This document shows, piece after piece, positions 1 through 64,000 of a DNA stretch of 64,000 nucleotides (positions within the stretch are counted from its first letter, which is position 1; the number at the start of each line of letters is the position of its first letter). The notes under the pieces are model-generated. The model saw nothing but the letters and a program-made list of their open reading frames with translations. It was not told the DNA's origin and searched no databases. The DNA is taken from contig CACZFH010000008.1 of assembly GCA_902780395.1 (NCBI GenBank), positions 20,278 through 84,277 on the forward strand, in the 5' to 3' direction. The translations under genes were made by a program, and so were the position numbers. The DNA comes from an uncultured Erysipelotrichaceae bacterium (GTDB taxonomy: Bacteria > Bacillota_I > Bacilli_A > RF39 > UBA660).

Positions 1-60
1 TCTTTTTATTGTTGACTAAAAATGTAAAGTATTTTAAAGTTAAAATAGAGAGGTGATAAT

Positions 61-1041
61 ATGAAGAAAAGAATATCAATCTTATTAATACTAGTAGTAG
101 CATTTATGACAATAAATGTTCATGCCGAAGGAGAAGCTTGGCCAAAGGATTATTCCCATGGAGATTTTACCTTTTCTGTAGAGGGAGTTTATTTAAATTT
201 ATATCAAATTAATGAGGCAGATGAAAAGATAACACTAGATGTTGATGAAGGAAATGGTCTTACATCAACAATGACAACAACACAATCTTGGCTAGATTAT
301 GCTAGATATAATTATATAAAGTCAGTTGATTTGATAGCAGATGACTTTACATTTGAGCCAACTTATTCAACAGGAAAGTTAGGAAGTGTGGATACATTAT
401 TTGTAAAAACAAATTTTAGTATCGTAGAAGAAGATTTTGAAGATGTCTTTTTAGACTATATGGATATGGTTGATGAAAATATTAGCTATGTAGTTGATAT
501 TTGTTTGAAATATAAGATTACTAATTACCCATCTAATTATAATCATTTGTATCAACAAGATTTCCTTAGAATGCTTTCCTCAACATCAAGTGTAAATCCA
601 GAGGCTTTTGAGATTAATCCAACTGAAAGTAACTATTATGTAATGGATAGAGTAAAAATTGAATATAATCCTGAAACAGCTGAAGTAGAAGTAAATTATT
701 TAAATTCATTAGAAGATGAAAATCCAGTTCTAAAAACAACTATACTAGGATTAACAACAGAAGCCAAAACATTTAATATTGATTTGGATAAAGATGTATA
801 TAGAATCCTAATTCATAACTTTGATAGTATAGAACCAATAGTAGAAGCATTTAAGGAACCAGAAAGCATTGATGATATGCCAGACAATCCATTCACAGGA
901 TCAAATCCAAATCAAACAGTAGCAATACCAGATACAGGAAAGACAGTACCATTCTTATTATATGGAATTAGTATTATTCTTATCTTAGCTGGTGCTGTTA
1001 TGATTGTAAAGATTATGAAACAACCTAAAAAAGAAGTTTAG
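61..1041 (+). CDS. Secreted acidic surface protein with sortase-like C-terminal sorting signal
   Basis: N-terminal signal peptide (..VHA/EG); C-terminal IPDTG, hydrophobic helix and basic tail (KQPKKEV); RBS gaggtga upstream. Confidence 0.65.
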   Translation: MKKRISILLILVVAFMTINVHAEGEAWPKDYSHGDFTFSVEGVYLNLYQINEADEKITLDVDEGNGLTSTMTTTQSWLDYARYNYIKSVDLIADDFTFEPTYSTGKLGSVDTLFVKTNFSIVEEDFEDVFLDYMDMVDENISYVVDICLKYKITNYPSNYNHLYQQDFLRMLSSTSSVNPEAFEINPTESNYYVMDRVKIEYNPETAEVEVNYLNSLEDENPVLKTTILGLTTEAKTFNIDLDKDVYRILIHNFDSIEPIVEAFKEPESIDDMPDNPFTGSNPNQTVAIPDTGKTVPFLLYGISIILILAGAVMIVKIMKQPKKEV

Positions 1042-1055
1042 ATACTTCTTTTTTT
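1027..1055 (+). terminator. Intrinsic terminator overlapping the stop codon
   Basis: aaaaaagaagt-ttagat-acttctttttt inverted repeat plus T-tract. Confidence 0.7.
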
Positions 1056-1059
1056 GTGA

Positions 1060-3081
<2,022 letters not shown>

Positions 3082-3090
3082 GGAGATTAT

Positions 3091-3606
3091 ATGAAAAAAG
3101 ATAGGAAATGGATTATAGCTAGTATAGTAATTATATTTAGTCTTGTCATAATAATAACAACTAATGTTGCTCACAACGCTAACAAAAAAGAAGAAGAAAT
3201 AAAAGAAATAGAAAAGAAGATTGCCGATACTATGACTATTACCTGCACCAATGAAAATGGCAATGATGGTGTAATAGAAACAGAAGAAGTCTATATTGAA
3301 AAAGGCATTTTAATAACAAGAACCAATACCTATGAATGGTCTAAACCAGAACCAAAAGAAAAAACTTGTGAATACTACACTTTAATGGTAGAAAAACTAA
3401 ATTCTTTGCCAGGAATTACAGGAACAGTTTATTGTAATGAAGCTAAAACCAGTGGAAACGCCCAAATTATCTATACGATTGAAAATGTAAATAGAGAAGA
3501 TGTCAAACTAAAACAATTTGATTATTTAGATGATAATAATACTTTTGATGCTAATGCCTGGAAATATTACATGGAAAACAATAAATATAAGTGTACTTCT
3601 CAATGA
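3091..3606 (+). CDS. Hypothetical membrane-anchored protein
   Basis: Single N-terminal TM helix, 4-Cys extracellular domain, RBS aaggag. Confidence 0.7.
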   Translation: MKKDRKWIIASIVIIFSLVIIITTNVAHNANKKEEEIKEIEKKIADTMTITCTNENGNDGVIETEEVYIEKGILITRTNTYEWSKPEPKEKTCEYYTLMVEKLNSLPGITGTVYCNEAKTSGNAQIIYTIENVNREDVKLKQFDYLDDNNTFDANAWKYYMENNKYKCTSQ

Positions 3607-3610
3607 AACC

Positions 3611-3639
3611 TTTACAACAGAAAGAAAAAATGATATAAT
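3611..3639 (+). promoter_or_regulatory. Sigma-A promoter
   Basis: TTTACA-17bp-TATAAT with extended TG. Confidence 0.65.
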
Positions 3640-3667
3640 AGGCAACATAAAAAAGGGAGATGTTGCC

Positions 3668-4399
3668 ATGTTTGACGAAAGATTTAATAAAAGTGAAGAC
3701 CCTATTATGAATTTAGGAGAAAAAGAAGAAGAATTAATGGATTCTTATAATGCGACAGAAGATGAAGAAAATGAAGAATATGAAGAATTCGTTGAAGCTG
3801 ATGTAGAAGATGAAAAAATTGCTAGAGCTAAAAAAATGATTAATATCTTCTTTACAGTTATTATTATCATTATTGTCGCTATATCAATTGATATAATTGC
3901 AGTCTCACGTTTTAATAAAGGGCCATTTTTTGCTTTACCACTTCATAACTATAATGATGGAGGATCAAAAGCTTACTATGGAATAGGATATAAAGTAATA
4001 AAATATCACCAATTACAAGGAAGAAGAGATAAAGAAATTGGTTTATGGAGTTTAAAATATGATACCGAACCAACTACCATGAAAGATGTTGATCTAGCTA
4101 TTGAGTTTACCGGACATGAAGTAGAATCATTTGAAAAGTATTACAAGAAATTTGTCCGTATCATTTCTACTCTCCATAAAGTAGATGAAAAAAATCACAA
4201 GATTATCATGGGATATCAAGATGAAGATAATAAGTATTCTTTAGATGTAGTATGCCAAATAGTAAAAGATCAAGAGAATATAGCTTCATTTGAAGAAGAA
4301 AAACCAATTACCATAATTGGAACAGTCTCAGATTTTGAATGGGGAACAGGAGAAGGGAACAATCAATTAATAATAACAAATTGTTTCGCAGAACAATAA
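3668..4399 (+). CDS. Membrane protein: acidic cytoplasmic N-terminus, TM helix, DGG..YYGIGYKV domain, probable C-terminal OB-fold (tRNA_anti-like)
   Basis: Start moved to ATG 3668 (RBS aagggag, promoter upstream); C-terminus KYYKKFVRI..VVC..ITIIGTV..IITNC resembles extracellular OB folds. Confidence 0.55.
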   Translation: MFDERFNKSEDPIMNLGEKEEELMDSYNATEDEENEEYEEFVEADVEDEKIARAKKMINIFFTVIIIIIVAISIDIIAVSRFNKGPFFALPLHNYNDGGSKAYYGIGYKVIKYHQLQGRRDKEIGLWSLKYDTEPTTMKDVDLAIEFTGHEVESFEKYYKKFVRIISTLHKVDEKNHKIIMGYQDEDNKYSLDVVCQIVKDQENIASFEEEKPITIIGTVSDFEWGTGEGNNQLIITNCFAEQ

Positions 4400-4430
4400 A
4401 AAGAGAATGCAAGAAAAGCATTCTTTTCTT
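4399..4430 (+). terminator. Intrinsic terminator
   Basis: agagaatgc/gcattcttt stem followed by T-rich tract. Confidence 0.6.
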
Positions 4431-4476
4431 ATGAAATTATGATATAATAATGAATGTTATGAAAGGAGTTTTTTTA

Positions 4477-4785
4477 ATGAAAGATGAACTATCAAGAGAA
4501 GAAGTATTACATGTTGCAGAACTTGCACGTATTTCCTTAACTGAGGAGGAAATTAAAAAGTATCAAGTAGAATTAAAAAAACTTTTAAATGAAGTTGAAA
4601 AGATAAATGATGTAGAAGGATATGACGATGAAATCTTAATAGCTAATTGGGATTCTAATGCTGAATTAAGAAAAGATATCGCAGGGGATATGTTAAATCC
4701 TAAAGAAGTGCTTGAAAATGCACCTCGTCATGCAGGCAATTATATTGAAGTACCAGTAGTAATTAGTGATGGGGAGGGTGCTTAA
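4477..4785 (+). CDS. gatC: Asp/Glu-tRNA amidotransferase subunit C
   Basis: EEVLHVAELARI and LENAP..VP motifs; directly precedes gatA; start at ATG 4477 after aaaggag. Confidence 0.93.
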   Translation: MKDELSREEVLHVAELARISLTEEEIKKYQVELKKLLNEVEKINDVEGYDDEILIANWDSNAELRKDIAGDMLNPKEVLENAPRHAGNYIEVPVVISDGEGA

Positions 4786-4786
4786 T

Positions 4787-6244
4787 ATGAAATATTTAAA
4801 TAAAAGTATTACAGAAATACATGAATTATTAAAGAGTAAAAAGCTTAAGCCAATTGATTTAGTAGAAGAAGCCTTTGCAAATATTGAAAATAATAAAGAA
4901 TATAATGCTTATATTACTTTAAATAAAGAAGAAGCAATAAAGCAAGCTAAAGAGTTAGAATCTAAAGAAGTAGATAACTTATTATTTGGTCTTCCAATAG
5001 CAGTAAAAGATAATATTGTAACTAAAGGATTACTAACAACATGTGGTTCTCACATGCTAGATAATTTTGTACCTATTTATGATGCTACTGTAGTAGAAAA
5101 ATTAAAAGAAAAAAATATGATTATTATTGGTAAGACTAATATGGATGAATTTGGTATGGGTTCATCTTCTCGTACTAGTTATTTTGGTGCTCCTAAAAAT
5201 CCTTGGGATAAAACCAAAATTGCTGGAGGTTCATCTGGTGGTTCTGCTACAACTATTTCCTGCCGTGATGTTTTATTTGCTTTAGGAAGTGATACTGGAG
5301 GTTCAATTAGACAACCAGCAAGTTATACAGGAATTGTTGGGATGAAACCAACATATGGTAGAGTATCAAGATATGGCTTAGTTGCTTTTGCCTCAAGTCT
5401 TGATCAAATTGGACCATTGACTAAAAATGTTTATGAAAATGCTGTCCTTTTAAATGCCATTGTTGGTAAAGATGAAAAAGATCTAACTTCAGCCAGAAAA
5501 AAAGAGGAAGACTTTACTAGATTAATAGGAGAAGATATTAAAGGTATGAAAATAGCTGTACCTAACTACTTAATGAGTGATATTGTCTCTCCTGAAATAA
5601 TTTCTAAGATTAAAGATACTATCAAAGTATTAGAAAAGAATGGTGCTAAGGTTGATTATGTTGATGTAAAATATCTTGATAAAGCTATGACTCTTTATCA
5701 AATAATTGCTATGGGAGAAGCTAGTTCTAATTTAGCCAGATTTGATGGTATTAGATATGGCCATTCTAAAGAAAATCCTAAAGATATTCAAGAATTGTAT
5801 TTTGAAACAAGAGCAGAAGGCTTTGGTGAAGAAGTTAAACGTCGTATAATGGTTGGTTCATACTTACTAAGCGGCGAAAATGCCAAAATCTATTATAATA
5901 AAGCCTTATCAATTAGAGATGATATGAAAAAGGAATTTATTAATGTCTTTAAAAATTATGATTTAATTATTGGCCCAACTACAACAACAACAGCTTATAA
6001 CCTAGATGATCCAATGGATGATCCATTAAAATCATTCATGGATGATGTTTTAGTAATACCAGTAAATATGGCTGGATTACCTGGCCTAAATTTACCAGTT
6101 GGTTTTGATAAAAATCATATGCCTATTGGTATGCATATTATTGGTAATGCTTTTGAAGAAGCTAAAATCTATCAACTAGCAAGTTTTATTGAAAAAGAAC
6201 TTAATTTAGATTTAGAACCATTTGGAGGTGAAAATAATGAGTAA
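4787..6244 (+). CDS. gatA: Asp/Glu-tRNA amidotransferase subunit A
   Basis: Amidase signature GGSSGGS, GSDTGGSIRQPAS, SSNLARFDGIRYG. Confidence 0.97.
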   Translation: MKYLNKSITEIHELLKSKKLKPIDLVEEAFANIENNKEYNAYITLNKEEAIKQAKELESKEVDNLLFGLPIAVKDNIVTKGLLTTCGSHMLDNFVPIYDATVVEKLKEKNMIIIGKTNMDEFGMGSSSRTSYFGAPKNPWDKTKIAGGSSGGSATTISCRDVLFALGSDTGGSIRQPASYTGIVGMKPTYGRVSRYGLVAFASSLDQIGPLTKNVYENAVLLNAIVGKDEKDLTSARKKEEDFTRLIGEDIKGMKIAVPNYLMSDIVSPEIISKIKDTIKVLEKNGAKVDYVDVKYLDKAMTLYQIIAMGEASSNLARFDGIRYGHSKENPKDIQELYFETRAEGFGEEVKRRIMVGSYLLSGENAKIYYNKALSIRDDMKKEFINVFKNYDLIIGPTTTTTAYNLDDPMDDPLKSFMDDVLVIPVNMAGLPGLNLPVGFDKNHMPIGMHIIGNAFEEAKIYQLASFIEKELNLDLEPFGGENNE

Positions 6245-7658
6245 TTATATTCCAACGATTGGTGTAGAAGTCCATGTTGAATTAAAAACTAAAACCAAGA
6301 TATTTTCTAATTCTACAAATGGTTATGGTCAAATGGCAAATTCTTTAACTAATGTTATTGACTTGGGCTATCCAGGAACTCTTCCAACCTTAAATGAAGA
6401 AGTAATTAACTTAGGTATTAAAGCTGCCACTATCCTTAATTGTAAAATAAGAAAAGTAATGCACTTTGATCGTAAAAACTATTTTTATCCTGACAATCCT
6501 AAAAATTATCAAATTACTCAGGCAAGAACTCCAATTGGTTATGATGGCTATGTTGAAATAAATGTTAATGGAGAAAGTAAAAAAATATATATTGAAGAGA
6601 TGCACATTGAAGAAGATACTTGTAAAAGTGCTCATCGCGGAACAAAAACACTTCTAGACTTTAATAGAGCTGGAGTACCACTTATTGAGATAGTTACTAA
6701 ACCATGTATAAGTAGTGGGGAAGAAGTAAAACTATACCTAGAAAAATTGAGAGAATTATTATCATATGGTGAAATCAGTGACTGCAAAATTGAGGAAGGC
6801 TCAATGCGTGCTGATGTTAACGTTTCAATTCGTAAGAATGAGACTGATCCATTTGGAACAAAAGCCGAAATTAAAAATATTGGCTCTATTTCCAATGCAA
6901 AATTAGGTGTTGAAAAAGAAATAGAAAGACAAACAAAGCTATATGATAATGGAGAAACATTCAAACCACAAACTAGAAGGTTTGATGATAAAATAGGTGA
7001 TACAGTTTTAATGCGTATAAAAGAAACTGGAAATGATTATAGATATTTTCCAGAACCAGATATTCCTTTTGTCGTTTTAACAGATGAAATGATAAATAAT
7101 GTAGTAGAGACTCTTCCAATGTTACCAGATGAAAGACGAAAAAAATATCAGGAGCTTGGAATAAGCGAATTAAATGCTAATAAACTAGTTGCTAACAGAC
7201 CATTAAGTGATTATATGAATACTCTTTTAACTGAAAAAACTAACCATAAAATAGCTAGTAATTTACTTTTAGGTGATATTTCAGCTTATCTAAATCGAAC
7301 TGAAAAAGATATTAAAGAAACAACTCTTACTAAAGAAAGATTCTTAGAATTAATTAGTTTACTAGAAAAAGAAACATTAACAAGTAAAAACCTAAAAGAT
7401 ATTTTAGATACAGTTATGGAAAGTGATACTTCAATTAAAGATATCATCAAAGAAAAAGGTATAGAAAATATTACAGATGATACTGAAATAAGAAATGTAA
7501 TTAAAGAAATAATTTCAAATAATCCAGATAGTGTTAATGACTATCATAATGGACATGATAGAGCCATAAAATACTTAATGGGACAGGTTATGAAAGAAAC
7601 AAAAGGAAAAGCAAATCCTAAGTTAGCTATGGATATTTTAACGGAAGAATTGAACTAA
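6237..7658 (+). CDS. gatB: Asp/Glu-tRNA amidotransferase subunit B
   Basis: IGVEVHVEL, FDRKNYFYPD, DFNRAGVPLIEIVT, DYRYFPEPD. Confidence 0.97.
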   Translation: MSNYIPTIGVEVHVELKTKTKIFSNSTNGYGQMANSLTNVIDLGYPGTLPTLNEEVINLGIKAATILNCKIRKVMHFDRKNYFYPDNPKNYQITQARTPIGYDGYVEINVNGESKKIYIEEMHIEEDTCKSAHRGTKTLLDFNRAGVPLIEIVTKPCISSGEEVKLYLEKLRELLSYGEISDCKIEEGSMRADVNVSIRKNETDPFGTKAEIKNIGSISNAKLGVEKEIERQTKLYDNGETFKPQTRRFDDKIGDTVLMRIKETGNDYRYFPEPDIPFVVLTDEMINNVVETLPMLPDERRKKYQELGISELNANKLVANRPLSDYMNTLLTEKTNHKIASNLLLGDISAYLNRTEKDIKETTLTKERFLELISLLEKETLTSKNLKDILDTVMESDTSIKDIIKEKGIENITDDTEIRNVIKEIISNNPDSVNDYHNGHDRAIKYLMGQVMKETKGKANPKLAMDILTEELN

Positions 7659-7665
7659 TTCTACA

Positions 7666-7694
7666 TTGAAAAAGAATATTACTTATTGTATAAT
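7666..7694 (+). promoter_or_regulatory. Sigma-A promoter
   Basis: TTGAAA-17bp-TATAAT. Confidence 0.6.
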
Positions 7695-7716
7695 AAAAAT
7701 ACTAGGATGTGATATT

Positions 7717-8172
7717 ATGAAGTTTATCAAAAAAAATATAAAGAAAATTGTTGCATTAATGGCATTTATACTATTAGTAGCATTTTTATTAATAGCCAAA
7801 GAATTCTTTTACTCATCAGATGCTGGTGCTGTATATGGAAATCGTCTAGAAGGCATTGAAAAAGTAAAAATATCAGAAGAAACAAAAAATAAAGTAAAAG
7901 AATTAATGGGAGATGCATTTACTGATATTAACATTAGATTACAAGGAAGAATTGTCTATATTGATGCTAAAGCTGGAGGTGAATTAGCTCCAGGAGCAGC
8001 TAGAGAGCAAGGAAACAAAGCTTTAGAAGCTTTTTCCGCTGAAGAAAAAGCCTATTATGACATTCAATATATAATTGATAGTGATACTAATACAACAGAA
8101 TATCCAGTTTTAGGTTATAAACATCATTCAAAGGAAAGTATCAATTGGACAAGAGATAGAGCGGTGAATTAA
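7717..8172 (+). CDS. Hypothetical membrane-anchored protein
   Basis: One N-terminal TM helix, YGNRLEGI motif; start moved to ATG 7717 downstream of the promoter; abuts the next gene. Confidence 0.7.
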   Translation: MKFIKKNIKKIVALMAFILLVAFLLIAKEFFYSSDAGAVYGNRLEGIEKVKISEETKNKVKELMGDAFTDINIRLQGRIVYIDAKAGGELAPGAAREQGNKALEAFSAEEKAYYDIQYIIDSDTNTTEYPVLGYKHHSKESINWTRDRAVN

Positions 8173-10212
8173 ATGAAGAAAAGACTATTAATCATAATAC
8201 CCCTTTTAATAGCAGCTATAACTTTCTTTTTTGTATATCGATATTACAATAAAGAAGACAAAACAACAACCCTAACAGTAACAGAAAAAAGATGGGTAGA
8301 AGAAAACAAAGATAAATCTTATGACTTTGAAATAATTAATGATTATCCCTTATATGGAATAAATGGAGAAGGAGTAATCTTTGACTTTATAGAAGACTTT
8401 GAAACCAAAGTAGGAATTGAATTTAATAAAATACCATATTTAAAAACATCTAAACCAACTACGACTAGTTATCGTATATCTATCTTAGATAATGATGAAA
8501 AACTATCTAAAAATGACTTATTTTTATTTAATGATAACTATGTAGCAGTAGGAAAAGTTTATCAAAGAATCAATCATATTGATGAGATGCAAAATATCGT
8601 CTTTGGAGTATTACAAACAGATATCGAAGAAGTAAGCTTTTACTTAAAAAGTGGAACTAATTTATCATATAAAGCTTATGACACAATTACAGATTTGTAC
8701 AAAGCTTTAGATAATGATGAAGTTAATATGATTGTAGTACCTAATATTATGTATTTAGACTATACAATTGAAAAGAATAAATATTCAATCAATTATTATT
8801 TCACAGAAATGAAAAAACAAATTGTATTAACATTATCAGATACTAATAAAAAGCTAAATACCATTATTACTAAATACTATAATAAATGGCGAAAAACAAA
8901 CTATATCAAAGAATATAATGATGCTTATTTAAACTATTATATTGAAAAGAACCAACTAGACGCCAAAACAAAAGCATCTCTAGTATCAAAGAATTATGTA
9001 TATGGATATGTAGAAAATCCTCCATATGAATTAAAAGTAAATGGAAAAGTAGCAGGAATTGCTGGAGAATATATTAATCGTATATCTCGACTAGCCGATA
9101 TTAACTTTAAATATAAAAAATATAATACTAAAAAAGAACTACAAAAAGCTATTGATAAAGGAGAAATAGATGTTTACTTTGATTACTATAATTATAGTAA
9201 TAATGAGTATTTAGAAACATTATCTACCTTTATTGAAGACTATGTTGTCCTAGGAAGACAAGAAGATAATCATATTGTTAATTCCTTTGAAAGCTTAAAA
9301 GGACAAGAAATTGTTATGCTAAAAGGAGATTCACTTTATAATTATTTTTCAAACAACTCTAGAGCTGATATTAAAGAATATAATAGTTTAGATAAAATGA
9401 TTAAAAATGCTAAAGATAGAATGATTGTAGTAGATAGAGAAATTTATGCTTATTATCAAAATAATAAATTTAAAAATCTAAAATTACTATATCAAGATAC
9501 CATGATGAATGATTATAAATTTAGAGTTAAAAATAATAATGAGGCTTTCTTTGACTTATTTAACTATATTATTAATACTAATTCATATTATAATTATCGT
9601 AATTCTGGAATAGCTAATATGAAAGCATCTATCTTAGAAGATTCTACTCTAGAGCAAGTATATACCATAACATTAGCCATGATATTTATTCCAATTATCG
9701 TGATTGCTCTAATTCTATTGTTTATCAAGAAGAAAAAGCAAGTTAAAAAAGTAAAAATCCAAGATAGACATAAATATACAGACATGTTAACTTCTTTAAA
9801 GAATAGAAACTATTTAAATGCTAAAATGAAAGAATGGGAAGATTGTGAAGTATTCCCTCAATCAATTGTTATGGTTGATTTAAACAACGTAAAATATGTC
9901 AATGATAATTATGGTCATGAAGAAGGGGATCAATTAATAATTAAGGCAGCTGGCATATTAGTTAACACTCAATTAGAAAATAGTGAAATAATTAGAACTG
10001 ATGGTAATGAATTCCTAATATATTTGGTAGGATATAGTGAAAGGCAAATTAGCACATACACCAAAAAATTAGCCAAAGAAATGAAAGGTCTTCCACATGA
10101 ATTTGGTGCAGCAGTTGGATTTAGCATGATTACCGATGAGATTAAAACACTAGATGACGCAATTAATGAAGCAACTCTAGAGATGATAACTAACAAAGAA
10201 GATTATAAATAA
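8173..10212 (+). CDS. Membrane sensor with tandem extracellular solute-binding (SBP family 3-like) domains and degenerate GGDEF domain
   Basis: Two TM helices flanking a large extracellular region (ENPPYE..GIAGEYI); TDMLTSLKNR, DLNNVKYVNDNYGHEEGD, RTDGNEF. Confidence 0.85.
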   Translation: MKKRLLIIIPLLIAAITFFFVYRYYNKEDKTTTLTVTEKRWVEENKDKSYDFEIINDYPLYGINGEGVIFDFIEDFETKVGIEFNKIPYLKTSKPTTTSYRISILDNDEKLSKNDLFLFNDNYVAVGKVYQRINHIDEMQNIVFGVLQTDIEEVSFYLKSGTNLSYKAYDTITDLYKALDNDEVNMIVVPNIMYLDYTIEKNKYSINYYFTEMKKQIVLTLSDTNKKLNTIITKYYNKWRKTNYIKEYNDAYLNYYIEKNQLDAKTKASLVSKNYVYGYVENPPYELKVNGKVAGIAGEYINRISRLADINFKYKKYNTKKELQKAIDKGEIDVYFDYYNYSNNEYLETLSTFIEDYVVLGRQEDNHIVNSFESLKGQEIVMLKGDSLYNYFSNNSRADIKEYNSLDKMIKNAKDRMIVVDREIYAYYQNNKFKNLKLLYQDTMMNDYKFRVKNNNEAFFDLFNYIINTNSYYNYRNSGIANMKASILEDSTLEQVYTITLAMIFIPIIVIALILLFIKKKKQVKKVKIQDRHKYTDMLTSLKNRNYLNAKMKEWEDCEVFPQSIVMVDLNNVKYVNDNYGHEEGDQLIIKAAGILVNTQLENSEIIRTDGNEFLIYLVGYSERQISTYTKKLAKEMKGLPHEFGAAVGFSMITDEIKTLDDAINEATLEMITNKEDYK

Positions 10213-10223
10213 AAGGTGAGGAC

Positions 10224-11033
10224 ATGGAAAAAGCAAGAGATTTTATAGTAAAAGTACTCAAACTGTTAATGATGCCAGAAATGAGGATACTACCAGGCCA
10301 TCTTGCTTTTTTTCTTGTCATTACATTAATCCCTTTAATAGCCCTAATTGCTACAATTGCAGCATCATTATCTATTTCTACAGAAGCAATTAGATTAGCC
10401 ATATTAGAATATGTCCCAAGTGGTATAGGTGATGTATTAAATAGTATTATTACAGGAGATGGAATAAACTTTAATATTATAGTATTTTTTATTTCGGCTT
10501 TTCTTTTAGCATCTAATGGTACCTACTCCATGATAAACTCTTCTAATGAGATTTATAAAGCTCATCCTAGAAACATGTTAAGTAGAAGACTAAAAGCTAT
10601 TGTCATGACATTTATATTGGTAAGTCTATTTTTATTCTTATTTTTAATTCCTGTTTTTGGAAATACATTATTTGAAATAATCAATAAAATTACCGGTAAT
10701 AATACAGTCATAAGAATAATCCAAGAAATGTTTAAAATATTAAAATATCCAATTATTTTTTTAATACTATATATTAATATAAAAATAATGTATGTTATGG
10801 CACCAGATCAAGAAATACCAGGAAAAACAACTAATAAAGGAGCTCTATTTACTGCTATTGGTTGGGTATTATCAACAGAAATATTTACCTTTTACATTGA
10901 AAGATTTGCCAGATATGATATATTCTATGGAGGTATTTCTAATATCCTGGTACTATTATTATGGGTTTATTTATTATCATATATATTCGTCCTAGGAATG
11001 GTTATAAATGCCAGTAATTACAAAGAAGAGTAG
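10224..11033 (+). CDS. YihY/BrkB family membrane protein
   Basis: Six TM helices, LAFF..IP, YDIFYGGISNILVLLLWVYL. Confidence 0.85.
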   Translation: MEKARDFIVKVLKLLMMPEMRILPGHLAFFLVITLIPLIALIATIAASLSISTEAIRLAILEYVPSGIGDVLNSIITGDGINFNIIVFFISAFLLASNGTYSMINSSNEIYKAHPRNMLSRRLKAIVMTFILVSLFLFLFLIPVFGNTLFEIINKITGNNTVIRIIQEMFKILKYPIIFLILYINIKIMYVMAPDQEIPGKTTNKGALFTAIGWVLSTEIFTFYIERFARYDIFYGGISNILVLLLWVYLLSYIFVLGMVINASNYKEE

Positions 11034-11076
11034 GATTTAAATATAATAAATAAAGTATAAAGAAGGAGAGAATAAT

Positions 11077-11454
11077 ATGAATAAAGAAGAAGCAAAAAAA
11101 ATTGATATTTTATTTAGTAAAGGATTAGATTCAGCAATTGAATATCTAGAAGAATGTAGACAAAGAGGAGAAAATGTTTACATAGATTTCAATGGACATT
11201 ACCTATATTCTGCTGACATTACAGTAGATGGTGCTTATTTAGAAGTGGTAGGAATGACAAAAAAAGAAGACGAATCGATAAGAGAACAAATGAAGTATGC
11301 TACAACAAAAGAAGAACGAGACAGACTTATTAAAGAATGGGGAGACATCAAAAAAAGACATGCAGATGAAGCAAAAAAAAGAGAATTAAATGAAATGATG
11401 AATGATGCTTCTCAGGAAAAAACGGATGAAAAAAGCAAAATAAGTAATTTATAA
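11077..11454 (+). CDS. Hypothetical cytoplasmic protein
   Basis: Strong RBS aaggag; FNGHYLYSADITVD motif; followed by terminator hairpin. Confidence 0.7.
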   Translation: MNKEEAKKIDILFSKGLDSAIEYLEECRQRGENVYIDFNGHYLYSADITVDGAYLEVVGMTKKEDESIREQMKYATTKEERDRLIKEWGDIKKRHADEAKKRELNEMMNDASQEKTDEKSKISNL

Positions 11455-11575
11455 ATTGCAAAGACACTACAAAGGATAATGGTAGTGCCTTTTTTTGATA
11501 TCACAGAAGAATAATCTTCTTTTTTATTGTATTTATTATTTGTTAATAGTAAAATATTAAATCAGGTGACATAAT

Positions 11576-12289
11576 ATGATTAAAGATCTTTATAAAATAA
11601 TTAATATTCACTCATTTGATAATCCTAAAGAGAATCCTGAAATAATATCTTTATATGATTTAGCTATCATCTTAACAAAGAAAAAGGAAGAATTTGCGAA
11701 TAAAGAAAAACAAAATAATTTGTTATTATATTATATAATTTGTGATAATTATAAATTATTTTTTGAAAGCTTTGATTTTACTAAAGAGAAAATAACTTTT
11801 AGAATTAGGCGTATAGGAGATATGAGTAATATCTATGGACATATTAGCTTTACCAAGAACAATCAAGGATTAATTATGACAGACATAGATACACTTACCA
11901 AAATTAATATACATAATCCTTTTTTAAAAGAAACTATATCCCATTATTATGATTTTCTTTTAAATAATAAAGACTATTATCTAAGAACATATATAATTAG
12001 ATTCTTATCTGCAAATATTCAAGTTTCCATATCAAAAGATGATATAACGATATTTGATGATAATTATAAGATAAAAGCAAATATTAATACAAATCGATAT
12101 GAATGTAATTTTAATATAGTAGAAGCATTTGAGGATGAAAGTCATAATAGAGAAGTATTAAAAGACTTATTAATAAATAAAGATAAACTCTTTAAAAGTA
12201 TCTATGTACCTATAGAAGGTTGCCCTAAATGGTGTCAAAAAGAGATAAAAGCTAGTCAAAAAGAATCAGTAAAGACTTATTCAAAATGA
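11576..12289 (+). CDS. Hypothetical protein, probable paralog of 55533..56354
   Basis: RBS aggtgac; own terminator at 12271-12301; shared motifs described in findings. Confidence 0.65.
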   Translation: MIKDLYKIINIHSFDNPKENPEIISLYDLAIILTKKKEEFANKEKQNNLLLYYIICDNYKLFFESFDFTKEKITFRIRRIGDMSNIYGHISFTKNNQGLIMTDIDTLTKINIHNPFLKETISHYYDFLLNNKDYYLRTYIIRFLSANIQVSISKDDITIFDDNYKIKANINTNRYECNFNIVEAFEDESHNREVLKDLLINKDKLFKSIYVPIEGCPKWCQKEIKASQKESVKTYSK

Positions 12290-12311
12290 ATGAGTCTTTT
12301 TCTTGTGATTA

Positions 12312-12340
12312 TTGAAAAAAACTTAAGAAAATGATATAAT
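12312..12340 (+). promoter_or_regulatory. Sigma-A promoter
   Basis: TTGAAA-17bp-TATAAT with extended TG. Confidence 0.65.
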
Positions 12341-12359
12341 GACTAAGCGAGGTATAAAT

Positions 12360-14444
12360 ATGAAATTAATGAAAAATATTCTATCTAAATTCATGAATAA
12401 TACACAGAAAAAGATAATAAAAATGAAAAGGGATCATTTTATTCGTGAATATTTTAAGAATAATATAATATTTGTCTCTTTCGTAATAACAACAGTATTA
12501 AATGCTACCTTATTACGTTTTTTCTGTATGCATTCCATAGAAAACTATCTATCATGGAAAGCTATTATTGCTGATACCTTTGTTGTAACATTCATAGGCT
12601 CTTTTGGTTATTTACTGAAACCAAAGAATAGATTTTATTATTATGGAATTGCTTGTGTATTTTTAACGGCAATTTGTATTATTAATTCAGTTTATTACAC
12701 ATTTTATACATCTTTTGCATCTATTTCTATGATTTCTTTAACCCAATATATAGGAGATGTAGGAGATGCTGTTGTTGAAAACGTTTTACAATTAAAAGAC
12801 TTAGTATATGTAATAGCACCAATCTTTTTCTTATTTCTCCATTTACGATTAGTAAAAAAGAATTATTATAAGAGAATAGAATTAAAAGCTGATCGAAGAA
12901 AAATAATGTTTAAAACATTAAGCTTCTCTGCTATTCTTTTAGTAATATTCTTATTAACATTATCTTCTTTAGATGTATCTAGATTCATGAAACAATGGAA
13001 TAAAGAATATATTGTAATGAGATTTGGTATTTATGTATATCAAGTCAATGATTTATTCACTTCACTACAACCTAAAATAAATTCTATGTTTGGTTATGAT
13101 AAAGCTAAAAAGTCATTTAATGATTTCTTTACAGAAATAAGTGATACACCAACAACAAATGAAATGACAAATGCCTTTGCTGGAAAAAATATTATTGTTA
13201 TTCATGCTGAAAGTATGATGACCAATGTAATTGATTTATCATTTAATGGAGAAGAGGTAACTCCTAATCTAAATCGTCTGTCAAAAGAAGGTATGTACTT
13301 TTCCAACTTTTATTCTCAAGTAAGTGTAGGAACAAGTAGTGATTCAGAATTAACATTTAATACTTCTTTATTACCAACAAAAAGTGGAACAGCTTTTGTT
13401 TCATACTCTGATAGAACTTATATAGGAATACCAACTCTATTAAGAGAAAAGGGTTATTACACATTTAGTATGCATGCTAATAATGCTGATTTTTGGAATC
13501 GTAGAGCTATGCATAATAAATTAGGATATAATAGATTTTATAGTAAAGCAGACTATGAAGTTGAAAAAGAAAATGTGATAGGACTAGGACTTTCTGACAA
13601 AGAATTTTTCCGTCAATCTGTCGAAAAAATAGCAAAAGTTAATGAAGAACATGAAAAATGGTATGGACTACTAATCATGCTAACTAATCATACACCATTC
13701 TCTGATACAGATAAATATGGAGATTTTGCAGTAGATATAAAAGAAACAATTACCAATGAAGCTGGCGAAGAAGAAACAATTAGTCACCCATACATGGAAG
13801 GAACAAAACTAGGAAACTATTTTAAATCTATCCATTATGCAGATGCCGCTTTAGGAGAATTTATAACCGGCTTAGATGAAAAAGGTTTATTAGAGAATAC
13901 CATAATAGTCCTTTATGGAGATCATGATGCCCGATTACCTAGAAAAGATTATGAGAGATTATATAACTATGATAAAGAAACAGATGATATTCTTGACAAA
14001 GAAGATCCAAATTATAGAGTATATGATTCTTATCAGTATGAATTAGGAAGAAAAGTTCCCTTCATTATCTGGTCAAAAGATATGAAAGGAACAGAATATA
14101 ACTTTGAAAATACAAATGTCATGGGAATGTATGATGCCTCTCCAACTTTAGGAAATATGATAGGATACTACAATAAGTATTCATTAGGGCATGACATCTT
14201 TAATATTAAAGATAATAATATTGTTATATTCCCTAATGGTAACTGGGTAAATAATAAAATATATTATAATAGTCAAAAAGCTACTTATTTGCCATTATCA
14301 GAAGAACCAATTAGTGAAGAATATATAAATAGTAATACCGAGTATACTAATAAATTATTAGATATATCAAATGATATAATTGTATTTGATTTACTAAATA
14401 AAGAGAAAAACAAAGAAATAGGAAGTGGGGAAGAAAACAAATGA
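12360..14444 (+). CDS. ltaS: LTA synthase family (LtaS-like phosphoglycerol transferase/sulfatase fold)
   Basis: Five N-terminal TM helices; NIIVIHAES, EVTPNLN, GTSSDSE, HANNADFWNR, LTNHTPF, YGDH; start at ATG 12360 after gaggt. Confidence 0.85.
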   Translation: MKLMKNILSKFMNNTQKKIIKMKRDHFIREYFKNNIIFVSFVITTVLNATLLRFFCMHSIENYLSWKAIIADTFVVTFIGSFGYLLKPKNRFYYYGIACVFLTAICIINSVYYTFYTSFASISMISLTQYIGDVGDAVVENVLQLKDLVYVIAPIFFLFLHLRLVKKNYYKRIELKADRRKIMFKTLSFSAILLVIFLLTLSSLDVSRFMKQWNKEYIVMRFGIYVYQVNDLFTSLQPKINSMFGYDKAKKSFNDFFTEISDTPTTNEMTNAFAGKNIIVIHAESMMTNVIDLSFNGEEVTPNLNRLSKEGMYFSNFYSQVSVGTSSDSELTFNTSLLPTKSGTAFVSYSDRTYIGIPTLLREKGYYTFSMHANNADFWNRRAMHNKLGYNRFYSKADYEVEKENVIGLGLSDKEFFRQSVEKIAKVNEEHEKWYGLLIMLTNHTPFSDTDKYGDFAVDIKETITNEAGEEETISHPYMEGTKLGNYFKSIHYADAALGEFITGLDEKGLLENTIIVLYGDHDARLPRKDYERLYNYDKETDDILDKEDPNYRVYDSYQYELGRKVPFIIWSKDMKGTEYNFENTNVMGMYDASPTLGNMIGYYNKYSLGHDIFNIKDNNIVIFPNGNWVNNKIYYNSQKATYLPLSEEPISEEYINSNTEYTNKLLDISNDIIVFDLLNKEKNKEIGSGEENK

Positions 14445-15067
14445 AATTAAAAAAGAAAGTACGTAGAATATTAATAATAATCTTAATCGTATTAGCTTGC
14501 TTTGTAGGATTCTTAGTCTTTAGAGGACAGAAAGAAAAACCAAAAGAAGTAAAAGAAGTAAAAGTAATTAACGAAGTAGAAAAGTATGGTTATAAATTAA
14601 AAGAGAATAAACCCGAAGCCTATAAAAAAATGTTTGAAGAATTAAAAGCAATTCTAAATAAAACACCAGTAGAGGAAGAAGAATATGCTAAAAAGATAGC
14701 AGAAATGTTTATCTATGATTTTTATTCTTTAAATGATAAAGATGCTAAAACAGATATAGGTGGAGTAGATTTTGTTTATTCTCAAATATTAGAAAACTTC
14801 TTACAAAATGCCCAAGATACGTATTATAAATATATTGAAAGCAATGTCTATAATAACAGAAAACAAAGTTTACCAGTAGTAAAAGATATTACAATTGATA
14901 ATGTTGAAAAAGGTCCTTTTGCTTATGGTGATACTACTGATGAAAATGCCTATGTGATATCAGCATCATGGGACTATACAGATAGCCAATTCTCATCTTA
15001 TCAAAAAAGTGCCAAGCTAATCTTTATTCATGAAGAAAATAAATTAAGCTTAGTAGAACTACAATAG
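14441..15067 (+). CDS. Hypothetical membrane-anchored protein, co-transcribed with ltaS-like gene
   Basis: ATGA overlap with upstream stop; single TM helix. Confidence 0.75.
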   Translation: MKLKKKVRRILIIILIVLACFVGFLVFRGQKEKPKEVKEVKVINEVEKYGYKLKENKPEAYKKMFEELKAILNKTPVEEEEYAKKIAEMFIYDFYSLNDKDAKTDIGGVDFVYSQILENFLQNAQDTYYKYIESNVYNNRKQSLPVVKDITIDNVEKGPFAYGDTTDENAYVISASWDYTDSQFSSYQKSAKLIFIHEENKLSLVELQ

Positions 15068-15114
15068 TAGTTCTTTTTTTTAGCAAAAAATAAAAGGCTA
15101 GATATACTAGCCTT
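15055..15114. terminator. Two hairpins between convergent genes
   Basis: agaactac/gtagttct plus T-tract on the + strand; aaggctag/ctagcctt with upstream A-tract serving the - strand. Confidence 0.65.
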
Positions 15115-17131
15115 AATCTTCATCGCCATCTTTAGGTTGTTGACCATCATTAGGAGAATTATCACCTGTATCATCAGGTTTTTCAGAATTAGAACCACCA
15201 TTTTCACCAGGTTCTTCAGGATTCTTTGGTTTTTCCTTTTCTTCTTCATCATCGTTGTCATCATCTTTATCATCATCTTTTTCTTTATCTTTTACATCTT
15301 TCTTATTCTTTTCATCATTCTCTTTTTTATCACCAGATAATGTCAAAGTAATACTTCCTTTCATTAAGTCTAGTCTTCTTTTTGCTGGCTCACTTTGGGA
15401 AACGACGGTTCCACTAGTTCCTTGGAAAGTAACACTAACTCCATAAGAAGCTGCTAAAGATCTAGCTTGATTTTCTGTTAGACCAGTAAAATCAGGTAAT
15501 AGAGAATAACCAGATCCTGATTTATAAGGACCTTCTCCAATAACTTTTTTCTCATAAGGCTTATTTACAGAAAAATGGAATTCTGTAATAGCTTCATGAG
15601 AAACTAATTCTAAGTTTTCTTTCATAGCTTGAATAATATCTTTACGACTATTCTTATTTGGAATATAGTCCCAAAGAACCATTCTAGCTCTTTCATCATA
15701 AATCATTTGACCAGAACCTTGTAAATATAATTGTTGTATATTAACAAGATTAGCATCATCAGAACTTAAACTTTTCTTAACAATATCTTTTCCTACATCA
15801 TAGAAAGATAAGATTTGCTTAGTAGTAAGATTGGTATCCATACTATTAGAAATAGTATTCATAATATTCATGAAAGTAGTAACATCTGAAATACCCTTCA
15901 TCTTATTAATAAGAGCCATAACAATTTCTTGTTGATGTTGACCACGTCCAAAATCTCCATTAGCTAAAGCTTTACGATTTCTAGCATAAACTAGGGCTTG
16001 TTCTCCATTAAGAACTTGAAGGCCTGGATGAATACAAACCTCACCAGTACGATTAGAATCATCAGTACATAAAGTCTGTTGAACATCAATTTCTACTCCA
16101 TCAACAGCATCTACTAACTTAACCAATCCTTTAAAATTAATCTTAGCATAATAATCAATTGTAACATCAAAATAGCTCTGAATAGTATTAATCATACAAT
16201 CATTACCATAAGCTGCTGCATGGGTTATTTTATTTTCTGGATGACCACCCCAACACGCAATAGGCACATAACTATCACGTGGAATAGATAACATAGTAGC
16301 ATTCAATGTTTTTGGATTAAATGTAATTAATATTAATGTATCTCCATTAGCAATAGCATTCTTTGTAAGCACTTCGTCAGTAGAATCAATTCCCATTAAC
16401 AATATAGTAAATGGTTCAGTAATATTCTTACCAGCAGAAGCAGTTTCAATCTTAGAAGTAGCTGCTTTTTTCATTTCTTTATCTTTTTGAATAATTACTT
16501 TTGTATCAGTTTCAATATTTTCATATCCCGTAATACCAGAGAACATAGAAACATAATTATCACTAACAAACATAGCCCCTAATTCATCAGAATACATATC
16601 TACTAACATAGTAGTATAATCATCATATTCAACAATTTCATTATCATCTTGAAGATTATTCTCTTTGATAATTTCTTGAGGAATAATATATCCATCAGGA
16701 GATTTTGTATCAGCTAAAATACCAATTTTCATATCTTTGATATCATCAATCTTACTAGCAGAATTACTAGCCATAACTAATAAATCTGAAGTATAAATTA
16801 CCGTATTTTTATTGATATTATCAATTCTTCCATATACATAATTAATTACTAATCCAACCGAAGTACAAATAATTGTATATAGAATGATTAATATAAAAAA
16901 TAGAACTTTCTTCTTATCCTTCTTTTTTCGATGAACATGTAATCTCCATAAGAACAATAAATCGATAAAAACTAATGCTCCCATAACAATTGTTCTTAAT
17001 AAATTTTCAATAGAGCTCAATAAATATATCTCATAAATTGCAAATAGAGAAGCTACTACTGCAATAATAAAAAACAATATCATAATATAATATTTAATTC
17101 CTAGTCCTTTTTTTTCTTTCTTTTTTGCCAT
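15113..17131 (-). CDS. LCP (LytR-CpsA-Psr) family glycopolymer-peptidoglycan ligase with N-terminal 3 TM, SBP-like domain, C-terminal PASTA and acidic tail
   Basis: FTILLMGIDS, DTLILIT, LSIPRDSYV, KITHAAAYG, ALVYARNR, GDFGRGQHQ; PASTA LPDFTGLTENQA; start ATG 17131 after ggaggtg. Confidence 0.9.
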   Translation of the reverse strand: MAKKKEKKGLGIKYYIMILFFIIAVVASLFAIYEIYLLSSIENLLRTIVMGALVFIDLLFLWRLHVHRKKKDKKKVLFFILIILYTIICTSVGLVINYVYGRIDNINKNTVIYTSDLLVMASNSASKIDDIKDMKIGILADTKSPDGYIIPQEIIKENNLQDDNEIVEYDDYTTMLVDMYSDELGAMFVSDNYVSMFSGITGYENIETDTKVIIQKDKEMKKAATSKIETASAGKNITEPFTILLMGIDSTDEVLTKNAIANGDTLILITFNPKTLNATMLSIPRDSYVPIACWGGHPENKITHAAAYGNDCMINTIQSYFDVTIDYYAKINFKGLVKLVDAVDGVEIDVQQTLCTDDSNRTGEVCIHPGLQVLNGEQALVYARNRKALANGDFGRGQHQQEIVMALINKMKGISDVTTFMNIMNTISNSMDTNLTTKQILSFYDVGKDIVKKSLSSDDANLVNIQQLYLQGSGQMIYDERARMVLWDYIPNKNSRKDIIQAMKENLELVSHEAITEFHFSVNKPYEKKVIGEGPYKSGSGYSLLPDFTGLTENQARSLAASYGVSVTFQGTSGTVVSQSEPAKRRLDLMKGSITLTLSGDKKENDEKNKKDVKDKEKDDDKDDDNDDEEEKEKPKNPEEPGENGGSNSEKPDDTGDNSPNDGQQPKDGDED

Positions 17132-17338
17132 AGACACCTCCAAAACTTAAAAAAGTCTACTATAAGATTATACAAAAAAATAGGATATTAATCAAGTAAG
17201 CAATAACCTATAAAGAAATAAAAAACACACTTTGTAAATAAACTGTAAAATCCTAAAAAATAAAAGTAAATATCTTAGTTTACAAACTATTCATTGATAT
17301 AATATAAGTACAAGAATAGGGATAAAGAAGGTGATAAC

Positions 17339-20300
17339 ATGAAAAATCTTAAATACATATTATTTATAACAATAATAGGTATGATTTTTAGTGTAAAAAA
17401 TGTTTTTGCCTTCGATATTAATAATTATCGTTATAGAGGATTATGTGGAAATTATGAAGTAGCTAGATTCAGAGAAGATGGAGGAATAGATACTATTAGT
17501 TGCCATAATACTTATGAGCAAGCTAAAACTGCTATGATTCAAAATGGTGAAAACGGAACTGCTATTTTAGTAAAAATAGGGGGAGTAACCAAGATTATTG
17601 ATGCCAATGTAGCTTTATTAGATTTAAGTGTTAATCCAGAAACATTAACTTATTTCTATACCAATAAAGAATTAACTGGCTCTGCCTATACTTATATGGA
17701 TACTGGTTCCTTATATGGAGGAGTAGATGGAGCTCATATAGAATCTGCTTATTCAAATACCTATGGAACTTGGGTTGCTAAAGTAAAAATAGGAAACTTT
17801 ACTGGTTGGATTAGACAATCCGCTTATGAAATAGTACCAATTACTTGGGTAAAGTCTCTTAGTTCATATACCATAACTAATAATGATATACGTCATAATT
17901 ATGTAGCTAAAATTCAAAACTATTATAATGGCTCTAGTGGTAGAACAATTGGACCTAAACCAGCTATATTACCAGTAGGAACCTATTATAGTTATGATGG
18001 ACATTATTTTTATCAAGACATAGAAACTTTAATAAAAGATTATAAAGCTGGAAATTACAATCATTCTGTAAATAAAGATAATCCTTACTACAATTATTAT
18101 ATGTATTTATCAAATCATACTAAAACATCCTACTCAAGTATTAATATTGATGAATATATAAGGAATAACCTAGGATATAAAATGAATGTCTATGGAAATG
18201 CTGCATCTTCTAAAACCTCTAGATTATATGGTTCTGGAACATTCTTCTATTATGCTCAAGAAAAAAATGGAGTAAATGCCATTCTATCATTAAGCTTAAG
18301 TAGAAATGAAACAGGCAATGGTACAAGCAGTTTATCTATTAATAAAAATAATGGATTTGGATTGAATGCAGTAGACTCAAATCCTACTCAAGCAGCTAAT
18401 TGGTATCCAACATTTGCTAGTAGTATTTTAGGATATTCCTCTAAGTGGATTACTTATGGATATGCTCATCCTAGAGATTGGCGTTACTTTGGACCACAAT
18501 TTGGTGATAAATGGATAGGAATGAATGTAAAATATGCATCTGATACTTATTGGTCTGAAAAAATGGCAGCCAATTACTATAGTTTAGATAAAGCTTTTGG
18601 TCTCCAAGATTATAATTACTATCAATTAGGAGTGGTAAAAGGACCAACTAATGCTTATCTACAACCATCTACTTCCGCGAAGTTTATCTATTCTTATCCA
18701 GAAAAAGAAGATGCTTTAGTCATTATTGGTGAAGTAATGGTAAATAATCAAAAATGGTATAAAGTTGTAAGTGATATTAATTTAGATAGTAATGGAAATG
18801 AAATATCATCAGGAGACTATAATTGGAATAGTGAAGTCTATGTTTTAGCGTCACATGTAGAAAAAATTAATACTCCTAAAAATGGATATCAAAATCCAAA
18901 TCAAGTATATCAATATGCTGATTCAAAATATACCTATGATTTATATATTGAAAATGCCGAATTAAAACCAAAAGTTGCTATCACAACTAAAAATACTCAA
19001 TATTACTATGATAGTTCTCTATCATCAGCAACCGGAAAAACACTATTAAAAGATCGCTACGTAATGGTATTTACTACTGCCTATGAAAATGGTATGCCAG
19101 TAGCTTACTTAGTAACTAGTGATTATTTCAAAGATCAAAAAGAATGGGTAAGTGCAGATTCTATTAAGTTCACATCTACTAACTATGGAAAAGTAAGTGT
19201 AACTGTATCTGGAAATCAATATACTTGGGTGAACTATAATACAGTAGATGAAAAATACTCTCTAATTAGTGGTTTATATACTTATACTTATGTACCAGTC
19301 TTAGAACAAATTACAACAGGTGGAAATACTTGGTATAAAGTACCAGTAAGTCTAACAAATAATGATAATGTTTATGGATATACACTAGCATCTGCTCCAG
19401 GGGTATCTATCACAACAGCTACTCCAGTAATCATTAATCATAAACCAACTATCAGTGCCAAAGATCAAACTCTAGAAGAACAAGCTAATTTTGATCCAAA
19501 ACAAGGAGTAGAGGCTAATGACCCAGAAGATGGTAATATTACCAACAAAATAGAAGTAATTGAAAATACTGTTAATACCAAAATACCAGGTACTTATAAA
19601 GTAACTTATAAAGTAGCTGATAGTATAGAACAAGTTGTAACTAAAACAATAACAGTAACAGTAAAAGAGAATAAAGCCCCTACAATTACTGCTTATGATA
19701 AAACAATAACAGTAGGTGATAAATATAATCCAAAAGAAAATGTAACAGCTAAAGATGAAGAAGATGGTGATTTAACTAATAAAATAGTGATTAAAGAGAA
19801 TACTGTAAAAGAAGATATATCTGGAACTTATAAAGTAATCTATGAAGTAACTGATTCTAAAAATAAAATGACCACCAAAGAAATCAAAGTTACAGTAAAA
19901 GAAAAAGTTGAAATAAACGAAGAAGATATAGATTTAGAAGAATTATTAGAAAAACAAGAAGATGGAGAATTCTACTTAGAAAGCCTAGATTGGGATAATA
20001 ATATTAAAAAATATACTATGAGTGGTTATTGTATTATCCTTAATCAAAATAATACTAATAAAGAATATGCATTAGTATTCATTAATAAAAATACCGAAGA
20101 AGTATATGTATCAGAAATAAGTAGTTGGCAAAACAATGTTCCTTATGATTTAGGAAGTTCAAATGGTAATAGCTATTCAGATTCGTGGTTTAAAGGTGAA
20201 ATTGACTTTTCAGATATTCCTAATGGAGATTATGAAATCTATATGATTGCTGCTACGGATAATAATTATACAATTCAAATAGTAGATAATTTCTTCAACC

Positions 20301-20863
20301 AAGATATTAAAAGAAGGGCAGAAGATGACAAACATGGATATAGTTTCAAAGTTCTTGAAAGTTTAAAGACTCAACAACTAGAACTATCTGTCAGAGATGA
20401 ATTATATACAACAAGTACCTCACCAACTTATCGAAATATGGTAAATGAATTTGAAACTATGGAGTTTCAGAACAATAAACTACATATTCAAGGTTATTCT
20501 TATAATTATAAAGGATTATATAAAGAACAGTTAGGTATTACCAGAAAGATTATTTTTGAAAATACCGATAATTATACTCAATATATCATGGACTTAGGCT
20601 GTGCTGAAGGACCATATGAATTAAAAACAAAAGATAATCTAGATAAAAAATATGCTTGGTATGAAAAGAGCCTAGATATATCACAACTACCAAAAGGTAC
20701 TTATAGTGTTCAAATCTATACAAAAACAACCAATGCAGAAGACTATGGAGAGTTATCAGATATGTTTGGAGAATTAGATGAAACAGTTAAAATGAACAAT
20801 AAAACCTATCAAATAATTCATAATAAAGATAGATTAGATCGAGTAGAGCTTATTATAGAATAA
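17339..20863 (+). CDS. Secreted GH73-type N-acetylglucosaminidase (autolysin) with SH3-like regions, two Ig-like (DUF5011-like) repeats and a duplicated C-terminal domain
   Basis: Signal peptide; GVNAIL..NETGNG..KNNGFGLNAVDSNP, GMNVKYASD; two PTI.A.D...A.D.EDG..T repeats. Confidence 0.8.
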   Translation: MKNLKYILFITIIGMIFSVKNVFAFDINNYRYRGLCGNYEVARFREDGGIDTISCHNTYEQAKTAMIQNGENGTAILVKIGGVTKIIDANVALLDLSVNPETLTYFYTNKELTGSAYTYMDTGSLYGGVDGAHIESAYSNTYGTWVAKVKIGNFTGWIRQSAYEIVPITWVKSLSSYTITNNDIRHNYVAKIQNYYNGSSGRTIGPKPAILPVGTYYSYDGHYFYQDIETLIKDYKAGNYNHSVNKDNPYYNYYMYLSNHTKTSYSSINIDEYIRNNLGYKMNVYGNAASSKTSRLYGSGTFFYYAQEKNGVNAILSLSLSRNETGNGTSSLSINKNNGFGLNAVDSNPTQAANWYPTFASSILGYSSKWITYGYAHPRDWRYFGPQFGDKWIGMNVKYASDTYWSEKMAANYYSLDKAFGLQDYNYYQLGVVKGPTNAYLQPSTSAKFIYSYPEKEDALVIIGEVMVNNQKWYKVVSDINLDSNGNEISSGDYNWNSEVYVLASHVEKINTPKNGYQNPNQVYQYADSKYTYDLYIENAELKPKVAITTKNTQYYYDSSLSSATGKTLLKDRYVMVFTTAYENGMPVAYLVTSDYFKDQKEWVSADSIKFTSTNYGKVSVTVSGNQYTWVNYNTVDEKYSLISGLYTYTYVPVLEQITTGGNTWYKVPVSLTNNDNVYGYTLASAPGVSITTATPVIINHKPTISAKDQTLEEQANFDPKQGVEANDPEDGNITNKIEVIENTVNTKIPGTYKVTYKVADSIEQVVTKTITVTVKENKAPTITAYDKTITVGDKYNPKENVTAKDEEDGDLTNKIVIKENTVKEDISGTYKVIYEVTDSKNKMTTKEIKVTVKEKVEINEEDIDLEELLEKQEDGEFYLESLDWDNNIKKYTMSGYCIILNQNNTNKEYALVFINKNTEEVYVSEISSWQNNVPYDLGSSNGNSYSDSWFKGEIDFSDIPNGDYEIYMIAATDNNYTIQIVDNFFNQDIKRRAEDDKHGYSFKVLESLKTQQLELSVRDELYTTSTSPTYRNMVNEFETMEFQNNKLHIQGYSYNYKGLYKEQLGITRKIIFENTDNYTQYIMDLGCAEGPYELKTKDNLDKKYAWYEKSLDISQLPKGTYSVQIYTKTTNAEDYGELSDMFGELDETVKMNNKTYQIIHNKDRLDRVELIIE

Positions 20864-20894
20864 AAAGAAGTGTAATATTTACATTTCTTTTTTT
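20862..20894 (+). terminator. Intrinsic terminator
   Basis: aaagaagtgtaa/ttacatttcttt stem plus T-tract. Confidence 0.6.
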
Positions 20895-20900
20895 AAATTA

Positions 20901-20929
20901 TTGCTAAAAAAGTAGAATAATAATATACT
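20901..20929 (+). promoter_or_regulatory. Sigma-A promoter driving the structured leader
   Basis: TTGCTA-17bp-TATACT. Confidence 0.65.
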
Positions 20930-20935
20930 ATTTAT

Positions 20936-21008
20936 AGGAAGATACGTCTTTTTGGCAGACGAATTCCTTTCGAGTTCATCTGTAGCCTTTACGGCTCAGA
21001 TGTTTTTT
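20936..21008 (+). ncRNA. Structured leader RNA or small RNA ending in an intrinsic terminator (family not recognised)
   Basis: GC-rich island in AT-rich DNA; stems GGAA/UUCC and CGUCU/AGACG; terminator CAUCUG-AGCC/GGCU-CAGAUG plus U6. Confidence 0.65.
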
Positions 21009-21055
21009 CTATTTTAATATATATATTTAAAAAAAATTGAAAAGGAGGAAAAGAC

Positions 21056-22288
21056 ATGAATAAATTACAAGAAAAATATGCCAAAGTATTATTAGAAACT
21101 TGCTTGAAGATTGACAAAAATCAACCACTATTTATCAGTTATAATATCGAAATAAGTGACTTTGTTAGAATTATTACCAAACAAGCTATAGAGATGGGAG
21201 TAAAAGACATTTACTTTGAAGGATCTGATCCTTATTTAAAACATGAGTTATTAAAAAACTTAGAGGTAGAAGAATTAAAAAAACTATCATTTTGGAACAA
21301 AGAGATATGGAATGTATATGCTAAAAAGAATGCTGCTTTTTTGATGCTAGCAAGTGAGAATCCCGGCTTAATGAAAGATATTGATTCTGATAAAATGACA
21401 GCTATGACTAAGTATTCACTAGAAACAAGAAAAGAATTTGATAATTTACGTGATAAATCTATGCTTGCTTGGTGTATCGCAGCTGTTCCAACCAAAGACT
21501 GGGCTAAAACATTATACCCCAATAGTGAAACACCAATTGATGATTTATGGAATGCTATTTTTGATATATGTAGTGTCAAAGAAAATGATCCAGTAAAAAT
21601 ATGGAATGAAAAAATTAAAAAATTAGATATTAGAGCTAAAAAACTTAATGATTATCAATTTAAAACTTTAAAGTATAAAAGCAGTAATGGTACCGATTTT
21701 CAAATAGATTTACCAAAAAATCATATATGGGCTTCAGGAAAATCTGTTCTAGCTAATAACAAAGAAGTATTGGTTAATTATCCAACTGAAGAAGTATTTT
21801 CCTCTCCTGATTGTCATAGTGCTGAAGGAATTGTTTACTCATCAAAACCATTATCCTATCAAGGAGTAATAATAGAAGACTTTTGGATTCGCTTCGAAAA
21901 AGGAAAAGCAGTGGAGGCTCATGCCAAGAAAGGAAATGAAACCCTTCAGAATATGATTAATATTTGTGAAAATTCTAACTTATTAGGAGAAGTAGCCTTA
22001 GTTCCATATGATTCTCCTATTTCTAACACGAATCAAATCTTTTTAGAGACATTGTTTGATGAGAATGCTGCCTGTCATCTTGCTTTAGGTGATTCATTCC
22101 CAGAATGTATAAAAGATGGGCCTAAAACATCAAAAGAAGTACTATTTAAAGAACATAATATGAATAAATGTGATTCTCATGTAGATTTTATGGTAGGAAC
22201 AAAAGACATGAATATCATAGGAATTACTGAAGATAAAAAAGAAGTTCCAATCTTTATCGAAGGAAACTTCACTGAAGAATTCAATTAA
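21056..22288 (+). CDS. pepS: Aminopeptidase, peptidase family M29 (AmpS/PepS)
   Basis: NYPTEEVF, LGEVALVP, LFDENAACHLALG, HVDFMVG; RBS aaaggagg. Confidence 0.92.
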   Translation: MNKLQEKYAKVLLETCLKIDKNQPLFISYNIEISDFVRIITKQAIEMGVKDIYFEGSDPYLKHELLKNLEVEELKKLSFWNKEIWNVYAKKNAAFLMLASENPGLMKDIDSDKMTAMTKYSLETRKEFDNLRDKSMLAWCIAAVPTKDWAKTLYPNSETPIDDLWNAIFDICSVKENDPVKIWNEKIKKLDIRAKKLNDYQFKTLKYKSSNGTDFQIDLPKNHIWASGKSVLANNKEVLVNYPTEEVFSSPDCHSAEGIVYSSKPLSYQGVIIEDFWIRFEKGKAVEAHAKKGNETLQNMINICENSNLLGEVALVPYDSPISNTNQIFLETLFDENAACHLALGDSFPECIKDGPKTSKEVLFKEHNMNKCDSHVDFMVGTKDMNIIGITEDKKEVPIFIEGNFTEEFN

Positions 22289-22311
22289 AAAGATCTCAAA
22301 TGAGATCTTTT
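22287..22311. terminator. Bidirectional terminator
   Basis: aaaagatctca-aa-tgagatctttt between convergent genes. Confidence 0.7.
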
Positions 22312-24343
22312 ACTTTGCTAAAGTAATTGAAACAGTACTACAAGAATCAGTATTACCACCATTAAAGCCACTTAAGAATAATCCTGAACGTTTTCCAGAA
22401 GTATCATCTCCTGAAATATTAACTTTAATTCCCGGACATTGACTCTTAATTTCAGCCGTTAAAGCATTTGCAACAGCTTGATATCCACCATCAAAATTAG
22501 TAGAAATAATACCTTTTATACCTGTAATAGTACATGGTTTACAACTAGGAGTATCATCATTATTAGTAACAGGATTAGTACTTTCATTATTATTGTTGTT
22601 TTTGTTATTATTGCTATTACTATTACTATTACTATTATTAGAAGTATTATCATTTCTTGTTTCTTGTTTTTTACCATTACTTAAAGTTACTGTAACAGTA
22701 GTTCCACTAGATATTTCACTGCCTGCTCTAATAGATTGGGATAAAACCACATCTTTATCTTCACTACTATTACGATAGACAAAACTATATTTTAAACCAG
22801 CTTTTTCAAGCTTAGAAATAGCTTCTTTTTTAGCAAGACCAATAACATTAGGAACCGTTTTTTTCATACCATCACTTATAGTAACAGTAATAGTATCGTC
22901 ATTATGAATAGCATCTCCTGTTTTATAAGAATAGGAAATAATCTCTCCAGCAGGAACACTATCACTAAATTCATGAACTTCTTCATAAGGAATATTATAC
23001 TTACCAGCCCATTCAATAAATTCTTGATAAGATTCTAATTTAGGCATTTTTAAACTTCCTTTAGAAAGAACAATCGTAACAACACTACCTTGTTCTATAA
23101 TATCACCTTTTGCATAATTAGCTTTAATAATATGGTTTTCTTTAACTGTATCATCATATTGATCTTCAAAAGTAATTTTAACTTTATTCTTAATAGCCCA
23201 TTCAGCAATCTTTGTCATTGTATAATCTGAAAAATCTGGTATTTTAATTTCTGGCCCCTTACTAATCGTAACAACTACTTCTTCATCATGAATTTTAACC
23301 TTTTCACCAGCTTTTATGTTTTGAGAAATAGCCAATCCTTTTTTTATTTTCTTGTGAAAATCTCTTTCTATTTTATAATTCAATTGATGTTGTTTCATAT
23401 AAAACTCTACTTCAAATTGACTTTTTTTAGTAAAATCAATTAAACTAACTTCTTCAAATCCTAATTCTTCTCCATAAGAAAAAGTAAGTTTTAATTCATC
23501 ATCTCTTTTAAAAGTACCAGTAGAGCTTTGAGAAATAACAGTATCTTGAGCTTTTTCACTCTCAACAAATTCAACAATGACATTACTTAGATAATTCTTT
23601 TTAACAAATTCTATAACAGCATCTCCATCCCATCCAATCATACTAGGAACCATAATTTCCTTAGATGGATTAGGACCATCACTGATAGAAATAGTAATTT
23701 CCTTAACCTCTTTTAACGGAGTACCTGAATTAATATCTTGACTAATAACTATATATTCTGGAATCATATCACTATATTCATATTCTTGAGTAACAGATAT
23801 TTTATTTTTATCAGCCCAATTTAATACCTCAGTAATACTTTTACCACTAAAGTTAGGAGTAGCTTTAACACTTACTTTAAAATTAGAAGTAGTATCTTTC
23901 ATTCCAAGTATAAATACTCCCAATAGTAAAATAGAACTAATAAATATTAAAGATTTATTGTTTCTTCTATATGTAATAGCAACCACCGTAAATAGTATTG
24001 TAAAAATAGTAATAAATAAGTTTTGTACTAATGAAATAATAGAAGTATTTTGATTTACTAAATGAAAACCAAAAGATATAAAAGAAGCAATACAAACAAA
24101 TAATAAAAAGCAATGAACAAAAACATGAGAAACTTTCTTTTCCTTCTTTTCTTGACTAATTCCTAAATCTTCATCCATTAATTCTTTTAACTCTTGAGTA
24201 TCAATAATAGATACAGATGTAGTATCTGATTTAAATTCTTTTTCTTCAATCTCTTCTTCTTTTTCCACAACCTTAACAGGTTCTTTCTTAGTAGTTGTAT
24301 TTTTCTTCTTACTAGTAGAATTCTTTTTCTTTTTCTCGCTCAT
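22310..24343 (-). CDS. Multi-PASTA membrane protein (about six PASTA repeats, three TM helices, no kinase or PBP domain)
   Basis: Repeats such as VPSMIG, IPDFS, VPNVIG ending in ..IS.G; Asn/Ser linker; start ATG 24343 after ggaggtg. Confidence 0.85.
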   Translation of the reverse strand: MSEKKKKNSTSKKKNTTTKKEPVKVVEKEEEIEEKEFKSDTTSVSIIDTQELKELMDEDLGISQEKKEKKVSHVFVHCFLLFVCIASFISFGFHLVNQNTSIISLVQNLFITIFTILFTVVAITYRRNNKSLIFISSILLLGVFILGMKDTTSNFKVSVKATPNFSGKSITEVLNWADKNKISVTQEYEYSDMIPEYIVISQDINSGTPLKEVKEITISISDGPNPSKEIMVPSMIGWDGDAVIEFVKKNYLSNVIVEFVESEKAQDTVISQSSTGTFKRDDELKLTFSYGEELGFEEVSLIDFTKKSQFEVEFYMKQHQLNYKIERDFHKKIKKGLAISQNIKAGEKVKIHDEEVVVTISKGPEIKIPDFSDYTMTKIAEWAIKNKVKITFEDQYDDTVKENHIIKANYAKGDIIEQGSVVTIVLSKGSLKMPKLESYQEFIEWAGKYNIPYEEVHEFSDSVPAGEIISYSYKTGDAIHNDDTITVTISDGMKKTVPNVIGLAKKEAISKLEKAGLKYSFVYRNSSEDKDVVLSQSIRAGSEISSGTTVTVTLSNGKKQETRNDNTSNNSNSNSNSNNNKNNNNNESTNPVTNNDDTPSCKPCTITGIKGIISTNFDGGYQAVANALTAEIKSQCPGIKVNISGDDTSGKRSGLFLSGFNGGNTDSCSTVSITLAK
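22560..22652 (-). repeat. Low-complexity AAT/AGT-rich tract encoding an Asn/Ser linker
   Basis: (ttacta)n/(tta)n on the + strand; protein NNSNSNSNSNNNKNNNNNE. Confidence 0.8.
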
Positions 24344-24495
24344 ACAACACCTCCATACTATATTAATTATATAATAAAGATACAAAAAGAAAAAGAATTA
24401 CCATCATTGGATTGTAAAGAATTGTCTATTATAGAAATAAAATAATATCTATGATATAATTTTCCTAGATTAATGAATAAGAAATGGAGAATGCT

Positions 24496-26796
24496 ATGGA
24501 AAAATTTTGGCAAAGAAATATTAATCTATTGTTAGGACTTTTTTTATTGCTAGGTCCTATATTAGATGCTTTAACTGGAATGAATGTTCATTACTTTCAT
24601 TTTAATGTAACAATTGGTATTATGGTTCGCATCTTATTCTTAATAAGCATCATGATAATTGTCTTATTTGTCTTTAAGAAAAAGAAAGTGATTATACCTT
24701 ATCTTATTATAGGAATATATGGATTATTCTATATCATAGGAATGATTCAATTTAAGGGAAAAATTGGAATATTTGAAGAAATACAAGGACTTTTTAAATC
24801 ATTTTATTATCCAATTCTTTTAACTAGTCTCTATGCTATTAAAGAGGAAGTACATATTAGTAAACTAACTTTATTCACAACTTTGTTTTTATATTTAATA
24901 TTTATATTTGTTCCCTTATTATTAGGAATAGGTTATAAAACCTATGAAATTACTAAAGCAGGAACTTTAGGTTTTTATAATTCAGCAAATGAAATAGGAG
25001 GTATTATTGCTATATTAACTCCTATATTATGTATCATTATTCATAGTTCAAAAAAATGGCTTCCTAAAATAGCCTTTCTAATAATGTATTTAGTAGTAAT
25101 TCTAATGATGGGAACCAAAACTCCATTATTATCACTAGGAATAACACTATTTGTAAGCTTTATTTATTTCATAATAATAGATATAAAAACAAAAAGGTAT
25201 AAAAGAATCCTAATTTCATTTTTAATCGTCATAGTAGGAGTACTAGGAATACTTTCAATTCTTCCTAGAACCAATTTTTATAAGAATATAGAAACTCATC
25301 TAGATTATCTAAGAGTAGAAAAAATAACCGATATTTTAGAAAAAGAAGAATTAGTTGATCATTTTATTTTTAGTCAAAGATTAACTTTTTTCCATAATAA
25401 AGCTCTTCTATATTATAATGCTAATAATTATCAAAAATTATTTGGAATAGGCTATACACGTAGAGGAAAATCTATTAAAATGATTGAAATGGATTATTTT
25501 GATATCTTCTATAGTCATGGCATAATAGGTTTTTTAATTTTCATGATTATAACATTTAGAATTATTTATAAAATATTAGAGCAAGAAGATACTTTATCTT
25601 ATGAAAGATGCATGCTAGCTGTTAGTTTATTTTTAATATTAATTACCTCTTTATTAACAGGTCACATTATCATAGCTCCATCAGTAAGTTATATAGTTAT
25701 AATAATAATATTATCTTTAAATAAGAAAGATAAAAAAGAATTATTTTTTGCTAGTAACACCCTAGAAATTGGAGGAATAGAAACAGCTCTTGTAAATTTA
25801 TTAAATAGAATAGATGATTCTAAATATAACATTACTCTTGTCTTAGAAGAACAAAAAGGAGCTTTACTAGATCGTTTAAATAAAAACATAATAGTTAAAG
25901 AACTAAAAGTAAGTAATAATAAGAATTTTATCTTAAGAAAAATTATCAATGCCTCAAGAAAACTATGGTTTAAAATTATGAATTATGAAAACTATGATTA
26001 TAGTTGCTGCTACGCAACTTATAGCTATAGTAGTAATGTCTTGGCCAAAATAGCCAGTACAAATAATTCAATTTATGTTCATAGTGATTATAAAAAATTA
26101 TATAAGAATGAAGAAGATTTTAAAGAATTCTTTGATAGTAGAAAAGTCCAAGATTTTAATAAAATAATATTTGTATCAAATGAATCTAAAAATTCATTTA
26201 TAAAAAGTTATAAAGATTTACAAGAAAAATGCCTTGTCATTAATAATTTTGTAGATATTTCAATGATTAAAGAAAAAAGCCAAGAAAAAGTTAAGACAAA
26301 AAGACAAAAAGGCAAGACATTATTTGTCTTCGTTGGTAGATTAGATGACTCATCAAAAAAATTAAAAAGGGCAATGAATTTAGTAAAGGAATTAAATATT
26401 GAATTATGGATTATTGGAGATGGACCTGATAGAGCCATGTACGAAGAATACCAAAAAGAATTAAAATTAGAGAAAGATATAACCTTCTTTGGTATGAAGA
26501 AAAATCCATATCCATATATGAGGCAAGCTGATTATATAATCCTTACTTCGGATTATGAAGGCTTCCCAGTAATCTATTTAGAAGCCTTAATCTTAGAAAA
26601 ACAAATTATCACAACCATACCTACTAGTGATGATGAAATAGATATGAAAGATTATGCTTTTATCATATCAAAAGAAAACAATAAAAAAGAAGTAGAGAAA
26701 ATCATTCGAAGTAAAAATAAAAAGAAAACTATTAACATGGAAATAGTGTATCAAAATAGAATGAAAAAATTAGAAACTCTATTTAATAATGAATAG
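24496..26796 (+). CDS. O-antigen ligase/polymerase-like membrane domain fused to a GT4 glycosyltransferase
   Basis: About 11-12 TM helices with GFYNSANE, GTKT, IEMDYFDIF, GH motifs; then GGIETAL, FVGRL, SDYEGFPVIYLEA. Confidence 0.8.
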   Translation: MEKFWQRNINLLLGLFLLLGPILDALTGMNVHYFHFNVTIGIMVRILFLISIMIIVLFVFKKKKVIIPYLIIGIYGLFYIIGMIQFKGKIGIFEEIQGLFKSFYYPILLTSLYAIKEEVHISKLTLFTTLFLYLIFIFVPLLLGIGYKTYEITKAGTLGFYNSANEIGGIIAILTPILCIIIHSSKKWLPKIAFLIMYLVVILMMGTKTPLLSLGITLFVSFIYFIIIDIKTKRYKRILISFLIVIVGVLGILSILPRTNFYKNIETHLDYLRVEKITDILEKEELVDHFIFSQRLTFFHNKALLYYNANNYQKLFGIGYTRRGKSIKMIEMDYFDIFYSHGIIGFLIFMIITFRIIYKILEQEDTLSYERCMLAVSLFLILITSLLTGHIIIAPSVSYIVIIIILSLNKKDKKELFFASNTLEIGGIETALVNLLNRIDDSKYNITLVLEEQKGALLDRLNKNIIVKELKVSNNKNFILRKIINASRKLWFKIMNYENYDYSCCYATYSYSSNVLAKIASTNNSIYVHSDYKKLYKNEEDFKEFFDSRKVQDFNKIIFVSNESKNSFIKSYKDLQEKCLVINNFVDISMIKEKSQEKVKTKRQKGKTLFVFVGRLDDSSKKLKRAMNLVKELNIELWIIGDGPDRAMYEEYQKELKLEKDITFFGMKKNPYPYMRQADYIILTSDYEGFPVIYLEALILEKQIITTIPTSDDEIDMKDYAFIISKENNKKEVEKIIRSKNKKKTINMEIVYQNRMKKLETLFNNE

Positions 26797-26812
26797 ATAG
26801 GAGATTAGATAT

Positions 26813-27733
26813 ATGCCTAAGTTTAGTATTATTATTCCTGTATATAACGTTGAAAAATACATAGGTAAATGCTTAGATAGTGTTATGAATCAAACATACC
26901 AGGATTATGAAGTAATTGTGGTAAATGATGGAACCAAAGATAGTAGTATGAATATAGTTAATAATTATGATGTAAAAGTAATTAATCAAAAAAATCAAGG
27001 ATTAAGTGCCGCTAGAAATACAGGAGTAAAAGAAGCCAAAGGGGAATATATTTTATTCCTAGATAGTGATGACTCCATTGAAAAAGACTTATTAAAAGAA
27101 CTAAATAAATCATTAAAGAATAATCCAGATCTTGTAAGATTCCAAGTACAAGAAGAATTTGAAGACTCAACAGAAAAAAAAGAATATCCTGAAAAAGCTT
27201 TTACAAACAAAACAGGTGTAGAAGCCTTCTCTTTAATATGTAATTATCACTTTGTAGAAAATGCTTGGTGTTATTTATATAAAACAGAGTATTTTAAAAA
27301 GAATCATTTCTCTTTTAAAAATGGTACCATTCATGAAGATTATGGCTTAACTCCACTAGTAATAATTAAAGCTAGTAAAGTTAATTCAATTAGTTATATT
27401 GGCTATAACTATCTCCAAAGACCAAATAGTATTATGAGTCAAAATAATTACGAGAAAACTAAGAAAAAAGTAAATGATTTTTATAATCATTATCAATTTT
27501 TAATTAAAGAAATCAATCAGACTAAATTAGATTCAACACTATTTAAAAGCTTTATAGCAAACAGCTTAATATTAAAGATCTGTGAATTAAAAGGAAAAGA
27601 CTATAAAGCATACAAAAAGAAATTAAAAGAAGATAAAGTCTTTGATAATCTTTTAACAGATTCCCTAACCCACAGAATAAAAAAACTATGTATGATAATA
27701 AGCCCTAAACTAGCAAAACTATTAATCCAATAA
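26813..27733 (+). CDS. Glycosyltransferase family 2
   Basis: SIIIPVYNVE, VNDG, NQGLSAARN, FLDSDD, HED. Confidence 0.92.
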   Translation: MPKFSIIIPVYNVEKYIGKCLDSVMNQTYQDYEVIVVNDGTKDSSMNIVNNYDVKVINQKNQGLSAARNTGVKEAKGEYILFLDSDDSIEKDLLKELNKSLKNNPDLVRFQVQEEFEDSTEKKEYPEKAFTNKTGVEAFSLICNYHFVENAWCYLYKTEYFKKNHFSFKNGTIHEDYGLTPLVIIKASKVNSISYIGYNYLQRPNSIMSQNNYEKTKKKVNDFYNHYQFLIKEINQTKLDSTLFKSFIANSLILKICELKGKDYKAYKKKLKEDKVFDNLLTDSLTHRIKKLCMIISPKLAKLLIQ

Positions 27734-27790
27734 TCCTTAAGTTGCACAAAACACCAAGATAGCTTATAATTTGTATGAGAGGAGGAATCT

Positions 27791-28753
27791 ATGAAAAAGA
27801 ATCCCGATATTAGCATTATCGTTCCTATTTACAATACTGGAACGTACATTAGAAAATGCTTAGACTCTCTAGTTTCCCAGCAAAAAAAAGAATTAGAGTT
27901 TCTACTAATCAATGATGGTTCAACAGATAATTCCGAGGAAATCATAAAGGAGTATAAAGATAAGAGAATTAAATATTATAAAAATAAGAATCAAGGTATT
28001 GGTAAAACTAGGAATTTTGCAATCGAACAAGCTACTGGTAAGTATATTATGTTTGTTGATAGTGATGACTATATTGCCAAAGATGCTTGTGAAAAAATGT
28101 ATGATAGATGTGAAAAAGATGATTTAGATGTAGGTGTTTGTGATTTTTATCGAGATTTTTCCAATGGTATAATAATAGAAGAAAAACTAGAAGACTTTGA
28201 AAATACTAACCTAAAAGACAATCCTCATTTGTTAAATATTATTAATCTATCTCCTTGGAATAAGATTTATAAAAGAGATTTATTAGTAAATAATAAGATT
28301 CAATTTATAGAAAATTTAAAGTATGAAGATGCACCTTTTGTAATAGAAGCTTTATTTAAAGCATCTAAGATTGGTAAAATCAACGAAAGTTTGAATTATT
28401 ATAGTATAAGAAATAATAGTGAAACAACTGTAAGAGATAAAAAATGTTTTGATATTCTAAAAGTGATTGACATGATTAGGAATAAATTAAAAAAAGAAGA
28501 AATATTAAAACGAGAATTAAATATTTTAACAGTAAGAATACTGACAAATTATACAATTCAACAAAGAGTTCAAAAAGACAAGCAAATTGCTATTGATTTT
28601 ATAAATGAATCATTTCAATATTTAAAAAAAGAAGTGCCTGATTATAAAAAGAATAAATATTATCCAAACAGACCATTTTTAAAAAGAACGGTAGAGAAGA
28701 ATAAGACATTAACAATACTATATTGTAAGTTATATTGGTTATTTAAAAATTAG
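27791..28753 (+). CDS. Glycosyltransferase family 2
   Basis: SIIVPIYN, INDGSTD, FVDSDD, YED. Confidence 0.92.
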   Translation: MKKNPDISIIVPIYNTGTYIRKCLDSLVSQQKKELEFLLINDGSTDNSEEIIKEYKDKRIKYYKNKNQGIGKTRNFAIEQATGKYIMFVDSDDYIAKDACEKMYDRCEKDDLDVGVCDFYRDFSNGIIIEEKLEDFENTNLKDNPHLLNIINLSPWNKIYKRDLLVNNKIQFIENLKYEDAPFVIEALFKASKIGKINESLNYYSIRNNSETTVRDKKCFDILKVIDMIRNKLKKEEILKRELNILTVRILTNYTIQQRVQKDKQIAIDFINESFQYLKKEVPDYKKNKYYPNRPFLKRTVEKNKTLTILYCKLYWLFKN

Positions 28754-28844
28754 ACTTTAATTAGTCTTTTTTTTGTCCAATCTTATCTTAGCTCTTGGAA
28801 ATTATTAAAAATTAGATTAAAATAAGATAGAAGAGGGTAAAAAA

Positions 28845-30563
28845 ATGAAAACAAGAAAATTAATTTTTAACTTATTAGTAATGCTTCTTTTTCTTTTTGT
28901 AATAGATACTTTTGCAGAAGAGAAAAATGGTTTAATTGAAGAAAATGGTAAGATATATTATTATATAGATGGCATAAAGCAAGATGGGTTTCAAACAATA
29001 GATGGGAATACTTACTTCTTTGGAAGGATAAATGATAATCCAATGCGTACTGGGACTATTCAAATAGATGGCTACACCTATCACTTTAATGAAGATGGAA
29101 AAATGCATAAAGGCTTTTTAACAGAAAATAATACTACTTATTATTTTGATGAAAAAGGAAAACGAGTAAGTGGTTTCCAAAAAATAGAAGCTGATACCTA
29201 CTTCTTTGGCAGACTAAATGATAATCCAATGCGAACAGGAACATTATATATCGACGGCTATTACTATCATTTTAATGAAGATGGAAAAATGCATAAAGGC
29301 TTTTTAACAGAAAATACTACTACTTATTATTTTGATGAAAAAGGAAAAAGAGTGAGTGGTTTCCAAAAAATAGAAGATGATACCTACTTCTTTGGCAGAT
29401 TAAATGATAATCCAATGCGTACTGGGACTATTCAAATAGATGGCTACACTTATCATTTTAATGAAGATGGAAAAATGCATAAAGGCTTTTTAACAGAAAA
29501 TACTACTACTTATTATTTTGATGAAAAAGGAAAAAGAGTTAGTGGTTTCCAAAAAATAGGAGATGATACCTACTTCTTTGGCAGACTAAATGATAATCCA
29601 ATGCGAACAGGCACATTATATATTAATGGCTACACTTATCACTTTAATGAAGATGGAAAAATGCATAAAGGCTTATTAACAGAAAATAATACTACTTACT
29701 ATTTTGATGAAAAAGGAAAAAGAGTAAGTGGTTTTCAAAAAATAGGAGATGATACTTATTTCTTTGGAAGACTAAATGATAATCCAATGCGTACCGGTTT
29801 ACTATATATTGATGGCTATTACTATCTTTTCAAAGATGATGGAAAAATGCTAACCGGCTGGAATGAAGAAGAACAAGGTAAGGCTTATTATGATAGTGAA
29901 GGTAAGAAAACATTTGGTGTCAAGATAATAGATGGCAAATACTATGCCTTTAGTAAAAAAGGATATCAATTTACTGAAACGACAACAGAAGGAAATAAAA
30001 AGTACTACATAACAGAAACTGGTGAATTAGAAAAAGTAGTAACAACTATACCAACTTATTACAACCAAAAAGATTCAAGATGGGCAAATATAAAATATGG
30101 AGCAAAGAAATTTGGACCAACAGGTTGTGCTCCTACTAGTATGGCTATGGCCTTTGAATCAATACTAGATAAAAAAGTATTGCCAACTACAATAGCTGAC
30201 TATCTATATTACAAAACAAAAGAATATAATAGAAAAGCAGCCGGCTCAAGTGGTTTAGCAATTATTAAAGCTTCTAATAATTATAATGTTAAATATGAAG
30301 GAATAAATAGTGAAAAAGAATTAATAGAAAGATTAAAAGAAGGAAAAATCGTTTTTGCAGCAATGGGAAATGGAAAATTTGGAACAGAAAGATGGAATCA
30401 TGCTATAATAGTAGTGAATTTAAATGATTCAGGTGAAACATATGCTTATGATCCATTAGAAAAGTCTAATAATGGCTGGATTTCTCCTTCAAGAATCTGG
30501 CAAGAAAAAAGTAAGGATCCTGATGATAAGTTAGGAGGAGCATTCTTATACGCTCTTTCATAG
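28845..30563 (+). CDS. Secreted cell-wall-binding-repeat protein with C-terminal C39-like cysteine peptidase
   Basis: Signal peptide; YYF..G.M..G repeats; YYNQKDSRW..GCAPTSMAM..H(AII)..DP. Confidence 0.85.
   Translation: MKTRKLIFNLLVMLLFLFVIDTFAEEKNGLIEENGKIYYYIDGIKQDGFQTIDGNTYFFGRINDNPMRTGTIQIDGYTYHFNEDGKMHKGFLTENNTTYYFDEKGKRVSGFQKIEADTYFFGRLNDNPMRTGTLYIDGYYYHFNEDGKMHKGFLTENTTTYYFDEKGKRVSGFQKIEDDTYFFGRLNDNPMRTGTIQIDGYTYHFNEDGKMHKGFLTENTTTYYFDEKGKRVSGFQKIGDDTYFFGRLNDNPMRTGTLYINGYTYHFNEDGKMHKGLLTENNTTYYFDEKGKRVSGFQKIGDDTYFFGRLNDNPMRTGLLYIDGYYYLFKDDGKMLTGWNEEEQGKAYYDSEGKKTFGVKIIDGKYYAFSKKGYQFTETTTEGNKKYYITETGELEKVVTTIPTYYNQKDSRWANIKYGAKKFGPTGCAPTSMAMAFESILDKKVLPTTIADYLYYKTKEYNRKAAGSSGLAIIKASNNYNVKYEGINSEKELIERLKEGKIVFAAMGNGKFGTERWNHAIIVVNLNDSGETYAYDPLEKSNNGWISPSRIWQEKSKDPDDKLGGAFLYALS
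28986..29860 (+). repeat. Tandem 186-bp (62-aa) repeat, about 4.7 copies
   Basis: Units start at 28986, 29172, 29358, 29544, 29730 (GFQ..YFFGR.NDNPMRTG..). Confidence 0.95.
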
Positions 30564-30702
30564 GAGGTGTAAAATGAAAAAAAGGTCACTTCAAGTATTA
30601 ATTTTAGCCTTTTTATTATCACCAATAACTGCTTTAGCAGCTCCTCAAATAGTAACTCAAGATGGAAAATCATATTGTTACGATAATGGAGTTAAACTTA
30701 AA

Positions 30703-31450
30703 GGTTTTCAAGTAGTAGATGGTGATACATACTTTTTTGGTAGAATAGGCGATAATCCAATGCGAACAGGAACATTATATATCGACGGCTATTACTATCA
30801 TTTTAATGCTGATGGAAAAATGCATAAAGGCTTATTAACAGAGAATAATAATACTTATTATTTTAATGAAGAAGGAAAAAGAGTGGGAGGTTTTCAAAAA
30901 ATTGGATCAGATACCTATTTCTTTGGAAGATGTAATGATAATCCAATGCGTACTGGTACTATTCAAATAGATGGTTACACCTATCACTTTAATAGTGATG
31001 GAAAAATGCATAAAGGCTTATTAACAGAAAATAATAAAACCTATTATTTTGATAATAATGGAAAAAGAGTAGGAGGTTTCCAAAAAGTAGGATCAGATAC
31101 CTATTTCTTTGGCAGACTAGATGACCATAGGAGGTTTCCAAAAAGTAGGATCAGATACCTATTTCTTTGGCAGACTAGATGACCATCCAATGCGAACAGG
31201 AACTATTCAAATAGATGGTTACACTTATCACTTTAATAGTGATGGAAAAATGCATAAAGGTTTATTAACAGAAAATAATAAAACCTATTATTTTGATAAT
31301 AATGGAAAAAGAGTAGGAGGTTTCCAAAAAGTAGGAGAAGATACTTATTTCTTTGGCAGACTAGATGACCATCCAATGCGAACAGGAACCATTCAAATAG
31401 ATGGTTACACTTATCACTTTAATAGTGATGGAAAAATGCATAAAGGCTGG
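30703..31450 (+). repeat. Same 186-bp repeat family in the second hydrolase
   Basis: Units start at 30703, 30889, 31075 (truncated), 31133, 31319. Confidence 0.92.
31070..31185 (+). repeat. Perfect 58-bp tandem duplication causing the frameshift
   Basis: taggaggtttcc...ctagatgacca at 31070-31127 and 31128-31185. Confidence 0.97.
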
Positions 31451-32829
31451 TATGAAGAAAATAAGAATAAGTATTATTATCAAGAAGATGGAAAAAGAGC
31501 CACCAAGATTATAGAAATAGATGGTCTTAAATATTATTTCAATGAAAGCGGCAACAATGAAATGCGCACCGGTGAAATAAAAGTAGATAATAAGTATTAT
31601 TTATTTCAAGAAGATGGACCGATGTATACAGGAATATACACCAAAGATGGCAAAGAATATTATTATGATGAAATAACTGGAGAACGTCGTACCGGAATAG
31701 TAAAAATAAATGATAAATACTATTTTTATAACAAAAATGGTATTAAAGAATATGGTTTTCAAAAATATAATAATCAAACCTATTTTTTTGGTAGATTAGA
31801 TGACCATCCAATGAGAACAGGCTTCTTATATATAGATGACTATTATTATTATTTTAAGGATACTGGTGAAATGGTAACCGGTTTTTACCAAACACCAGAT
31901 GGGATTAAAAGATTTTTTGGTAGATTAAATGGTCAAATGCGAACAGGCTGGGTAAATATAGATGGTAATATGTACTATTTTGATCTTGAAACAGGAGAAA
32001 TGGCAACTGGTGCTAAAACAATTGAAGAAGTTAATTACATATTTAATGAAAATGGTAAATTAAAAGATGGTTTTGTAACAGATACGGCTGGGAATATTAG
32101 ATATTATTTCCCAGATGGAAGTTATGCAAATGACTGGGTAACGATAGCCGGAGTAAAATATTTCTTTAATTCCTTAGGAATCATGGTTGCCAAAAATGCT
32201 AAAAAAGTAATAGATGTATCTTATCATAATAAGGATATTGATTGGCATACTGTCAGTACTTTAGGCGGAGTTGATGCCGCTATGATAAGAGTTGCATATC
32301 GAGGCTACGGAACAGGAGCTTTAGTAAATGATACTTTATATGAGTCAAACATTTCCGGAGCAACCTCTCAAGGATTACCAGTAGGAGTTTATGTTTATTC
32401 TCAAGCCATTACCATAGCTGAAGCTATAGAAGAAGCTGATAGAGCCATAAATATAGTTAATAACTTAGGTGGAAAAGGAAAAGTAACTCTACCAATTGTA
32501 ATAGATACTGAGTACACAGATGCTTGGGAAAATGGTCAAAGAGCTGGAAGAGCTGATTACTTATCAGTAAAACAAAGAACGGATATTGTGCTAGCTTTTA
32601 TTGAAAGAGTTAAACAAGCTGGCTATGAACCAATGATATATGCTAGTAAGAATTTCTTTATCAATAATCTTGATATGAGTAGGCTTGGAAATTACAAACT
32701 ATGGATAGCCCAATATAACCATTATTGTACCTATACTGGAAATGGAGAAAAATTAATGTGGCAATACAGTTCAACAGAAACAATTCCAGGAATTAGTACT
32801 TATGTTGATGTAAGTGTTATGTTTTAAAG

Positions 32830-32856
32830 AATAAATAGAGAAATCTATTTATTTTT
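32830..32856 (+). terminator. Intrinsic terminator
   Basis: aataaataga-gaaa-tctatttatt plus T-tract. Confidence 0.65.
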
Positions 32857-32859
32857 AAT

Positions 32860-32888
32860 TTTACAAACAATAAAATTTTATATATAAT
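32860..32888 (+). promoter_or_regulatory. Sigma-A promoter
   Basis: TTTACA-17bp-TATAAT. Confidence 0.6.
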
Positions 32889-32938
32889 TATGGTAGAATT
32901 ATGTAGAGAAATCTTATATATGGATTGAGGGGATTCTG

Positions 32939-35173
32939 ATGAACTATAATTTTAATAAAGACTTATCAAATTTAGTAATAAGCAAAAAAAACAAAAGTGA
33001 GGCTTTCATCACCATTTTTATTAATTGTAAAAGAAAAACAAATCAACAAATAATGGATACCTTACTAGTATCATGCAATCAAACTTTTGAAAACATAGAA
33101 ATTTTACTATGCAATATTGGAAAACAAAAATTATCCGAAAAAATAGGTCTTGATAAGCGTATAAAAATAGTAAGTGAAGAAATTACTAATATGAATCAAG
33201 TAAAAAAACATATGTCTAAAACATCTCATTATTTTACCTGTATAGAAGCTGGAGAGTTGATAAATAAGACATACATTGAAACAAATCTACTATCTTTAGA
33301 ATTTAAAGAAGATTGTTTAATATCATTTACAGATTCAGTAAATTTAGAATTAAAAAAGACATATAATTATATCTTTGAAAACAAAGTGTTATCTAATACT
33401 AATATACCTGTTCCTAATTTATTTTTTCATAAAGATATTATTTCTCAAATAGAAGATGAAACAATAGATAATATTAGAACATGGAGTATAACTGCTAGTT
33501 TAATTAGTAACAACAAGACTATTCATCAATCATATTATGGATTTGCAACATCTAAAGATGTAGATTCCATACAAGAAGAGTATTTATCAATTGAAAGAGA
33601 TATTTTTTCCAGTGATATAGTAAGTTTCCCTTATGACAATTATTACTATGACATAATAAAATCTAATCTAAATAAGTTGAAGATAATTCCAAAGAAAAAA
33701 GAAAAGAAAAATATATTATTAATTATTCCTTGGATGGTAATAGGAGGAGCCGATAGTTTTAATCTGGATTTTGTTCGTTTAATTGACAAAAGCAAATATG
33801 AAGTAACAATAATTACTGATCATCCTAAAGAATATGTACTAAGACAAAAATTTGAAAAATATACCGAATCTGTTATGGAAATGGCAACTTTTTTAGATCG
33901 CAAGGATTGGCCAACATTTTTAGAATATATGATACTTACTAGAAATATTGATTTAGTATTAGTATCTAATTCCATCACTGGCTATAATATGATTCCTTAT
34001 CTAAAACTTAAATTTCCAAATATTCCAATCATGGATTATATCCATAGTGTAGAAATATATAACAGAAATGGTGGTTATGGAAGAGACAGTAATATGATGA
34101 AGTCATTAATTGATAGAACTCTATTCTGTAGTAAAAATGCTGAAAAGTCATATCACAATTTATTTGATACAAATGATACTGTTACTAAAACTATCTATAT
34201 TGGAGTAGATTCAGAAAAATTTAAGCCATCTGAAAAATTAATAAAACAAGCCAGACAAAAATATAATGTAGATAATACAATAAATATAGGTTATTTATGT
34301 AGAATGGATTATCCTAAAAGACCATTATTACTAGCTGAAATTATCAAAAAAGCAGTAGTAGATAATCCTCAAATAAAATTTATCATCGGAGGAGAAGGTA
34401 CTTTACTAAAAGAATTAAAGAATAAAATTGAAGAATATCATCTAGAAGAAAAAGTGTTATTCCTAGGAAATGTAACTAATCCACAAGAATTTTATTCTAT
34501 GTGTGATATGACTATAAATTGTTCTATAAAGGAAGGACTTGCCCTTACTACTTATGAATCTTTATCAATGGGAGTACCAATTGTCTCAGCCGATGTTGGA
34601 GGGCACAAAGAATTAATAGATGATAGTTGTGGAGTCATTGTTCCACTAATGCAAAAAGAAGAAGACATTAGAGAATTTGTATATCAAGAAGAAGAAATAG
34701 ATAATTACGTAGTCGCAATCAAAAAAATAATAAATGATCTAGACAATTACAAAAAGAATAGTAGAAAAAGAATTGAAAATCAGTTTACTTTAAATAAAAT
34801 GATTCATGAAATGGAAAATGAAATAGAAAGCTGTATTCAAGAAAATAGAAGATTGAGTAATTCTATTCAAATTAAAAATAATGAAAATATCGTATATGAA
34901 TATATCAATAATTATTTTATGGGTAGTCAATATGAGTATTGTACCTTAATTAATAGATATTATGATTTCTTCAATAGTTTAAAAGAAGCAAATGAAGAAA
35001 CAGAACAAACAGAGGAAATAAATACTCCACCAGTAAAATGGTATTATTGTCAGGAATACTTTTTAATAAAAGATTTAATTAAATCTATAGTAAAGATTAT
35101 TGTATTTCCACTAAGACTAATTTACATAGAAATGAAAAGAGCAAGAAAAATATTAGGAGGTAGACATGAATAA
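32939..35173 (+). CDS. GT4 glycosyltransferase with a degenerate N-terminal GT2-like domain
   Basis: PWMVIGGAD, EGLALTTYESLSMGVPIVSADVGG; N-terminal NQTFENIEILL but no DxD. Confidence 0.8.
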   Translation: MNYNFNKDLSNLVISKKNKSEAFITIFINCKRKTNQQIMDTLLVSCNQTFENIEILLCNIGKQKLSEKIGLDKRIKIVSEEITNMNQVKKHMSKTSHYFTCIEAGELINKTYIETNLLSLEFKEDCLISFTDSVNLELKKTYNYIFENKVLSNTNIPVPNLFFHKDIISQIEDETIDNIRTWSITASLISNNKTIHQSYYGFATSKDVDSIQEEYLSIERDIFSSDIVSFPYDNYYYDIIKSNLNKLKIIPKKKEKKNILLIIPWMVIGGADSFNLDFVRLIDKSKYEVTIITDHPKEYVLRQKFEKYTESVMEMATFLDRKDWPTFLEYMILTRNIDLVLVSNSITGYNMIPYLKLKFPNIPIMDYIHSVEIYNRNGGYGRDSNMMKSLIDRTLFCSKNAEKSYHNLFDTNDTVTKTIYIGVDSEKFKPSEKLIKQARQKYNVDNTINIGYLCRMDYPKRPLLLAEIIKKAVVDNPQIKFIIGGEGTLLKELKNKIEEYHLEEKVLFLGNVTNPQEFYSMCDMTINCSIKEGLALTTYESLSMGVPIVSADVGGHKELIDDSCGVIVPLMQKEEDIREFVYQEEEIDNYVVAIKKIINDLDNYKKNSRKRIENQFTLNKMIHEMENEIESCIQENRRLSNSIQIKNNENIVYEYINNYFMGSQYEYCTLINRYYDFFNSLKEANEETEQTEEINTPPVKWYYCQEYFLIKDLIKSIVKIIVFPLRLIYIEMKRARKILGGRHE

Positions 35174-36365
35174 TAATAAATATGGAATTGTATTATTTAA
35201 AAATACAGCCAATTTAGGAGATGATATTCAAGTATATGCTGCCTCTAGATTTTATCCTCAAATTGACTACATAATTGATAGAGAATCTATCTCAGAATTT
35301 GTTCCCAACCAAAAAGAAAAAGTCAAAGTGGTTATGAATGGTTGGTTCAATCATGATAAAACAGAGTTTTTAATATCACCATATATAGATCCTTTATATA
35401 TATCTATTCACTTCACTGAAAATGATTTATATTTAAGCCCCGGCTATTCTTTTTTAACAGATTATGCCAAAAAAGTAATGTCTAAATATAAAATAGGATG
35501 TCGTGATAATCATACATTGGAAGTATTAAAGAAACTAGGATACAAAGATGTCTATTTTAGTAGTTGTATGACCACAACCATTGATCCTATAGGAAATAAG
35601 AAAACAAAAGATTACATAGTAGCAGTAGATATGAACCCTAAGATAGTAGAGCATTTAAGAAAAATCACTAATAAAGAAGTTATCGAAACAACCCATTGGT
35701 TATTTTTAGAAGATAACATGACCTATGATGAACAAAGGAAAAAAAATGATGAGTTTGACAAAGCAAATTCTGAAAAAAGAGCAAAAATGATTCAAAAACA
35801 TGCCAACTTATCTTTTGAAAAGAGAATGCAATTAGTGGAAAAACAATTAAAACTATATCAAGAAGCATCTTTAGTAATTACAGATAGAATCCATGTAGGC
35901 CTTCCATGTTTAGGTTTACAAACCAATGTATTATTAATCTATTATGATTATAATAGTGATCGAATTGAAACTTTTAAAGAATTACTAGTCAATTGTACAG
36001 AAGAAGAATTTCTTCAAATGAAAGAAGAAGATTTACTTAAAATTAAAAATAAAAACACCTACAAAAAGTATCGTGAAAAGATTATAAAAGATACTCAAAA
36101 GTTTATTTCTGAAGAAACAAAAAATAATGAGAAACTACCAGATATTAATATTTTTAAGGATATAAATATTGGAAGAGAAAAATATCTTAAGAAACTATAT
36201 ACAGAAAGAATCGATGAGTTAAAAAAAGAAAATGAAAAATTAAAAAATAAAAATAAATTATTAGAAAAGGATTTATCTTTTTATAAAAAAATCAAATATT
36301 CGAAAAGTTGGAAAATAATCGGAAAAATGTATAAACTAAAAGCCAAAGACAAATCCAACCCGTGA
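35166..36365 (+). CDS. Polysaccharide pyruvyl transferase family protein
   Basis: NLGDDIQ, IGCRD, VITDRIHVGLPCL; coiled-coil tail. Confidence 0.82.
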   Translation: MNNNKYGIVLFKNTANLGDDIQVYAASRFYPQIDYIIDRESISEFVPNQKEKVKVVMNGWFNHDKTEFLISPYIDPLYISIHFTENDLYLSPGYSFLTDYAKKVMSKYKIGCRDNHTLEVLKKLGYKDVYFSSCMTTTIDPIGNKKTKDYIVAVDMNPKIVEHLRKITNKEVIETTHWLFLEDNMTYDEQRKKNDEFDKANSEKRAKMIQKHANLSFEKRMQLVEKQLKLYQEASLVITDRIHVGLPCLGLQTNVLLIYYDYNSDRIETFKELLVNCTEEEFLQMKEEDLLKIKNKNTYKKYREKIIKDTQKFISEETKNNEKLPDINIFKDINIGREKYLKKLYTERIDELKKENEKLKNKNKLLEKDLSFYKKIKYSKSWKIIGKMYKLKAKDKSNP

Positions 36366-36366
36366 A

Positions 36367-36396
36367 TTGACTATAAACGAAATACTATGTTATAAT
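36367..36396 (+). promoter_or_regulatory. Sigma-A promoter
   Basis: TTGACT-18bp-TATAAT with extended TG. Confidence 0.6.
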
Positions 36397-36429
36397 CTAC
36401 ATTGTAATATTGAACAGAGGGAGATAAAA

Positions 36430-37242
36430 ATGAAGAGTTTAAAAAGAATTTTTATTAACTTTAAACACTACTGGTATTTAATGACACAATTAATAACTAG
36501 AGATTTTAAAAGAAAGTATAAAAGAAGTGTTTTAGGAGTTGTTTGGAGTTTACTATATCCAATTTTAATGATGACAGTTATGGCTATTGTTTTCTCACAT
36601 ATGTTTAGATTTAAAGTAGAGGGAACAAATTATCTTGTCTACTTAATGACTGGTATTATTATGTGGCAATATTTTGCTGAAGCTAGTAATAGTGCTATGA
36701 CATCTGTTGTAGAGAATTTTGCTTTAATTAGTAAAGTGTATATTCCAAAATATATATTTCCTGTTGCTAAGTGTTTATTTGTAGGAATAAACTTCTTATT
36801 AACTCTTATTCCATGGATAGGTTTAATCTTATTAACTCAAATTGGCGTAGGAAAATATCCAGCTAGTATTAATATCTATTATTTAATAATTCCGTATATA
36901 CTAGTATGTTTCTTTATGTTTACTATTGGAGTAGGATTATTCTTATCATGTGTTTCAGTCTTTTTAAGAGATGTATTTTACATTTATGGAATAGTACTTA
37001 CAATTTGGAATTATTTCACTCCTGTTTTTTATAGTATTCAAATATTACCAGAATCACTTCAAAAGGTATTTGGTTTTAATCCTATGTACCAATATATAAC
37101 AAGTATCAGAAATATAGTTTTATATGGACAATGTCCTTCTATATCTTCTCTACTAATATTAGGATTAATCAGTTTAGTAACTTTATTATTTGGTTCTATT
37201 GTGTTTAAAAAGAATCAAGACAAATTTATATACTACATATAG
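36430..37242 (+). CDS. wzm: ABC-2 polysaccharide exporter permease
   Basis: RDFKRKYKRSVLGVVWSLL, LISKVYIP, YFTPVFY, FNPM. Confidence 0.9.
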   Translation: MKSLKRIFINFKHYWYLMTQLITRDFKRKYKRSVLGVVWSLLYPILMMTVMAIVFSHMFRFKVEGTNYLVYLMTGIIMWQYFAEASNSAMTSVVENFALISKVYIPKYIFPVAKCLFVGINFLLTLIPWIGLILLTQIGVGKYPASINIYYLIIPYILVCFFMFTIGVGLFLSCVSVFLRDVFYIYGIVLTIWNYFTPVFYSIQILPESLQKVFGFNPMYQYITSIRNIVLYGQCPSISSLLILGLISLVTLLFGSIVFKKNQDKFIYYI

Positions 37243-37252
37243 GAGATTAAAT

Positions 37253-38035
37253 ATGATTAATATAGAAAATGTATCAATGAGATTTAATTTAGGTATTGAA
37301 AAGAGTTTCACTATAAAGCAAGGCTTTGTGAACTTATTTGATCCTAAAATTAGAAAAAAGAATAAAGAATTAAAGAAAAAGAATTCTTTTTGGGCCTTAA
37401 AAGATATTTCTTTTCATATTGATAAAGGAGAAGTAGTAGGACTAATTGGAAGTAATGGTGCGGGAAAAAGTACTTTATTAAAAGTAGTAAGTGGAGTCAT
37501 GAAACCAACCAAAGGAAAAGTAGAAGTAAACGGTGTAATATCGCCTATGATAGAATTAGGAGCAGGTTTTGATGATGAATTAACTGCCCGAGAAAATATT
37601 TTCTTAAATGGTTCTATTTTAGGATATCAAAAAGACTTTCTAGAAGAGAAATTCGATGAAATTGTAGAGTTCTCAGAACTAAAAGATTTCTTAGATGTTC
37701 CAGTAAAAAACTTTTCTTCTGGTATGGTTGCTAAACTAGCTTTTTCAATTGCTACTATAGTTGATCCAGAAATACTAATTGTAGATGAGATATTATCAGT
37801 AGGAGATATAAAATTTCAAGAGAAAAGTAAAAATAAAATGTTAGAACTAATAAGAGGAGGAACAACTGTTTTATATGTTTCTCACTCTATAGCATCTATT
37901 AGAGAACTTTGCACAAAGGTAGTATGGATAGAACATGGTGAAATAGTAGAAATAGGTGACCCCGAAGAAATATGTAATAAATACTATAAGAAACAATTAG
38001 GAAAAGAATACAAAAAAGAAAAAGACATTGCATAA
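37253..38035 (+). CDS. wzt: ABC polysaccharide exporter ATPase (no C-terminal carbohydrate-binding domain)
   Basis: FWALKDISF, GSNGAGKSTLLK, FSSGM, VDEILSVGD, VSH. Confidence 0.92.
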   Translation: MINIENVSMRFNLGIEKSFTIKQGFVNLFDPKIRKKNKELKKKNSFWALKDISFHIDKGEVVGLIGSNGAGKSTLLKVVSGVMKPTKGKVEVNGVISPMIELGAGFDDELTARENIFLNGSILGYQKDFLEEKFDEIVEFSELKDFLDVPVKNFSSGMVAKLAFSIATIVDPEILIVDEILSVGDIKFQEKSKNKMLELIRGGTTVLYVSHSIASIRELCTKVVWIEHGEIVEIGDPEEICNKYYKKQLGKEYKKEKDIA

Positions 38036-38045
38036 TGTCTTTTTT
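38020..38045. terminator. Bidirectional terminator
   Basis: aaaagacatt-gcat-aatgtctttt between convergent genes. Confidence 0.7.
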
Positions 38046-39612
38046 AAATTAAAAACTGATTAACTGCATAGAACAAAGTAATTAAATGTATAAATAACAT
38101 TAAGTAAATAAAATAATCTTTTTTTACCAAAGGATTAAATCTTCTAGGTTGAATAATAAAAGGAAGTAAAAATATAACAGGAATAAAATATCTTCCTTGA
38201 ATACCCATGATTAATCGATTACCAACTGCAAAGTATTGAGCAGTACATTGAACATAAATAGCTGTACCGATAAGGCCTATAATTACAATAGAAATGAAAG
38301 ATAAAAGGATTATTTGAAATAGGGAATAATTCCATTTTTTATTTTCAAATTTACTTGATAATAAAACGAGTATTACATATGCTATAGAAATAATAGATGG
38401 AATAGCTAGTTGAGAATGATACATAGTTGTACCAACAAATAAACATTCAACATAGGTAGTAAAATTGTTAAACATAGTTCTAATAAAAATAATAGCATAT
38501 TCAATGATATGGTGAAGAATAAATTCCTTTTGATATTGAGTTTGATCATATGTAATTGCAAAAATTCCACCTGTAGATTTCATCCATAATAAACTTACAC
38601 AACAAGATATGATAAAGGTAATAACTATAAACAGATATTTTTCTTTTTTACCATCTTGAAATTTATCTTTAGAAAGAAGAAATAATGAAAGAATAATTGG
38701 AAGATAAACAATCTTACATAATGCTATAACAAAAGATAAAATAAATAATAATAATTCTTCTTTTCTAGTAATTTTCTCAGTTCTAAAAATAATATTAAAT
38801 AATAAAGCAATTATTAATAAAAATATTCCATTAGTAAAAGCATCAGCAGATAAAGTAGAAGCACATTGAATCATATTAGGAGATAATAAAATTAATAAAT
38901 AATACATTTTTCCTTTTGGTATTATTTTTAAAGCCAAATAACCTAGCAAAATATAAAATAATAAATTAAATACTCTTCCCAGCATTCCTATGAAAAGAGG
39001 GTTAAAGTTTAATATTTTTCCAATTATAAAACCAATTGCTTGTGGAAAATAAGTAATAGGGGAATATAAAGCAGTATTATCATAAATACTAACAGGAGAA
39101 TCTCCATAAATAACTTTATTTTTCTTCTTTAAGGGAATCTTGTACATCTTTTTAATATCTTTATATTTAATAGTAGTATTTTTACCTGATGCAATATCAT
39201 ATGTTTTTTGTAAAGATTTAGGCATTTTACTACCAACATATTTTCCTGTAGGTGTTAAAAAATTTCCCTCTGTTATTTCATAGATTCGGTAGTAATGATT
39301 TTGCTCATCACTCCCAGTAAAAAGAGGTGAAACCCCTAAAAATAAAAATCCAAGAACTAAACCCAAAACAACAAATAACTTTGGAATATTATCATAGTAT
39401 TTTTTAGAATATTTTAAAAGCAAAACAATGAATATTGAAAGAATTATACAAATAATAAAATAAACAAAATAGTTTTTTCTTCCAGTAATATTTAAATCTA
39501 TCATCTTATAATGTAAATCAAAAATATTAATTAGAAAGAAAACTAATCCTACAATAATAGTAATAAATAAAAAATAATTTTTCTGAATCATCTTTTTAAA
39601 ATTATAAAACAT
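38044..39612 (-). CDS. DUF2142-like polytopic membrane protein (probable GT-C glycosyltransferase)
   Basis: P..GSDEQNHYYR, YSPITYFPQAIG, SADA, GIQGRYFIP; many TM helices. Confidence 0.75.
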   Translation of the reverse strand: MFYNFKKMIQKNYFLFITIIVGLVFFLINIFDLHYKMIDLNITGRKNYFVYFIICIILSIFIVLLLKYSKKYYDNIPKLFVVLGLVLGFLFLGVSPLFTGSDEQNHYYRIYEITEGNFLTPTGKYVGSKMPKSLQKTYDIASGKNTTIKYKDIKKMYKIPLKKKNKVIYGDSPVSIYDNTALYSPITYFPQAIGFIIGKILNFNPLFIGMLGRVFNLLFYILLGYLALKIIPKGKMYYLLILLSPNMIQCASTLSADAFTNGIFLLIIALLFNIIFRTEKITRKEELLLFILSFVIALCKIVYLPIILSLFLLSKDKFQDGKKEKYLFIVITFIISCCVSLLWMKSTGGIFAITYDQTQYQKEFILHHIIEYAIIFIRTMFNNFTTYVECLFVGTTMYHSQLAIPSIISIAYVILVLLSSKFENKKWNYSLFQIILLSFISIVIIGLIGTAIYVQCTAQYFAVGNRLIMGIQGRYFIPVIFLLPFIIQPRRFNPLVKKDYFIYLMLFIHLITLFYAVNQFLI

Positions 39613-39742
39613 AAAACCTCCTAATAAACATCTAATAAAATTATACTATATAATTAAAAAAAACGCATTATATCAACAAAAAACACTATAAAATTTGATT
39701 AAACAACTTTTACTTGTTATAATTATTTTAGGAGCTGATAGA

Positions 39743-41551
39743 ATGAAAAAGTATATACATTACTGTTGGTTTGGAGATAAGCCACTTCCCAAGCTAGCTA
39801 AGAAATGTATAGATAGTTGGAAAAAATATCTTCCCGACTATGAAATCATAAAGTGGAGTGAAGAAAACGTTGATTTAAATGAATGCCCTTTTATTAAAGA
39901 AGCCTATGCCAATAAAAAATGGGCTTTTGTAGCAGATTATACAAGAACAAAAGCTTTAAATGAAATGGGTGGAATCTATTTTGATACGGATATGGAAGTA
40001 ACCAAAAATGTAGATGACCTTCTAGCTAAAGGATCATTTTTAGGTGTAGAAGATACTGGAAATGTTAATTCAGCAGTATGGTATGAAAAAGAACCAAATG
40101 GTTTTTTAAGCACAGAACTATTAAAAAAATATAGAAGTTTTAAAGGTTTTGATCCAGAAAATGCTTCTAATATTAGTATTCCTTTATTAATTACTGAAAT
40201 ACTAAATGAATTAGGTTTTGATAAAACAAAAAAAGAAATTCAAAAATTACCACATGATATTTATGTATATCCAAGAGATTATTTTTATCCATATTCTTTT
40301 AATTGGGATAATAATATTTTCACAGATAATACCTGCATGATTCATTATTTTGATGCTAGTTGGATTCCTTTAAAAGATCGTATTGAAATCAATATGGTTA
40401 GGAAAATAGGCAGAAATAAGACTTTTAAAATTCTCCATTATTATCGAAAAACTAAAGACTATGCTAGAAAAACAGCAAAAGTTTTACTATTCCCAGTAGT
40501 AATCTTAAGAGATAGAAAAAGAAAAAAAGCAAGAATTACCGAAGAGTATTTAAATAGAATTAGTAACACGATAACAGAAATCAAGAAATATAAAAATAAA
40601 GAGTATATTGCTATCCATAATGGTGAATGGATGGGTGTTACTAGTGCTACTAAAGAATTATTTGATAATACTGTAGATTGTCGAGAGCTTTATCGAAAAG
40701 AAGATATCAAAAGTATTGGTGATGCCATAATTGATAGTAATATAAAACAAGTTATTTTCAGTGCTATGAGTATCGGAGATAAAGATTTAGCAATCTATTT
40801 AAAGAAAAAAAATAAAGATATCAAAATTAAGTCTTTTTGGCATGGAAGTCATTCTCAAATTCATGATTATTATGGTTGGGCTAGAAATGTAGAAATCATA
40901 AATCTTCATAGAAAAGGAATTATCGATGTAATGGGAACTTGTAAAAAAAGTTTGATGAACTTTTATGAAAACGAAGGTTTTAAAGCTCACTTTTTAACCA
41001 ATAAAGTAACAACTCCTATAAAACCTGAAAAGAAAGATAAAAACAATAAAGAAATTGTAATTGGCTTATATGCTGCCAAATGTGATGATTGGAGAAAGAA
41101 TATGTACTGCCAGATGGCTGCTGTTTCTCTAATTGATAACGCAGTAGTGGATATGGTTCCTTTAAATGATTCAGCCATAGAATTTGCTAAAACAATAGGT
41201 TTAAAAATTCAAGGAGAAAAAAAATCACTTTCTAGAGAAAAATTATTAAAAAGAATATCCAAAAATGATATTAATTTATATGTTACTTATTCAGAATGTG
41301 CTCCAATGTTGCCACTTGAAAGTTTTGAAATGGGAGTTCCCTGTATACTAGGAAATAATTGTCATTATTTTATGAATAGTGAGCTAGAAAAATATATCGT
41401 TGTCAACAACGAAGAAAGTCCAGAAAAAATAAAAGAAACAATTCTAAACTGCCTTAACAACAAAGAAAAAGTTTTAAAAATGTATGATAGTTTTCAAAAA
41501 GATAATTTGAAACAAGCCAAAAAAGCAGTAGATGAGTTTATAAAATTATAA
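39743..41551 (+). CDS. Bifunctional glycosyltransferase: GT32-like (DxD) domain plus GT-B domain
   Basis: IHYCWFG, AFVADY, GGIYFDTD; C-terminal SECAPMLPLES..GVP (Ex7E); start ATG 39743. Confidence 0.82.
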   Translation: MKKYIHYCWFGDKPLPKLAKKCIDSWKKYLPDYEIIKWSEENVDLNECPFIKEAYANKKWAFVADYTRTKALNEMGGIYFDTDMEVTKNVDDLLAKGSFLGVEDTGNVNSAVWYEKEPNGFLSTELLKKYRSFKGFDPENASNISIPLLITEILNELGFDKTKKEIQKLPHDIYVYPRDYFYPYSFNWDNNIFTDNTCMIHYFDASWIPLKDRIEINMVRKIGRNKTFKILHYYRKTKDYARKTAKVLLFPVVILRDRKRKKARITEEYLNRISNTITEIKKYKNKEYIAIHNGEWMGVTSATKELFDNTVDCRELYRKEDIKSIGDAIIDSNIKQVIFSAMSIGDKDLAIYLKKKNKDIKIKSFWHGSHSQIHDYYGWARNVEIINLHRKGIIDVMGTCKKSLMNFYENEGFKAHFLTNKVTTPIKPEKKDKNNKEIVIGLYAAKCDDWRKNMYCQMAAVSLIDNAVVDMVPLNDSAIEFAKTIGLKIQGEKKSLSREKLLKRISKNDINLYVTYSECAPMLPLESFEMGVPCILGNNCHYFMNSELEKYIVVNNEESPEKIKETILNCLNNKEKVLKMYDSFQKDNLKQAKKAVDEFIKL

Positions 41552-41561
41552 GGTGATAAAT

Positions 41562-43571
41562 ATGTTAGAAAAAGATTTAGATATTATATATAACAAAGAG
41601 TACCTGGTAATTGTACCTAAAATGACAGAACATTTATTGGATGCTTTTCAATATTCTTTTGGTAACGTAATATTAATGAATAATTCCGTTGAAGAAATAA
41701 GGAATGTGACAGAATTTATTAATAAAAATAATTTTAAACAATTAATATTAGTAGATTACCAATTAGAATATGAAGAAGTAATTAATAACTTAATAAGACA
41801 ACATGATATCAAAATAATATTTACAAAATCATTAGGTTCATTATGTGAGGAATTTAGTACTTATGTTTTCAATAGTATACATAGTTTATATGAAAATGGT
41901 ATTGCTAGTAAAATAGGATTTCTAGACAAAAATTTTTATGAAACCCTAAAACATAAAGGTGAGAATGTAGAGTTTATTCAATTAGACATAGAAAAAGTTG
42001 TCGAAGAGGAAGAATATGATGAAAGCAGAGTAGGTCTTTTAAATAATTCAGGTAATAGTAAGCATAGTTTTTATAATGAATTAAGTGGAATAAAATTATC
42101 TAATAAATATTCTGCTAAACTATATAATCCAGATAAAACTACCAAAAAATTTCTGAAATTATTTAATATTAATCACACTATTACAAGTAAAGAAGAATTA
42201 TATAAAAATAATCTAGTAAACTTATATGTTAATTTTACAGATAATAATAATTTAGAATTCATAAAAAGTATGGATTATGGAGTTCCATGTATATTAGGAA
42301 ATAATCAGCTTTTGAATAATGAAAAAACACTACAAGAATTATTAGTAATGAAAAGTGATGATGATATAGATGAAATATCAAGTAGAATTTCCCTTGTAGC
42401 TAAGAATAGAAAAAAGATTATTGATGAATATAAAAAGTTTAGAGAAAAATATACCAAAGAATCAAAAGAAAGTATAAAAAAATTTATAGGTATAAATGTC
42501 AAAAAAGAAGCAAAAGAAGATGATGAATTACTACTAACAGTTGTAGTGCCAGCTTGGAATGTAGAAAAATATATTGCTAATACACTAGATTCCATTCTTG
42601 CAGCATCAATCGATAGTATGGAGATATTAATCATTAATGATGGATCAACAGATGAAACAGAAAAAGAAATTAAACCATACTTAAAAAAATATCCAGAATT
42701 AATAAGATATATTTCCCAAGATAATCATGGATTAGGAAATGTTAGAAATGTGGGGTTAAAAGAAGCAAGAGGAAAATATATAGCCTCAATTGATTCAGAT
42801 GATACAATTAATATTGACTTTTTTAAAGATGCCGAAGAATATCTACAAAAAGATATAGACATTGTTATGTATGATTGGCTAACAGTTACCAATACTGATA
42901 GTTATGAAACATCAGCTAGCGATTGGATCTTTAATAATAATCAGTGGAGTAGATATGAAGCATTACTTTATACAACAATAATGCCATCGGCATGTAACAA
43001 AATCATTAAAAAGAAGTTATATAAAGAATTAGATATTAATTATATTGAAGATAAATTTGAAGATCTAAGTACTACTCCTTTTATCATGTTAAAAGCAGAG
43101 ACTATTAAATACTATAATAAACAATACTATGAATATTATATTAGAAGTAATTCTTTAATGAGAACATCAGCTGGTTATAGCATGATTGATGTAATCAAAT
43201 TAGTTAATGAAAGATTAGAAAAGTACAAAGAATACCTAAAGGTAGATATAGATGATTTCAAGTATTATACTTATTCCTGGAGAATAGAAGAATATGTTTT
43301 GAATCAATTATATACAATAGATGAAAAAGAAATTAATACTTTTCTGAAATATATAATGGATAATTTAAAAGATGTTATTATAGATATCTTTAATAATAAG
43401 AGATATAAAGAATTATTGTCTAATCTTTCAGAAAAACATAAAACATATATTGAAGAGCGAAATAAAGCCTTTTTAAATAATGAATTAGAAAAATTTATTA
43501 TTAAAGCAAGAAAAAAAGATGATTACTTTAAGTTAACTCCACCAATTATTTATTATGGTGAAAATCAATAA
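41562..43571 (+). CDS. Degenerate GT-B domain fused to a GT2 glycosyltransferase
   Basis: N-terminal half resembles the C-terminal half of the upstream gene; C-terminal VVPAWNVE, INDGSTD, SIDSDD, FED. Confidence 0.82.
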   Translation: MLEKDLDIIYNKEYLVIVPKMTEHLLDAFQYSFGNVILMNNSVEEIRNVTEFINKNNFKQLILVDYQLEYEEVINNLIRQHDIKIIFTKSLGSLCEEFSTYVFNSIHSLYENGIASKIGFLDKNFYETLKHKGENVEFIQLDIEKVVEEEEYDESRVGLLNNSGNSKHSFYNELSGIKLSNKYSAKLYNPDKTTKKFLKLFNINHTITSKEELYKNNLVNLYVNFTDNNNLEFIKSMDYGVPCILGNNQLLNNEKTLQELLVMKSDDDIDEISSRISLVAKNRKKIIDEYKKFREKYTKESKESIKKFIGINVKKEAKEDDELLLTVVVPAWNVEKYIANTLDSILAASIDSMEILIINDGSTDETEKEIKPYLKKYPELIRYISQDNHGLGNVRNVGLKEARGKYIASIDSDDTINIDFFKDAEEYLQKDIDIVMYDWLTVTNTDSYETSASDWIFNNNQWSRYEALLYTTIMPSACNKIIKKKLYKELDINYIEDKFEDLSTTPFIMLKAETIKYYNKQYYEYYIRSNSLMRTSAGYSMIDVIKLVNERLEKYKEYLKVDIDDFKYYTYSWRIEEYVLNQLYTIDEKEINTFLKYIMDNLKDVIIDIFNNKRYKELLSNLSEKHKTYIEERNKAFLNNELEKFIIKARKKDDYFKLTPPIIYYGENQ

Positions 43572-43620
43572 TAAAAAGAATAAAAAGATTATATCCTATA
43601 ATAATAAGTAGGTGAAGAAA

Positions 43621-44796
43621 ATGACAATAAAAAAAAGTGAACGAAATTCAAATTTTGAGTTAATGCGAATCATATCAATGTTATTTGTAGTGATTTATCA
43701 CGTTAGATTGCATAGTGGTTTTGGAACCAGAGCAACAGGAACAGTTGATTTAATATTAGACTTTATTACCAATATTATCATTGTACATGTGAATTCCTTT
43801 GTACTTCTAAGTGGATATTTTCAATCAAAATCAAAAATGAAATTTTCAAAAGTAATAAAGCTAAATAATGCTACTTGGTTTTATAAAGTATTATTCTTAA
43901 TAATAGCCTTAGTCCTAGTAAATAACTTTGGAATAAGGGTAGATGGTAATTTTGAAAAAATAAATATTTTAAAAACACTATCTCCGCTAGATCACGGAAT
44001 ATATTGGTTTATAGATTGTTATTTAGTACTTTACTTGATATCACCATTACTAAATAAATTGATTGCTAATTTAACCAAAAAAGAATTTGAAAGAGCACTC
44101 TTATTATTATTTGTTCTATTTAGTATCATACCAATTTTAACGGTTGAAGAAGTGATATATACAAAATCAGGACATTCCGTCACAACCTTTATTCTGTTAT
44201 ATTTTATAGGTGCTTATTTAAGAATATATCCAATTGAAAAAAACTATTATTTTAAAAGAATGTCCAAAAGATTAAGACAAACACTTTATATCTTAATAAT
44301 TATAACAGTTCCAGTAATATCATTATCAGGAAGATTAGTTGCTGAAAAAATAAGTGGTTACGGAGTAGTACCTGCTCAATTATCACAAATTCTACTAACG
44401 AATTATTTGGGTTTTGGAAGTCCATTGTTAATAATACAAACAGTTGCTTACTTATTATTATTTGAATCATTTAGTATTAATAATAAAATAATAAACAAAT
44501 TATCCCAATACACCTTTGGAGTATATTTAGTACATGAGAATATCTTTGTAAGAGAAAATTTATATCGCTATATTGGCTTTACAAAGATTGATAATATTAC
44601 TTTAAAAACAATTGTATTAATGCTAATAACGGCCATTATAATATACATCATTTCCACCTTAATTGAAGCATTAAGACAACTGCTATTCAAGTTTATCTAT
44701 GATAGAAAGCTAAGTAAAAGAATAAGAGATGTCTCAACCCAATATATAAAAGATATTGGATTAATAGAGAATAATAAAAATGAAGGAGTAAATTAA
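43621..44796 (+). CDS. Acyltransferase family 3 (polysaccharide O-acyltransferase)
   Basis: RNSNFELMRIISMLFVVIYH, FVLLSGYF, YWF..Y, TFGVYLVH. Confidence 0.85.
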   Translation: MTIKKSERNSNFELMRIISMLFVVIYHVRLHSGFGTRATGTVDLILDFITNIIIVHVNSFVLLSGYFQSKSKMKFSKVIKLNNATWFYKVLFLIIALVLVNNFGIRVDGNFEKINILKTLSPLDHGIYWFIDCYLVLYLISPLLNKLIANLTKKEFERALLLLFVLFSIIPILTVEEVIYTKSGHSVTTFILLYFIGAYLRIYPIEKNYYFKRMSKRLRQTLYILIIITVPVISLSGRLVAEKISGYGVVPAQLSQILLTNYLGFGSPLLIIQTVAYLLLFESFSINNKIINKLSQYTFGVYLVHENIFVRENLYRYIGFTKIDNITLKTIVLMLITAIIIYIISTLIEALRQLLFKFIYDRKLSKRIRDVSTQYIKDIGLIENNKNEGVN

Positions 44797-44797
44797 T

Positions 44798-45769
44798 ATG
44801 TCAAAGAAAGAAGTAAAAAAAGAGATATTTAAGAATAAAAAGATTGCCGTACTAATACCCTGCTATAATGAATCAAAAACAATTGAAAAAGTTGTAAAAG
44901 ATTATAAAGAAGTATTACCAGAAGCCGATATATATGTATATGATAATAATTCGTCAGATAAAACAGATGAGATTGCCAAGAAAGCTGGAGCAATTGTAAA
45001 ATATGAGTATAAACAAGGAAAAGGCAACGTTATTCGTACTATGTTTAAAGATATAGATGCCGATTGCTATTTAATGATAGATGGAGACGATACCTATCCA
45101 AAAGAAAACGCTAGAGAAATGTGTGAATTAATATTAGAAGGAAAAGCAGATATGGTCATCGGAGACAGACTATCATCTACCTATTTTACAGAAAATAAAA
45201 GACCATTCCATAATTTTGGAAATGTCTTGGTAAGAAGTTTAATTAATAATCTATTTAACAGCAATGTTAGAGATATTATGACTGGTTATCGTGCCTTTAG
45301 TTATGAATTCGTAAAAACTTTCCCAGTCCTTTCCAAGGGCTTTGAAATAGAAACGGAAATGACTATTCATGCCTTAGATAAAAACTTTAGTTTAAAAGAA
45401 ATAGCTGTTGAATATAGAGATAGACCAGCAGGAAGTGAATCTAAATTAAATACTTTCTCAGATGGATTTAAGGTACTAAAAACGATTGGAAGATTATTTA
45501 AAGAATATAAGCCAACTATCTTCTTTGGAACGATTGGTACCATATTCTTAATTTTATCACTTATATTTGGAATACCTGTATTTATAGAATATTTTCAAAC
45601 AGGATTAGTTCCTAGATTTCCAACTTTAATTTTTGCAGGATTATTATTAACAATTAGTTTATTAATGTATATTTGTGGAATAATTTTAGAAGTAGTAGTA
45701 AAGAAACATAGACAATTATTTGAATTAGTATTAATAAGGACGAAATATGACTCAAAGATTATTAAATAA
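44798..45769 (+). CDS. Polyprenyl-phosphate glycosyltransferase (GT2, GtrB/DPM1-like)
   Basis: LIPCYNE, DNNSSD, IDGDDTY, GFEIETE, two C-terminal TM helices. Confidence 0.88.
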   Translation: MSKKEVKKEIFKNKKIAVLIPCYNESKTIEKVVKDYKEVLPEADIYVYDNNSSDKTDEIAKKAGAIVKYEYKQGKGNVIRTMFKDIDADCYLMIDGDDTYPKENAREMCELILEGKADMVIGDRLSSTYFTENKRPFHNFGNVLVRSLINNLFNSNVRDIMTGYRAFSYEFVKTFPVLSKGFEIETEMTIHALDKNFSLKEIAVEYRDRPAGSESKLNTFSDGFKVLKTIGRLFKEYKPTIFFGTIGTIFLILSLIFGIPVFIEYFQTGLVPRFPTLIFAGLLLTISLLMYICGIILEVVVKKHRQLFELVLIRTKYDSKIIK

Positions 45770-47906
45770 TAATATTACTAAATTTATCATAGGAACCATT
45801 TGTTATATAACGATTGCGTATAAGACAGAGATAAAAGTATATGAACCATTTTCGTGGTTATTATATGGTTTTATGATAATTTCAATATTAAAGATAAACT
45901 TGTATGACAGAAGAAATTTTAAAACAAGCTTAACTTTATCGTCTATTTATTCAATACTACTAATAGTTGGAAAAACTGTCCAAGATGGCTTATTTTATAC
46001 CGATAAATCAATTTGGAAAGTATTATTTACACCAAGCAAATTAATATCCCTTATCCTTGCATTTATTTTAGTATATGTATTATTAATAAATATATTAACC
46101 TTTTTAGATAAACACAAAATGTTTGAAGAAAAAAAGAGTAGAAAGAATAAAAAATGGATTTTTATAGGAACATTTATTATCGTTTTATTATCAAGAATTC
46201 CATTCTTTCTAGCAACATATCCAGGAATATTAACACCAGATAGTATTTCAGAAATGAGAGAAATTATCTGTACAAATTGTACTCTAAGTAATCATCATCC
46301 ACTGATACATTTATTATTTATGTATATCCCATATCAAATTGGAATAACTATCTTTCATGATGTAAATCAAGCAGTTGCTTTAGCAACATTTACTCAAGTC
46401 GTTATAACATCACTTTTAATAAGTTATATAATTACCTATTTATATAAAAATAATGTTAAAAAAGCTTATATAGTATTATCATTATTATTCTACACATTAT
46501 TACCAATTCATGGATATTATAGTGTTACCCTATGGAAAGATATTATGTTTTCCTATTTAATGGTAATATTAATTATTATTACTTGTGAATTATATAAAAA
46601 ATATTTTAGTAACAATAACTTTACTAAAAAAGATTTAATCATATTTATTCTTTTATCTTTATTAGTAGTTTTATTCAGAAATAATGCTATCTATGCTTAT
46701 GTATTATTTGCTATGGTACTAGTAATAGTATTTAGAAAACAAGCAAAGAAAATAATAATTTCTACCATGGTAGTAATAGTTACTTATTATATTATTTTGT
46801 ACCCAATGTATAATTTCATGGGTGTTAAAAGATCATCATCAGCAGAATATATTGCTATTCCCCTTCAACAAATAGGTAGAATGGCATATAAAGATGTTAA
46901 ATTCACAGAAAAAGAAAAAGCGTTAATCTCAAAAGTAATAGATGTCAATATTTTAAAAGAAGATTATTATCCAGCTAATGTCGATAGTATTAAATTTGAT
47001 AAGAGATATAATTCTAAATATTTTGACAATCATAAATCGGATTACCTAAAACTATGGTTCTCTTTGGTATTAAAGCACCCTTCAGTAGCAACAGAAGCCT
47101 ATCTTACATCAACCGTAGGATATTGGTATCCTGGAATAAGAATTTGGAATGCTGGACGAGGAGTAGAAAAAAACAAATTTGGAATTAAGGAACAACCTAA
47201 AGGAAATAAAACAATAAACAATATTATATTAAGCAGTGATGATAAACAAAAAGATATATATCTATTAAATATGTTTTTAGCACCAGCATTTGGTTTCTGG
47301 ATATTATTAGCATTATTATTTGCTAGTATGAAAAAGCAAAAAGAAAAGTTGGTTATATTCGCTCCTTTATTAGGAATCTGGATTACTATGATGATAGCTT
47401 CACCAGTATATGGAGAATACCGATATGTTTATTCACTGTTGTTAGCCATCCCAGTTTTAGGAATTGTTCCATCTATGGAAACAAAGAACCCCAGAAGAAA
47501 CGGAAATTTATTAAACATTCATAATAAATTATTTGCTCAAATGTTTAAGTTTTTAATAGTTGGAGGACTAGCCTTTGTAATAGATTATTTAGTATTAATT
47601 ATTTGTAAAGAAGTATTTGGAATAACAGTATTATTATCAGCTGCCATAGCCTTTACTATATCCGTTATATTTAACTATCTACTAAGCATTAAATGGGTAT
47701 TTGAAGTAGATCAAAGTAAATCAAAAAAACGAAACTTTATTCTCTTTATAGTTTTAAGTATTGTTGGACTAATAATAACAGAAATAATTATGGAAATTGG
47801 TTGTAGCTACTTAAATATTTATTACTTAATTGTAAAGATTTTCGCAACTGCCGTAGTAATGGTATTTAATTTTATTACCAGAAAGATTTTTCTAGAAAAA
47901 AAATAG
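45747..47906 (+). CDS. DUF6020-like polytopic membrane protein (GT-C-like) fused to a C-terminal GtrA-like flippase domain
   Basis: YPGILTPDS, NHHP, WKD, FRNN, PLQQI, EYRY; last ~125 aa KFLIVGGLAFVIDY..FNYLLS..FNFITRKIF. Confidence 0.75.
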   Translation: MTQRLLNNNITKFIIGTICYITIAYKTEIKVYEPFSWLLYGFMIISILKINLYDRRNFKTSLTLSSIYSILLIVGKTVQDGLFYTDKSIWKVLFTPSKLISLILAFILVYVLLINILTFLDKHKMFEEKKSRKNKKWIFIGTFIIVLLSRIPFFLATYPGILTPDSISEMREIICTNCTLSNHHPLIHLLFMYIPYQIGITIFHDVNQAVALATFTQVVITSLLISYIITYLYKNNVKKAYIVLSLLFYTLLPIHGYYSVTLWKDIMFSYLMVILIIITCELYKKYFSNNNFTKKDLIIFILLSLLVVLFRNNAIYAYVLFAMVLVIVFRKQAKKIIISTMVVIVTYYIILYPMYNFMGVKRSSSAEYIAIPLQQIGRMAYKDVKFTEKEKALISKVIDVNILKEDYYPANVDSIKFDKRYNSKYFDNHKSDYLKLWFSLVLKHPSVATEAYLTSTVGYWYPGIRIWNAGRGVEKNKFGIKEQPKGNKTINNIILSSDDKQKDIYLLNMFLAPAFGFWILLALLFASMKKQKEKLVIFAPLLGIWITMMIASPVYGEYRYVYSLLLAIPVLGIVPSMETKNPRRNGNLLNIHNKLFAQMFKFLIVGGLAFVIDYLVLIICKEVFGITVLLSAAIAFTISVIFNYLLSIKWVFEVDQSKSKKRNFILFIVLSIVGLIITEIIMEIGCSYLNIYYLIVKIFATAVVMVFNFITRKIFLEKK

Positions 47907-47985
47907 TTGACACTTTTTGCATTTTTTTAATCCCCGATTTATTGTATTTTTCTGTTAAAATTAGTATAATTTTAGAGGTGTTAGT

Positions 47986-48693
47986 ATGAATAAGATTATG
48001 CGAAAAGGAATTATAATAGTTTTAATTATTTTTATCGTTGGAATAATAGTAGGTTATAATCTAAAAGAACCAGAAAAAGAAGTAATTACCAAAAAAGAAA
48101 TAGTTGAAAAAGGAAAAACCACGAATGATATCTTAAAAAAAGATAATATAGTCTTTTTAGGTGATTCTATAACAGAGTATTATCCAATAGATGAAATATT
48201 CAATTTACCAATTATCAATAGTGGAAAGTCAGGTTATAAAACTGATCAAATATTACCTGAATTAAAAGAATTAGTATATCAATATAATCCAACTAGTGTT
48301 TACATATTAATTGGAACTAATGATTTTAGAGACGAAGACGATGATAAACTAGTAAATGAAGTAGAGGAAAATATAGTAAAAATAGTAGAAAACATTCAAA
48401 GGTATAGATCTAAAGCAAAAATATATATCCAATCTATTTATCCTGTTAATAGAACAATAAAAAACAACAGTGCCAATCATCGTCAAAATGATGAAATAAT
48501 AGAAGTTAATAATTATTTAAAAGAATACTGTGAAAAAGAACATTTAACCTACATAGATATGTATAATAAATTAGTTGATGAAGATGGTAATCTCTCAAAA
48601 GAATATACTAATGATGGTCTTCATCCAAATGAATTAGGTTATTCTAGAATTAGTAGAGAATTATTACCATTTATATATGAAATAGAAGAATAA
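47986..48693 (+). CDS. Membrane-anchored SGNH/GDSL hydrolase
   Basis: FLGDSIT, GTND, DGLHPN. Confidence 0.9.
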   Translation: MNKIMRKGIIIVLIIFIVGIIVGYNLKEPEKEVITKKEIVEKGKTTNDILKKDNIVFLGDSITEYYPIDEIFNLPIINSGKSGYKTDQILPELKELVYQYNPTSVYILIGTNDFRDEDDDKLVNEVEENIVKIVENIQRYRSKAKIYIQSIYPVNRTIKNNSANHRQNDEIIEVNNYLKEYCEKEHLTYIDMYNKLVDEDGNLSKEYTNDGLHPNELGYSRISRELLPFIYEIEE

Positions 48694-48700
48694 ATCAAAT

Positions 48701-48722
48701 AAGGAACAAAAGTTCCTTTTTT
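48701..48722 (+). terminator. Intrinsic terminator
   Basis: aaggaac-aaaa-gttcctt plus T-tract. Confidence 0.65.
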
Positions 48723-48769
48723 ATTAGTAATTTCTTTTATAAATGCTATAATATAAATGAATAGATGAA

Positions 48770-49705
48770 TTGGAGTTGATTCATTTGAAAAAATGTGTAA
48801 TAATAATGAATCCAGAAAGTGGTAGAAAGAAAAAAATTAAAACATATGAAGAATTTTATGATATTTTAAGAAAATATGGATATGACACAGAAATAATTCT
48901 AACAAAAAGTAAAGGTGACGGAGAGAACATCATTCAAGCTTTAAATGATGATATTGACCTAGTAGTAAGTGCTGGAGGAGACGGAACCTTAAATGAAATT
49001 ATCACTGGAAATATGAAACGTCATAAAAAACTAGTAATAGCGCCACTACCTCTAGGCAGTACCAATGATGTTGGAAACATGTATGGTTTAGATAAACCAG
49101 TCTATGAAAATTTAGAAATACTTCTAAAAGGAAAAGCTAAAAAACTAGATGTTTGTTACATTAACGAAAAACCCTTTATTTATGTTGCTTGTTTAGGAGA
49201 ATATATAAATATGGCGTATGCCACACCAAGAGAGTTAAAGAAAAAATATGGTAGAATAGCTTATTTTTTATACGGAATACAGCAATTCCATACCAAAATA
49301 AAATCTTATAACATTCGCTATAAAGTAGAAGACATCACATATGAAGGAACCTATTCCTTTATCTTTATTTCCAATTCATCTAGGATTGCTGGTCAACCTG
49401 ATGTCTATTATGATGTAAAATTAGATGATAATAGGTTTGAAGTAGCATTAGCAAATGTCAAAGATATCAGAGAACTATCAAGATTACTTGTCCTAGCAAG
49501 TACAGTAGATGTAAAAACAATTCCTGATATAACCTATTACCAAACCAATTATTTTGAATTAGAATTTTTAACACCACTAGATACTTCATGGTGTGTAGAT
49601 GGAGAAGAGTATAATTCAAATTCTCAAAAATACATCTTTACCGTAAATCAAAACATGAAAATGTTAGTCCCTAAAGAAACTGAAAACATATTATTTGAAG
49701 GATAA
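48770..49705 (+). CDS. Diacylglycerol kinase (YegS/DgkB) family lipid kinase
   Basis: NPESG, GGDGTLNE, PLGSTND, VDGE; true start may be TTG 48785. Confidence 0.88.
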   Translation: MELIHLKKCVIIMNPESGRKKKIKTYEEFYDILRKYGYDTEIILTKSKGDGENIIQALNDDIDLVVSAGGDGTLNEIITGNMKRHKKLVIAPLPLGSTNDVGNMYGLDKPVYENLEILLKGKAKKLDVCYINEKPFIYVACLGEYINMAYATPRELKKKYGRIAYFLYGIQQFHTKIKSYNIRYKVEDITYEGTYSFIFISNSSRIAGQPDVYYDVKLDDNRFEVALANVKDIRELSRLLVLASTVDVKTIPDITYYQTNYFELEFLTPLDTSWCVDGEEYNSNSQKYIFTVNQNMKMLVPKETENILFEG

Positions 49706-49708
49706 AAA

Positions 49709-50320
49709 ATGAAAAAAATGAAAGTATTTACAAAATTAGTATTGTGTATCATCTATATTGGATTAATAATATTTCTAATGATTAATTGCTATAACTTGTT
49801 TCAAGCAAAACAACAAACAATTCATTGGACAGAAGCAGAAAATATAAATAATTATTCCTATATAGATATCTCTAAAATGTCAGAAAAGTTTGCTTATGAC
49901 GAAGAAAATCATGTAGGTATTCACTTTGTTATAGAAAAAGAAGAAACAGGATTATGGCATACCTATTTAATTGCCATCAATGAAGATGAATATGATACTT
50001 ACAAAGAAATAATTGATTATACGTATCAAAGGACCGATAAAGAACCCGAAAAAATACGTGTATATGGTTATCCCGTAATAATCGATGAAGCAACAAAACA
50101 GTTAGCTATTAAAAGCATAAAAGACTTTCTACCAAGAGAAAATGAAATAGAAATTACCAATGATAATTATGAAAAATTCTTAACAAATAGTTACTTAGAT
50201 GTAACAAAACCAAGAAAAGAAGAGTTTAGTTTATTACTACTTGCTAGTATGATTCTCTTGTTTACAATAAGTATATTATTAGGTAAAACAATACTAGGAA
50301 ATAATAAGAAAAATAGATAG
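49709..50320 (+). CDS. Hypothetical membrane protein
   Basis: N- and C-terminal TM helices, operonic spacing. Confidence 0.7.
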   Translation: MKKMKVFTKLVLCIIYIGLIIFLMINCYNLFQAKQQTIHWTEAENINNYSYIDISKMSEKFAYDEENHVGIHFVIEKEETGLWHTYLIAINEDEYDTYKEIIDYTYQRTDKEPEKIRVYGYPVIIDEATKQLAIKSIKDFLPRENEIEITNDNYEKFLTNSYLDVTKPRKEEFSLLLLASMILLFTISILLGKTILGNNKKNR

Positions 50321-50331
50321 GAGTGTATTAT

Positions 50332-51564
50332 ATGGAATTTCAAGAATTAACAGAACAAGAATATCGATCATTTTGGGAAAATCATCCTCTGAAAACCTTT
50401 TTGTCTGCCACCGAAATAGCCAAACTAAGAGAAAAGTCAGGATGGAATACTGCCTATGTAGGAGTAAAAAAAGGTAAAAAAGTGATTGCGGCTACCATGC
50501 TATTAAGTCATAAAAGACACTTCAATCAATATGAATTCTATTCTCCAAGAGGTTTTCTAATGGATTTTCATGACAATGACTTATTAGAATTTTTTACTCA
50601 AGAATTAAAAAAATATATAAAAGAGAAAAAAGGCTATATTCTAAGAATAGATCCATATGTAATTTATAAAGAAAGAGACATTGATGGAAATATAGTGGAA
50701 GGTGGAGAAGATAATTCAAAAGTAGTCGAAAAACTATTAGAATTAGGATATCATAAAGTGCCAACTGAACAAAAAGAACAAGTAGGATGGATGTTTTCTC
50801 TAAATTTAGAAGGAAAAACAGAAGAACAAATTCTAAAAGAAATGAAGCCAAATACTAGAAATACCATTCGCAAAGCAGAAAAATTTGGTATTACTGTAAA
50901 AGAAATAACATATGAAGAACTTGATAGATTTCAAAATATCATGGAAGAAACTTCAAAAAGAAAAGGCTTTTCCAATAGAAAACTATCATATTATCAAGAT
51001 ATGTATCAATTATTTCATGATAAAGAAGAAGTTAAATTTTTCATAACAGAATTAAATCTAAAGAATTATATAGAAAGATTAGAAAAAGAAAAAGAAGAAA
51101 AGGAAGAAAAGAAAAAATCACTAAATGATGCTAAGTACAATGATGGAATCAGAAAGAATCTAGAAAATGAAATAGAAACTTTAGAGAGAAGAATAAATGA
51201 TTCTAAAAACATTATCTCAGAAAAGAAGACAGATATTATAACCTTATCAGGTTCTATGTTTATGTTAATAAAACCAGAAGTAATATACTTATCAAGTGGA
51301 AATTATGAAGAATTTATGAAGTTTAATTCCCAATATTTAATTCAATGGGAATTAATAAAATATGGAATAGAGAATGGATTTAAAAAGCATAATTTCTATG
51401 GAATACCTGAAAATATCAATGAACATCCCAAAGATTATGGTATTTATGAATTTAAAAGAGGTTTTAATGGCTATGTAGAAGAACTAATTGGAGAATTTGA
51501 ATTACCAATAAATATTTTTTATAAAGTATTTCAGTTAATTCATAAAATTAAAGGAGGAAAATAA
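50332..51564 (+). CDS. FemABX/MurM peptidoglycan interpeptide-bridge aminoacyltransferase
   Basis: YSPRGF, RIDP, coiled-coil insert, YLSSG, HNFYGI, FKRGFNG.VEELIGEF. Confidence 0.9.
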   Translation: MEFQELTEQEYRSFWENHPLKTFLSATEIAKLREKSGWNTAYVGVKKGKKVIAATMLLSHKRHFNQYEFYSPRGFLMDFHDNDLLEFFTQELKKYIKEKKGYILRIDPYVIYKERDIDGNIVEGGEDNSKVVEKLLELGYHKVPTEQKEQVGWMFSLNLEGKTEEQILKEMKPNTRNTIRKAEKFGITVKEITYEELDRFQNIMEETSKRKGFSNRKLSYYQDMYQLFHDKEEVKFFITELNLKNYIERLEKEKEEKEEKKKSLNDAKYNDGIRKNLENEIETLERRINDSKNIISEKKTDIITLSGSMFMLIKPEVIYLSSGNYEEFMKFNSQYLIQWELIKYGIENGFKKHNFYGIPENINEHPKDYGIYEFKRGFNGYVEELIGEFELPINIFYKVFQLIHKIKGGK

Positions 51565-51816
51565 ATGCATAAAACATATTATCCTAAAGGAGTTTGTTCC
51601 ACTAAAATAGATTTTGATATTGAAGATAATAAGATTCATAATTTAGTAGTAACAAATGGTTGCAATGGAAATTTAAAAGGGATAGCAGCCTTAGTAGAAG
51701 GACAAGATATCAAAGAAGTAGAAGCTAGGCTAAAAGGAATTAAATGTGGTTTTAAGAATACATCTTGTCCAGATCAGATTGCTAAAGCCCTAGAAGAAGT
51801 TATAGAAAATCAATAA
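51565..51816 (+). CDS. TSCPD-domain protein (TIGR03905-like)
   Basis: GVCS, GCNGNL, GIKCG, TSCPDQ. Confidence 0.88.
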   Translation: MHKTYYPKGVCSTKIDFDIEDNKIHNLVVTNGCNGNLKGIAALVEGQDIKEVEARLKGIKCGFKNTSCPDQIAKALEEVIENQ

Positions 51817-51849
51817 TGACTAATAATAGCTTATATAAGTAAATTTTAT

Positions 51850-51878
51850 TTGCATTTTTATTAAGAATAGTATATTCT
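51850..51878 (+). promoter_or_regulatory. Probable sigma-A promoter of the uracil permease-upp leader
   Basis: TTGCAT-17bp-TATTCT. Confidence 0.55.
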
Positions 51879-51898
51879 CATATAAAGGGCGTGAAAAT

Positions 51899-51994
51899 AT
51901 GAGTAAGAAGGAAAAGCTTAATCTTATGATGATTCATAAAGAAATGGTTTCTTTCTTATTCATTTTTTTATCACTTACTATCTTATCAATTTAG
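51899..51994 (+). CDS. Putative 31-aa leader peptide MSKKEKLNLMMIHKEMVSFLFIFLSLTILSI
   Basis: ATG preceded by aaagggcgtga; pyrimidine-rich second half; TAG overlaps the terminator stem; below the ORF-track cutoff. Confidence 0.45.
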   Translation: MSKKEKLNLMMIHKEMVSFLFIFLSLTILSI

Positions 51995-52027
51995 AAGGGG
52001 GTTCTATTGGACATTCCTTCTTTTTTT
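51994..52027 (+). terminator. Attenuator terminator upstream of uracil permease
   Basis: GAAGGGGGUUC-UAUU-GGACAUUCCUUC plus U7. Confidence 0.75.
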
Positions 52028-52064
52028 GTAAAGAAAGGCCCTAAAAAGAGAGGAGAGAGAGAAT

Positions 52065-53504
52065 ATGAATCGTCGTAAAATGGCATACGACATCGATGAA
52101 ATGCCACCAATGAGAGAGTCTATAATTTTAGCATTTCAACACTTATTTGCAATGTTTGGAGCCACTATCTTAGTTCCAATCCTTGTAAATGCCGCTGCTG
52201 GAAAAGAAGTATTAACCATCCCAGTAGCCCTTGTTTCTTCTGGTATAGGTACATTAATCTACATACTATGTACCAAAGGAAAATCACCAGTATATTTGGG
52301 AAGTTCCTTCGCCTTTATAGTACCAGTAGCAGCTGCCTATACCAAAGCCGGAATTGCTGGTGCTATGACAGGTATTATGGCAGTAGGATTAATTTACATC
52401 ATTGTGGCAATCATCATTAAGTTTGTAGGAAAAGATTGGCTAGAAAAACTATTACCACCTGTAGTAATAGGACCAATGATTATGATTATTGGTTTAGGAT
52501 TAGCACCATCTGCCATAAGTCAAATTGGTTTAGCAAGTGGTACTGATTTAGATTGGAAAGTAATACTAGTAGCCGCTATATCATTTTTAACAACAGCAAT
52601 TGTTATGACCAAAGCCAAAGGCTTCTTCAAAATTATTCCCTTCTTAATAGGAATAATTATTGGATATATTGTAGCAGTATGTTTAGGAATGATTGATTTC
52701 AAACCTGTTGCAGAAGCTAGTTGGTTTAGTATTCCTAAGTTTAAAATATTATTCAAAGATTATCAATTAAACTTTTCAGCATTAATGACTATCGCACCAA
52801 TTGCTTTAGTAACAATGTGTGAACACATAGGAGATCATACTTCACTAAGTAACATTATAGGAAGAGATTTAATAAAAGAACCAGGTCTAGATAGAACTCT
52901 ATTAGGAGATGGTATTGCTACCTTAGTAGCTGGATTACTAGGAGGACCTGCCAATACAACTTATGGAGAAAATACTTCTGTAGTTGGAATGACAAAAGTA
53001 GCTAGTGTAAAAGTAATAGGACTTGCTGCTATATTTGCTATTATCATTGGTTTCCTAGGCAAATTTACTGCCCTAGTATCAACAATTCCAAATGCCGTAT
53101 TAGGAGGAGTTTCTTTATTACTATATGGATTTATAGCAGTAAATGGATTAAAAGTATTAATAAAAAATCAAGTTAACTTTGAAGATCCTAAAAACGTAAT
53201 AGTAGCTTCATCTATGTTAGTACTAGGACTAGGAGGAGCAGCAGTATCTATCGTAAGTGGAGACTTATCACTAACCATCTCTGGAATGAGTTTAGCAGCT
53301 ATTATTGGTATCCTTTTATGTAGTTTATTACCAAAAGAAGAAAAACCAGTAGCAACTCTAATAACAGAAGATGCAAGAACTACGAAACAAGATATGAATA
53401 AATTAAAAAAAGATATTAAAGATGAATTAACTGTAGAGTTAAAAGAAGATATATTAAAAGCAATCAAAGATGAAATGAATAAACCAAATAAAAAGAGAAA
53501 ATAA
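52065..53504 (+). CDS. uraA: Uracil permease (NCS2 family, UraA/PyrP)
   Basis: QHLFAMFGATILVP, YLGSSFAF, EHIGD, NTTYGEN; adjacent to upp. Confidence 0.92.
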   Translation: MNRRKMAYDIDEMPPMRESIILAFQHLFAMFGATILVPILVNAAAGKEVLTIPVALVSSGIGTLIYILCTKGKSPVYLGSSFAFIVPVAAAYTKAGIAGAMTGIMAVGLIYIIVAIIIKFVGKDWLEKLLPPVVIGPMIMIIGLGLAPSAISQIGLASGTDLDWKVILVAAISFLTTAIVMTKAKGFFKIIPFLIGIIIGYIVAVCLGMIDFKPVAEASWFSIPKFKILFKDYQLNFSALMTIAPIALVTMCEHIGDHTSLSNIIGRDLIKEPGLDRTLLGDGIATLVAGLLGGPANTTYGENTSVVGMTKVASVKVIGLAAIFAIIIGFLGKFTALVSTIPNAVLGGVSLLLYGFIAVNGLKVLIKNQVNFEDPKNVIVASSMLVLGLGGAAVSIVSGDLSLTISGMSLAAIIGILLCSLLPKEEKPVATLITEDARTTKQDMNKLKKDIKDELTVELKEDILKAIKDEMNKPNKKRK

Positions 53505-53515
53505 GAGGAGGAACC

Positions 53516-54142
53516 ATGGAAGTAGTAGAATTAAATCATCCCTTAATTGAACATAAATTATCTATACTAAGAGATGAAAAAACAGGAACTAAGGAATTTC
53601 GAGAAATAATAGGAGAAATTGCTAGTGTATTATGTTATGAAGCAATGAAGGATGTAAAATTAAAGGAAGTAGAAATTAAAACGCCACTAGAAAAAATGAA
53701 AATAGGGCAATTAGAAGAAGATAATTATGCCTTCGTCCCAATCTTAAGAGCCGGAATGGGTATGCTAGATGGAGTAATTACAGTAGTACCAAATGCCAAA
53801 ATAGGACACATAGGAATGTATCGTAATGAGAAAACATTTGAGCCAGTAAATTATTTCTTTAAAGTACCAAAAGACATTGAAAAAAGAGAAGTCTTTTTAC
53901 TAGACCCTATGTTAGCAACTGGTGGAAGTGCTTGTGATGCGATTGAATTATTGAAATCAAAAGGAGTCAAAAAGATTAACTTTCTTTGTATAATTGCTGC
54001 TCCAGAAGGTTTAAAAGTAGTAACAGAAAAACATCCAGATGTCAAAATATTCTGTGCTCATATTGATAGAGAATTAAATGAAAATAAATATATTTGTCCA
54101 GGCTTAGGAGATGCTGGAGATCGTATATATGGAACAAAATAA
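53516..54142 (+). CDS. upp: Uracil phosphoribosyltransferase
   Basis: HPLIEHKL, VPILRAG, DPMLATGGS, PGLGDAGDR. Confidence 0.97.
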   Translation: MEVVELNHPLIEHKLSILRDEKTGTKEFREIIGEIASVLCYEAMKDVKLKEVEIKTPLEKMKIGQLEEDNYAFVPILRAGMGMLDGVITVVPNAKIGHIGMYRNEKTFEPVNYFFKVPKDIEKREVFLLDPMLATGGSACDAIELLKSKGVKKINFLCIIAAPEGLKVVTEKHPDVKIFCAHIDRELNENKYICPGLGDAGDRIYGTK

Positions 54143-54167
54143 AGTCACAACAGTGACTTTATTTTTT
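54136..54167 (+). terminator. Intrinsic terminator overlapping the upp stop
   Basis: aaaataaagtcac-aaca-gtgactttatttt. Confidence 0.75.
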
Positions 54168-54218
54168 ACTTTACATAAAGCTAATCAAAAAATGGTATAA
54201 TAAATTAGAGGTGTCTTT

Positions 54219-55424
54219 ATGAAAAAAAGAGTCATCATAGCAGTAGGAATTATTACAGGAATAATACTAATCGTTATAGGAATGAGAATTTATAATCAAT
54301 ATAAAGTTAATCATGCTATAAAAATAGTAGAATTAAACACTAATGAAGTAGAAGTATTTTCTAAAATAAGATTAAAAGATTTAATAAAAACTATAAATGG
54401 AAAACTAATTAGTAATCCCCTAATAGATACAACGAAGGTTAAAGAACAGGAAATAACTTTTAATTATATAACTGACAAAAATCTAACAGTACCATATACC
54501 ATAAGAATAAAAGTAATAGATAAAACACCTCCTATTATCTATCAACCGTCTTCCTATACAGTAATAGTTAATGAAACTACTAAAAAAGAATTAGAAAAGT
54601 CTTTCTTTTGTGGAGATAACTATGATTCTAATCCAAAATGTACATTAGAAGGAGACTTAGATTTTAATACTCCTGGAGAATATCAAGCAACTTTTATAGG
54701 AAAAGATTCTTCCAACAACATTTCGACTCATCCTTTTATATTAAAAGTAAAAGAAAAAAACAATAATAGTACAAACATTTCTTCAAATCAATCTTATACA
54801 GATTTTAATAGTATTTTACATGACTATAAAAATAAGAATAATAAGATAGGAATTGATATTTCTCATTGGCAAGGAAAAATAGATTTTAATAAAGTAAAAG
54901 AAAGTGGAGTAGAATTTGTTTACATAAGAGTAGGGCGAGGTAATGGTATAGGTAAAGAATATGTTTTAGATGATAGATTTAAAGAATATATCAAAGGTTT
55001 TAACAAAGCAAAAATACCAGTAGGTATCTATTTTTATTCAAATGCTAATAGTAAGGAAGATGCCAAAAAGGAAGCTAAGTGGGTATTATCTAAAATAAAG
55101 AAATATCAAGTAGATTTAGAAATTGTCTTTGACTGGGAAAATTGGAACTATTTCCAAGAATATGATTTAAGTTTTTATTCATTAACAGAGATAGCTAAAA
55201 CTTTTATTAAAACAGTTGAAAAAGAAGGCTATCAAGGAATGCTATATTCCTCAAAAAACTATCTTGAAAATATTTGGTTTCCTCTAAAATCAAATATATG
55301 GTTAGCGCACTATACCAAAAAAACAGATTACGAAGGGCCATATAAAGTATGGCAAATCTGTAATGATGGAAAAGTTGATGGAATCAATGATAATCTAGTA
55401 GATATTGATATTAGATATTATTAA
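54219..55424 (+). CDS. Membrane-anchored GH25 muramidase with Ig-like domains
   Basis: TM anchor, D.TPP.I Ig-like unit, GIDISHWQG, GIYFYS, FDWE, WLAHY, WQ. Confidence 0.88.
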   Translation: MKKRVIIAVGIITGIILIVIGMRIYNQYKVNHAIKIVELNTNEVEVFSKIRLKDLIKTINGKLISNPLIDTTKVKEQEITFNYITDKNLTVPYTIRIKVIDKTPPIIYQPSSYTVIVNETTKKELEKSFFCGDNYDSNPKCTLEGDLDFNTPGEYQATFIGKDSSNNISTHPFILKVKEKNNNSTNISSNQSYTDFNSILHDYKNKNNKIGIDISHWQGKIDFNKVKESGVEFVYIRVGRGNGIGKEYVLDDRFKEYIKGFNKAKIPVGIYFYSNANSKEDAKKEAKWVLSKIKKYQVDLEIVFDWENWNYFQEYDLSFYSLTEIAKTFIKTVEKEGYQGMLYSSKNYLENIWFPLKSNIWLAHYTKKTDYEGPYKVWQICNDGKVDGINDNLVDIDIRYY

Positions 55425-55461
55425 AAACAGTATACTCTATTATTTTAGAGTATACTGTTTT
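55424..55461. terminator. Bidirectional terminator with a 16-bp perfect stem
   Basis: aaaacagtatactcta-ttattt-tagagtatactgtttt. Confidence 0.75.
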
Positions 55462-55532
55462 ATTACATCTTCAGAATGTTTCAAATCTTTAATTTCATCA
55501 TCAAATTCATTAATCTTTTATTGTAAATAAAA

Positions 55533-56354
55533 CTATTTACAATATATCTTTTCTTCATCATCGTCAAAACTATCAAAACTATTCCAATACTTTTGATAAA
55601 TACTTTCGGTATTATATACCATATGATAAATAGAAATAGGAATCCTTTTAAGTATTTCATCTTGATTGTCAATAAGTAGTTGTGCCAAAGAAGCTTTTCT
55701 ATCACTTCTTTTTGAATGAACCACTTCTTGATCTAACTCTCTAAAATCAAGATTACATGTAATTGATCCATCCCCAATAATATTTATCTTATAATTAAAA
55801 CCACTTCCTAAATCAAGTCCACTAAAAGAAGAATCTTTATAAGTCATTCTAACAATCCCTAGACAATCACGATATTCAAAATAATCTTCCATAGTTGTAA
55901 AAAGTTCTAAGAAATCATCATAATAATAATTTACTACATTTTTTAAAGCAAATTGTTGATAAAAAGAACTCTTAATCTTATTACCATTAATAGAATCGTA
56001 GTAATATTCATCATCATATCTAAAAAAATCACTATTATACTCTTTCTTTAGTAAAAAGAACAATTCTTCTTTTTCCAAAATATGAACTAATCTAAGCCAA
56101 AGCCACATTTCTTCACAGTCACGATAAATACTGTAGTAATAAGGAAAAACACTAATCTTATATAAAGGTTCATCATCCGATGTATGAGAAGAATATTCCA
56201 AAAAAGCCTTATTAAACGGCCTAAAATATTTACGTATGATTCGCAAATAATCATATAGACTTGCTTTCTCCTCTGTCTTTATAACATTTTCTTTGCTTAA
56301 AATATCTTTTATTTTAGAAACACCATCATTATATTCTTCACTATAGCTTTTCAT
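55533..56354 (-). CDS. Hypothetical protein, probable paralog of 11576..12289
   Basis: RBS gaggtgac; 273-aa ORF; shared motifs described in findings. Confidence 0.65.
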   Translation of the reverse strand: MKSYSEEYNDGVSKIKDILSKENVIKTEEKASLYDYLRIIRKYFRPFNKAFLEYSSHTSDDEPLYKISVFPYYYSIYRDCEEMWLWLRLVHILEKEELFFLLKKEYNSDFFRYDDEYYYDSINGNKIKSSFYQQFALKNVVNYYYDDFLELFTTMEDYFEYRDCLGIVRMTYKDSSFSGLDLGSGFNYKINIIGDGSITCNLDFRELDQEVVHSKRSDRKASLAQLLIDNQDEILKRIPISIYHMVYNTESIYQKYWNSFDSFDDDEEKIYCK

Positions 56355-56414
56355 AAAGTCACCTCAGTAGAGCATATTATAACAAATAATAGGTAATATT
56401 TCAATAAAAAAGTA

Positions 56415-57095
56415 CTATAAATATTTAAGTACTTCAACAATTAAATGCTTACTTTTAGTCAATTTAATAACACCATTATATTTATATTTACCAATACGTC
56501 TTATACTAAAAATATCTCCTTCTTTTAATTTATAAGAACCATCTTTTAAATAATCATGATTTAGTAGAATTTCTTTTCTTTTAATAACCTCATCAATACT
56601 ACTTCTTCCTTTATGAATAATAGTAGAAATAATAGTATCAATTCTATTACTAGAAACAATATATTCAATTTTTTCATATTTTCTCTCATAATTTTTTAAA
56701 GTATCAATAGGTAATTCTTCTAATTCAATAGAACTATTTTTAATCATCAAAAAATTACTTTCAAAATAATTACGTATCATAGGAAGTATATAAATATAAT
56801 AATGATTATCTATTATTAAAATATCTCCAAACATTTCTTTAGCAATAGAAATAGAAAATAAAGCCCCTAAAATATCTTGATGTCTTATAGGAACCTTTAC
56901 CTTTATTTCATATAATAATACCTCTGGTATTTTTTCACAGTATAAGATGACTTTTTCACTATCTTTATAAGGATAATATATAGAATAATCATTTTTTTTT
57001 AATTTACTTTTAATCTGTATTAATTCTTTTGGATCTAGAAAAAAAGTTGAGTTTTGTCTCATTAATCGATTAATATTTTTTTCAATAAAATACAT
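56415..57095 (-). CDS. ylmH: YlmH-like S4-domain RNA-binding protein
   Basis: FLDP, HQDILGALFS, GDI, RIDTII, GDIFSIRRIGK. Confidence 0.8.
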   Translation of the reverse strand: MYFIEKNINRLMRQNSTFFLDPKELIQIKSKLKKNDYSIYYPYKDSEKVILYCEKIPEVLLYEIKVKVPIRHQDILGALFSISIAKEMFGDILIIDNHYYIYILPMIRNYFESNFLMIKNSSIELEELPIDTLKNYERKYEKIEYIVSSNRIDTIISTIIHKGRSSIDEVIKRKEILLNHDYLKDGSYKLKEGDIFSIRRIGKYKYNGVIKLTKSKHLIVEVLKYL

Positions 57096-57149
57096 AGTAA
57101 TACCTCAACAACATTATATATCATAAAAAAGAAATAGCCCAAGCTATTT

Positions 57150-57578
57150 CTATAAATACTCTTTTAATTTTTCAACATATTGTTCTTGCATACTCTCATA
57201 TTCCTTACATATCTTATGAACTTTCTTATCCATCGTTTTATGATTTAAAATCTTTCTTCCCTCTATAATTCCCATTGTTGTTCCTCGTATTAATAAATCG
57301 GCGAGATTAGAAACACTATTATCTAGTACAGTATCTTTTTGAATTCCATACCAAGTCATAGCTTTAACCATCGCATTAGTCTCATGAATATCACTTGTTG
57401 TATAGTCTTTATATAGTAAATCAATACGTCCTGCTATATCATCATATTCTACTAATTGTTTTTCCAATAGTTCCAAAAAACTATTTTCCTCCACTTTAGG
57501 AATGATAAAATTAAGAGCATCTATTCCCATACAACAACCTTTATGTAATTCATCTAATATATTAATATTATTATCCAT
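57150..57578 (-). CDS. Conserved hypothetical helical (ferritin-like) protein
   Basis: KGCCMG, D.S.S.LA.LLI.G..MG, LKEYL; start ATG 57578 after gaggagg. Confidence 0.6.
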   Translation of the reverse strand: MDNNINILDELHKGCCMGIDALNFIIPKVEENSFLELLEKQLVEYDDIAGRIDLLYKDYTTSDIHETNAMVKAMTWYGIQKDTVLDNSVSNLADLLIRGTTMGIIEGRKILNHKTMDKKVHKICKEYESMQEQYVEKLKEYL

Positions 57579-57697
57579 AAATACCTCCTCTAATAGATTG
57601 AACAAAAAGGTAAAAAATATACCTCAAATTATTTACAAAGAGAAAGAAACAGGTATATGATAATGATAAGAAAGAAAACAAATAATAGGAGTAGCAA

Positions 57698-59872
57698 ATG
57701 AAAAAAGTAGTATTAAAAATTACTGGTATGAAAGATTTAAATGACTCTCTAAAAGTTGAAAAAACTTTATCCAAAAACAAAAGTATTAAAAGTGCTTTAG
57801 CAGATCATAAAGAAAAATCTTTAACCATTAAATATAAAGATAATATAAATATAAAAGAAATAGAAGAAATAGTAGAACAATTAGGTTATAAATCACTAGG
57901 AGTAAAAATCTTAGAAAAAGAAAAAAAGTTCTCCATAATACCTCTAATAGTAATAGGAATTATCATTACTATTATTTTGTATTATCTATTAGCTTATACT
58001 TTTCCATTACCCAAAAAAATATTTTTTTCCAAATCAACTGAAAATATTATTCTTTTAACCATTACCATTATTTTAATTCTTTATAATCTAAAAGATTTAT
58101 GGGATGGCTTTAAGAAACTAATTATTGGAAAATGTAATATCAATTCCTTAGTATTAATAACCACCATTTTGACATTATTATATGCTCTAGATACGATTTA
58201 TTTAAATAATATGACCACATACTTAGAAGCCTTAATTGTTATTTTATATTTTCAAAAAATAGCCCAATACATAGAATATCGAAGAGTATTAAAAATGAAT
58301 TCTGAAATCAAACAAATTGCAACTACCAATATTCAACGAGTAAAAAGAATTGTAAATGGATCACATGAAGAAATAAAACTAGAAGATTTAGAAGTAAATG
58401 ATAATATTATTTGTCTTCCTGGGGATAAAGTATTTGTCGATGGAATATTAAAAGAAGGAACAACTCATTTTGATGAATCTCCAATAACTGGAAGTAGTAT
58501 TCCTATTGAGAAAAATAAAAATAGTCATATTATTTCAGGAAGTGTTAATTGTGAAAATGAAATATCTTATATTGTTGAAAAAAAAGTAAAAGACTCTTAT
58601 ATCTCTATACTAAAAGAACAATTAGTAGAAGATTTAAAAAAGAAACAAAAAGGTTCTAAAAGAATAGATCGATTCTGTAACTTTTTTGTACCATTTGTCA
58701 TTATTGGAGTAATAATCTTATTTGCTTTAGTATGGCTTCAAACAGATGAGCTACACATAGCCTTTACAAAGTCTATTACAACATTATTATTATTTACTTC
58801 TATAGGTTATTTGTATATAACTCCTCTTAGTTTTTCAAAAATATCCAAAGAGGCTAGTAAAAAAGGATTAATTATGAAATCAGTAAATGTCCTAGAAAAA
58901 ATAAGAAAAATAGATACCATTGTCTTAGATAAAACAGGAACTCTAACGAATGGTTATCTTAGTGTCTCTAGAATAAATAATCATTCTGAAGAAACCGATA
59001 AGAAATTATTAGAAATCTTAGGATCTATTGAAAAACATAGTAATCACCCCCTAGCCAAAGGAATTATAAAGTATTTAAGAAGTGAAAAAATAAAAGCCAA
59101 TATAGATTTTATAACAGAAGATTTAATTGGTTATGGAGTAAAAGCTCAAGAAGGGAATACAGTATATTATGCTTGTAGTGGAGAATTATTAGAAAAGTTA
59201 GATGTTATTAATTCTTATAAAGAAGAAGAAAGAAAGATGAAAGTAGAAGGAAACTATGTTATTTACTTAGTAAAAAATAAAAAAGTAATAGCAACTTTTG
59301 GCTTAAAAGATATTCCTAGAAAAGAATCAAAGAAAGTACTAAATCTTTTAAAAGAAAGAAAATATAATATTGTTCTTTTATCAGGAGATAATGAAATAGT
59401 AACTTCCAAAATTGCTAAAGATTTAGGTATAACAAATGTCGTAGCAGGTCTAAATAGTGAAGGAAAAAAAGACTATATCAACCAATTAAAAAAAGAAGGG
59501 AAAAAAGTAATGGTAGTAGGAGATGGCTTAAATGATTCATTAGCCTTTGCCAATGCTTCTATGGGAGTAGCTCTCATGAATACCAATGAATTAGCTCTTT
59601 TATCATCAGATGTTGTTTTAACAACCAACAACTTATTTAAAATACTAGATATACTTATATTAAGCAAAAACACTTTAAAACAAATTAAACAAAATATTTG
59701 GATTTCTGTTTTAACATCTATTTTCTTCTTTATTATATCAATAGGATTTATATCAACAATAAAACCAACTCCATTGTGGATTATCTTTAGTATGGTTATG
59801 AATCTATTACTAATAACAGTCAATAGTAAAAAATCAATTATTAAAGAAGTTGTCATATCTCACAAAAAATGA
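57698..59872 (+). CDS. P1B-type (heavy-metal class) P-type ATPase with atypical motifs
   Basis: HMA-like N-terminus, PGDK..DG, DESPITGSS, DKTGTLT, SNHPLA, LSGD, VGDGLND. Confidence 0.85.
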   Translation: MKKVVLKITGMKDLNDSLKVEKTLSKNKSIKSALADHKEKSLTIKYKDNINIKEIEEIVEQLGYKSLGVKILEKEKKFSIIPLIVIGIIITIILYYLLAYTFPLPKKIFFSKSTENIILLTITIILILYNLKDLWDGFKKLIIGKCNINSLVLITTILTLLYALDTIYLNNMTTYLEALIVILYFQKIAQYIEYRRVLKMNSEIKQIATTNIQRVKRIVNGSHEEIKLEDLEVNDNIICLPGDKVFVDGILKEGTTHFDESPITGSSIPIEKNKNSHIISGSVNCENEISYIVEKKVKDSYISILKEQLVEDLKKKQKGSKRIDRFCNFFVPFVIIGVIILFALVWLQTDELHIAFTKSITTLLLFTSIGYLYITPLSFSKISKEASKKGLIMKSVNVLEKIRKIDTIVLDKTGTLTNGYLSVSRINNHSEETDKKLLEILGSIEKHSNHPLAKGIIKYLRSEKIKANIDFITEDLIGYGVKAQEGNTVYYACSGELLEKLDVINSYKEEERKMKVEGNYVIYLVKNKKVIATFGLKDIPRKESKKVLNLLKERKYNIVLLSGDNEIVTSKIAKDLGITNVVAGLNSEGKKDYINQLKKEGKKVMVVGDGLNDSLAFANASMGVALMNTNELALLSSDVVLTTNNLFKILDILILSKNTLKQIKQNIWISVLTSIFFFIISIGFISTIKPTPLWIIFSMVMNLLLITVNSKKSIIKEVVISHKK

Positions 59873-59911
59873 TATAATAAAGCGACGGAAAACAAAGAAA
59901 AAGGTGATAGC

Positions 59912-61015
59912 ATGAAAAAAGTAGTTATCGGTATGAGTGGAGGAGTAGACAGTAGTGTAGCGGCTATTATCCTTCAAAAACAAGGGTATGAAGTAATAGG
60001 CCTTTTTATGAGAAACTGGGATTCATTAGCTGATGGAGAATTAAATGGACCAACTACCGAAAGTGGTATATGCCCTCAAGAAGAAGATTATAATGATGCT
60101 AAGAATGTCTGTGACAAATTAGGAATACCTCTATATAGAAAAGATTTTGTAAAAGAATATTGGGATTATGTATTTACCTATTTTTTAGATGAATTAAAAA
60201 ATGGTAGAACTCCCAACCCTGATATTATGTGTAATAAATATATTAAATTTGATATGTTTATAGAAGAAGCTAAAAAACTAGGGGCAGATTATATTGCTAC
60301 TGGTCATTATGCCAGACTTCAAGATGGAAAACTATTAAGAGGAATTGATAAAAATAAAGATCAAACCTATTTCTTATCCCAAGTAACAAAAGAACAATTT
60401 AAAAATGTTTTATTCCCAATAGGAGACTTAGAAAAAAAAGAAGTAAGAAAAATAGCTGAAGAATATGAATTATTAACAGCTCATAAAAAAGACTCAACAG
60501 GTATTTGTTTTATTGGAGAAAGAAATTTCAAGAATTTTTTAAAGAATTATTTACCTAATCAACCAGGAGATGTCATTAATATTGAAACCAATGAAGTAAT
60601 AGGAAAGCATATAGGATTAATGAACTATACCATAGGACAAAGAAGGGGATTAAATATTGGTGGAACAGAAGATAAAATGTTTGTTGTAGGAAAAGATCTT
60701 AATAAGAATGTTTTATATATTTGTTTAGGAGAAGATAATGATTATTTAATAAGTACCTCTTGTTTAGTAGATAATGTTAATTATCTAGCGGAAGAGAGAT
60801 TAACCAAATGTACAGCAAAATTTCGTTATCGTCAAGAAGATATTCCTGTAGAATTAGAATGGTTAGAGAATAATGAAGTATTAGTAAAATACGAACAAGG
60901 AGTTAAATCTGTTACTCCAGGGCAAGCTTGTGTATTTTATAATGAAGAAGAATGCTTAGGTGGAGGAATTATTAAAGAAGTACGAAAAAATGACAAAAAA
61001 TTGTGGTACTTATAA
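59912..61015 (+). CDS. mnmA: tRNA-specific 2-thiouridylase
   Basis: GMSGGVDSS, TPNPDIMCN, ATGHY, KDQTYFL, DSTGICF, TPGQ. Confidence 0.97.
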   Translation: MKKVVIGMSGGVDSSVAAIILQKQGYEVIGLFMRNWDSLADGELNGPTTESGICPQEEDYNDAKNVCDKLGIPLYRKDFVKEYWDYVFTYFLDELKNGRTPNPDIMCNKYIKFDMFIEEAKKLGADYIATGHYARLQDGKLLRGIDKNKDQTYFLSQVTKEQFKNVLFPIGDLEKKEVRKIAEEYELLTAHKKDSTGICFIGERNFKNFLKNYLPNQPGDVINIETNEVIGKHIGLMNYTIGQRRGLNIGGTEDKMFVVGKDLNKNVLYICLGEDNDYLISTSCLVDNVNYLAEERLTKCTAKFRYRQEDIPVELEWLENNEVLVKYEQGVKSVTPGQACVFYNEEECLGGGIIKEVRKNDKKLWYL

Positions 61016-61032
61016 ACATAAGGAGTAGTAAA

Positions 61033-61725
61033 ATGGACCAAGAAAAAATTGGAAAATTTATAAAAAAGATCAGAGAAGAAAACAATCTTACCCAAAAAGA
61101 ATTGGCCGATAAACTAGGCGTTACTTTTCAAGCCGTATCCAAATGGGAAAATGGAAAGAATGTTCCAGATATTGGCATATTAAAACACATTAGTGAAGAG
61201 TTTCATATCAATGTAGATGATATATTATCAGGACAAATAACTAATAAGAAAAAGAATAATCGAATCATAGAAATTCTTTTACTAGGTTTCATAATAATAG
61301 TAATCATCATAGGAATAATTATTATTAATAACAATCACTCAGATTATGAGTTTAAAACAATTTCTTCAAAATGTGCTGACTTCAAAATAACAGGAAGTGC
61401 TGCCTACAATAAAGAAAAAGCTACAATCTATATATCTACTGTTGAATTTTGTGGAAAAGAAGATAATACAATTTATCGAAAAATATCTTGTAATTTGTAT
61501 GAAACTTATAATAATTCTAAAACAAAAATTAGTAGTTGCAATGAAGATAAGAACACTAATTTAGAAGATTTCTTAAAAAAAGTAGATATGAAAGTAGATC
61601 ATTTTTCTAGTAGTTGTAAAAATCTTACAGCCAATACTTTAACCTTAGAAATAGAAGCTACTGCTACTGATAATAAGAAAGTAACCTATACTATTCCAAT
61701 TAAATTAAATGATACTTGTCAATAA
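61033..61725 (+). CDS. XRE-family HTH protein with TM helix and Cys-rich extracellular domain
   Basis: LTQKELADKLGVTFQAVSKWENG; hydrophobic helix; start ATG 61033 after aaggag. Confidence 0.85.
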   Translation: MDQEKIGKFIKKIREENNLTQKELADKLGVTFQAVSKWENGKNVPDIGILKHISEEFHINVDDILSGQITNKKKNNRIIEILLLGFIIIVIIIGIIIINNNHSDYEFKTISSKCADFKITGSAAYNKEKATIYISTVEFCGKEDNTIYRKISCNLYETYNNSKTKISSCNEDKNTNLEDFLKKVDMKVDHFSSSCKNLTANTLTLEIEATATDNKKVTYTIPIKLNDTCQ

Positions 61726-61726
61726 T

Positions 61727-61757
61727 ATCCTAATTTATAAAAATTAGGATTTTTTTT
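61727..61757 (+). terminator. Intrinsic terminator
   Basis: atcctaattt-ataa-aaattaggat plus T-tract. Confidence 0.7.
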
Positions 61758-61795
61758 ATGAATGTGCTATAATGAAATGGTAAGGGGAAATAGAT

Positions 61796-62980
61796 ATGAC
61801 ACAGTATTGTTCATCACCATTTCTAGTAACATTCTTGCCAGCAGTAAGAAAAATAATTGTAATTATTCAAATAATTGTACCAATTTTACTAATCATTGCA
61901 GCAACTCTAAGATTTCTAAGTTTAATGAAAGATCCAGAACAAAAAAATGGTACAAAGAAAATCGTTAATATGGTGATAGCAGCTGTTATTATCTTTTTCA
62001 TTCCTATGTTTATAGATGTTGTAATGGGAATGCTAGGAACGAAAACAACTATAAGTTCTTGTTGGAAAAATGCAAAAGAATATGAAGCAAATACATCCTA
62101 TATAGATTATGATGAAGAAAAAAAGCATGTACTAATAGACCCAGAACGATATGAAAAAGGCAATCCTAAAAATCAAGGTGTTGGAGCAGGGCCAGCCAAT
62201 AGTATTAGTGATAAAACAGATTATGCAAATAAAGCCTTAAATGTAGTAAAAGTAGTGAATACAAACGCCAATAGTTCAGGAAGAAAATATAGATCAGTGC
62301 AAGCAGCTTGCTATAATGGAAGACATGTTGTTTATGCGCAAAATACGAATTATGGAACAACTGAAAATTCTAGTAAGGGAGGCAGAATTTGTTGGTCTAT
62401 ACTAGAAACAGGCGAACAAGTAAAATGCGTAGATGTTGGAGAAGAAGGAGGCCATATGGATGGCTTAGCTTATGATAATGATCGAGGCTATGTTCTAAAA
62501 ACTTCTACTAATAAACGATTGATGTTATTTGATAATGTCACAATGGAATTTAAAGGTTATTCAAGTATTGATAATTACCATGTAGGAATTACGTATGTCC
62601 CTTCTATCCATATGTTAGTAGGATATTCTGGAGGCTCTCTTATCTTTTATAAATACAGCACAATAAACAATAAATATAAGAAAGAGAAAACAGTACCATT
62701 AAAGAATTATACAGGAAAGAGTGTTCAAGGGTTAGGGACAGATGGAACCAATATTTTTATTGCTGATTCTAGCCCTTATACAAAATATCGCCGTTTGTAT
62801 ACCTATTCCATTACCGGCGAGAAGTTAGAAACATTATCTTTTGGTAGTGGCTTCGGTTCATTATCTGATGAAGTTGAAGCAGCTTTTGCCGACAATAATG
62901 GAGTATTATATTTGGCCTGTCCTTTAGGGATAGCTAAAGTTAATAATTATGTAGCAAATAAAATAGGATTAAAAAGTTAA
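61796..62980 (+). CDS. Pilin-like (TrbC/VirB2-like) two-TM hairpin fused to a probable beta-propeller domain
   Basis: IQIIVPILLII..K..IAAVIIFFIP..CW; C-terminal repeats SVQAAC, HMDGLAYD, GITYVP, VQGLGTDG, EVEAA. Confidence 0.55.
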   Translation: MTQYCSSPFLVTFLPAVRKIIVIIQIIVPILLIIAATLRFLSLMKDPEQKNGTKKIVNMVIAAVIIFFIPMFIDVVMGMLGTKTTISSCWKNAKEYEANTSYIDYDEEKKHVLIDPERYEKGNPKNQGVGAGPANSISDKTDYANKALNVVKVVNTNANSSGRKYRSVQAACYNGRHVVYAQNTNYGTTENSSKGGRICWSILETGEQVKCVDVGEEGGHMDGLAYDNDRGYVLKTSTNKRLMLFDNVTMEFKGYSSIDNYHVGITYVPSIHMLVGYSGGSLIFYKYSTINNKYKKEKTVPLKNYTGKSVQGLGTDGTNIFIADSSPYTKYRRLYTYSITGEKLETLSFGSGFGSLSDEVEAAFADNNGVLYLACPLGIAKVNNYVANKIGLKS

Positions 62981-62993
62981 AAGGAGAAAAACA

Positions 62994-64000
62994 ATGAAAA
63001 AACCAATTGTATTATGTATTTTAGATGGTTGTGGAGTAAGAGAAGAAAGTGATGGCAACGCTTTTAAAAATGCCAATACCCCAACCTTAGACTCATTATT
63101 TGAAAAATATCCCCATTCCATTCTTCAAGCAAGTGGAAAAGCCGTAGGATTACCAGAAGGCCAAATGGGAACAAGTGAAGTAGGACACATGAATATAGGT
63201 TCAGGAAGAGTTGCTATGCAACCTTTAGAAACAATAACAGCTTCTATCGAATCAAAAGAATTCTTTAGTAATGAAGAAATATTAAAAGTGATGAATCATG
63301 TCAAAGAAAATTCATCTACGCTTCATATCTTTGGATTATTATCAGATGGAGGAGTTCATTCACATATTAATCATGTCCTAGCGTTACTAGAAATGTGTAA
63401 AAGAGAGCAAATAGAAAAAGTATCATTTGATATCTGCTTAGATGGAAGAGATACTTATGAAAAAAGTGCCTTAACTTACTTAGATAAGTTAGAAGAAAAA
63501 ATGAAAGAATTAAACTTAGGTACTATCAATACCATATCAGGTAGATATTATGGTATGGATCGTGACAACAACTTTGATCGATTAAAATTATCATATGATG
63601 CTATTGTCTATGGAGAAGGGCCTAAATATAATTCTTATCAAGAACTAATAGAAGAAAACTATAAAAATGGAAAATATGATGAATTTGTTATTCCAGGTAT
63701 TATAGATTCTAATCCATTGAATGATAATGATGGAGTAATTGCCTTCAATTTTAGAAAAGATAGATTAAGAGAGATGTTTACCTTATTTTCCAATCCAACA
63801 GCTTATGAAGAACAAGCAAATGAAAAAGATTTAAAAGTAAAGCATTTCAATAATTTAAAAGTTTTGACTATGTATCCAGTAACAGAAACAGTTACTTGTC
63901 CACATGCTTTTAATGATTTAGATTTAAAAAATATCATGGTAGATTATCTTCATGAAAAAGGCTATAGCCAATTAAGAATAGCTGAAACAGAAAAATATCC
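62994..64000 (+). CDS. gpmI: 2,3-bisphosphoglycerate-independent phosphoglycerate mutase (runs off the window end)
   Basis: Translated by hand: MKKPIVLCILDG, GLPEGQMGTSEVGHMNIG, GLLSDGGVHSH, DGRD, SGRYYGMDRD, AETEKY. Confidence 0.95.
   Translation, partial: MKKPIVLCILDGCGVREESDGNAFKNANTPTLDSLFEKYPHSILQASGKAVGLPEGQMGTSEVGHMNIGSGRVAMQPLETITASIESKEFFSNEEILKVMNHVKENSSTLHIFGLLSDGGVHSHINHVLALLEMCKREQIEKVSFDICLDGRDTYEKSALTYLDKLEEKMKELNLGTINTISGRYYGMDRDNNFDRLKLSYDAIVYGEGPKYNSYQELIEENYKNGKYDEFVIPGIIDSNPLNDNDGVIAFNFRKDRLREMFTLFSNPTAYEEQANEKDLKVKHFNNLKVLTMYPVTETVTCPHAFNDLDLKNIMVDYLHEKGYSQLRIAETEKY

What the first reader, a model, noticed from the sequence alone, without database searches (positions are those of the whole stretch)
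51850..52065. PyrR-independent, leader-peptide-type attenuator for uracil permease-upp
Seen: a ~180-nt leader with a 31-codon ORF (51899-51994). Its first half is purine-rich and its second half is strongly U/C-rich, including U7. The last base of its UAG is the first base of a terminator stem (51994-52020, then U7), and only 37 nt with no evident promoter separate it from the permease. Alternative pairings exist: 51899-51914 with 51948-51963 (16 bp, hides the AUG), or AAGAAGGAA 51905-13 with the terminator 3' arm 52014-22 (9 bp, antiterminator). The PyrR-binding consensus (ARUCCNGNGAGGYU) is absent. Known: Bacilli usually use PyrR, whereas E. coli pyrBI/pyrE sense UTP through pausing at U-tracts with ribosome coupling. 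Inference: a UTP-sensing attenuator of enteric style, or a new RNA switch, in a lineage that otherwise looks uncoupled.
Basis: partly seen in the sequence, partly recalled or inferred. Interest (0 to 1): 0.72.

Follow-up and report, generated by a model that had tools for sequence, protein, structure and literature searches.

The report
Leader-peptide attenuator of uracil salvage operon
A short translated reading frame that ends exactly at a transcription terminator sits in front of the uracil uptake and salvage genes of an uncultured gut bacterium that lacks the usual pyrimidine regulator, and most likely lets a trailing ribosome decide whether these genes are transcribed.

Summary
Window 51850-52064 holds a promoter, a Shine-Dalgarno site, a 31-codon ORF (51899-51994) and an intrinsic terminator (51993-52021, then a U run) whose stem starts inside the stop codon. 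Uracil permease and upp follow.

The same layout recurs upstream of the orthologous permease in related uncultured gut Bacilli. 74 of 80 regions with a called terminator have such an ORF, against 3.7% of shuffles and 3.9% of comparable terminators in the own genome. The other two frames are closed. The peptide sequence decays to random identity.

Two helices covary. P1 pairs the early codons with the U/C tract. P0, newly seen here, pairs the leader ribosome-binding site with the segment just after the terminator.

PyrR (RNA site and protein), Rho, pyrB, pyrF and CTP synthase were not found in the 96%-complete genome.

Best reading: a ribosome-occlusion attenuator working like E. coli pyrBI. 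The U-rich, TTNTTT-rich stretch before the terminator probably slows RNA polymerase when UTP is low. The translation-dependent layout is well supported. UTP as the signal is inferred. I class it as a new variant of a known kind.

The parts
51850..51878 (+). Promoter: -35 TTGCAT (51850-55), 17-nt spacer, -10 TATTCT (51873-78)
   Evidence: Sequence. The scan reports the overlapping TTTGCA-16-TATATT at 51849-51876. The same TTGCA(T/A)-17-TATTCT is seen by eye in relatives L002 and L004. The transcription start is not mapped.
51885..51894 (+). Shine-Dalgarno region of the leader ORF (AAGGGCGTGA), close to the predicted 5' end of the transcript
   Evidence: Sequence. An SD-like motif 4-13 nt before the start codon was required and found in 74 of 80 relatives.
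51899..51994 (+). Leader ORF of 31 codons (MSKKEKLNLMMIHKEMVSFLFIFLSLTILSI), stop TAG at 51992-51994
   Evidence: No Pfam or NCBIfam match. Across 74 leaders, frame +0 is open in 74, frame +1 in 0 and frame +2 in 3.
51891..51971 (+). Helix P1: 5' arm 51891-51918 (end of the SD, AUG, codons 2-7) pairs with 3' arm 51946-51971 (U/C tract including U7). An apical hairpin lies at 51922-29 / 51934-42.
   Evidence: MFE. The ORF-internal fold has z < -2 in 30 of 74 leaders and in 14 of 17 of L001-L017. In the own-versus-cross-locus duplex test, own is in the top 10% in 35 of 74.
51945..51991 (+). U/C-rich tract of the ORF (T fraction 0.60) with U7 at 51963-51969 and TTNTTT motifs; candidate RNA polymerase pause region
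   Evidence: Family profile: T rises from 0.36 to 0.5-0.63 over the last 14 codons. TTNTTT occurs in 64 of 74 ORFs, 122 motifs against 71 +/- 9 in shuffles. Pausing itself is inferred.
51993..52027 (+). Intrinsic terminator: stem 51993-52004 / 52009-52021 and T run 52021-52027. The stem starts inside the leader stop codon.
   Evidence: MFE -12.1 kcal/mol. Terminator arms covary, with own in the top 10% in 61 of 74. The stop codon starts 1 nt before the stem in 36 of 74 leaders, range -10 to +23.
51886..51890 (+). Helix P0, 5' arm (AGGGC, within the leader SD)
   Evidence: MFE of 51884-52070. For family-wide covariation see the 3' arm.
52038..52042 (+). Helix P0, 3' arm (GCCCU), between the terminator tail and the permease SD. 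It can form only in read-through transcripts.
   Evidence: Own-versus-cross-locus duplex test of the leader SD-to-AUG region against the post-terminator segment: median -10.9 against -6.5 kcal/mol. Own is in the top 10% in 37 of 73 (A fixed) and 40 of 73 (B fixed). z < -2 against shuffles in 42 of 73. Examples seen by eye: GGTGCAAAA/TTTTGCACC, AGGTATATAA/TTATATACCT, GGGT/ACCC, GGGA/TCCC.
52065..53504 (+). NCS2 permease, probably uracil permease (479 aa); SD GAGGAG at about 52050-55
   Evidence: Pfam PF00860, 4.4e-96. NCBIfam: uracil permease NF007995 at 405 bits, below its 477 cut-off; NCS2 TIGR00801 at 388 bits, above its 291.8 cut-off.
53516..54142 (+). upp, uracil phosphoribosyltransferase (208 aa)
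   Evidence: Pfam PF14681, 1.1e-77. NCBIfam equivalogs NF001097 and TIGR01091 are both over their cut-offs.

Best explanation
The region is a translation-dependent transcription attenuator of the uracil permease-upp operon. It works by ribosome occlusion, as the E. coli pyrBI attenuator does.

Proposed sequence of events:
1. Transcription starts a few bases before a Shine-Dalgarno site.
2. A pioneer ribosome can load on the 31-codon leader ORF only while the ribosome-binding site is still single-stranded.
3. The ORF ends at the first bases of an intrinsic terminator. A ribosome that follows the polymerase closely therefore covers the 5' arm of the terminator, and transcription runs on into the permease gene.
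4. If the polymerase outruns the ribosome, or no ribosome loads, helix P1 closes the AUG, the terminator hairpin forms and transcription stops.
5. The U-rich, TTNTTT-rich second half of the ORF is proposed to slow the polymerase when UTP is scarce. That keeps the ribosome-binding site open longer and lets the ribosome catch up. Low UTP would then give read-through and more uracil uptake and salvage, and high UTP would give termination.
6. In read-through transcripts, helix P0 (leader SD with the segment after the terminator) then closes the leader ribosome-binding site.

Shown here by computation: the conserved anatomy, the covariation of P1 and P0, the lack of a covarying RNA antiterminator, the unconstrained peptide, and the missing PyrR, Rho and de novo pyrimidine genes.

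Inferred: that the ORF is translated, that a ribosome blocks the terminator, that the polymerase pauses in the U tract, and that UTP is the signal.
For: Conserved ORF ending at the terminator:
- 74 of 80 permease upstream regions with a called terminator have an SD-preceded ORF of at least 20 codons that ends between 12 nt before the stem and the end of its 3' arm. Shuffles give 3.7%, with at most 8 of 80 in any of 200 shuffle sets.
- 8 of the 14 regions the script did not call show the same layout by eye.
- In the own genome, only 16 distinct cases among 413 terminators that precede a gene have such an ORF, and none of the others resembles this one.
- Frames +1 and +2 carry 3.8 and 3.2 stops on average over the ORF span.
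- The stop starts 1 nt before the stem in 36 of 74.

Precedent for occlusion:
- In E. coli, moving a stop codon from 28 to 5 bp upstream of a terminator cut termination from about 90% to under 10%. The effect was lost when translation was uncoupled (PMC4824070, passages read).

The peptide is not the functional part:
- Peptide identity falls to 0.22-0.25 (shuffled 0.20) once permease identity is 0.85 or lower.
- TTY triplets are not enriched in frame: 211, 255 and 272 in frames 0, +1 and +2.

RNA structure:
- No RNA antiterminator covaries, whereas P1, P0 and the terminator arms do.

U-richness and pause motifs:
- The T fraction is 0.49 even in the tail between P1 and the stop, against 0.31 in the ORF middle and 0.27-0.31 in neighbouring genes.
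- TTNTTT, the B. subtilis NusG-dependent pause motif, is enriched 10-50 nt before the stop.

Genome context:
- Not found in the 96%-complete genome: PyrR RNA or protein, pyrF, pyrB and CTP synthase, and Rho.
- The family lacks PyrR over the curated cut-off in 0 of 201 genomes.

Transcript evidence (weak):
- One 183-nt contig from an RNA library matches 51893-52075 without mismatch, bridging the ORF, the terminator and the permease start.
Against: - There is no experiment of any kind. Translation, pausing, termination and a response to uracil or UTP are all untested.
- The RNA-library contig may be DNA carry-over, and contigs cannot show transcript ends or levels.
- Part of the U-richness is explained by pairing with the A/G-rich first codons in P1, so it is not independent evidence for UTP sensing.
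- U runs are modest: the longest T run is 4-7 nt in 69 of 74 leaders and 3 nt in the other 5.
- The TTNTTT enrichment was measured against shuffles of the whole ORF. It therefore largely restates the clustering of T in the 3' half.
- P1 is strong mainly in the window's genus. The family median z is only -1.32, and 10 of 74 leaders have z > 0.
- P0 is only 5 bp in the window itself.
- The genomes compared are relatives, so the counts are not independent.
- The transcription start is predicted, not mapped. The SD would lie within a few bases of the 5' end.
- The permease scores below the 'uracil permease' equivalog cut-off.
Confidence: 0.5

Rival explanations
1. The anatomy and the ribosome-occlusion mechanism are the same, but the signal is not UTP. 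The attenuator would report general translation capacity or transcription-translation coupling (growth rate, ribosome availability, translation stress). The operon would be transcribed only when ribosomes load fast.
For: All the structural evidence for a translation-dependent attenuator applies equally. U-richness can be read as a by-product of P1 pairing with A/G-rich early codons.
Against: The element was found only in front of the uracil permease-upp operon in this genome. It travels with this gene across genera whose upstream neighbours differ. U-richness persists outside the P1 arm, at 0.49 against 0.31. A pyrimidine auxotroph has an obvious need for pyrimidine-responsive control.
Confidence: 0.2
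2. A trans-acting factor is the sensor: an RNA-binding protein other than PyrR, or a small RNA. It would bind the pyrimidine-rich tract, P1 or the leader ribosome-binding site, and set whether the leader is translated or the terminator forms.
For: P1 and the U/C tract are conserved features. PyrR is missing, so another regulator could have taken its place.
Against: No conserved primary-sequence motif beyond the SD, the U-richness and the terminator was seen in the alignment. Helix sequences covary freely, which argues against a sequence-specific binding site. No candidate regulator gene is linked: the upstream neighbours differ between genera.
Confidence: 0.12
3. The nascent leader peptide arrests the ribosome at or near the stop codon in response to a small molecule, as TnaC or the erm leaders do. 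The arrested ribosome would mask the terminator.
For: The stop codon lies at the terminator base, so a ribosome held there would block the hairpin.
Against: The peptide sequence is unconstrained, falling to random identity at 85% permease identity or lower. Length varies from 23 to 63 codons. No in-frame codon preference was seen.
Confidence: 0.05
4. The ORF encodes a functional small hydrophobic protein, for example a permease accessory subunit. The hairpin would be an ordinary or leaky terminator with no regulatory role.
For: The peptides have a basic N-terminus and a hydrophobic C-terminal half.
Against: There is no amino-acid conservation. The hydrophobic stretches are short and, in many peptides listed, interrupted by charged residues. 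No Pfam or NCBIfam family matches. The constant placement of the stop at the stem, and helices P1 and P0 that close its own ribosome-binding site, are not expected for a plain small gene.
Confidence: 0.03
5. A metabolite-binding riboswitch of a new class.
For: The leader is strongly structured in the window, z = -4.97.
Against: There is no Rfam match. No conserved unpaired core was seen; only simple helices whose sequences drift. The conserved translated ORF occupies nearly the whole leader.
Confidence: 0.03

Closest known systems
E. coli / Salmonella pyrBI attenuator (leader peptide pyrL; UTP-sensitive pausing with ribosome coupling)
   Same: A leader ORF overlaps an intrinsic terminator, so a closely following ribosome blocks the hairpin. 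There is a U-rich stretch before the terminator, no RNA antiterminator, and control of a pyrimidine pathway in the direction 'low UTP gives read-through'. PMC4824070 (passages read) states that the pyrBI terminator lies inside the 135-bp leader gene, is not repressed at normal UTP, and that pause sites couple translation to transcription. The mechanism details beyond that are recalled from Turnbough and Switzer 2008, which I could not open.
   Different: There is no sequence relationship, the phylum is different (Bacillota), and the target is a salvage and uptake operon rather than a biosynthetic one. The ORF usually stops at the first bases of the stem instead of running through it (36 of 74 at -1). 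L063 does read through. Two helices, P1 and P0, close the leader's own ribosome-binding site. I do not recall such helices being described for pyrBI, and I did not check this against a paper.
PyrR-mediated attenuation of pyr, pyrP and upp genes in Bacilli (Rfam RF00515)
   Same: The same kind of target genes, and a terminator in the 5' leader.
   Different: There is no PyrR binding RNA and no PyrR protein. The antagonist of the terminator here is proposed to be a ribosome, not a protein-stabilised anti-antiterminator. One outgroup locus (L018) does carry a PyrR-like loop, judged by eye, and has no leader ORF.
B. subtilis tlrB (yxjB) and vmlR leaders: NusG-dependent pausing plus a short leader peptide
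   Same: [quoted passage not shown]
   Different: Those systems sense antibiotics through peptide-specific ribosome stalling and use alternative RNA structures. Here the peptide is unconstrained and no antiterminator covaries.
Amino-acid leader-peptide attenuators (trp, his, leu, phe)
   Same: A short translated leader ORF followed by an intrinsic terminator, with a helix between the ORF start and a downstream segment.
   Different: There are no in-frame regulatory codon clusters and no 2:3 antiterminator. The stop codon abuts the terminator, whereas in those operons terminators lie more than 20 bp from the leader gene so that a terminating ribosome does not block them (PMC4824070, passage read).

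Membership tests
pyrBI-type UTP-sensitive, ribosome-occlusion attenuator (mechanistic class, not a sequence family) | A translated leader ORF with its own ribosome-binding site, upstream of the regulated gene | tested here: met
   SD plus ORF in 74 of 80 regions, against 3.7% of shuffles. The other frames are closed. Translation itself is not shown.
pyrBI-type UTP-sensitive, ribosome-occlusion attenuator (mechanistic class, not a sequence family) | An intrinsic terminator overlapped by, or within ribosome reach of, the leader ORF | tested here: met
   The stop lies -10 to +23 nt relative to the stem start and at -1 in 36 of 74. In the window the stem 51993-52021 begins in the TAG at 51992-94.
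pyrBI-type UTP-sensitive, ribosome-occlusion attenuator (mechanistic class, not a sequence family) | No alternative RNA antiterminator; the ribosome is the only antagonist of the hairpin | tested here: met
   In the own-versus-cross-locus duplex tests the two candidate antiterminators are at chance level (8 of 74 and 1 of 74 in the top 10%), while the terminator arms give 61 of 74. Failure to find covariation is not proof of absence.
pyrBI-type UTP-sensitive, ribosome-occlusion attenuator (mechanistic class, not a sequence family) | A U-rich region before the terminator at which RNA polymerase pauses when UTP is low | tested here: inconclusive
   U-richness and TTNTTT enrichment are present. 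Pausing and its dependence on UTP cannot be tested with these tools.
pyrBI-type UTP-sensitive, ribosome-occlusion attenuator (mechanistic class, not a sequence family) | Read-through responds to the pyrimidine supply | not testable with these tools
   Only contigs from RNA libraries were available.
PyrR attenuation system (RF00515 plus PyrR protein) | A PyrR-binding stem-loop in the leader | tested here: not met
   No RF00515 match in 51000-53000 at E up to 10, nor in the whole genome. The control genomes B. subtilis and L. lactis do match.
PyrR attenuation system (RF00515 plus PyrR protein) | A PyrR protein encoded in the genome | tested here: not met
   NF003549 finds no match in the own genome, which is 96% complete. 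0 of 201 family genomes score over the cut-off.
Amino-acid (trp/his-type) leader-peptide attenuator | A cluster of regulatory codons read in frame | tested here: not met
   TTY triplets in the last 20 codons number 211 in frame 0, 255 in frame +1 and 272 in frame +2. The peptide is unconstrained.
Amino-acid (trp/his-type) leader-peptide attenuator | A mutually exclusive antiterminator (2:3) helix | tested here: not met
   U/C tract against the terminator 5' arm: own median -3.2 against cross -3.7 kcal/mol, with own in the top 10% in 1 of 74.
Riboswitch | A conserved ligand-binding aptamer core | tested here: not met
   No Rfam family matches. The alignment of 21 leaders conserves only the SD, the ATG, the T-rich tract and the terminator.
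NCS2 uracil permease (downstream gene) | Passes the curated family model | tested here: inconclusive
   TIGR00801 NCS2 scores 388 bits, above its 291.8 cut-off. The uracil permease equivalog NF007995 is the best hit but scores 405 bits, below its 477 cut-off. Adjacency to upp supports uracil as the substrate.

The most novel reading that the evidence does not exclude
A self-closing, one-shot kinetic UTP sensor in pyrimidine-auxotrophic gut Bacilli in which neither PyrR nor Rho was found. The leader ribosome-binding site would be open only until the polymerase has transcribed the U tract (P1), and it would be closed again after read-through (P0). The speed of RNA polymerase through a TTNTTT-rich U tract would then decide whether a single pioneer ribosome loads, follows, and parks on a stop codon fused to the terminator. 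This would be an independent Gram-positive invention of the enteric pyrBI logic, applied to uracil salvage. It would also be a natural probe of transcription-translation coupling in a clade usually thought to transcribe ahead of its ribosomes.
Probability: 0.4. Interest if true: 0.72.

Novelty: new variant of a known kind. Interest (0 to 1): 0.6.

Why it matters
Pyrimidine control in Bacilli is usually taught as PyrR-dependent. Ribosome-occlusion attenuators that sense a nucleotide through polymerase speed are known mainly from enteric bacteria.

This lineage could not be shown to have PyrR, Rho or de novo pyrimidine synthesis, so the permease-upp operon is probably its main route to UMP. A conserved leader ORF fused to a terminator there suggests that the enteric solution was reinvented in a Gram-positive background.

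Transcription in that background is reported to outrun translation in B. subtilis (PMC13323073, abstract read). If confirmed, the element would be a compact, protein-free, about 180-nt part whose output depends on polymerase-ribosome spacing. That would be useful both for studying coupling in Firmicutes and as a regulatory element.

The covarying helix P0, which closes the leader ribosome-binding site only in read-through transcripts, does not appear in any passage I read or in my recollection of leader-peptide attenuators.

My literature searches found no description of such a leader for upp or uracil permease genes. The library lacks most subscription journals, so this is not proof that it is unpublished.

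Tried and rejected
- Rfam scan of 51000-53000 at E up to 10: only noise hits of 14-19 bits against gathering scores of 45-130.
- In-frame Phe codon selection: rejected.
- Rho-dependent reading of the pyrimidine-rich tract, prompted by PMC13323073: no rho was found in the genome, and an intrinsic terminator is present.
- More copies of the element in the own genome: none found by the architecture scan or by the DNA search, which gave only 24-nt low-complexity hits.
- MAFFT alignment of 21 leaders: too rough in the ORF middle for column-wise covariation counts. I used per-sequence z-scores and own-versus-cross-locus duplex tests instead.
- RNA evidence: four runs were laid, all kept as contigs. 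Besides one bridging contig in X1, only short pieces of the permease gene were covered. Parts without cover say nothing.
- The review by Turnbough and Switzer (2008) could not be opened under a recalled PMC id or DOI. What I say of pyrBI beyond PMC4824070 is recalled.
- Sarcina sp. DSM 11001 (L047), the only cultured organism among the 80 loci, has no such leader. No cultured model was identified.
Full report
**What is in the window**

Downstream of a TSCPD-domain gene (51565-51816) lies a promoter-like site. The scan reports TTTGCA-16-TATATT at 51849-51876. By eye I read TTGCAT, a 17-nt spacer and TATTCT at 51850-51878, which agrees with relatives. After it come:
- a Shine-Dalgarno region (51885-51894);
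- a 31-codon ORF (51899-51994);
- an intrinsic terminator, stem 51993-52004 / 52009-52021 (12 bp, -12.1 kcal/mol), with a T run to 52027.

After 37 nt with no promoter-like site comes a 479-aa NCS2 permease (52065-53504). Its best NCBIfam match is uracil permease, below the equivalog cut-off. Then comes upp (53516-54142).

The leader folds far better than shuffles: -54.1 kcal/mol, z = -4.97. The fold is dominated by a 25-bp helix, P1 (51891-51918 / 51946-51971). P1 pairs the end of the SD, the AUG and codons 2-7 with the U/C-rich tract that contains U7 (51963-51969).

**Which organism**

The window lies in a 1.83-Mb, 27.5% G+C, 96%-complete assembly. Record titles of related loci name uncultured gut and rumen Bacilli and 'Erysipelotrichaceae' MAGs, and Candidatus Coprovivens (Bacilli incertae sedis).

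The following were not found in the genome, while the control genomes matched:
- the PyrR RNA element and PyrR protein;
- OMP decarboxylase, aspartate carbamoyltransferase and CTP synthase;
- Rho.

A PRK-family (uridine-kinase-like) domain is present. In 201 genomes sampled from the family, none has a PyrR match over the curated cut-off. The organism thus looks like a pyrimidine auxotroph that relies on salvage. One caveat: no match in a draft genome does not prove absence.

**Is the ORF real?**

I collected the region upstream of the orthologous permease from 98 loci, giving 90 distinct sequences.
- A script called a terminator in 83.
- After leaving out three outgroup loci (L018-L020), 74 of 80 have an SD-preceded ORF of at least 20 codons whose stop lies between 12 nt before the stem and the end of its 3' arm.
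- Dinucleotide shuffles of the 130 nt upstream give 3.7%, and never more than 8 of 80 in 200 shuffle sets.
- Of the 14 regions that the script did not call, 8 show the same layout by eye. These have imperfect terminators, and in L063 the ORF reads through the terminator.
- The true exceptions are two outgroups, one locus with a PyrR-like loop, two G+C-rich loci and two loci without a leader. L065 is unclear.

Over the ORF span, frames +1 and +2 are open in 0 and 3 of 74 leaders and carry 3.8 and 3.2 stops on average. In the own genome, 413 terminators are followed by a gene start within 170 nt. Only 16 distinct ones have such an ORF, one of them being rpmH, and none resembles this leader.

ORF length is 23-63 codons, median 32. 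The stop codon starts exactly 1 nt before the stem in 36 of 74. The genomes are relatives, so these counts are not independent events. However, the sequences have diverged to the point where MAFFT aligns little beyond the SD, the ATG, the T-rich tract and the terminator.

**What is conserved is the act of translation, not the peptide**

- Leader-peptide identity is 0.64 when the first 300 residues of the permease are 95-100% identical. It is 0.25 at 80-85% and 0.22 below that. Shuffled peptides give 0.20.
- The C-terminal halves are rich in Phe, Ile, Leu and Ser. However, TTY triplets are no more frequent in frame (211) than out of frame (255, 272). The U-richness is therefore a property of the nucleic acid.
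- No Pfam or NCBIfam family matches.

This removes the small-protein and arrest-peptide readings as leading candidates.

**RNA structure**

I tested candidate helices by comparing the duplex energy of each leader's own two segments with the energies obtained when one segment is swapped for that of every other locus. This control keeps composition and generic SD/anti-SD complementarity. It is conservative because relatives share sequence.

| Helix tested | Own median (kcal/mol) | Cross-locus median | Own in top 10% |
|---|---|---|---|
| Terminator arms (positive control) | -11.6 | -4.7 | 61 of 74 |
| P1: codons 2-11 with the U/C tract | -10.8 | -7.1 | 35 of 74 |
| P0: leader SD-to-AUG with the post-terminator segment | -10.9 | -6.5 | 37 of 73 (40 of 73 the other way round) |
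| trp-like 2:3 antiterminator | -3.2 | -3.7 | 1 of 74 |

Further points:
- P1 also shows in per-sequence folds: z < -2 in 30 of 74 leaders and in 14 of 17 loci of the first batch, L001-L017. The family median is only -1.32 and 10 leaders have z > 0.
- P0 has z < -2 against shuffles in 42 of 73. Compensatory examples include GGTGCAAAA/TTTTGCACC, AGGTATATAA/TTATATACCT and GGGC/GCCC against GGGT/ACCC against GGGA/TCCC (by eye).
- In the window, P0 is AGGGC 51886-90 with GCCCU 52038-42.
- P0 can form only in read-through transcripts.
- The two antiterminator candidates score at chance level.

The conserved anatomy is therefore: a ribosome-binding site that two helices close, an ORF, and a terminator with no RNA competitor.

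**How it most likely works**

With no RNA antiterminator, and a stop codon fused to the stem, the only conserved antagonist of the terminator is a ribosome on the last codons.

In E. coli, a stop codon 5 bp from a terminator reduced termination from about 90% to under 10%, and only when translation was coupled. Amino-acid attenuators keep their terminators more than 20 bp from the leader gene to avoid this effect, while the pyrBI terminator lies inside its leader gene (PMC4824070, passages read).

I therefore read the element as a ribosome-occlusion attenuator. Read-through needs a pioneer ribosome that loads before P1 closes the AUG and stays close behind the polymerase.

The natural signal for a uracil uptake and salvage operon is UTP. 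The evidence pointing that way is:
- The T fraction rises from 0.36 to 0.5-0.63 over the last 14 codons.
- It stays at 0.49 in the tail beyond the P1 arm, against 0.31 in the ORF middle and 0.27-0.31 in neighbouring genes.
- TTNTTT, the B. subtilis NusG-dependent pause motif, occurs in 64 of 74 ORFs (122 motifs against 71 +/- 9), mostly 10-50 nt before the stop.

Low UTP would slow synthesis of the very segment that closes the ribosome-binding site and let the ribosome catch up. The direction of control, low UTP giving more uptake and salvage, makes physiological sense.

After read-through, P0 would shut the leader ribosome-binding site. It may also protect the 5' end of the transcript. Both roles are inference.

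All steps from 'the ORF is translated' onward are inferred. The only transcript-level hint is one 183-nt contig from a bovine gut RNA library. It matches 51893-52075 exactly and bridges the terminator. It could be DNA carry-over, and it says nothing about ends or levels.

**Caveats**

- Part of the U-richness follows from pairing with A/G-rich early codons.
- The TTNTTT enrichment largely restates the clustering of T in the 3' half.
- P1 is weak outside the window's genus.
- P0 is short in the window.
- The transcription start is not mapped.

I put about 0.85 on a translation-dependent attenuator and about 0.5 on the full statement including UTP sensing. The main rival keeps the mechanism but replaces UTP with general coupling or translation capacity (0.2). 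A trans-acting factor (0.12), an arrest peptide (0.05), a functional small protein (0.03) and a riboswitch (0.03) follow.

**Comparison and novelty**

It works like the enteric pyrBI attenuator, but it is not related to it in sequence. It controls salvage rather than synthesis. It usually stops at the stem rather than reading through it. It also carries the two helices, P1 and P0, that close its own ribosome-binding site.
- It is not a PyrR system: both defining features were tested and not met.
- It is not a trp-type attenuator: it has no codon cluster and no antiterminator.
- It is not an erm/tlrB-type sensor: its peptide is unconstrained.

Five full-text searches found no description of a leader-peptide attenuator for upp or uracil permease genes. 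The uORF motifs in PMC8632094 concern other genes (passages read). The library lacks most subscription journals, and the key review could not be opened.

I rate it a new variant of a known kind, with interest 0.6. The comparative support for the anatomy is strong, the signal is plausible but untested, and the case bears on transcription-translation coupling in Firmicutes. Transcription is reported to run ahead of ribosomes in B. subtilis (PMC13323073, abstract read).

Noticed in passing
whole genome G000 (window = C8:20278-84277): OMP decarboxylase (PF00215), aspartate carbamoyltransferase (TIGR00670), CTP synthase (PF06418) and Rho (TIGR00767) were not found in a 96%-complete assembly, while the control genomes matched. 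The organism looks like a pyrimidine auxotroph without Rho. A PRK (uridine-kinase-like) domain lies at C5:13797-14384 inside a 576-aa open frame.
   Followed up: partly
L018 (G037:C75), about 60-90 nt before the permease start: In a genome of another family, the permease leader has no ORF. Instead it carries a loop resembling the PyrR-binding motif (by eye and recalled consensus) followed by a terminator. I did not run Rfam on it.
   Followed up: no
L063, leader of the permease: Here the leader ORF (42-54 codons, depending on the start) reads through the terminator hairpin and stops about 20 nt downstream. This is the arrangement known from E. coli pyrBI.
   Followed up: partly
L035 (G213:C69), upstream of the permease: A different, G+C-richer leader with a strong terminator and no leader ORF. 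It may be another kind of regulatory RNA.
   Followed up: no
window 53350-53504 (C-terminus of the permease): The permease of the window's genus is about 45-50 residues longer than most family members. Its Pfam domain ends at residue 394, and many relatives align only to about residue 427-441.
   Followed up: no
G120:C18:3358-4782: The permease match is split into two pieces (query 4-160 and 159-430) on one contig, within open frames of 524 aa. This could be a frameshift, an insertion or an assembly error.
   Followed up: no
G000:C22:26167-26316 (+): A 49-codon ORF (Asn/Gly-rich ends, a run of Ile/Phe) ends 1 nt before a terminator stem, 79 nt ahead of a 233-aa gene. It is probably a small membrane protein and not a look-alike of this leader.
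   Followed up: no
window 51817-51849: No terminator was seen between the TSCPD gene and the leader promoter, so read-through from upstream is possible. In other genera the upstream neighbour is a different gene, while the promoter and leader stay with the permease.
   Followed up: partly
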